A stretch of 32,054 nucleotides of DNA from an uncultured Acidobacteriota bacterium (GTDB taxonomy: Bacteria; Acidobacteriota; Thermoanaerobaculia; UBA5066; DATFVB01): the NCBI GenBank assembly GCA_963813155.1, contig CAWEYG010000020.1, forward strand, positions 1 through 32,054. Reading direction: 5' to 3'. Below the pieces are notes generated by a model that did no database searches, had not been told where the DNA came from, and worked only from the letters and a program-made list of their open reading frames with translations. Position numbers and translations under genes: made by a program. Shown piece after piece: positions 1 to 32,054 of this stretch (position 1 is the first letter of the stretch; every line of letters begins with the position of its first letter).

Positions 1-348
1 GCCAGTTCGCGCTCGACCGGGACCCAGGTCGCGAGCTCGTCGATGTACGCGAGGAAGCCGTCGAGATCCGACATCCGGGCGAGGCCGGCGCGGCGGACGG
101 CGTTCGAGAGAGCCGATTTCAGATCCGGGCGAGCGTCGAGCAGGTGGGTGAGCTCCCGAACGACTTGCGAGTGTGCGGGAGCTCGTATGGCTTTCTCCGG
201 CCGCCCGGCGGAGCCGGCGAGACAGGATCCGACGACCAGCGACAGAATCAGCGGTCCGAGCAATGCGGCGAGAAGTTTCGGCCCCCGCGGAGCCGTCGCC
301 GAGTGCGCAGACCGGAGATCTTCTCGGCGCCATAGGTTCGTTGGGCAT
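1..348 (-). CDS. 5' part of an exported protein running off the left edge, probably with one indel near its start; N-terminus weakly reminiscent of phosphatidylserine decarboxylase-like proteins
   Basis: GAGGAGG SD before ATG at 348. A neighbouring frame reads KLLAALLGPLILSLVVGSC...HSQVVRELTHLLDARPDLKSALSNAV...LDGFLAYIDELATWVPVERE to the edge. The product is a guess from recalled similarity only. Confidence 0.4.
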   Translation of the reverse strand, partial: MPNEPMAPRRSPVCALGDGSAGAETSRRIARTADSVAGRRILSRRLRRAAGESHTSSRTLASRSGAHPPARRSPGSEIGSLERRPPRRPRPDVGSRRLPRVHRRARDLGPGRARTG

Positions 349-430
349 CAAAGCCTCCTCGTGGACTCGAAGAATTCTAGCGGATCGCGGCGGCGGGAGA
401 TCGTCGGGTTGTTGCTGAATTGCGCGCCGG

Positions 431-3141
<2,711 letters not shown>

Positions 3142-3145
<4 letters not shown>

Positions 3146-4743
3146 CGGGGAGCGCTGCTCACGTCGTCCGGAACTCCGTCGGCCTGACGCCAGATGTCGC
3201 GAAGATCCGCGTAGGTCCGGCGCGACTTTTCCGTTTCACCCGATTGAGATTGCGCACGCGCGAGCCCGAACATCGACGTCGCGCGTTGGGGGGCGCGCGC
3301 GAGCGCGGCCTCGAACGCCTTTGCGGCCTCACCCGGCCGTTTCAGGGCGAGCAAGGTCTCGCCGAGCATCTCGTCGGACGGTTTCTCGACGAAAGGAGGC
3401 CCGAACGCCGAAGGAAGCCCGTTTTCCTCCGCGGAGGCCTTGCGAAGGAGGAGGACGGCGTCTTCGGACTTTCCGTCCGCGAGCTCGATCGCGGAGTCGA
3501 GCTCGAGCCGCAGAACCTTCAGCCGCCCGGCGTACATCTTGCCGGCGCTGCCGGGATCTTTCTTCTCGACTTCCGCCCGCGCCTGGTCGAACGCGGCCGA
3601 CGCCTTCCGCAACCCCCTCGTGTCGCCCCGTTTCACGAGCGCGAGCCCCCGAAGGTACTGGAAGGTGAGGCGCGCTTCCGGGGAATTTGTGAGGTCGATC
3701 TCCTTCGGCAGCTCCGGAAGAGCAGATTGCCCGCCGTCGAGCATCCGGAATCCCCACATCTCGACGAAGGATCCGGTCGAAGAGCTGTCCGGATCGAGAT
3801 GGCTTCCGTGATGTCCTTCCGTGGCGGGCCGCGTCGCCTGGGCCAGGCATCCGGAGAGCATGCGGTCGGCGTCGTGAATGCGTCCCTGTTGGAGGTAGCC
3901 GTATTCGAGCCAGAGCGGATAGTGTCCGCACCCGATCTCGGGAAGACCTTTGCGAGCCCGGCCGCCATTCACGACGGCGATGGCTTTCTCGTTCGCCGTC
4001 ACGACATCGTCCCACATGCCGAGCGCGAGAAAGATGTGCGAGCACATGTGCTGCGCATGGCCGGCATCCGGTGCGATCTTCGAGTAGGCCCGCGCGGCCG
4101 GAAGCGCGAGGGGAGCGTGCACGGGGTCGTCGCAGGAGTGGATGAGGTAGTGAGCGATTCCGGGATGTTGCGGGTACCGGTAGAACAGCGGTTCGAGGAT
4201 TCCGGCCGCCTTCATGTAGGTAGGAATGTCGCGCCCTTCCTCCGCGGTGCCGAGGAGGGACAGCGCGTAAAACGCGGCCGCGTCCGGATCGTCGGGAAAT
4301 TTCTCCGAAAGGGAGCCCATCGCCTCGGAATAGGCCGTGTCGCGCTCGGCCTTGGTGCCTTTGCCGTAGAGGATCTCGAGCGCGCCCAAGTACGCTTTCT
4401 CACGCGGCGTCGGCGCTTTGGCGAGTCGTCCTTCGGGCGTGGGCGCGAGGCGGTTCAGGATCTCGCGAGCGGCGTCGAGGTCCTGCTGCATCCAGATCGG
4501 GTGATTCTTCGTCATGGCTTCGCCCCAGTAGGCCATGGCGAAGCCGGGGTCGGTCTCTTCCACGCGGCGAAACGCGTCGGCCGCCTGGTCGTATTCGAAG
4601 TTGTGAAGCTGCGCGAGGCCGTAGAGGAATGCTTTTTGCGCGGCCGCCGAACCGGAATTCGGAAACGACAGGCTTCCGACGGTCGGCTCCTGGCCCGCTG
4701 CGCACGTGGCGAACAGCGCGAGCACGATCCAAAATGTCCGCAT
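3142..4743 (-). CDS. Secreted tetratricopeptide-repeat (TPR) protein
   Basis: 533 aa, signal peptide (MRTFWIVLALFATCAAG), TPR-like helices (DPGFAMAYWGEAM; GEAAKAFEAALARAP), HYLIH and HAQHMCSHIF motifs, GGAGG SD. Confidence 0.85.
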
Positions 4744-4802
4744 TTCAGGCCTCCTTCGAAAAATTCGGTTCGTTCACCGGATTCTACCCGGGTGGCAGCG
4801 CC

Positions 4803-7451
4803 TCAGTCGTGGAGTGACGCCGGCCAGTTAAGAACGACCGTGATCGGCGCGATGCGGTCCCTGCCGACCGGGGCGAGAAGAAGAAATCTCAGGCCGTCGC
4901 GGGAGACAAGAAAACTGTTGCGGCGTTGACCGGGGAGCACGTGAGCATCGAAGAGCGGCTGAGGCGCTTCGGCGGTGAATGTCGCGCCCGCCGCGACCGC
5001 GGTCGCCATCATCTTCGAGTCGAGGCCCAGGAAATAGATTGTCTTCCCGTCCGCGCTCCAGTGAGGCTCGATCCCGCCGTTGGCCGAAATCTGCCACTTG
5101 CCTCCCGGCCCAGGGAACTGTTGGACGTAAACCTCCACCCGGCCAGACTCGTTGGACATGTAGGCGACGTAGCGGCCGTCCGGAGAAAAAACCGGAAGCG
5201 CGTCGATGAATGGGCTCTCCACGAAGGGAAAGGGCTTGCTGCCGTCGGCGGGAACGATCCAGATGTCCCACGTGTTCTTCGAGGTCAGTCGATTCACGGC
5301 CAGAAATTTTCCGTCGCGCGACCAGTCGTTCGCGATCAATGTTTCGCCGCACGACCAGAGTTCCTTCTCCGAACCTGTTCCCGTGGCGCCTTTTTCGTAC
5401 AGGCTGGGAGAGCCCTTGCGGTCGGAGGAAAAGACGACTCGGCTGCCGTCGGCGGACCAGACCGGAGACGATTCGTTGCTCGCGTTGAACGTGAAGCGGG
5501 ACGTCACGCCGCGGGCGAGGTCACGGATCCATACCGCGACTTTGTCGCCCTGCGAGTCGCGCTTCGCAATTGCGAGCCGCATGCCGTCGGGCGAGAGCGA
5601 GGTCGTCTGGTTGGGCGCCGGCTTGTCGACTTCCGACAGCTCCTTGCCGTTGCGATCGACCCAGACGAGCCGATTGTCGTTCGTGGCACCGCCGCGGTAA
5701 ACGAGCGCGCCATTGGAGGAAACGGAAAAGTCGGAGAGCCCGTTTGCGGTCGTTCCGATCTGTTCGGCAACGGGCACCGGTTCGCCGGTCGTTTTGAGAG
5801 AGCGCGCGTCGAACGGCTGGGCAACGAGCGTCCCTCCCTTGACGTAGAGAATTCGGCCCGGAGGCGCGTACTGCGCGAGGGAATCGGCGGCTGCGACCAG
5901 GACGGGTTTCTCCCCGGGGTCGAAGCTCGCGGCCATGAGACGGCCCTCCCGCAGCCCTGCGCCGAACTCGAAGTAGAGGAAATGCTTTCCGTCGGGAAGG
6001 AAGCTCGGCCACCCGACGCTCGAGCTGCCTTCGCCTTTGACCGCCGTCTGGGGAACTCCTCCCGTCGCGGAAATCCGCCGGATCGGGTCCGACGATTGGC
6101 CGTCGAAAAGAATGACATTGTCGCGGCCCCACGCGCCGTCGGCGCCGGTCGTCGCGTCGCAAAGCGTCTGTGGCGGCGCCCCGGCGATGTCGACCTTCTT
6201 CAATTTCCCGTCGGCGACAAACCCGATGAACCGGCTGTCGGGCGACCAGAACGGCCGAAAGGAAGCGCCGTCCGTGCCGGGCACCGGGCGGGGTTCGAGC
6301 GCCTCGAGGGGCCGAAGCCAGATCTGTGATTTGCCGCCGGCGCTCGTCGCGGAGAACGCGAGGAGCTTTCCGTCCGGCGAGATCCGCGGCGCTTCGACGA
6401 CGGAGAGCGCGTCGGGGACGACGAGCTGGAACCGTACCGGAGTCGCCGGCACGGGCGTGCGCCGGAAGTAGCCGAAGGCGAAAAGGGCCGCTGCGAGAAA
6501 GAGGAGTCCCGACAATCCCCAGGCAAGCTTCTCGCGCGTCTTCCGGCGCGAAACCACGACCGCGGGAGCTCCCGCCTGCGAGCCGCCCTCCGCGATCCAC
6601 TGGAGCTGGAGCTTTACGTCGTGAGCGGTTTGAAAGCGGTCCTCCGGCTCCTTGGCGAGACAGGTCTGCACGAGCCGGTCGAGCGCCGGAGGAGTCATCG
6701 GCTGGATCGACGAGATCGCCGGCGGCTCGTCTTTCAGGATCGCGCCGATCAGCGAGACGCGGGACTTTCCCGAGAATGCCTTCCGCCCGGTCGCCATTTC
6801 GTACAGGACGCAGCCGAACGCGAAGATGTCCGTCCGGGCGTCGGCTTCCGCTCCCTCGATCTGTTCCGGCGCCATGTACTGGAACGTTCCCATGACGGTG
6901 CCCTTTTCCGTCAGCGGCTGGCTCGGAATTCCCTCGGTCGGAAGGCTCGACATTTCGGAAACGACGCCGGAGGGCGCCGCCATCTTCGCGAGACCGAAAT
7001 CGAGCAGCTTGACGCCCGACTTCGTCAACATGATGTTGCCCGGCTTCAGGTCCCGGTGGACGATACCGCTCCGATGCGCTTTCTCGAGCGCGTCGGCAAT
7101 CTGGATGCCGTAGGCGATGACCTGCTGCGGAGGGAGCGCTCCGTTTTCGAGCTTCTGCGCGAGGGACTCTCCCTCGAGATACTCCATCACGAGGTATTCG
7201 ATGCCCCCCTCGTTGCCAACGTCGTGGAGCGTGCAGATATGCGGATGAGTCAGCTGCGAGATCGCTTTCGCCTCGCGCTCGAACCGCTGCTTGAGCTCGA
7301 GGTTCGCCGCGAACTGCTCCGGCAGGACCTTGATCGCGACGATCCGATCGAGCCGCGTGTCGCGCGCCTTGTAGACCTCGCCCATCCCCCCGGCGCCGAT
7401 CGGCGCAAGGATCTCGTGGGGGCCCAGGCGGGTGCCGTTTGCGAGAGTCAT
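4803..7451 (-). CDS. Hanks-type Ser/Thr kinase with transmembrane helix and C-terminal TolB/PD40-like beta-propeller
   Basis: Intact 882 aa ORF: GAGGMGEVY, VAIK, HRDLKPGN, DFG, APE; TM helix LAWGLSGLLFLAAALFAFGYF; many (W/F)SPDG repeats. Confidence 0.95.
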   Translation of the reverse strand: MTLANGTRLGPHEILAPIGAGGMGEVYKARDTRLDRIVAIKVLPEQFAANLELKQRFEREAKAISQLTHPHICTLHDVGNEGGIEYLVMEYLEGESLAQKLENGALPPQQVIAYGIQIADALEKAHRSGIVHRDLKPGNIMLTKSGVKLLDFGLAKMAAPSGVVSEMSSLPTEGIPSQPLTEKGTVMGTFQYMAPEQIEGAEADARTDIFAFGCVLYEMATGRKAFSGKSRVSLIGAILKDEPPAISSIQPMTPPALDRLVQTCLAKEPEDRFQTAHDVKLQLQWIAEGGSQAGAPAVVVSRRKTREKLAWGLSGLLFLAAALFAFGYFRRTPVPATPVRFQLVVPDALSVVEAPRISPDGKLLAFSATSAGGKSQIWLRPLEALEPRPVPGTDGASFRPFWSPDSRFIGFVADGKLKKVDIAGAPPQTLCDATTGADGAWGRDNVILFDGQSSDPIRRISATGGVPQTAVKGEGSSSVGWPSFLPDGKHFLYFEFGAGLREGRLMAASFDPGEKPVLVAAADSLAQYAPPGRILYVKGGTLVAQPFDARSLKTTGEPVPVAEQIGTTANGLSDFSVSSNGALVYRGGATNDNRLVWVDRNGKELSEVDKPAPNQTTSLSPDGMRLAIAKRDSQGDKVAVWIRDLARGVTSRFTFNASNESSPVWSADGSRVVFSSDRKGSPSLYEKGATGTGSEKELWSCGETLIANDWSRDGKFLAVNRLTSKNTWDIWIVPADGSKPFPFVESPFIDALPVFSPDGRYVAYMSNESGRVEVYVQQFPGPGGKWQISANGGIEPHWSADGKTIYFLGLDSKMMATAVAAGATFTAEAPQPLFDAHVLPGQRRNSFLVSRDGLRFLLLAPVGRDRIAPITVVLNWPASLHD

Positions 7452-7572
7452 CTTGAGTCGATTCGCATTCTAACTTGGATTGCGCACCCGCCTTCCGTTG
7501 GATCCCCGTCCGTCGAAGCAATTGACGGTGTGAGAACCACCGCGTAGAGTACTCGCACCAAAAGGAGAAGCG

Positions 7573-9051
7573 ATGTTGAAGACGCCCCCGCTCTGGTTGT
7601 CGGTCCTTGTCCTGGTCACGGCCCTCGCGGGTACCTCGCGCGCCTCGCAGGTACTGGTGGCAACCGCGAGCCCTTACGATTCGTGCACGAGCGACGACGT
7701 TGGGTCTCAGTCGGGTACCAACTACCCGGACAGCCTCGTGGAGCCGTTCCTCGCGGTCAACCCGACGAACCCAAACAACATTGTCTCCATGCATCAGCAG
7801 GACAGGTACAGCGACGGCGGATCTCGCGGTGACGTCATTGAGGTGAGCACCGACGGAGGTTCGACCTGGACGCAGGTCACCGTCGCCGACATTGCCAATT
7901 GTGACGGCGGCCCGTGGTCGCGCGGGACCGACCCGTGGCTCGCGTTCACCACCAATGGCGACCTCTACCTTGTCAGCCAGTCGTTCAGCGCCTTCAGCAA
8001 CCCGCAGCAGTTGGGCATGATCGCCGCGAGATCGAGCGACGGCGGATTCACCTGGAGCTCTCTTGTGAACGCTGCGGACACCGTCGTGCAGCCGCCGCGT
8101 TTTCCGTATGACGACAAAGTGTCCATGACGGCCGACCCGTACGACCCTTACACGCTTTACATGGTCTGGGACCGCTACGTGCAGCCGCGCTGGGGCTTTG
8201 ACGACTGGCCCGCGCATTTCCGGTACCAGGGACAGTACTCGTCGGTCTATATTTCGAGGACGACCGACGGCGGTCAGACCTGGTCGGTTCCGGCCCCGGT
8301 CTATCGTCCTGGCGGTAACAACTACACGAGCGGTCCCCAGATCGCCGTGCTCCCGGACCGCACGCTCGTGATGGCGGTCAATGTGTCGTTCCTGAAGAAA
8401 TTTGGGAAGAGCAACTACTGGGTTCAGTACATGATGACGAGCCGCTCGAAGGACGGAGGCAACACCTGGTCGACGCCCACCCGCGCATCGGTAGTCAACC
8501 CGGCGGTCGTCTACGCCCCGCCCTACTTCACCTACATTCGCGCCGGCGGCGACGTGGACCCGATCGTGCAACTGACAGCAGACGCCTCGGGACGCCTGCT
8601 GATGACATGGCAGGACGGGGGATTCGGCAAGGCCTCGTCGATCGTCTTCTCCGTTTCGATCGACCGAGGATTTCATTGGACGCCGCCCGTGCCGATCGAC
8701 AAGTCGGGGAGCTGGCCCGCGCTCAATCCGATGATCGCGGTCGCCCCCGACGGCACGATCGGCATTTCCTATTTCGACTACCGTTACAGCGACGGCTCCG
8801 CCGCGCCGGTTTCGGACTGGCTCGTCCGCTGCTCCTCGAACTGCACGAACCCGGCGAACTGGAGCGAGACGTTCCTGGGAGGAGCGACAAATACGACGAA
8901 CTACGATCTCAACAACGCGCCATACGCGGACGGCCTGTTTCTCGGCGACTATCAGGGGCTGACCGCGAACGCGAACGGCTTTCAGGCACTGTACGCTCTG
9001 ACCGGGCCGAGCTACCCGCAAACCCAGCTGTGGTTCACGGCGGCGCCCTGA
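7573..9051 (+). CDS. Secreted BNR/Asp-box (sialidase-like) beta-propeller protein
   Basis: Signal peptide; Asp-boxes STDGGSTW, SSDGGFTW, TTDGGQTW, SKDGGNTW, SIDRGFHW; C-terminal FLGDYQGL; AAGGAG SD. Confidence 0.85.
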   Translation: MLKTPPLWLSVLVLVTALAGTSRASQVLVATASPYDSCTSDDVGSQSGTNYPDSLVEPFLAVNPTNPNNIVSMHQQDRYSDGGSRGDVIEVSTDGGSTWTQVTVADIANCDGGPWSRGTDPWLAFTTNGDLYLVSQSFSAFSNPQQLGMIAARSSDGGFTWSSLVNAADTVVQPPRFPYDDKVSMTADPYDPYTLYMVWDRYVQPRWGFDDWPAHFRYQGQYSSVYISRTTDGGQTWSVPAPVYRPGGNNYTSGPQIAVLPDRTLVMAVNVSFLKKFGKSNYWVQYMMTSRSKDGGNTWSTPTRASVVNPAVVYAPPYFTYIRAGGDVDPIVQLTADASGRLLMTWQDGGFGKASSIVFSVSIDRGFHWTPPVPIDKSGSWPALNPMIAVAPDGTIGISYFDYRYSDGSAAPVSDWLVRCSSNCTNPANWSETFLGGATNTTNYDLNNAPYADGLFLGDYQGLTANANGFQALYALTGPSYPQTQLWFTAAP

Positions 9052-9180
9052 CGAGATCCGCCTTTCGTCTTATCTTGTATTCAAGCGGGTGTCGTTGGCT
9101 TTGTAGACCTAACCCACTCCGCCCGCGCCGATCGGCTCGAGAATCGAACACGGCCCGAGGTTCGTTCTATCTCCATTCCG

Positions 9181-10899
9181 TCAGCGGCTCGGTGTGGCGG
9201 CGGTCCCGGGACCGAGAAGAATCTGTCCCGGCCGGGCGTCGGTGATCTTCCCGCCGTCCACGACGAGCGTTCCGTTCACGGCGACGTACGGAAACCCGCT
9301 CGAGTAATGGAGCGGATCGGTATAGGTCGAATTCACGGCGACCTTTCCGAGATCGAACGTCACGACGTCGGCCGCCATGCCTTCGCGCAGCACGCCCCGG
9401 TCCCAGAGATGCGCCCTCGACGCGGACAGCGAGGTCATCTTCCGGACCGCTTCCTCCAGGGGAAGGAGTTTCTCATCGCGCACGTATTTCGCGAGGATCT
9501 GTGCGGTCGAAGCCCAGCCTCGCGGGTGCGACTTCTCCTGGGAAAAGATTCCGTCTTCGGCCTCCGCGCCCGAGTCGGTGCAGAGCGCCACGAGCCGGTT
9601 CTTCAATGCCATGCGGACGTCGTTTTCGTCCATGATGAAGATGATGTTGGCGGAGTTCGCCTTGTCGGCCAGTACCAGGTCCATCAGCGCGTCGATCGGA
9701 TCCTTCTTTTGAACCTCTGAGATTTGGGCGATCGTCATGCCCTCGTACTTCTTGAGATCCGGGTTGAGCACGGTCGCCAGCATCACTCCCGAGGGGCCTC
9801 CCGCGCCGTAATACTGGTTGGTCCACTCGTCGCTGTCCTTCAGCATGTCCTCGCGCGCGCGAGCCCGCAGCTTCGGATCCTTCAGGCGAGCGAGGAGTTT
9901 TTCGCTTCCGCCCTCCCGGATCCACGGAGGCAGGCAGGCGTCCAGGCCGTTTTCGCCCGCCGTCCACGGGTACTGGTTCGCGGCGACGTCGAGACCTTGC
10001 GCCCGCGCGACTTCCAGTTTTTCGAGCGCATGCGGCATTTTTCCCCAGTTCGGTTTTGAGGCGGTCTTGAAATGCCAGATGTTGGCGGGAATGTTCGCCT
10101 CGCGGGAGATCCGGAACACCTCGTCCATCGAGGAATCAATGCGGTTGGACTCCGATCGCTGGTGGGTGAAATACGTTCCTCCGTATTTCGCCGCGACCTT
10201 CGCCATCGCGATGATCTCCTCGGTCGAGTTGTACATGTCGGGCACGTACTGGAGCGACGTCGAGACGCCGAGCGCGCCTTCGCGCATCGCCTCATCGACG
10301 AGCGCCGCCATCTTCGAGAGCTCTTCGGGCGTTGCGTGCCGGTCCTCTTCGCCGATCACGATCTGTCGGACCGTGCCGAGACCGACGAAAGTCCCCAGAT
10401 TGATCGCCGCTCCCTTTCGCCGGAAGGCGGCGAAGTACCCCGACAACGTCGTCCAGTCCGGGCGGACGCCGTAGTGCTTCCAGACTTCCTCGCCGAGCCC
10501 GATCAGGCGCGCGTTCGTGGGCGCGATCGACTGGCCCTCGCCGGTGACCTCGGTCGTGATTCCCTGCGTGATCTTGGAAGCGGCTCGCGGATCGACGAGC
10601 ACGTTGTATTCCGATTGCCCGAGCAGGTCGATGAACCCGGGCGTGACGACAAGGGCTCGCGCGTCGATGCGCCGCTTCGCGCGCGCCTTGCGCGTTTCGG
10701 AGAGATTCCCGATCTCGGAGATGCGCCCCTGCCGGGCCGCGACGTCGGCGCGGAAACCGGGGCTTCCCGTTCCGTCCACGACGAGGCCCCCTTCGAAGAC
10801 CAGGTCGTCCGGCGGCTCCTCGCAACGCGCGACGCCGCTGAAAAGAAGCAGGAGAGAAACCAGGGCGCCGATCGCCGGGCGACAGAATCCCACCTTCAT
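9181..10899 (-). CDS. Secreted N-acyl-D-amino-acid deacylase (D-aminoacylase)-like amidohydrolase
   Basis: 572 aa, signal peptide, VVDGTGSPGFRADV, PGFID, QGITT, AMREGALGVST, HPRGW, LEEAVRKMTSL, RGVLREGMAAD motifs. Confidence 0.85.
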   Translation of the reverse strand: MKVGFCRPAIGALVSLLLLFSGVARCEEPPDDLVFEGGLVVDGTGSPGFRADVAARQGRISEIGNLSETRKARAKRRIDARALVVTPGFIDLLGQSEYNVLVDPRAASKITQGITTEVTGEGQSIAPTNARLIGLGEEVWKHYGVRPDWTTLSGYFAAFRRKGAAINLGTFVGLGTVRQIVIGEEDRHATPEELSKMAALVDEAMREGALGVSTSLQYVPDMYNSTEEIIAMAKVAAKYGGTYFTHQRSESNRIDSSMDEVFRISREANIPANIWHFKTASKPNWGKMPHALEKLEVARAQGLDVAANQYPWTAGENGLDACLPPWIREGGSEKLLARLKDPKLRARAREDMLKDSDEWTNQYYGAGGPSGVMLATVLNPDLKKYEGMTIAQISEVQKKDPIDALMDLVLADKANSANIIFIMDENDVRMALKNRLVALCTDSGAEAEDGIFSQEKSHPRGWASTAQILAKYVRDEKLLPLEEAVRKMTSLSASRAHLWDRGVLREGMAADVVTFDLGKVAVNSTYTDPLHYSSGFPYVAVNGTLVVDGGKITDARPGQILLGPGTAATPSR

Positions 10900-10958
10900 T
10901 CGGGCCTCCTCGTAGCGGCTAATCTACATCGGACGCCCGGGGAAGAGAGAGGAGGGCT

Positions 10959-11795
10959 TCAGTCGTCGTCGGAGTCGGGTTTGGTCAGCCGGTCGGGATG
11001 ATCTTCCCGGGGCGCGGTCTCGCGGGGCGAGGCGCCGCCCTCGAGCCGGACGCGGATCGAACCATTCACCGTGGACGCCTTGAACACCGAACGGCCGCCG
11101 TTGACCTCGCCCTCGAAACTCTTGATGCCGAGCGCGTGGGCGCGGCTCTGCTTTTCCCCGACTTCCATTGCGCCGTTGATCGTCTCGAGGTTGTACCGAA
11201 GGGAGGCGTCGGAGGGGAATTCCGCCTCGATCGAGCCGTTGACGGTCTCGAGCTTCGTCTCGCGCGAGCTCTGCTGCGAGAGGAAGATCCTGCCGTTGAC
11301 CGTTTCGGCGCTCACCACGGCGTCGATTCCGCGCATGTCGATTCCGCCGTTGACCGTCTCGGCGTGAATTTCGCCGCGCCGCGATCCGATGGAAATCGTT
11401 CCGTTGACGGTTTCGAGCTTGATCGGCGTCGTCGCGGGCATCAGGAGCTCGTAGTCGACGCGGGCGAGGCGCTCCGAGGGAAAGAAGAAGAGAAAAATGT
11501 GGTGCTTGCGCGTGGAAATCGTCTCGATCCGGATCTGGCCGCCCGGCTGGGTCACGCGGATGATCGTGTGCTCGAGCGAGGCCGGCGAGCCGGTCTTCGT
11601 GGCCGTGACCCGGACGTAGTTCCGGTCCCAGCTTCGGACGTTGACTCCGCCATTGACGTTTTCGAGCCGTACCTTCGATACGCCGTCGAGCGAATAAGCC
11701 TTTTCGAATGTTTCCGTTGCGCCGGAGACGACGGCGGTCGCGGCGATCGACGCCAGAACGGCGGCGAGGAGATTTCGGGCGAAGTGGGTTTTCAT
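10959..11795 (-). CDS. DUF4097 (putative adhesin, beta-strand repeat) secreted protein
   Basis: Start at MKTHFARN (GAGG SD), signal peptide, repeated E(T/N)(V/I)NG motifs. Confidence 0.85.
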   Translation of the reverse strand: MKTHFARNLLAAVLASIAATAVVSGATETFEKAYSLDGVSKVRLENVNGGVNVRSWDRNYVRVTATKTGSPASLEHTIIRVTQPGGQIRIETISTRKHHIFLFFFPSERLARVDYELLMPATTPIKLETVNGTISIGSRRGEIHAETVNGGIDMRGIDAVVSAETVNGRIFLSQQSSRETKLETVNGSIEAEFPSDASLRYNLETINGAMEVGEKQSRAHALGIKSFEGEVNGGRSVFKASTVNGSIRVRLEGGASPRETAPREDHPDRLTKPDSDDD

Positions 11796-11835
11796 CGGTG
11801 CCTCGCTTCCACAAACGAGATTGGGGGGGAAAAGT

Positions 11836-12222
11836 TCACGGCATCTCCCGGAATCGCAGCCCCAGGAGCCTGTCGATCGGCCGGGGCCGGTCTCCGTGAC
11901 GAAGCACGAAGACCGCCTCCCAGACGTTCCACCCGGGAACGACAAGCGGCAGGTTCCGGAGGAACGAGCGTATCCAGCCGGGCGGGCGACCCTGTTCGTC
12001 CTCGATTTTGAATCCGAGCCACTTGCGGGAGAATCCTCCCCGGACGTCGCGGGCGAGGAAGACGAGGAGAAAGAGAATGAAGGCGAGAGCGCCGATCTCG
12101 AAGAGCCGGGCATCCGGGAAGAAGAGGAAGGCCAAGCCCGTCGCGACCAGGGCCGGCGCGTCCACGAGGAACGCGATGATCACGGCGTCGAGAGCGAGCG
12201 AAAGCGCGCGGAGTCTTCCCAC
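11836..12222 (-). CDS. RDD-family membrane protein
   Basis: 128 aa: R-x-LSLALD start, hydrophobic helices, RKWLGFKI, RSFLRNL and IDRLLG, typical of the RDD family. Confidence 0.7.
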   Translation of the reverse strand: MGRLRALSLALDAVIIAFLVDAPALVATGLAFLFFPDARLFEIGALAFILFLLVFLARDVRGGFSRKWLGFKIEDEQGRPPGWIRSFLRNLPLVVPGWNVWEAVFVLRHGDRPRPIDRLLGLRFREMP

Positions 12223-12229
12223 CCCGAAG

Positions 12230-13153
12230 ATGCTAGCCGATCTTCACCTTCACTTCGAAGGGTCGGTGCCGCGGGAAACGCTCGTCCGCCTCGCGGGGAA
12301 GAACGAGCACGCGTTCGGGGCCGCCGGCGCGTTCGAGACGGCGCTCGCGCGGTCGCGCCAGGCGGGATCGTTTCTGCGGCTCTTCGCCGATTGCTGCCGC
12401 GTCTTCCAGTCGTCCGGGGACTACGCCGAGGCCGCGGGCGCCGTCGGCCGCGAGCTCGCGCGGGGTTTGAAGCACGCGGAAGTCTACGTCTCGCCCGAGA
12501 TCTGGGCGCGGTTCGGCCTCGACCCCTTTTCCGTGCTGGAACGGGTCGACGCCGCGCTCGCGGAGGTGGAAAACGAGACCGGCGCGCGATTGCTCCTCCT
12601 CCTGGATTCGGTGCGCCAATGGGGGAGCGACGCGGCCGAACGGGTGCTCGACGTCTACGAGAAAACGCGGCTCGCTCGCATCGTCGGCTTCGGGATCGGC
12701 GGCGACGAAGCTTCGGTTCCCGCCGGGGAGTTTCGAAAGGTCTACGAGCGCGCCCGCCGGCTCGGGCTCTCGACGGCGATTCACGCGGGCGAGTGGGCGG
12801 GCCCGGAGTCGGTCGAGGAAGCGCTCGACGAGCTTTCTCCGCAGCGGATCGATCACGGGGTGCGCGCCGTGGAAGACGCGCGCCTGCTCGCCCGGCTCGC
12901 ACGCAGCGGAGTGACGCTGTGCGTGGCGCCGAGCTCGAACGTCGCAACGGGAGTCGCCGCGAGCTGGAAACGGCATCCTCTTCCGCGCCTGCTCGACGCG
13001 GGAGTTTCCGTGTGCCTCTCCGCCGACGATCCCTCGATTTTCGGAACGACGACGATCGAGGAGTATCGTCGCGCGCGGACCGAGCTCGGGCTTTCTGCCG
13101 GCGCGATCGAGGCGATGCAGAAGTGCGCGTGGAAGGCGAGGTTCGGGATGTAG
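12230..13153 (+). CDS. add: Adenosine/adenine deaminase family protein
   Basis: DLHLHFEGS, GFGIGGDE, HAGE, RIDHG, PSSN, SADDP; all metal ligands present. Start placed at MLADLHLH. Confidence 0.85.
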   Translation: MLADLHLHFEGSVPRETLVRLAGKNEHAFGAAGAFETALARSRQAGSFLRLFADCCRVFQSSGDYAEAAGAVGRELARGLKHAEVYVSPEIWARFGLDPFSVLERVDAALAEVENETGARLLLLLDSVRQWGSDAAERVLDVYEKTRLARIVGFGIGGDEASVPAGEFRKVYERARRLGLSTAIHAGEWAGPESVEEALDELSPQRIDHGVRAVEDARLLARLARSGVTLCVAPSSNVATGVAASWKRHPLPRLLDAGVSVCLSADDPSIFGTTTIEEYRRARTELGLSAGAIEAMQKCAWKARFGM

Positions 13154-13162
13154 GTTCGCTCA

Positions 13163-13362
13163 TCCCGGGGTTCTCAGGCGACCAACGGCGGCGCTCGGCA
13201 GTTCCTCGCTCGCCGAAAAGAACTCGCAACATCGGGCTTCGCTCCGGCGTCGCCTTTCCGTGGGGGGCTTGAAGGCTTCGAGTTGAAGGCATCCAGCTCA
13301 GACACACTTTTCGGCTTCTCAGAACCGCCTGCGCGCCGCCTCAGGACCCGGACGGCTCCCGG
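13163..13362. repeat. Long imperfect palindrome (REP/MITE-like) between convergent genes
   Basis: GGCGGCGC 13187-13194 pairs with GCGCCGCC 13333-13340; GGCAGTTC 13197-13204 with GAACCGCC 13322-13329; GCCGAAAAG 13212-13220 with CTTTTCGGC 13307-13315. Confidence 0.55.
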
Positions 13363-13384
13363 GCTTCGCTCGCGGGATCTTGCG

Positions 13385-13549
13385 GCGGGTCGCAGGTGCC
13401 TCCCGAGAGGAGCGTATGTTTTTTCGCTGGAGCGGCGCTGCGACTCGCGAGGAGTCAAGTCGCGAAAAAACATGCCCGAGGAGCGCGCACGGACAGGATG
13501 CCACCGCCGGGCGCGCTGCGTCTCCTCGAGGGAGGCACCGAGGACCCGC
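13385..13549 (+). repeat. Structured dispersed repeat, copy 1 (conserved scaffold plus 29-nt variable loop)
   Basis: Reverse-complement match to 18719-18881: 130 of 136 scaffold nt identical by manual alignment. Terminal inverted repeat GCGGGTC...GACCCGC; stems GGTGCCTCCC/GGGAGGCACC and ATGTTTTTTCGC/GCGAAAAAACAT. Confidence 0.9.
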
Positions 13550-13561
13550 CGGGCGAAAACC

Positions 13562-14145
13562 CTACCTCGGCAAAATCCCGTGTTCTTGGAGGCGCCGTTG
13601 CAATTCCTCCACGCGGCTTTTGCGAACGCGGATCCGAAATCGCGCGACGTCGGAATAGCTCTCCTCGACGAGCACGACGTGCGGCGGGTCGACCAGGCCC
13701 TTCACGGCGGAGACCCGCTCGTAGGGAACGCTCAGATCGAGAACGTCGGCATCGAAAACTTCCTCCCGGCCCGCCTGTTCGAGCGCGAGCCGAGCGGCCT
13801 CGCGGTAACAGCGGACGAGACCGGCGGTCCCGAGCTTCGTTCCGCCGAAATACCGAACGACGGCGACGCAGACCTCGTCCAGCCCCGCCGACCGAATCGC
13901 CCCGAGGATCGGCTTGCCCGCCGTTCCCGAAGGCTCGCCGGAGTCCGCCGCCCGGCTCCCGCCGGCGATCGTCCACGCGAAGCAGACGTGGGTGGCGTCG
14001 TGGAACCTCTTTTCGAGCGACGCGACGAATTTCCGGGCCTCCTCTCCGGATCCGCGCGGAACGCGAATCCGAGAAACGTCGAACCCTTCTCGCGGATCTC
14101 GCTCTCGCCCGTCCGGGCGGGAACGAATCGGGAATCGCCGATCAT
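13562..14145 (-). CDS. yigZ: YigZ/IMPACT family protein, one frameshift near 14045
   Basis: ESEIREKGSTFLGFA, then in the shifted frame HDATHVCFAW, DSGEPSGTAGKPIL, VVRYFGGTKLGTAGLVRCY; TAG at 13562-13564. Confidence 0.85.
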
Positions 14146-14188
14146 CGCCGGGAGAAGAGGGGGCGACTCGCGGAGGCGGAAGGCGCGG

Positions 14189-15313
14189 TCATCGAACTTC
14201 GAGCGCGCGTTGATAGACCTGCAGGTATTGCGCGACGGCACGATCCTCGGGGAAGACCTCGACGGCTCGCCGCCGCGCCGAGCGGGAGAATTCCGTTCGC
14301 CGGTCCGGATCGGTCAGGAGCGAGAGGGCGTCCCGGGCCATGCCGTCGACGTCGCCGATCGGGCGAAGAAAACCGGAGCTTCCGCTCTCGACGACCTCCG
14401 GAAGGCCGCCGGCGTCGGTACCGACGACCGGAACGCCGCAGGCCATCGCCTCGAGCGCGGACAGGCCGAACGATTCGCGGTCGGAAGTGAGCAGCAGGAG
14501 GTCGCAGACCGGGAGGAGCGTCTCGACGGCCGTCAGGTTGCCGAGGAAATGGACGAGCTCGCAGATGCCCTTCTCGCGGCAGAGCCTCTCCACGAGAGCG
14601 CGGTCGGGGCCGTCGCCGACGAGAAGTAGCCGCGCGGGGATGTTCTTCTGCACCCGGTCGAAGATCTCGATCACGTCCCCGACGCGCTTGACCGGGCGAA
14701 AGTTCGAGATGTGGACGAGGAGGGCTTCGCCTTTCTTTTTGAAGCCGCGGGCCCAGGTCGACGCGGCGTCGGGCCGGTAGCGCTCGCCGTCCACGAAATT
14801 CGGAACCACGTCGATTGAACGGCGAATTCCGAATTGCGCGATCGTGACGTCTCGCAGGTACCCGGAGACCGCCGTGGCCGCGTCGCTCTTCTCGATCGCA
14901 AAACGGGTGATCGGGAGATAGGACTGGTCCTGCCCGACGAGCGTGATGTCGGTACCGTGCAGCGTCGTGACGACCGCGAGCCGCGAGGGCTCCCGCATCT
15001 GCCGCGCGAGAATCGCGGAGATCGCGTGCGGGAGCGCGTAGTGGACGTGCAAAAGATCGAGGGGCGCGTGCTCGGCGACGTCAGCCATTTTCGTCGCGAG
15101 AGCGAGCGTGTAGGGGGGCGACACGAACAGGGGATAGCTCGGCGCGGAAACCTGGTGGTACGTCACGCCCGGAGTGAAATCGGGCAGCCTCGACGGGCGA
15201 CTGTACGAGAGGATGTGGATCTGGTGTCCCCGCGCGGCGAGCGCGAGGCCGAGCTCCGTCGCGACGACGCCGCTGCCGCCGAAGGTCGGGTAGCACGCGA
15301 TCCCGATTCTCAT
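14189..15313 (-). CDS. bshA: N-acetyl-alpha-D-glucosaminyl L-malate synthase (GT4)
   Basis: MRIGIACYPTFGGSGVVATELG, HVHYALPHA, TTLHGTDITLVG, HISNFRPVKR, ESFGLSALEAM; adjacent to bshB1 and bshC. Confidence 0.93.
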   Translation of the reverse strand: MRIGIACYPTFGGSGVVATELGLALAARGHQIHILSYSRPSRLPDFTPGVTYHQVSAPSYPLFVSPPYTLALATKMADVAEHAPLDLLHVHYALPHAISAILARQMREPSRLAVVTTLHGTDITLVGQDQSYLPITRFAIEKSDAATAVSGYLRDVTIAQFGIRRSIDVVPNFVDGERYRPDAASTWARGFKKKGEALLVHISNFRPVKRVGDVIEIFDRVQKNIPARLLLVGDGPDRALVERLCREKGICELVHFLGNLTAVETLLPVCDLLLLTSDRESFGLSALEAMACGVPVVGTDAGGLPEVVESGSSGFLRPIGDVDGMARDALSLLTDPDRRTEFSRSARRRAVEVFPEDRAVAQYLQVYQRALEVR

Positions 15314-15320
15314 TCCGTCC

Positions 15321-16046
15321 TCATTCGAAACCCGGCTCGTACCCTTCGAAGGCTTCGAGGGGATCTGCGATCCGCGGAGGCCGGCGGGAGATGAACCCTT
15401 CGCCGAACTCGACTCCCGTCATCTGGCCGAAGTGCCTCGCCCTCGCTTCGATTTCCTTCAGGAACTTCTCCGCCGTGAGCATCGTCTCGGGCTCGGAAGA
15501 ACCGGGGTTGTGGAATTGGGAGGCGAACGCGCGCACGGCCTCCATTTTCAACTCGTGCGTTTCGCTGACGTCGACGACGAACGTCGGCTCGTGGTAGTGC
15601 ATCGTCGAGAAGAACAGGACCTGCTGCGGACGGTGGGCCGGATGCGCGGTCTCCCGCTTTCGCAGCCCCGCGTAGAACGCCGCATCGGCGACGAGCCGTC
15701 CGCACCGGGCATGGTCCGGATGGCGGTCTTCGAAGTAGGAGGTCAGGATGATCCGGGGACGAAAGCGCCGGATCGCGTCGATGAGGAGATCCTCCTCCTC
15801 GCGGCCGGTCCGCAGCGCGCCGTCGCCGAAATCGAGGTTCTCCCGGGCGGCGGCGCCGAGAATATCGGCCGCGCGGCGCGCTTCGCGGTCGCGGACCTCC
15901 GCGGTCCCCCGCGTTCCCATCTCTCCGCGCGTCAGATCCAGAATCCCGAAGCTCCTTCCCCGGAGGCGCATCTTGGCGAGCGTTCCGGCGCAGCACATTT
16001 CGACGTCGTCCGGGTGCGCGGCGATCGCCAGGACGTCGACTCTCAT
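15321..16046 (-). CDS. bshB1: Bacillithiol biosynthesis deacetylase (PIG-L family)
   Basis: MRVDVLAIAAHPDDVE, DLTRGEMGTRGT, DRHPDH, AFASQF; the ATG overlaps the bshC stop. Confidence 0.9.
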   Translation of the reverse strand: MRVDVLAIAAHPDDVEMCCAGTLAKMRLRGRSFGILDLTRGEMGTRGTAEVRDREARRAADILGAAARENLDFGDGALRTGREEEDLLIDAIRRFRPRIILTSYFEDRHPDHARCGRLVADAAFYAGLRKRETAHPAHRPQQVLFFSTMHYHEPTFVVDVSETHELKMEAVRAFASQFHNPGSSEPETMLTAEKFLKEIEARARHFGQMTGVEFGEGFISRRPPRIADPLEAFEGYEPGFE

Positions 16047-17528
16047 GAGAAGTCCACGAAAGAGGCGCCGTCGAGACGGCATTCGGCTGCAGCGAGGATC
16101 CCCGGGACGAACGCCTCTCCGAACCGCAGGAGGTAGGTCAGCGGGGAATAGACGCGGTCCGCCGGAGCTCCCCCGGGAGCCAGGGCGTGCTCGATCGCTT
16201 CCAGCCGGCGGTTCTTCTCTTCGTCGCGCCGTTCGGCGGCCTTCTCGACTTTCTCCCGGAGGCGCCCGATCTGGTGCGAGATCTTCTCGGCGGCGCCGGC
16301 GAGCACCGGCGAAAGCGTCGGGTCGACCGAGCCGATGTCGGGCGCCAGGGCCGAGAGCTCGGCGGCGATCCGCGAGTCGAGGTCGGTGAGTCGCCGGGCC
16401 GCGGGAGTCGCTTCTCCCCGGGCCGCTTCGCGCGCCCGGAAGATCTCCGCGTCCGGAATCTCGAGCGCCTCCTGAGCGCGCCGTTCGCGGGCGCCCCGGG
16501 GGAGGAGATGTGGGCGGGGAAGAAGAACGGGCAGGGCGAGGCCGAAAATCGGAAACAGCGGCGCCGATTGCGCGTGGTAAGCGAGCTCGGCGGGGCCGAG
16601 GATCTCGGCCGCGACCGGGAAGAGCCACGATTGGAGGACCGGCCGCAGGAGGGCCGCGGGCGACGGGTCTGGGCCGTCTTTTTCCGCGTGGTCCGCGAGC
16701 TCGCTCGCGGAGTACTTTCGCCCGTCTCCGTGCACGGCAAATCGCGATCCGTCGAAGGAGATCTTCCGGCGGATGCCTCCTTCGATCAGGAAGCAGGGAA
16801 AATCGCGCTCTGCGCGCGCGACCTGCGGGGAGAATCCCGCGGCTCGAAGGCGCGAGTCGGCGGCGTCGAGGGCCGAGACGATTTCCGGGGCGCACCGCAG
16901 GGCGCGGCGGAAGAACTCGAGTTTTCGTTCTCGCCACCGCGCTTCGAGAGGGTCGACCCACTCGAGGTCCGCGTTCGGCAGGAGGCGCTGCATCGTGTCG
17001 CGGAAGGCCTCGCCGAACGTTCTTCCGGGCGACCATAGGCGCTCGAACGTCTCCAGGATCTCCGGGTTCGCCGGGCCCGGAGAGTCCCGCAGGGCCTGGA
17101 AAACGCTCCGGATGTCGGCGGGGATCGGGACCGTCCCGGAGGGGTGGAAATTCTTCTCGGAAGGCTTCTCGAGCCGGAACGTCTCCGGACCCTTTTCTCC
17201 GAGAAGCGTGACCCGGGAGATCTCCTCGAGATCGTGGTCTTCGGTTGCGATCCAAAAAAGGCCGCGGACGCTGCGTTCCGCTCTTCGACACCTGCTCCGC
17301 CGTCCGGCTCGCCGTCGCGGCCTTCGTCAGCGAATAGAGGGGGCCGGTGAAAAGGCTCGCCTGCTGGCCCGCCGCGATCCAGACTTGCCCGCCGCCGGCC
17401 GAGAGCTCCCGGGCGCGGACTTCCACCGCTTGCAGGGCAGGCTCGACGGGCAGGAAATCGCGGGCCTCGCCGCGGACGTATCGAAGGAACAGGGGCGGCA
17501 ACCCGGGCATTCGTTCGAACGGGATCAC
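16043..17528 (-). CDS. bshC: Bacillithiol biosynthesis cysteine-adding enzyme, one frameshift near 17270
   Basis: AGQQASLFTGPLYSLTKA, then in the shifted frame FWIATEDHDLEEI, SPAALLRPVLQ, GPAELAYHAQ, PGGAPADRV. Confidence 0.87.
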
Positions 17529-17561
17529 CGCGTCATTATCTTCGAAAGCCGCCCGCCGAAA

Positions 17562-17589
17562 TGGACTTTCGAGCGCCGCCCCATATAAT
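17562..17589 (+). promoter_or_regulatory. Putative sigma70 promoter of lepB (probably leaderless)
   Basis: TGGACT-16 nt-TATAAT, then an in-frame GTG 7 nt later (17597); no SD. Confidence 0.5.
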
Positions 17590-17596
17590 GCCGCGC

Positions 17597-18303
17597 GTGA
17601 CTGCGGTCCGCCGTAAACAATCTCTCGCCCGCGAATACTACGAAGCCATCCTCGTCGCGGTGATCTTCGCGCTGTTCGTCCGGACGTTCGTTTTTCAGGC
17701 CTTCCAGGTCCCGAGCGGATCGATGGAAAAGACCGTGTTGATCGGCGATCACATGCTCGTCAACAAGTTCATCTACGCCCCCCACGCCGGCGGTCTCCTC
17801 GAGAAGCTCCTTCCCTACCGCGCGCCGAGGCGGGGCGACGTCTTCGTCTTCAAGTTTCCCGACAGCCCGGACCGGGACTTCATCAAACGCCTCGTCGCGC
17901 TTCCCGGCGACCGTGTCGAAGAGCGGGACAAGACCGTTTCCGTCAACGGGGAGCCGTTCTCCGAAAAGCACACGTACCACACCGATCCGCACGTCTGGCC
18001 CTCGGACCGGCGCTTCCCGAGCTCTCGCGCAAGCGGGACAATTTCGGGCCGATCGTGATTCCGCCCGACCGATTCCTGGCGATGGGAGACAACCGGGACA
18101 ATTCCTACGATTCCCGTTTCTGGGGGCCCGTGCCGCGCGACAACATCAAAGGACGGGCTCTTTTGGTATACTGGTCCTACGAGGCCGAGCCGGATTCCGC
18201 GGAGTGGCGCGGTTATGCGGACAAGTTCGGGCGACTCGCCGGCGTCGCGCTCCACTTTTTCACCCGCACCCGGTGGGACCGCACTTTTCGAATGGTGAGG
18301 TAG
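17597..18303 (+). CDS. lepB: Signal peptidase I, one frameshift near 18020 (alternative start ATG 17588)
   Basis: [10 protein letters not shown] (Ser), [21 protein letters not shown] (Lys), [15 protein letters not shown]. Confidence 0.92.
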
Positions 18304-18315
18304 GGGGCCAACACG

Positions 18316-18683
18316 ATGCGAGCACGCAGGTCGATCTCGGGACTGGGCGAGCCGGTTGTTTCATCTGGCTCGTTCTTCTCGGGGCGGTCGTGCTCGTGCT
18401 CTCCAAAGTCGTTCCCGTGAAGATGCGAACGTCACAATTCTTCGACGCGATGGAAGAGCAGGCGCAGTTCGGAAGCATCAAGGGAGACAAGAGCATTCAG
18501 AACGAGCTCTTCCAGAAGGCCCAGGACCTCCAGCTCCCCTTGAAGAAGGAAGACATCGTCGTCCACCGCGACGGCTCGAACGTCTACGTGGAAGCCCATT
18601 ACAAGATCACGATCGAGTTCCCGGGCTACACGTACGTCTGGCAGGAGAACCCGCGAGTCATCCGTCCGCTGTTCGCGGTGTAA
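18316..18683 (+). CDS. DUF4845-like pilin-shaped membrane protein, one frameshift near 18345
   Basis: MRARRSISG then GRAGCFIWLVLLGAVVLVLSKVVP...IEFPGYTY; sits directly after lepB, the usual place for DUF4845 genes. Confidence 0.65.
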
Positions 18684-18718
18684 GGGCTCGCTCAGCCGAC
18701 GTCGCGGCCGAACCCCAC

Positions 18719-18881
18719 GCGGGTCTTCGGCGCCTCCCTCGAGGAGACGCAGCGCGCCCGGCGGTGGCATCTTGTCCGTGCGCGCTCCTCGGGCAAGTTT
18801 TTTCGCGACATCGCACCCACTTGTTCCAGGCCATATCAGCGAAAAAACATACGCTCCTCTCGGGAGGCGCCTGTGACCCGC
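18719..18881 (-). repeat. Structured dispersed repeat, copy 2 (inverted relative to copy 1; 27-nt variable loop)
   Basis: Reverse complement of 13385-13549 except for the loop at 18810-18836 and 6 substitutions, two of which are compensatory. Confidence 0.9.
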
Positions 18882-18998
18882 TCCGGCCCCCGGCCGCTTC
18901 GCCAGCTTCGCTCGTGAGTGGGGGAGCAAGGCGCCGAGTTCCGATTCCCGAAGGAGCAATTGCCACTGGGAGCGCGGCGAGTTGACTCATCGAGCAAT

Positions 18999-19025
18999 AA
19001 AAAACGGGGCTTTCGCCCCGTTTTT
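18999..19025. terminator. Bidirectional rho-independent terminator
   Basis: AAAAAACGGGGC-TTTC-GCCCCGTTTTT between convergent genes. Confidence 0.85.
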
Positions 19026-19051
19026 AGGTAACCGAGACTGGGTTCGGGAGC

Positions 19052-19390
19052 TTACTTCTTGGCGGCGACGGGCTCGGCCTTGGTCGCGTGGACCATTCCG
19101 TCCTTCATCGACACGCCGGAGAGCGTCACTTCCTGGGCCATCATGCCTTCCATCGGCTTCTGGCAGTCGGCGTCGAAATTCATGACCTTCTTGGTGGCGT
19201 TGTCGTAGAAGGCGACTTTCTGGCCTTCTTTGACGCACTTCGCGCCGCACTCTTTGTGGCTGGCGGCAGCGCCCTTGGCGCCGCAGTGGGCTTCGGTGAC
19301 CCATCCGGTCATCGAATCGGCCGCGAGGGCCAGTGAAGCCGTCGCCGCCAGTGCCGCGGCGCCCAGGATTGCAAGGATCGATTTCTTCAT
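19052..19390 (-). CDS. Small secreted Cys/His-containing hypothetical protein
   Basis: 112 aa, signal peptide MKKSILAILGAAALAATASLALA, GAGGAGG SD, motif GWVTEAHCG...HKECGAKCVKEG. Confidence 0.8.
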   Translation of the reverse strand: MKKSILAILGAAALAATASLALAADSMTGWVTEAHCGAKGAAASHKECGAKCVKEGQKVAFYDNATKKVMNFDADCQKPMEGMMAQEVTLSGVSMKDGMVHATKAEPVAAKK

Positions 19391-19460
19391 GGAGTCCTCC
19401 TCTTTATTGATCTGGAAGTAGATCGTTGGAGGCCGATTCTAGTGAAGCCAGGCCCGGGAA

Positions 19461-20732
19461 TCAATTGGGGGAGAAACGCGCCCCGATGTCCGTTCGGTAG
19501 CTCTTGCCATCAAAGGAGATCCGGTCGACGCCGGCGTAGGCCTGGCGGGCGGCGTCGGCGAGCGTTGCGCCCCGCCCGGCGACGACGAGAACGCGTCCCC
19601 CAGCGGTGACGACGCGGCCGTCCCGAAGCGCCGTTCCCGAGTGAAAGACGCTCACCCCTTCTACTTCTTCGGCTTTCTCGATCCCCTCGATCGGGTGCCC
19701 GGTCTGGTAGCTTCCCGGGTACCCCGAGGCGGCGAGGACGACCGCGACGCACGCCTCGGCCTTCCAGGAAAGGTCGATCTCGGAAAGGGTTCCCCGGGCG
19801 CACGCCGCGAGGGCCTCGCCGAGGTCCGAATCGAGCCTGGGAAGGATCGCTTCGGTTTCGGGGTCGCCGAAGCGAGCGTTGAACTCGAGGACTTTCGGGC
19901 CCGACTTTCCGAGGATCAGCCCGGTATAGAGGAGTCCGCGGAACTCCCGCCCTTCCTGGGCCATTCCCGAGAGCGCCGGGTGGACGATGTCCCGCAGGAT
20001 CCCGGCGGCCTGTTCGGCTCCGAGAACGCCGGACGGGGAATGCGCCCCCATTCCGCCGGTGTTCGGGCCGCGATCGCCGTCGAAAACCTTCTTGTAGTCC
20101 TTTGCCGTCGGGAGTGCGAGCGCGACCCTTCCGTCGCACAGGGCGAGAAGCGAGACTTCCTCGCCTTCGAGGAATTCCTCGACCAGGATGCGATCGCCCG
20201 AGGCGCCAAACACCTTCTCCTGGAAGAACAGGTCGAGGGCTCGCTTCGCTTCGTCGGCGTCGGTGACGGTGATGACGCCCTTCCCCGCGGCGAGTCCGTC
20301 GGCCTTGAGCACGGCGGGAAATCCGATCTCGGAGAGCGCCGCCTTCGCCTCGGCGAGCGATGAGGCGACCATCGCGCGAGCCGTCGGGATTCCGTTGCGC
20401 CGGCAAAGCTCCTTGGAGTAGATCTTCGAGGCCTCGACTTCGGTCGCGAGGCGCGTCGGCCCGAAGATGAGGAGGCCCCGTTTCTGGAACTCGTCGACGA
20501 CGCCGAGCGAGAGGGGCAGCTCGGGGCCGATCACGGTGAGATCGATGTTGACCCGCGCCGCGAAGTCCGCGAGCTCGACGACCGACGCCGGCGAGATGGG
20601 GACCGCGTCGGCGATCTTCGAGATCCCCGCGTTTCCGGGGGCGGCGAAGAGTTCCGTGACGCTCCGGCTCGCCCGGAGGGCCGCCGCGAGCGCGTGCTCG
20701 CGTCCACCGGAGCCGACCAACAGAACTTTCAC
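19461..20732 (-). CDS. purD: Phosphoribosylamine-glycine ligase
   Basis: VGSGGREHALA, KADGLAAGKGV, GPNTGGMG, EFNARFGDPE, GGRVL. Confidence 0.96.
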   Translation of the reverse strand: MKVLLVGSGGREHALAAALRASRSVTELFAAPGNAGISKIADAVPISPASVVELADFAARVNIDLTVIGPELPLSLGVVDEFQKRGLLIFGPTRLATEVEASKIYSKELCRRNGIPTARAMVASSLAEAKAALSEIGFPAVLKADGLAAGKGVITVTDADEAKRALDLFFQEKVFGASGDRILVEEFLEGEEVSLLALCDGRVALALPTAKDYKKVFDGDRGPNTGGMGAHSPSGVLGAEQAAGILRDIVHPALSGMAQEGREFRGLLYTGLILGKSGPKVLEFNARFGDPETEAILPRLDSDLGEALAACARGTLSEIDLSWKAEACVAVVLAASGYPGSYQTGHPIEGIEKAEEVEGVSVFHSGTALRDGRVVTAGGRVLVVAGRGATLADAARQAYAGVDRISFDGKSYRTDIGARFSPN

Positions 20733-20784
20733 AGCTGGCCGGTGAGTTTATCGCAAACGGGAATAAGGATTAAGATGGCCGTTG

Positions 20785-21717
20785 ATGAAGCTCGAGATTC
20801 GCGGAGCCGGAACCGCCCTCGTGACGCCCTTCGACGAAAGGGGCAAGATCGATTTCGGGTCGATCGAGTCGCTCGTCGAGTGGCAAATCGGCGAGGGGAC
20901 GGAGTTCCTCGTTTCGTGCACCGCGGAGGGGGAATCGCCCGCCCTGTCGGGGGACGAGAGGAAGGCGGTGACCGCGCACGTCGTCGCGGCCGCGAACGGG
21001 CGCGTGCCCGTGGTCGCCGGAGCGGGCGGGAACCACACGGCCAAGTCGGTCTTCTGGGCCCGCGACGCGGAGAAGGCGGGCGCTTCCGCGCTCCTCGCGG
21101 TCAACCCCTTCTACAACTGCCCGACGGCGGAGGGCCTCACCCGGCACTTCGCCGCGATTTGCGACTCCACCCGCCTGCCCGTGCTGATTTACAACGCGCC
21201 GGCTCGAACGGGAATCGACCTGGATGTCGATCGGATTCTGAAGCTCGCCGAATTGCCGCGGATCGGGGGCCTCGTCGAGTCTTCCACGGACTTTCGAAAG
21301 GTGGCGAGTCTTCTCCCGCGCGTTCCGGAGGACTTCGCCGTTTTTTCGGCGGACGACCGGACGGCTCTCGCCGGCCTCGGCATGGGGATGCGCGGCGTCG
21401 TCTCGCTTGCGGGGAATCTCGCGCCCGGCGCCATTTTCCGCTACGTCGACGCGGCGCTGAACGGCCGGGGCGACGAGGCGCGCGAGCTCCTCCGAAAGTA
21501 CGCGCCGTTGATGGAAGCGTGCTGCTTCGAGACGAGCCCCGGTCCCATCAAGGCCGCTCTCGCCATGATGAACCGGTGCGGCGAGACGCTGCGGCTTCCG
21601 CTCGCGCCGGTTCGGGAAGACACGCGGCGCCGCATCGAAAAAATCGTGCGAGCTTTGAAGCTCGACGCAGGCCCTAGTACGGTTCGACGATCCAGACTTT
21701 CCCGTAGCGAAAAGTGA
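20785..21717 (+). CDS. DapA/NAL-family TIM-barrel protein with a degenerate active site
   Basis: TALVTPF, GRVPVVAGAG, PFYN, IYNAPARTG, ETSPGPIKAA, LRLPL match DHDPS, but GTTGE reads TAEGE and GxKE reads GLVE. Confidence 0.85.
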   Translation: MKLEIRGAGTALVTPFDERGKIDFGSIESLVEWQIGEGTEFLVSCTAEGESPALSGDERKAVTAHVVAAANGRVPVVAGAGGNHTAKSVFWARDAEKAGASALLAVNPFYNCPTAEGLTRHFAAICDSTRLPVLIYNAPARTGIDLDVDRILKLAELPRIGGLVESSTDFRKVASLLPRVPEDFAVFSADDRTALAGLGMGMRGVVSLAGNLAPGAIFRYVDAALNGRGDEARELLRKYAPLMEACCFETSPGPIKAALAMMNRCGETLRLPLAPVREDTRRRIEKIVRALKLDAGPSTVRRSRLSRSEK

Positions 21718-22033
21718 CCTTTTTGGAGATCGCCTCGAAGCGCCAGATCTCGTTGTCGAGCGCGTCGTGCTCGACGGAGGTCGGGTCCCCCCAGATCGCC
21801 TTTACCTCTTCCCGGGTCATGTTTTCGGAAACCGTCTGACCGGAGGCGGCGCTTTCGAGGGTGTGCATCTCGTTGACGCGCGCCTTTTCCCGTCCCGCCG
21901 CCTTTTCCGCGCGGGGCATGACCTTTGTTTCGTCGACGAAATTCTGTTCGACGTATTTCGAAAAGACGTCCGTCCGCGCCACGAGGTACCAGACTCCGAT
22001 CAGCACGAGCAACACGAGAGTCAGTTTTTTCAT
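21674..22033 (-). CDS. Membrane-anchored hypothetical protein with a SmpA/BamE-like C-terminal motif
   Basis: N-terminal hydrophobic helix; NMTREEVKAIWGDP...WRF motif; 7 nt downstream of the SDR gene. Confidence 0.65.
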   Translation of the reverse strand: MKKLTLVLLVLIGVWYLVARTDVFSKYVEQNFVDETKVMPRAEKAAGREKARVNEMHTLESAASGQTVSENMTREEVKAIWGDPTSVEHDALDNEIWRFEAISKKVTFRYGKVWIVEPY

Positions 22034-22040
22034 CGCCGGC

Positions 22041-22829
22041 TCAACCCTTTCGCGCGACCTTGGACATGCCCGCCTGGGCGACGGGTCGCACGACGATCTC
22101 GTCGATGTCGACGTGTGCGGGTCGGGTGAGCGCCCAGAGGATGCAGTCCGCGATGTCCTCCGCGGTCAACGGCTCGATTCCCTGGTAGACCGCGTCGGAT
22201 TGCTCGCGGGCTTTTCGCAGGTCCTCCTCCGAATGGAACCGCACGAGCGAGAATTCCGTCTCGACGAGCCCGGGGCAGATCTCGGTCACGCGAACGTCCG
22301 TTCCGCTCAGCTCGAGGCGCATCGCCTGAGTGATCGCCTTGACCGACCACTTCGTCGCGCAGTAGACGGATCCTCCTTCGTAGACGCCGAGCGCCGCGAC
22401 GGACCCGAGGTTGACGACGTGCCCGGAATTCTGCCGGGCGAGGTGCGGAAGCACGAGACGGCTCATGTGGAGCAGGCCCTTGACGTTCGTGTCGATCATC
22501 TCGTCCCACTCGCGTTCGTCGCCCTCCGCGACGAAACGGCGCCCCCGGGCGAGGCCGGCGTTGTTGACGAGGATGTCGATGCGGCCGAACCGGTTCATCG
22601 CGCCCGAGACGAAAGACTCGCAGTCCTCCACGCGGCGCACGTCGAGCGCTTCGGTGAGCGTCTCGGCGCCGGCCTCCAGGAGCTCGGCCGCGAGCCGGTC
22701 GAGCCGGTCCGTCCGGCGCGCCCCGAGCACGAGCTTCGCGCCGGCCGCAGCGAGCGCCCGCGAGGTCGCCTCGCCGATCCCCGAAGAAGCTCCGGTGACG
22801 AGGGCGACCTTGTCCTTGAGCGACTGCAT
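22041..22829 (-). CDS. Short-chain dehydrogenase/reductase (YdfG-like)
   Basis: TGASSGIG, NNAG, GSVAA, YCATK, CPGLVETEFS. Confidence 0.92.
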   Translation of the reverse strand: MQSLKDKVALVTGASSGIGEATSRALAAAGAKLVLGARRTDRLDRLAAELLEAGAETLTEALDVRRVEDCESFVSGAMNRFGRIDILVNNAGLARGRRFVAEGDEREWDEMIDTNVKGLLHMSRLVLPHLARQNSGHVVNLGSVAALGVYEGGSVYCATKWSVKAITQAMRLELSGTDVRVTEICPGLVETEFSLVRFHSEEDLRKAREQSDAVYQGIEPLTAEDIADCILWALTRPAHVDIDEIVVRPVAQAGMSKVARKG

Positions 22830-22866
22830 GCGGAAGATCTTACTCCCGCGGTGAAGTCGCTCCGGA

Positions 22867-22895
22867 TTGCGCGGCCCCGCCCGCTCCGATACACT
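22867..22895 (+). promoter_or_regulatory. Putative sigma70 promoter of the tRNA pair
   Basis: TTGCGC-17 nt-TACACT followed by a GC-rich stretch. Confidence 0.5.
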
Positions 22896-22908
22896 TCCCG
22901 GCTCCGGC

Positions 22909-22986
22909 GGCGGGCGTAGCTCAGCTGGTTAGAGTGCCAGATTGTGGATCTGGATGTCGTGGGTTCAAATCCCATCGCTCGCCCCA
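22909..22986 (+). tRNA. tRNA-His (GTG) with encoded G-1 and CCA
   Basis: Acceptor stem GCGGGCG/CGCTCGC, anticodon arm CCAGA-TTGTGGA-TCTGG, T-loop GTTCAAATC, C discriminator. Confidence 0.96.
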
Positions 22987-22999
22987 AATTTCGCTCTTT

Positions 23000-23076
<77 letters not shown>

Positions 23077-23093
23077 TCGAGAGCCCTCTGTCT

Positions 23094-25145
23094 TTATGGC
23101 AACACGACGTTGCGAAAGACCTTCCAATCGCCATCGGACTGGCGCTTCCACACCGTGAGGTACCGGCCGCGGGTGACGGTGGTCTTGCCGTCCCGGACGG
23201 TCTCGATTTCTCCAGAGCCGGTTTCGTAGGCGAAGTCGCCGTCGACGTCGACGCTCCGGGGCTCGAGTTTCGCGGACACCGCGAGGCCCCCGTTCGCGAA
23301 GCGCGAGCGGTACAATTGCTCGATCTCCGCGCGGCCCTTCGCGCACGATCCGTCGTAGCCGACGAAGACTGCGTCGTCGGTATAGGGCGACACGATGATT
23401 GCAACGTCTCCGGTCTTCATCGCGACCGTCCATTCCGAGTTCGCTTTGGCCATCGCCTTGTCGAGTGTCGTGTCGCCCGATCCTCCCGCGGTGAATGCCG
23501 CCAGGACCCCGGCGTCATAGACGACCTTTCCGCCAACGAGTGTCAGCAGAGATACCGTCTTCGGCAGGTCCTGCGCGGGAACGGTGAAGATGTCCTGCGA
23601 CAACACGGCGAGGTCGGCGAGCTTGCCGGGCTCCAGGCTCCCTTTCTGTTTTTCTGCGAACTCGGCGTAGGCGGACCCGAGCGTATAAGCGATGACCGCT
23701 TGTTCCCGCGAGATCGCCTCGGACGGGCGGTTCGGATCGAGAGAGGCGAACATGATGTTCAGATAGGGATTCGTCGGCCCGTCCGAACCGAAAGCAAGCG
23801 GAATGCCTGCGACCAGCAGCGATCGCAGCGGTTGGGATTTCGTCTTTTCAAAGACGCCCGTGAGGTCAGGATTCAACTTCGCGGCGGCGAAGTGCGTCGG
23901 GTTCTGCACCACCACGATTCCCATTTCCTTTGATCGAGGAATCAAGTCCGGTGTCAGGCTGTCGCCGTGTTCGAAACGAACTCGCCGCGTGGCCCAGACT
24001 TTCGGTCCGCCCGCGGACTGCATCGCGTCCAACATCGCGACCGTCGCCGGATAACCCACTGTGTGGACCATCAACTGATCGTCATCACTCAGCGACTCCC
24101 GCAACATGGCGGCGAGCTCCGTCTTCGGAAATATCAACTCCAGATGTTGAACGAACTCATCCATGGTTGAAGAATCGTCGCGCGGCGCAAACGTTCCTTC
24201 GACCGGAACCCCGTCGATCATCCATTTGGTTCCGCTGACCGTGATGAGCGGATTCGAGGTGCGTGGAACTGGTCGGCCTTCCTGGATGTCGCGGCCGGCG
24301 GGAGTCGTTCCCGGCATCCTCATGACGCGAACCCGGATGGGAGTCGGCACTTTCTCCAGGAGCGAAACGCACCGGCGGGGCGCCATCCGGTTCGACATGT
24401 CCTGGAGGGTCGTGATTCCCCACCGAGCGGCCTCGGACAGTGTCTTGCGCAACTCCGCGACGGCGTCCGCGTCGCTCGTCTGATCCGAGAGGCGGCGCTT
24501 CACGATCGTCGCCGCGTATTCGCGAATGACCCCGGTGAGCTTGCCATCCGGGGACCTTTCGTAGCGTCCGCCCATCGGATCCGGCTGGTCCTCTCGAATC
24601 CCGGCCCGCGCCAGCGCGGCGCTATTGACGATCAGGGCATGACCCGTGAAGGTTTCCAGAACGACGGGGTTTTTCGGAGCGATCCGGTCGAGGGTGTCCC
24701 GATTCACCGAAAGATTACGAAAGATCTTCCAGCCGATCTCGGAGTGGATGGGGGAACTCTTCGGAGCGCTGCGCACGGCATCTTCAATTGCGGACTTCAT
24801 TTCAGGCCAGGCCGGATCGGGGGTCTTGAGGTCCAGTTCGATGCGATCGTGAGGGGAGATGGCGAGGTGGTTGTGAGCGTCGTTGATTCCTGGAATCACA
24901 GTGCGGCCACCGAGATCGATCTGTTTCGTGTGTGGCCCGGCGAGCGCTTTGATTTCAGCCGCGTTTCCGATGGCAACGATTTGTTCGCCGTTTACGGCGA
25001 GAGCCTGGACATAAGGATGCGCCGTGTCGCTCGTGAAAATCTTTCCGTTGAGCAGGATCAGGTCGGGCTTGCTTCTCGGCGAAGCTTGCGCCATCGCGAC
25101 CGCGCACATCGCCGCGCCGAGAACAAAAAGTCCCGATGTCTTCAT
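23094..25145 (-). CDS. Secreted amidohydrolase_3 (YtcJ-like) fused to a C-terminal NTF2-like (DUF4440/SnoaL-like) domain
   Basis: IDLGGRTVIPGINDAHNH, RFEHG, AFGSD, KGSLEPGKLADLAVL; last ~130 aa read YTDDAVFV...GRYLTVWKRQSDGDWK. Confidence 0.88.
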   Translation of the reverse strand: MKTSGLFVLGAAMCAVAMAQASPRSKPDLILLNGKIFTSDTAHPYVQALAVNGEQIVAIGNAAEIKALAGPHTKQIDLGGRTVIPGINDAHNHLAISPHDRIELDLKTPDPAWPEMKSAIEDAVRSAPKSSPIHSEIGWKIFRNLSVNRDTLDRIAPKNPVVLETFTGHALIVNSAALARAGIREDQPDPMGGRYERSPDGKLTGVIREYAATIVKRRLSDQTSDADAVAELRKTLSEAARWGITTLQDMSNRMAPRRCVSLLEKVPTPIRVRVMRMPGTTPAGRDIQEGRPVPRTSNPLITVSGTKWMIDGVPVEGTFAPRDDSSTMDEFVQHLELIFPKTELAAMLRESLSDDDQLMVHTVGYPATVAMLDAMQSAGGPKVWATRRVRFEHGDSLTPDLIPRSKEMGIVVVQNPTHFAAAKLNPDLTGVFEKTKSQPLRSLLVAGIPLAFGSDGPTNPYLNIMFASLDPNRPSEAISREQAVIAYTLGSAYAEFAEKQKGSLEPGKLADLAVLSQDIFTVPAQDLPKTVSLLTLVGGKVVYDAGVLAAFTAGGSGDTTLDKAMAKANSEWTVAMKTGDVAIIVSPYTDDAVFVGYDGSCAKGRAEIEQLYRSRFANGGLAVSAKLEPRSVDVDGDFAYETGSGEIETVRDGKTTVTRGRYLTVWKRQSDGDWKVFRNVVLP

Positions 25146-25318
25146 AACCCCTCCACGTCACTGAACCCGCCGTTTGCCTGCCGACTTCCCGAAACCGACA
25201 TCTCAAGTGTGCGGCCCTCGGGATGAGCGGCCTTCCATCGCATCCAGATGATTTTGCGGTATGAAGTGGCATGTAAACAACTGAAATAAAAAGCAATAAT
25301 GCGATAATTAATCTCTTC

Positions 25319-25347
25319 TTGACACAATACCGACTAGTGGGTACGAT
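25319..25347 (+). promoter_or_regulatory. sigma70 promoter overlapped by a palindromic TetR-type operator (25328-25343)
   Basis: TTGACA-17 nt-TACGAT. TACCGACTAGTGGGTA matches its own reverse complement at 14 of 16 positions. Confidence 0.75.
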
Positions 25348-25370
25348 CTCAGCCGGATGGTAGGGAGAGA

Positions 25371-25988
25371 ATGATGGCAGCTGAAACGCAACACGAATCG
25401 AAGCTCAAGCTCATCGAATCGTCGGTGGATGTCATCCGGGCCAAGGGCTATGCGGCGACGACGGTCGACGACATCTGCCACAGGGCCGGAGTGACGAAGG
25501 GCAGCTTCTTTCATCACTTCAAGAGCAAGGACGAGCTGGCCATCGCTGCCGCCACCTACTTCGGGACGATGTCGGTCGGCCTCTTCGCGACGGCGCCGTA
25601 CCGCAAGCTCGAGGACCCGCTGGATCGCCTTCTCGGCTATCTCGACTTTCGCGGGCAGCTTCTTCAAGGGGAATTGCCGGACTACACCTGCCTTCTCGGC
25701 ACGCTCGTACAGGAAACGTACGCGACGCACCCGGCCATTCGCGCGGCCTGCGATCAGGGCCTGTCCTTGCACATCGAAGGTCTGACTCGCGACATCGAGG
25801 CTGCGAAGCAGATCTATGCGCCCCTGGCCACCTGGAGCGCGGAAAGCGTCGGCGACTTCATCCAGGCCGCGCTGCAGGGCTCCTTCATCTTTGCGAAGGC
25901 GAGGCAGAGCCCCGACGTCGTGCGCGAAAGCCTCGAGCATTTGCGCCGATACCTCGTCGGCCTTTTCCATGAACCCAGCGTCACATGA
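25371..25988 (+). CDS. TetR/AcrR-family regulator (NemR-like)
   Basis: KGYAATTVDDICHRAGVTKGSFFHHFKSKDEL; C-domain CLLGTLVQE. Confidence 0.92.
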   Translation: MMAAETQHESKLKLIESSVDVIRAKGYAATTVDDICHRAGVTKGSFFHHFKSKDELAIAAATYFGTMSVGLFATAPYRKLEDPLDRLLGYLDFRGQLLQGELPDYTCLLGTLVQETYATHPAIRAACDQGLSLHIEGLTRDIEAAKQIYAPLATWSAESVGDFIQAALQGSFIFAKARQSPDVVRESLEHLRRYLVGLFHEPSVT

Positions 25989-26278
25989 AGACATCTCAGC
26001 GGCATCGACAGCTTCCCGGTGACGAAGTGACCGACGAGCCCATCACCGTCGTGACGTCCGTTCGCCTCACGGAGGGGCAAATCTATTTCCTGGACCGATT
26101 CCGCGCGCGAGTCGCTCGAGACACCGGGTGCCGACTCTCTCGTGCCGCACTTCTGCAGGTCCTCGCGGAAGTCGTCAGCGCCGCCCCACCGGATCTCCGC
26201 GATGTCGCGTCGGAGGCCGACCTGACGCGACGCCTTTGCGAGGTCTCGGGCCTTCCTCACGACGAGGGGCGTGCATGA
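25985..26278 (+). CDS. Putative ribbon-helix-helix DNA-binding protein
   Basis: ATGA overlaps at both ends; TSVRLTEGQIYFLDRF...TGCRLSRAALLQVL pattern. Confidence 0.6.
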   Translation: MKTSQRHRQLPGDEVTDEPITVVTSVRLTEGQIYFLDRFRARVARDTGCRLSRAALLQVLAEVVSAAPPDLRDVASEADLTRRLCEVSGLPHDEGRA

Positions 26279-26547
26279 GCGCCGTCCTTCCGACGACCGA
26301 GCATCGAATCGCGCCGGAGACGCACTGCACGGTGACTCTGCGCGTCAGCAACGAGGCCCTCGTCACTCTTCAGCTCCTGGCCATCGACATTCGGTCTCGC
26401 TCGGGCGCGAGCATGAGCCGTTCGGCAATTCTTCGCAGCCTCATTCGATGGATGGAGATGTGCGACGTCGACACGCGCCAGGTTCTGTCCTCCGATGCCC
26501 TTCGAACGTCGCTTCTCATGACGCTTCCGTGCAGCAGGGAAACATGA
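26275..26547 (+). CDS. Putative ribbon-helix-helix DNA-binding protein, paralogue of the preceding gene
   Basis: ATG 26275 with GAGGGG SD and ATGA overlaps; TVTLRVSNEALVTLQLL...SGASMSRSAILRSLI. Confidence 0.6.
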   Translation: MSAVLPTTEHRIAPETHCTVTLRVSNEALVTLQLLAIDIRSRSGASMSRSAILRSLIRWMEMCDVDTRQVLSSDALRTSLLMTLPCSRET

Positions 26548-27002
26548 AATCCACGGACAGGTCTGACGATCGCAAACCGATGCCATCGGATTCTCTGGGC
26601 TCTCCGGCAGAGTCGGCGGGATCCTTCGGAAGAGCGCTTCGGGAAGAGCGGCGATGGCGCAAGCTGACCGTGAGCCACCTGGCGAGCTTGAGCGGGATGA
26701 GCGCGTCTTACCTTTCCCGCATCGAACACGGTCAACTGCCGCCGCCGAGCGCGAAGATCATGCATCGTCTCGCGAGTGCGCTCAACATCGAGGTCGGCGC
26801 GTTGCAGACGGCGGCGGGTCTCATACCGGAGCGTGTCATGGCTGTCATTCGCGACAGACCGGCTGTCCTCACGTTGCTCAGCCTCATCGACCGCCAACCC
26901 GAAAACGAGCTGCTGCGACTGTGCGATGGCTGCTCAAGCGGCGTGAACGTCTCAATTGACATCGCCAGATCGACGTCTCCGACCGCGACTATCGACATTT
27001 AG
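26544..27002 (+). CDS. XRE-family helix-turn-helix regulator
   Basis: FGRALREERRWRKLTVSHLASLSGMSASYLSRIEHG..PPS...RLASAL; ATGA overlap with the upstream gene. Confidence 0.8.
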   Translation: MKSTDRSDDRKPMPSDSLGSPAESAGSFGRALREERRWRKLTVSHLASLSGMSASYLSRIEHGQLPPPSAKIMHRLASALNIEVGALQTAAGLIPERVMAVIRDRPAVLTLLSLIDRQPENELLRLCDGCSSGVNVSIDIARSTSPTATIDI

Positions 27003-27093
27003 TTTTTCCGAAACAGTCAACACCCCTTTGCTATGTCTCGGCGTGTCAAGTCACTTCGTCGTGACTATGAAGTGTTTAGTATTTCCGAAAAAG
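26998..27093 (+). repeat. 19-nt direct repeat pair, candidate activator binding sites
   Basis: TTTAGTTTTTCCGAAACAG (26998-27016) and TTTAGTATTTCCGAAAAAG (27075-27093), 17 of 19 identical. Confidence 0.6.
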
Positions 27094-27189
27094 CAATAAC
27101 CGACCGACCTCCTGAATCCGCGTCCAAATAGCCGACCGGCACGTCACGCAACAACTCGCTTAACTGTCTGAGTTCTAGTGCAGTGACTG

Positions 27190-27205
27190 TGGCAGCGACA
27201 TTGCT
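27190..27205 (+). promoter_or_regulatory. Putative sigma54 (-24/-12) promoter for the TonB receptor
   Basis: TGGCAGCGACATTGCT fits GG-N10-GC, 83 nt upstream of the ATG. Confidence 0.6.
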
Positions 27206-27288
27206 CTTCGGTGCAATCGAAGCTTTCACATGCCGCGTGCGCGGCACAGTGAAGCGACGATGACCCGAGAGGGTCGGGAAGGAGTTTT

Positions 27289-30286
27289 ATGAAGGTGTTC
27301 AGACTACTTGCCATCTGTCTGATGGCGGCTGTCGTCTCCGCGCCCCTGTTCGGACAGGGAGCGTCGGCGACGTACGGCAACATCTACGGGAAAGTGACGG
27401 ACGAGTCGGGCGGGGCATTGCCCGGAGTCTCCGTCACGCTCACCGGCGGCGGCGGCGCGCGAACGGCGACGTCGGGAGGCCAGGGGGAATTCCGATTCCT
27501 CAACCTGGCTCCCGGGAGCTACACCGTCAAGACGGAGCTCTACGGTTTCTCGACCGTCGAGCGCACGAACGTGACGGTGAGCCTGGGTTCCAACACGGAG
27601 GTCGCGATTCCGATGAAGATCGCGTCGGTCGCGACGACGGTCACGGTGTCCTCGGAGACCCCGCTTCTCGACACGCGTCGAGGTCAGCACGGGCTCCGAC
27701 TTCACGTCGGACCAGTTGAAGAGCATTCCGACGGCGCGCGACCCCTGGGTCGTGTTGCAGCAGGTGCCTTCCGTCCAGATGGACCGGGTCAACGTGGCGG
27801 GCAGCGAGAGCGGCCAGCAGTCGGAATACATCGGCAAAGGTGTGGATACCACGCAGAATTCCTGGCTCGTCGACGGCGTCGAGGTGACGGACATGTCGGC
27901 TCAGGGCTCGTCCTCGACGTACTACGATTTCGACGCGTTCCAGGAGATGCAGGCGACGACGGGCGGATCCGATCCTGCGATCGCGGTCCCGGGCGTCACG
28001 CTCAACATGGTGACCAAGCGCGGCACCAACGAAGTGCACGGATCGGCTCGAATCTTCGACACGCCGAGCGAGACGGAAGCACGGGCGAACCGCAACGCAG
28101 TCGGACCCTACAACGCCGCTATCGGCAGACCGACCACGCTCAAAGTCGGCAGCGGCAACTCGATTGACCACATCCAGGACTACGGAGCCGAAGCGGGCGG
28201 ACCGATCGGGGCCGACAAGGCGTGGCTCTGGGGCAGCTACGGGCGCGATCAGATCGACCTGATCAAGCTCTCCTCCGCGGCCACGGACCTGACGACCCTC
28301 GAAAACTATTCCGGCAAGTTGAACGTCCAGCCGATCGAGTCGAACTCGGCGACCGGGTTCTATTTCCGCGGCGACAAGATCAAGATCGGCCGCACGGCGG
28401 CAACGACCGCGGCCAGGGCACGGCGTGGGACCAGACCGGACCGACGACGATCTGGAAGGGCGACGACTCGCAGGTCTTCGGGCCCAACTTCGTGCTCAAC
28501 GCGGCACTCGACTACGTCCGTGCGGGATTTACCTCTTGCTCCCCAGGCCGGTCTCGGACCCAATATCATCCAGGACCAGAACGAGGTGTGGCAGGGAACG
28601 TTCTTCCAATTCGGGACGTATCGGCCGCAGCATCAGGCAACGGCCAACGCCTCGTACTTCTTCAACACGGGCTCGATCGGCCATGAGCTGAAGTTCGGAT
28701 TCGGATACAAACACATCATCGGCGGCTCGACGACGACATGGCCGGGCAACCAGGACGTCAACTACCTGAACTACAACGGCAGCGGCCAGTCGTACGTCAG
28801 GGTCTTTCGCAACCTCGTGACCAACGAGACGCAGACCTACTATGACGCTTACCTGGGCGACACGATGACGGCGAACAACCTGACGGTCAACGTCGGCATT
28901 CGCTACGACGACCAGAAGGGTCAAAATGCTGCCTCGAGCGCGCCGGGCAACAACTCGGTCTGCGATCCCGGCCAGCCCTTCTCGCTGTCGAATCCCTGCA
29001 TCCCGGCGCTCAACTACGCCGGCGGACCGACAGAGGTCCATTTCAAGGACTGGGAGCCCCGCGTGGGCCTGACCTACGCTCTCGGCGCCCAGAAGTCGAC
29101 GCTGCTGCGCGCTTCCTATGCGCGCTTCGCGGATTCCATGGGAACGACGTACGTCGCGTACGACAACCCGGTCGCCTACACGTACATGAACTTTCCCTTC
29201 ACCGACGCGAACCACAACGGCATCGCGGACCCGGGAGAGCTCGGTCCGAACGGGGCCTTCGAAGGATTCGATCCGAACAACCCGACGAGCGTCGTCTCTC
29301 CGAACAAAATCCAGCCGAACCTGAAGAACTCGAAGACCGACGAGTTCATGGTCGGCGTCGACCACCAGATTCTTCCGGAGCTGGTCGCCGGCGTGACGTA
29401 CACGCACCGCCACCGCTTCGACAGCATCAACGGCCATCTCGTCGGTGTCACCGCGGCGGACTTCGTGCTGGATCCTGCGCGGAGCAACCAGCCGGCGTAC
29501 GATCAGCAGGGCCATCTCATCGGAAACACGGGCAACTACTACGACTTCATCGCGCCGGCCGCATTCACCGGCGGCGAAGAGCTCGTCAACGACCCCGGTT
29601 TCACGACCGACTACAACGGTGCGGAGCTGCAGTTGACGAAGCGGCTTTCCAATCGCTGGATGGCGCACGCGTCGGCCGCCTACACGGACTGGAGAGCGAA
29701 CAACAAGGGCGGAGACTCCTGCCTCGCCTAGACCGCCGGCCTCGGGTCCTGGAAGGGTCCTACCAACGTACTGACAACCACTCTGGGTGCAAGCTGCGGT
29801 AACGACGTCCAGGCATTCCAGACTTCTGCCGGCTCCGGGTCGAAGACGGATGTCAACTTGAGTTCGAAGTGGCAAGCCAACGTCAGCGCCATGTATCAGC
29901 TCCCGCTGAACTTCAACGTCGCGGCCAACCTCTTTGCTCGCCAGGGCTATCTCCAGGTCTACTACGCGAACGTTTCCGGCGGCGACGTGGGTTCTTCCCT
30001 CGGTTAGCGCAAGGTCATCGTGGGATCGAGCGACGATCACCGCTTGAACAACCTCTACCAGGTCGATCTGCGAATGGAGAAGGTCCTTCCTCTCTTCCAG
30101 AAGGCGGACATGACGCTCTCGGTCGACATGTTCAACGCCTTGAACGCCAACACGGTCCTTCAGCAGTCGCAACAGTTGAGCACGAATGCGTGCGGCGGCG
30201 CTGTCAGCTGCACGGGCAAGGGCAATCGAGTGGAGGAAACAATGAGTCCTCGAGTCCTTCGCTTCGGAGCGCGCTTGAGCTTCTAA
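27289..30286 (+). CDS. Oar-like TonB-dependent outer-membrane receptor with N-terminal carboxypeptidase-regulatory-like domain; disrupted as assembled (indels ~27680, ~28395, ~28535; in-frame TAG at 29729 and 30005)
   Basis: Signal peptide, GKVTDESGGALPGVSVT, IPTARDPW, MVTKRGTN, GIRYD, EPRVGLTY, C-terminal VLRFGARLSF ending in Phe; AAGGAG SD. Confidence 0.88.
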
Positions 30287-30308
30287 GGTCCTCGGTCAAC
30301 AGTGCCTC

Positions 30309-30342
30309 GCCCGCCGGGGAGAAATCCCCGGCGGGCATTTTT
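30309..30342 (+). terminator. Rho-independent terminator
   Basis: GCCCGCCGGGGA-GAAA-TCCCCGGCGGGC-ATTTTT. Confidence 0.85.
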
Positions 30343-30365
30343 GTCGAATCGACGAAAGAGGAGTC

Positions 30366-31141
30366 ATGAAACTCAGAAGAGGAACAGTCCGTTACTCTGG
30401 GAACCTTGGGTCTGGTTGCCTCGCTGAGCGCAGGAACGTCGGCTCGCGCGCAGGCACCCCAAACCCTGTATCCGAGCATGGCGCCGGTCGAGCAATACCT
30501 CGTGGCCGATCGCAATGCCGAGATCGCTCTGGCGCGGAGCGCCGGGCCCGCTGCGGTCTCGGACAAGGCCGAGATCCTCGTGCTCGGCGCCCACGGCTAT
30601 GAGACGGCTGTGCAGGGAAGCAATGGCTTCGTGTGTTTCCAGGAAAGATCGTGGGCGAAACGATTTCGACGATCCGGAGTTCTGGAACCCGAAGATCCAC
30701 ACGCCGCAATGCTGGAACGCGGCTGCGGCGAGCTCGGTACTCCCGGACTATCTCAAGCGCACCCAGTGGGTGCTCGCGGGGAGTCTCCAGGGACGAGATG
30801 CTGGCCCGGACGAAGGCGGCGTTGGCGGCCCATGAGATCGGCTCGCCCGCTCCGGGGTCCATGGCTTACATGCTGTCGAAGGATCAGTACATCACATGAT
30901 CCGGCGCCGGGCGTGGAAGCCGCGTTGGTATCCCCATGTCATGTTCTTCGTGCCCGCGACCGAGGCCTCGACGTGGGGCGCAAACGTTCATGGCGGTCCG
31001 ATCTTCTCGACCACGAGCGATGTGGAACCGATCACGATCTTCTTCGTGTTGGCACCCAAATGGTCCGATGGGAGTTTCGGTCCCTACGTCCCGACCCTGG
31101 CTGCCACGACGGCGAATCCCGAGAGCCATCACCACGATTGA
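30366..31141 (+). CDS. Secreted hypothetical protein broken by about 4 frameshifts
   Basis: GAGGAG SD. Fragments join as YPSMAPVEQYL..AEIALARSA..GSNGFVC / FDDPEFWNPK..CWN / PGSMAYMLSK / WYPHVMFFVP..APKWSDGS. Confidence 0.7.
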
Positions 31142-31207
31142 CAGACCGCCTTTGACGCATGGATTCGAGACCATCTCATAGAAACACCAGAGAAAGGTGA
31201 GGTACAA

Positions 31208-32054
31208 ATGAACCGCCGCTTTCGTTGTGAGCTGCTGATCCTTGCATTGATGACTGCCTTGGTTGCGTGGCCGCAAGACCGGCCCCGCCCCCAGGAGAAG
31301 ACCGCGGTCGTCTTCGGTCAGAACATCCGCTACTTCGAAGCCGGTCAGGGGCCTGCGGTCATCCTGTTGCACGGACTGGGTGCCTCCAAGGAAGCGTGGA
31401 TGGGCACATTCGGCGCGCTGGCCGGCGCGTATCACGTGTATGCGGTCGACGAGATTGGCTTTGGCCATTCGGACAAGCCGCTCCTGGATTACAGAATCGC
31501 CACGTTTGTGGATTTCCTCTACGAATTCATGCAGACGCAGCGTGTTGGAAAGGCCACGCTTGTCGGGCACTCTTTCGGAGGTTGGATCGCATTGGACTTT
31601 GCCATTCAGCACCAAAGCGCGTTGGAAAAACTGGTGTTGGTGGATGCTGCGGGCCTGGCCTGGCAGCAACCTCTACCGGAGTTAAACCCCTCTTCCATAG
31701 CGGCAACACGAACGCTTTTGGAGTCATGCTTCTATGACAAGAAATTGCTGTCGGATGATGACTTTCTGCAGGTCTTTACCCAAAAGATGCGCAACAACGA
31801 TGGATATACGGTCCAACGGACAGTGGCGGGGTTTGCCACGCCGCAGTTTGAGGACGCAAAGCTGGACTCGATTCATGTTCCAACGATGGTGATGTGGGGA
31901 CGACAGGATGAGTTGGTCGCGCTCGCCATCGGCGAGAAGCTGCGCGATGGCATTAGAGGCGCGAAGCTGGTGGTGTTTGACCAGTGTGGGCACATTCCGC
32001 TGATCGAAAAAGCAGCCGACTTCAATCGCGCGTTGCTGGAATTTCTCGGCAAGT
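31208..32054 (+). CDS. Secreted alpha/beta-fold hydrolase; stop codon just beyond the window edge (absent from the ORF track)
   Basis: Open frame from ATG 31208: VILLHGLG, DEIGFGHSDKP, GHSFGG nucleophile elbow, WGRQD, CGHIP. Confidence 0.9.
   Translation, partial: MNRRFRCELLILALMTALVAWPQDRPRPQEKTAVVFGQNIRYFEAGQGPAVILLHGLGASKEAWMGTFGALAGAYHVYAVDEIGFGHSDKPLLDYRIATFVDFLYEFMQTQRVGKATLVGHSFGGWIALDFAIQHQSALEKLVLVDAAGLAWQQPLPELNPSSIAATRTLLESCFYDKKLLSDDDFLQVFTQKMRNNDGYTVQRTVAGFATPQFEDAKLDSIHVPTMVMWGRQDELVALAIGEKLRDGIRGAKLVVFDQCGHIPLIEKAADFNRALLEFLGK

Follow-up and report, generated by a model that had tools for sequence, protein, structure and literature searches.

Small structured repeats are common in bacteria, and for most of the families neither the mover nor the function is known. 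The ERIC or IRU repeat (127 bp) is described as small, non-coding, multi-copy and intergenic, with a predicted long stem-loop transcript and orientation-dependent effects on co-transcribed mRNA; it has TA ends and a target-site duplication, and its mover is given as unknown or uncertain in the sections of PMC2229807 that deal with it. The pneumococcal BOX repeat, built as boxA-boxB(n)-boxC, is reported as enriched between convergent genes, with a structured predicted transcript and a slow rate of novel insertion (PMC3049150). According to the corresponding sections of PMC2229807, YPAL or RU-2 of Yersinia (168 bp) is not A+T-rich, has no TA ends, inserts at stretches of dyad symmetry or next to them, has sites that are filled in one sister species and empty in another, and makes target-site duplications of 3-26 bp. 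The CIR repeats of Caulobacter and Brucella are treated in the same source as having a predicted RNA with more than one arm and a conserved motif in the terminal loop, the two independent arms being joined by a linker and a GANTC methylation motif being present (PMC2229807).

The window analysed here is a stretch of 32,054 nt from an uncultured Acidobacteriota bacterium of the Thermoanaerobaculia (contig CAWEYG010000020.1 of assembly GCA_963813155.1). Its own genome (G000; 3.8 Mb, 23 contigs, 66% G+C) was compared with two sister genomes of the same genus (G001 and G002) and with genomes of a sister genus (among them G003 and G004). Two copies of a 165-nt element are present in the window, copy A at 13385-13549 on the plus strand and copy B (core of 163 nt) at 18719-18881 on the minus strand; both belong to the subfamily that we call type A, and they score 185.6 and 186.4 bits respectively with a covariance model built from 27 copies, 9 of them from G002. 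The 45-nt left arm differs between A and B at 2 positions and the 91-nt right arm at 4, and 2 of these 6 arm differences form a compensatory double change (GGTGCC...GGCACC against GGCGCC...GGCGCC). The loops, of 29 and 27 nt by the borders first drawn, do not align with each other. The positions, the six arm differences, the double change and the unlike loops had been reported in the original prediction, made from the letters of the window, and were observed again here. Its placement of both copies between convergent genes also agrees with the gene neighbours that we find: an adenosine deaminase gene (plus strand, end at 13153) and a minus-strand gene upstream of bshA for copy A, and a signal peptidase gene (plus strand) and a small minus-strand gene with its end at 19052 for copy B. 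That no cognate enzyme lies in the window was confirmed by Pfam on the 36 window ORFs (19 + 17), which yielded housekeeping families only and no transposase, recombinase or nuclease. A scan for promoters and terminators at both window copies gave no signal.

Some other features of the window may be noted. A different repeat of about 190 nt (13186-13377), with 7 matches in G000 and more than 12 in G001, lies immediately upstream of copy A; a composite of the two was considered and rejected, since this repeat adjoins only few copies of the element. The minus-strand block 14189-17528, with a bshA-like GT4 glycosyltransferase, BshC domains and a PIG-L deacetylase, resembles a gene cluster for bacillithiol synthesis, here in a MAG of the Acidobacteriota. 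Both the bshC-like gene and the signal peptidase gene (15321-17528 and 17561-18303) are split over two frames, and contigs of other runs have single-base insertions at 14051, 18006, 18312 and 18338; these insertions and split frames are likely to reflect single-base assembly errors in the window.

The fold of the element is a three-way junction made of a long outer stem, a hairpin 1 that carries the variable loop and a hairpin 2. In copy A the outer stem pairs 13385-13415 with 13518-13549, with pairs that change on both sides among copies, and it is interrupted by a 2x2 purine internal loop (GA/GA) formed by G21 A22 of the 5′ strand and the invariant G144 A145 of the 3′ strand. Hairpin 1 has an A/U-rich stem, supported by covariation and by the alignment fold, in which the 5′ strand TGTTTTTTCGC (13417-13427) pairs with the 3′ strand GCGAAAAAACAT (13462-13473); on comparison of the copies and from the loop statistics, its apical loop (13428-13461 in copy A, 18808-18838 in copy B) is held in length, at about 31 nt, and free in sequence. 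A junction strand GCCCGAGG (13474-13481) follows, in which GCCGAG is common to both subfamilies in the alignment of types A and B. Hairpin 2 (13482-13517), which covaries as well, has a G/C stem (AGCGCGC/GCGCGCT) and a partly conserved loop (13489-13510) with the motif GAT(G/T)CCAC. In the fold of the long form, the pairing arms of copy A extend to about 13363-13582, where a 5′ arm GCTTCGCTCGCGGGATCTTGCG (13363-13384), also seen in the flank table, lengthens the hairpin by pairing with the 3′ arm (13550-13582). More than the 165 nt is mobile: the full unit of copy B, arms included (GAGCGAAG ... GGGGCC, core, GGGGTT ... GAGCGAG; 18688-18913 on the minus strand, 226 nt), matches at 88% identity a G001 copy in a non-orthologous place (C17:37395-37618), and that site is empty in G000. 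Many type A copies have arms of the form GAGCGAAG, small hairpin, GGGGCY, core, GGGGCY, small hairpin, GAGCGAG, and in some copies the 5′ flank adds one more REP-like hairpin. Full copies measure about 165 nt, or 220-275 nt with the arms, at a G+C content of 61-69%.

The plus strand of copy A folds at -100 kcal/mol as against -71 +/- 4.5 for 200 shuffles (z -6.4), and the minus strand at -89 (z -5.5). In an alignment of 34 copies, drawn from G000 and G001 only and biased towards structure by having been fitted to the covariance model, 96.5% of the cells are in standard pairs and 22 of the 41 pairs have changes on both sides; none of 500 shuffles reached any of the five measures, and on sliding the partners by 1-3 columns pairing stood at 42-58%. 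An independent MAFFT/RNAalifold alignment gives double changes at 9 of the 41 pairs. The constant scaffold with a covarying stem, which had been claimed from two copies, is therefore seen throughout the family and the fold is under selection. It is selected on one strand: G.U or U.G pairs outnumber A.C or C.A pairs by 78 to 12, and by 33 to 12 (p 0.0025) if the two majority-wobble pairs are left out, a U.G pair beside the junction is nearly fixed, and the plus strand is the more stable one in 39 of the 43 cores (9 copies from G002). Three features, namely the GA loop, GCCGAG at the junction and GAT(G/T)CCAC in the loop of hairpin 2, stay constant across subfamilies with differing stems, and type B maintains its outer stem through compensatory changes while the sequence of that stem varies between copies. 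The GGGCUC blocks of the arms pair with one another (GGGCUC x GGGCUC) by way of two G.U pairs each. These self-pairing blocks, the many G.U pairs and the GA loops make RNA the somewhat favoured candidate for the selected form in the modelled fold. As the copies lie in mixed orientation, the selected form may instead be a single-stranded DNA transposition intermediate. A likeness in short words to the hammerhead or other ribozymes and to domain V of group II introns found no support in Rfam, and these candidates were rejected.

BLAST found 9 full copies of the element in G000. On collecting all genomic copies with the covariance model, as the original prediction had proposed, sense-strand copies at 60 bits or more numbered 13 in G000, 21 in G001 and 27 in G002. 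The same model found no copy in 4 sister-genus genomes and only two weak partial matches (33 and 36 bits) in 144 further genomes of the order; in the class sample (151 genomes, G000 included), the sole out-of-genus match among 148 was the same 36-bit one. A search of about 186,000 species genomes for an exact pattern of the scaffold found 33 loci, every one of them on one of two MAG records; 14 metagenome contigs have the pattern as well, and no viral contig does. Searched as a whole with its loop, the element had zero matches in phage, plasmid and viral-contig collections. The expectation that it belongs to no named family held against Rfam 15, which at the gathering threshold returned two tRNAs only for the whole window (two neighbouring tRNA genes lie on the plus strand at 22910-22983 and 23000-23073), listed for 13200-13750, with E-values up to 10 allowed, only two matches far below threshold (16 and 13 bits, where the cut-offs are near 50) and gave no match at five other element loci. 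In the portions available to us of the literature on repeats of Acidobacteria and Thermoanaerobaculia and on multi-copy covarying intergenic RNAs, no account of the element was found.

Two subfamilies were distinguished by their stems. In type A the hairpin 1 stem is TTTTTTCGC/GCGAAAAAA and the hairpin 2 stem AGCGCGC/GCGCGCT, and its sublineages GTATG, GTAAG and GTAGA are common to several species; type B has the stems CTTTTCGAGC/GCGAGAAAAG and GCGGCGGCC/GGCCGCTGC. Several sublineages (A1, A2, A3 and B) occur across species, and a third variant is present in metagenomes. One metagenome contig (L140) has a partial copy made of hairpin 2 and the 3′ strand (1446-1574), 170 nt upstream of a full copy of the third variant (1744-1906) on the same strand. 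Two other genera of the order have weak matches that may be relatives: a single-copy match of 114 nt and 35.6 bits in G035 (L055, 1501-1614), which shares ACTTGCCCGAGGAG and the outer stem, and a 61-nt hairpin in G061 (L056, 1501-1561) that corresponds to nothing but the outer stem. This stem may be part of an older hairpin repeat family of wider range; a permissive regular expression for short relatives made of the outer stem only returned mostly noise. Another repeat, some 300 nt long, lies in G000 at C7:10192-10509 and in at least 10 further positions on C2, C8, C9 and C13; at C7:10509 and C2:881999 it abuts an element reduced to its last 50 nt. About 8.5 kb of contig C7 duplicates the end of C2 at 93% identity, probably because sequence of a second strain was binned with this MAG, whose contamination is 3.8%.

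The variable loop was parsed in 39 of the 43 copies, in which it measures 29-33 nt with 55% G+C, as against 66% for the genome. Mean pairwise identity between loops is 45.5% in G000 and 42% in G001, compared with 31.6 +/- 9.7% for shuffled loops, and the highest pairwise values are 74% and 70% respectively. Within G000 the scaffold is 91.5% and the inner core 93.5% identical at this loop identity of 45.5%, and three orthologous pairs, two of them with a copy from G002, have loop identities of 66, 50 and 39% against 80-93% for the scaffold halves. The loops are thus related by descent, and drift without exchange takes the place of the swappable loop that had been proposed; of the claimed variable insert of similar length, the tight length remains and the origin by swapping does not. 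Loops matched their own flanks over 7.09 nt and the flanks of other copies over 7.08 nt (32 loops), and their own genome at 27.1 bits as against 26.3 bits for shuffled loops. Of the signs named in the original prediction by which the idea of a guide would fail, the absence of targets was seen in our searches, and a widely varying loop length was not. On account of the descent of the loops and the absence of flank or genome matches above the controls, we read the loop as a spacer which, to judge from the copies compared, is constrained in length and free in sequence, neither swapped nor a guide. As far as sequence comparison can tell, it drifts at a roughly neutral rate with its length held at 29-33 nt, while at resident loci the scaffold is maintained. 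Scaffold identity is still 92-94% between copies with nearly saturated loops, which points either to selection at resident loci or to gene conversion that spares the loop; selection appears the more likely of the two, and gene conversion between copies could be a partial source of the identity. A small peptide was rejected, as loop length does not go in multiples of three and variants have lost the two ATGs. A constant scaffold with a variable loop is by itself not a sign of a guide RNA.

We compared insertion sites between the sister species. Of the 21 copies in G001, 13 fall at G000 sites where the flanks lie 0-80 nt apart with the element absent between them, 2 are common to G000 (one of these in opposite orientation relative to the same flanking genes), and the other 6 were assigned to neither group. 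One G001 site (L077) is empty in both G000 and G002, which reveals that the copy was gained in the G001 line. Copy A is absent from the orthologous spacer in G001 and G002, where other repeats are present. In G000, nuoA and nuoB are separated by a type B copy in antisense orientation; the two genes abut or overlap, with the element absent, in G002 and in three sister-genus genomes, and on this comparison one copy is seen to have split the nuoA-nuoB junction. No target-site duplication was found at five clean pairs of filled and empty sites (L077 and L085-L088) or at the nuoA-nuoB insertion. The insertions replace 0-39 nt of the target and add few ragged extra bases, which at L077 repeat the adjoining flank imperfectly and in inverted form (13 of 17). 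At the orthologous site flanked by purA and a histidine ammonia-lyase-type gene, a type B element of G000 (L067, C3:22673-22830) and one of G001 (L083, C4:22708-22873) are in opposite orientations, either by an in-place inversion across the element's own arms or by two independent insertions. Contigs of low depth from four DNA runs, examined over 12500-19600, break inside the repeats and none spans an empty site. The comparison of empty sites that the original prediction had suggested thus bore out its dispersed, mobile, non-coding element, and the aligned flanks indicate that copies arise at new sites between sister species without target-site duplication.

The element is best read as a new family of small structured repeat, and the idea of a programmable guide is not supported. 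We consider it probable, with some reserve, that this family, restricted to one genus of uncultured soil Acidobacteria, is made up of non-coding structured intergenic repeats that are mobile or were so until recently, of the general kind of ERIC, BOX, YPAL and REPIN. Against this explanation it must be said that a mobilising enzyme was not found among the families searched in the element-bearing genomes. In such a repeat the branched tip (the hairpin 2 loop, the junction GCCGAG and the GA loop) would offer the recognition surface for a putative trans-acting protein, the loop would act as a spacer that need only be unpaired and about 31 nt long, and the strand-specific constraint would apply to a single-stranded form. 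If that form is RNA, the element would, after co-transcription, provide a stable RNA structure at the 3′ side or between genes, as has been proposed for ERIC and BOX. A more specific proposal, which we put forward tentatively, is that the three-way junction is a selected strand-specific ligand, most likely RNA, for a putative protein. The latter may be a host factor that uses the ~13-27 copies or a mobilising enzyme of a new kind, distinct from HUH, TnpB and the DDE transposases that make duplications, which would read structure and not the sequence of the ends, and the upkeep of the type B outer stem by compensation despite differences in sequence fits structure-reading.

It is also possible, though doubtful, that the element is a functional RNA first and that mobility is only its means of spread. 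The three-way junction would then be a cis-acting mRNA module or a protein-bound small RNA, with the scaffold kept for a host function such as transcript stabilisation, processing or sequestration of a protein. The excess of G.U over A.C pairs with the nearly fixed U.G beside the junction, the arms that need G.U pairs, the three motifs kept across subfamilies whose stems differ and the scaffold identity of 92-94% at near-saturated loops are all consistent with this possibility. So is a preference for the 3′ side of genes, for the copies are mostly downstream of genes, among neighbours that are unrelated housekeeping genes. By a crude GC3-based gene caller made for this analysis, 16 of 31 copies had an upstream gene on their own strand and 9 had one on the other strand, with the remaining 6 uncalled, and the downstream gene was convergent in 19 (of 27 called), in the same direction in 8 and not called in 4. 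Yet the same counts also speak against a functional RNA, because 9 of the 25 copies with a called upstream gene are antisense to it. This mixed orientation, along with the antisense nuo copy and the inverted orthologous site, is a poor fit to an RNA that works only within the transcript of its neighbour. The scan at the window copies revealed no promoter or terminator signal, and restriction to one genus would be unusual for a host RNA with a core function.

We then looked for candidate movers. Y1/HUH transposases (PF01797) were found in 0 of the 3 element-bearing genomes (G000, G001 and G002), and once each in G003 and G004, that is in 2 of 2 sister-genus genomes without the element; TnpB (PF07282) and DDE_Tnp_1 were found in 0 of 5 genomes, all of these being MAGs of 78-99% completeness in which a missing enzyme is not proof of absence. 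A reverse transcriptase was present in G001 only. IS110 has a single copy in G000 (C3:143380), where the covariance model gave no match, and it is also present in the sister genus that lacks the element. None of the 13 G000 copies has a gene for a DEDD recombinase or another effector beside it. The search for linked Y1, IS110 or TnpB genes, which had been advised at the outset, therefore found none, and the IS110 seen elsewhere is uncorrelated with the element. An IS30-like insertion sequence (1068 bp, with an rve domain in a 350-aa frame) has 7 copies in G000 that are >99% identical (C1:496344, C1:492805, C2:661208, C3:888921, C4:79364, C5:214656 and C8:20781), one of them with a TGA in frame; it adjoins REP-like hairpins (TCCCGCG...CGCGGGA, then ATCGCTC), and its ends TTCACAAACGAAGTGCAACA are unlike those of the 165-nt element, which pair with each other. 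In a search for an autonomous parent bounded by CTTCGCTC ... GAGCGAAG, such pairs were not enriched at 0.6-4 kb.

These results bear on the mover named in the original prediction, an HUH enzyme, and make it unlikely that the element is a REPIN or an IS200/IS605-type single-stranded DNA element moved by a Y1 transposase of the RAYT/TnpA kind. Such an enzyme would account for the strand-specific fold, for insertions without target-site duplication and for a multi-copy, intergenic element of hairpin architecture. PF01797, however, was found in sister-genus genomes that lack the element and in none of those that have it, TnpB was not found, the tip is asymmetric and no REP doublet, and neighbouring copies 5 and 10 kb apart are in opposite orientation, which leaves no replication-strand bias. 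Very improbable is the guide-bearing non-coding RNA, in which the ~31-nt loop would programme a nuclease or recombinase like a bridge RNA or omega RNA, for although a constant scaffold with a variable segment held at 29-33 nt has that appearance, the loops show descent with drift and no replacement, match neither their own flanks nor the genome above controls and lie in an element absent as a whole from phages, plasmids and viral contigs, with no effector gene beside any of 13 copies.

As a structured intergenic repeat the element has clean handles for study, which are a branched covarying fold, a clear functional strand, a loop that may serve as an internal neutral clock beside the constrained scaffold, and dated insertions that left the target site unduplicated, including one within an essential operon. 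The searches for the usual candidate enzymes in these genomes found none. The family could therefore serve to distinguish repeats that are maintained through host use of their RNA fold from repeats that are maintained by an enzyme copying them.

On comparing the element with the described systems, several known kinds can be set apart. MITEs are distinguished from it by the lack of a target-site duplication and of any match between its ends and those of the IS30-like insertion sequence of the same host, derivatives of IS200/IS605 (PATE, omega RNA) by the counts for PF01797 (0/3) and PF07282 (0/5), and the IS110 bridge RNA by the fact that 0 of 13 copies lie beside a DEDD recombinase and the loops are not matched to their own flanks. 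With REPINs it shares hairpin-forming, strand-aware, long-lived repeat populations bound to a lineage, and a loop between the arms that is less constrained. A REPIN, however, has two short inverted REPs around a short spacer, whereas here two different hairpins stand at a tip that is asymmetric and branched with a conserved loop of its own, and the RAYT/Y1 gene was not found (PF01797 in 0 of 3). The CIR repeats resemble it in their multi-armed predicted fold and conserved loop motif; its three-way junction is closed, unlike their linked arms, and has no GANTC motif. YPAL is of similar size, resembles the element in not being A+T-rich, in lacking TA ends and in inserting at or next to dyad symmetry, and has filled and empty sites as well, but with target-site duplications that the 165-nt element lacks. 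The BOX repeat, so far as its published description extends, likewise has a constant frame around a middle module that varies without disturbing the fold. The middle of BOX varies by the copy number of the module and that of the 165-nt element by point substitution at fixed length, and the two differ in host phylum and have no likeness in sequence. Like ERIC, the element is small, non-coding, multi-copy and intergenic with a long stem-loop; unlike ERIC, it has no target-site duplication, a G+C content of 61-69%, a three-way-junction tip and no sequence likeness (no Rfam match). Four features set it apart from ERIC, BOX and YPAL: the selected branched tip, the lack of target-site duplication, the high G+C content and the usual enzymes not being found. 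With the same three it shares the properties of orphan structured intergenic repeats, a functional class and not a homology family, in being under ~250 nt, non-coding, multi-copy, intergenic, strongly folding and lineage-restricted, with filled and empty sites.
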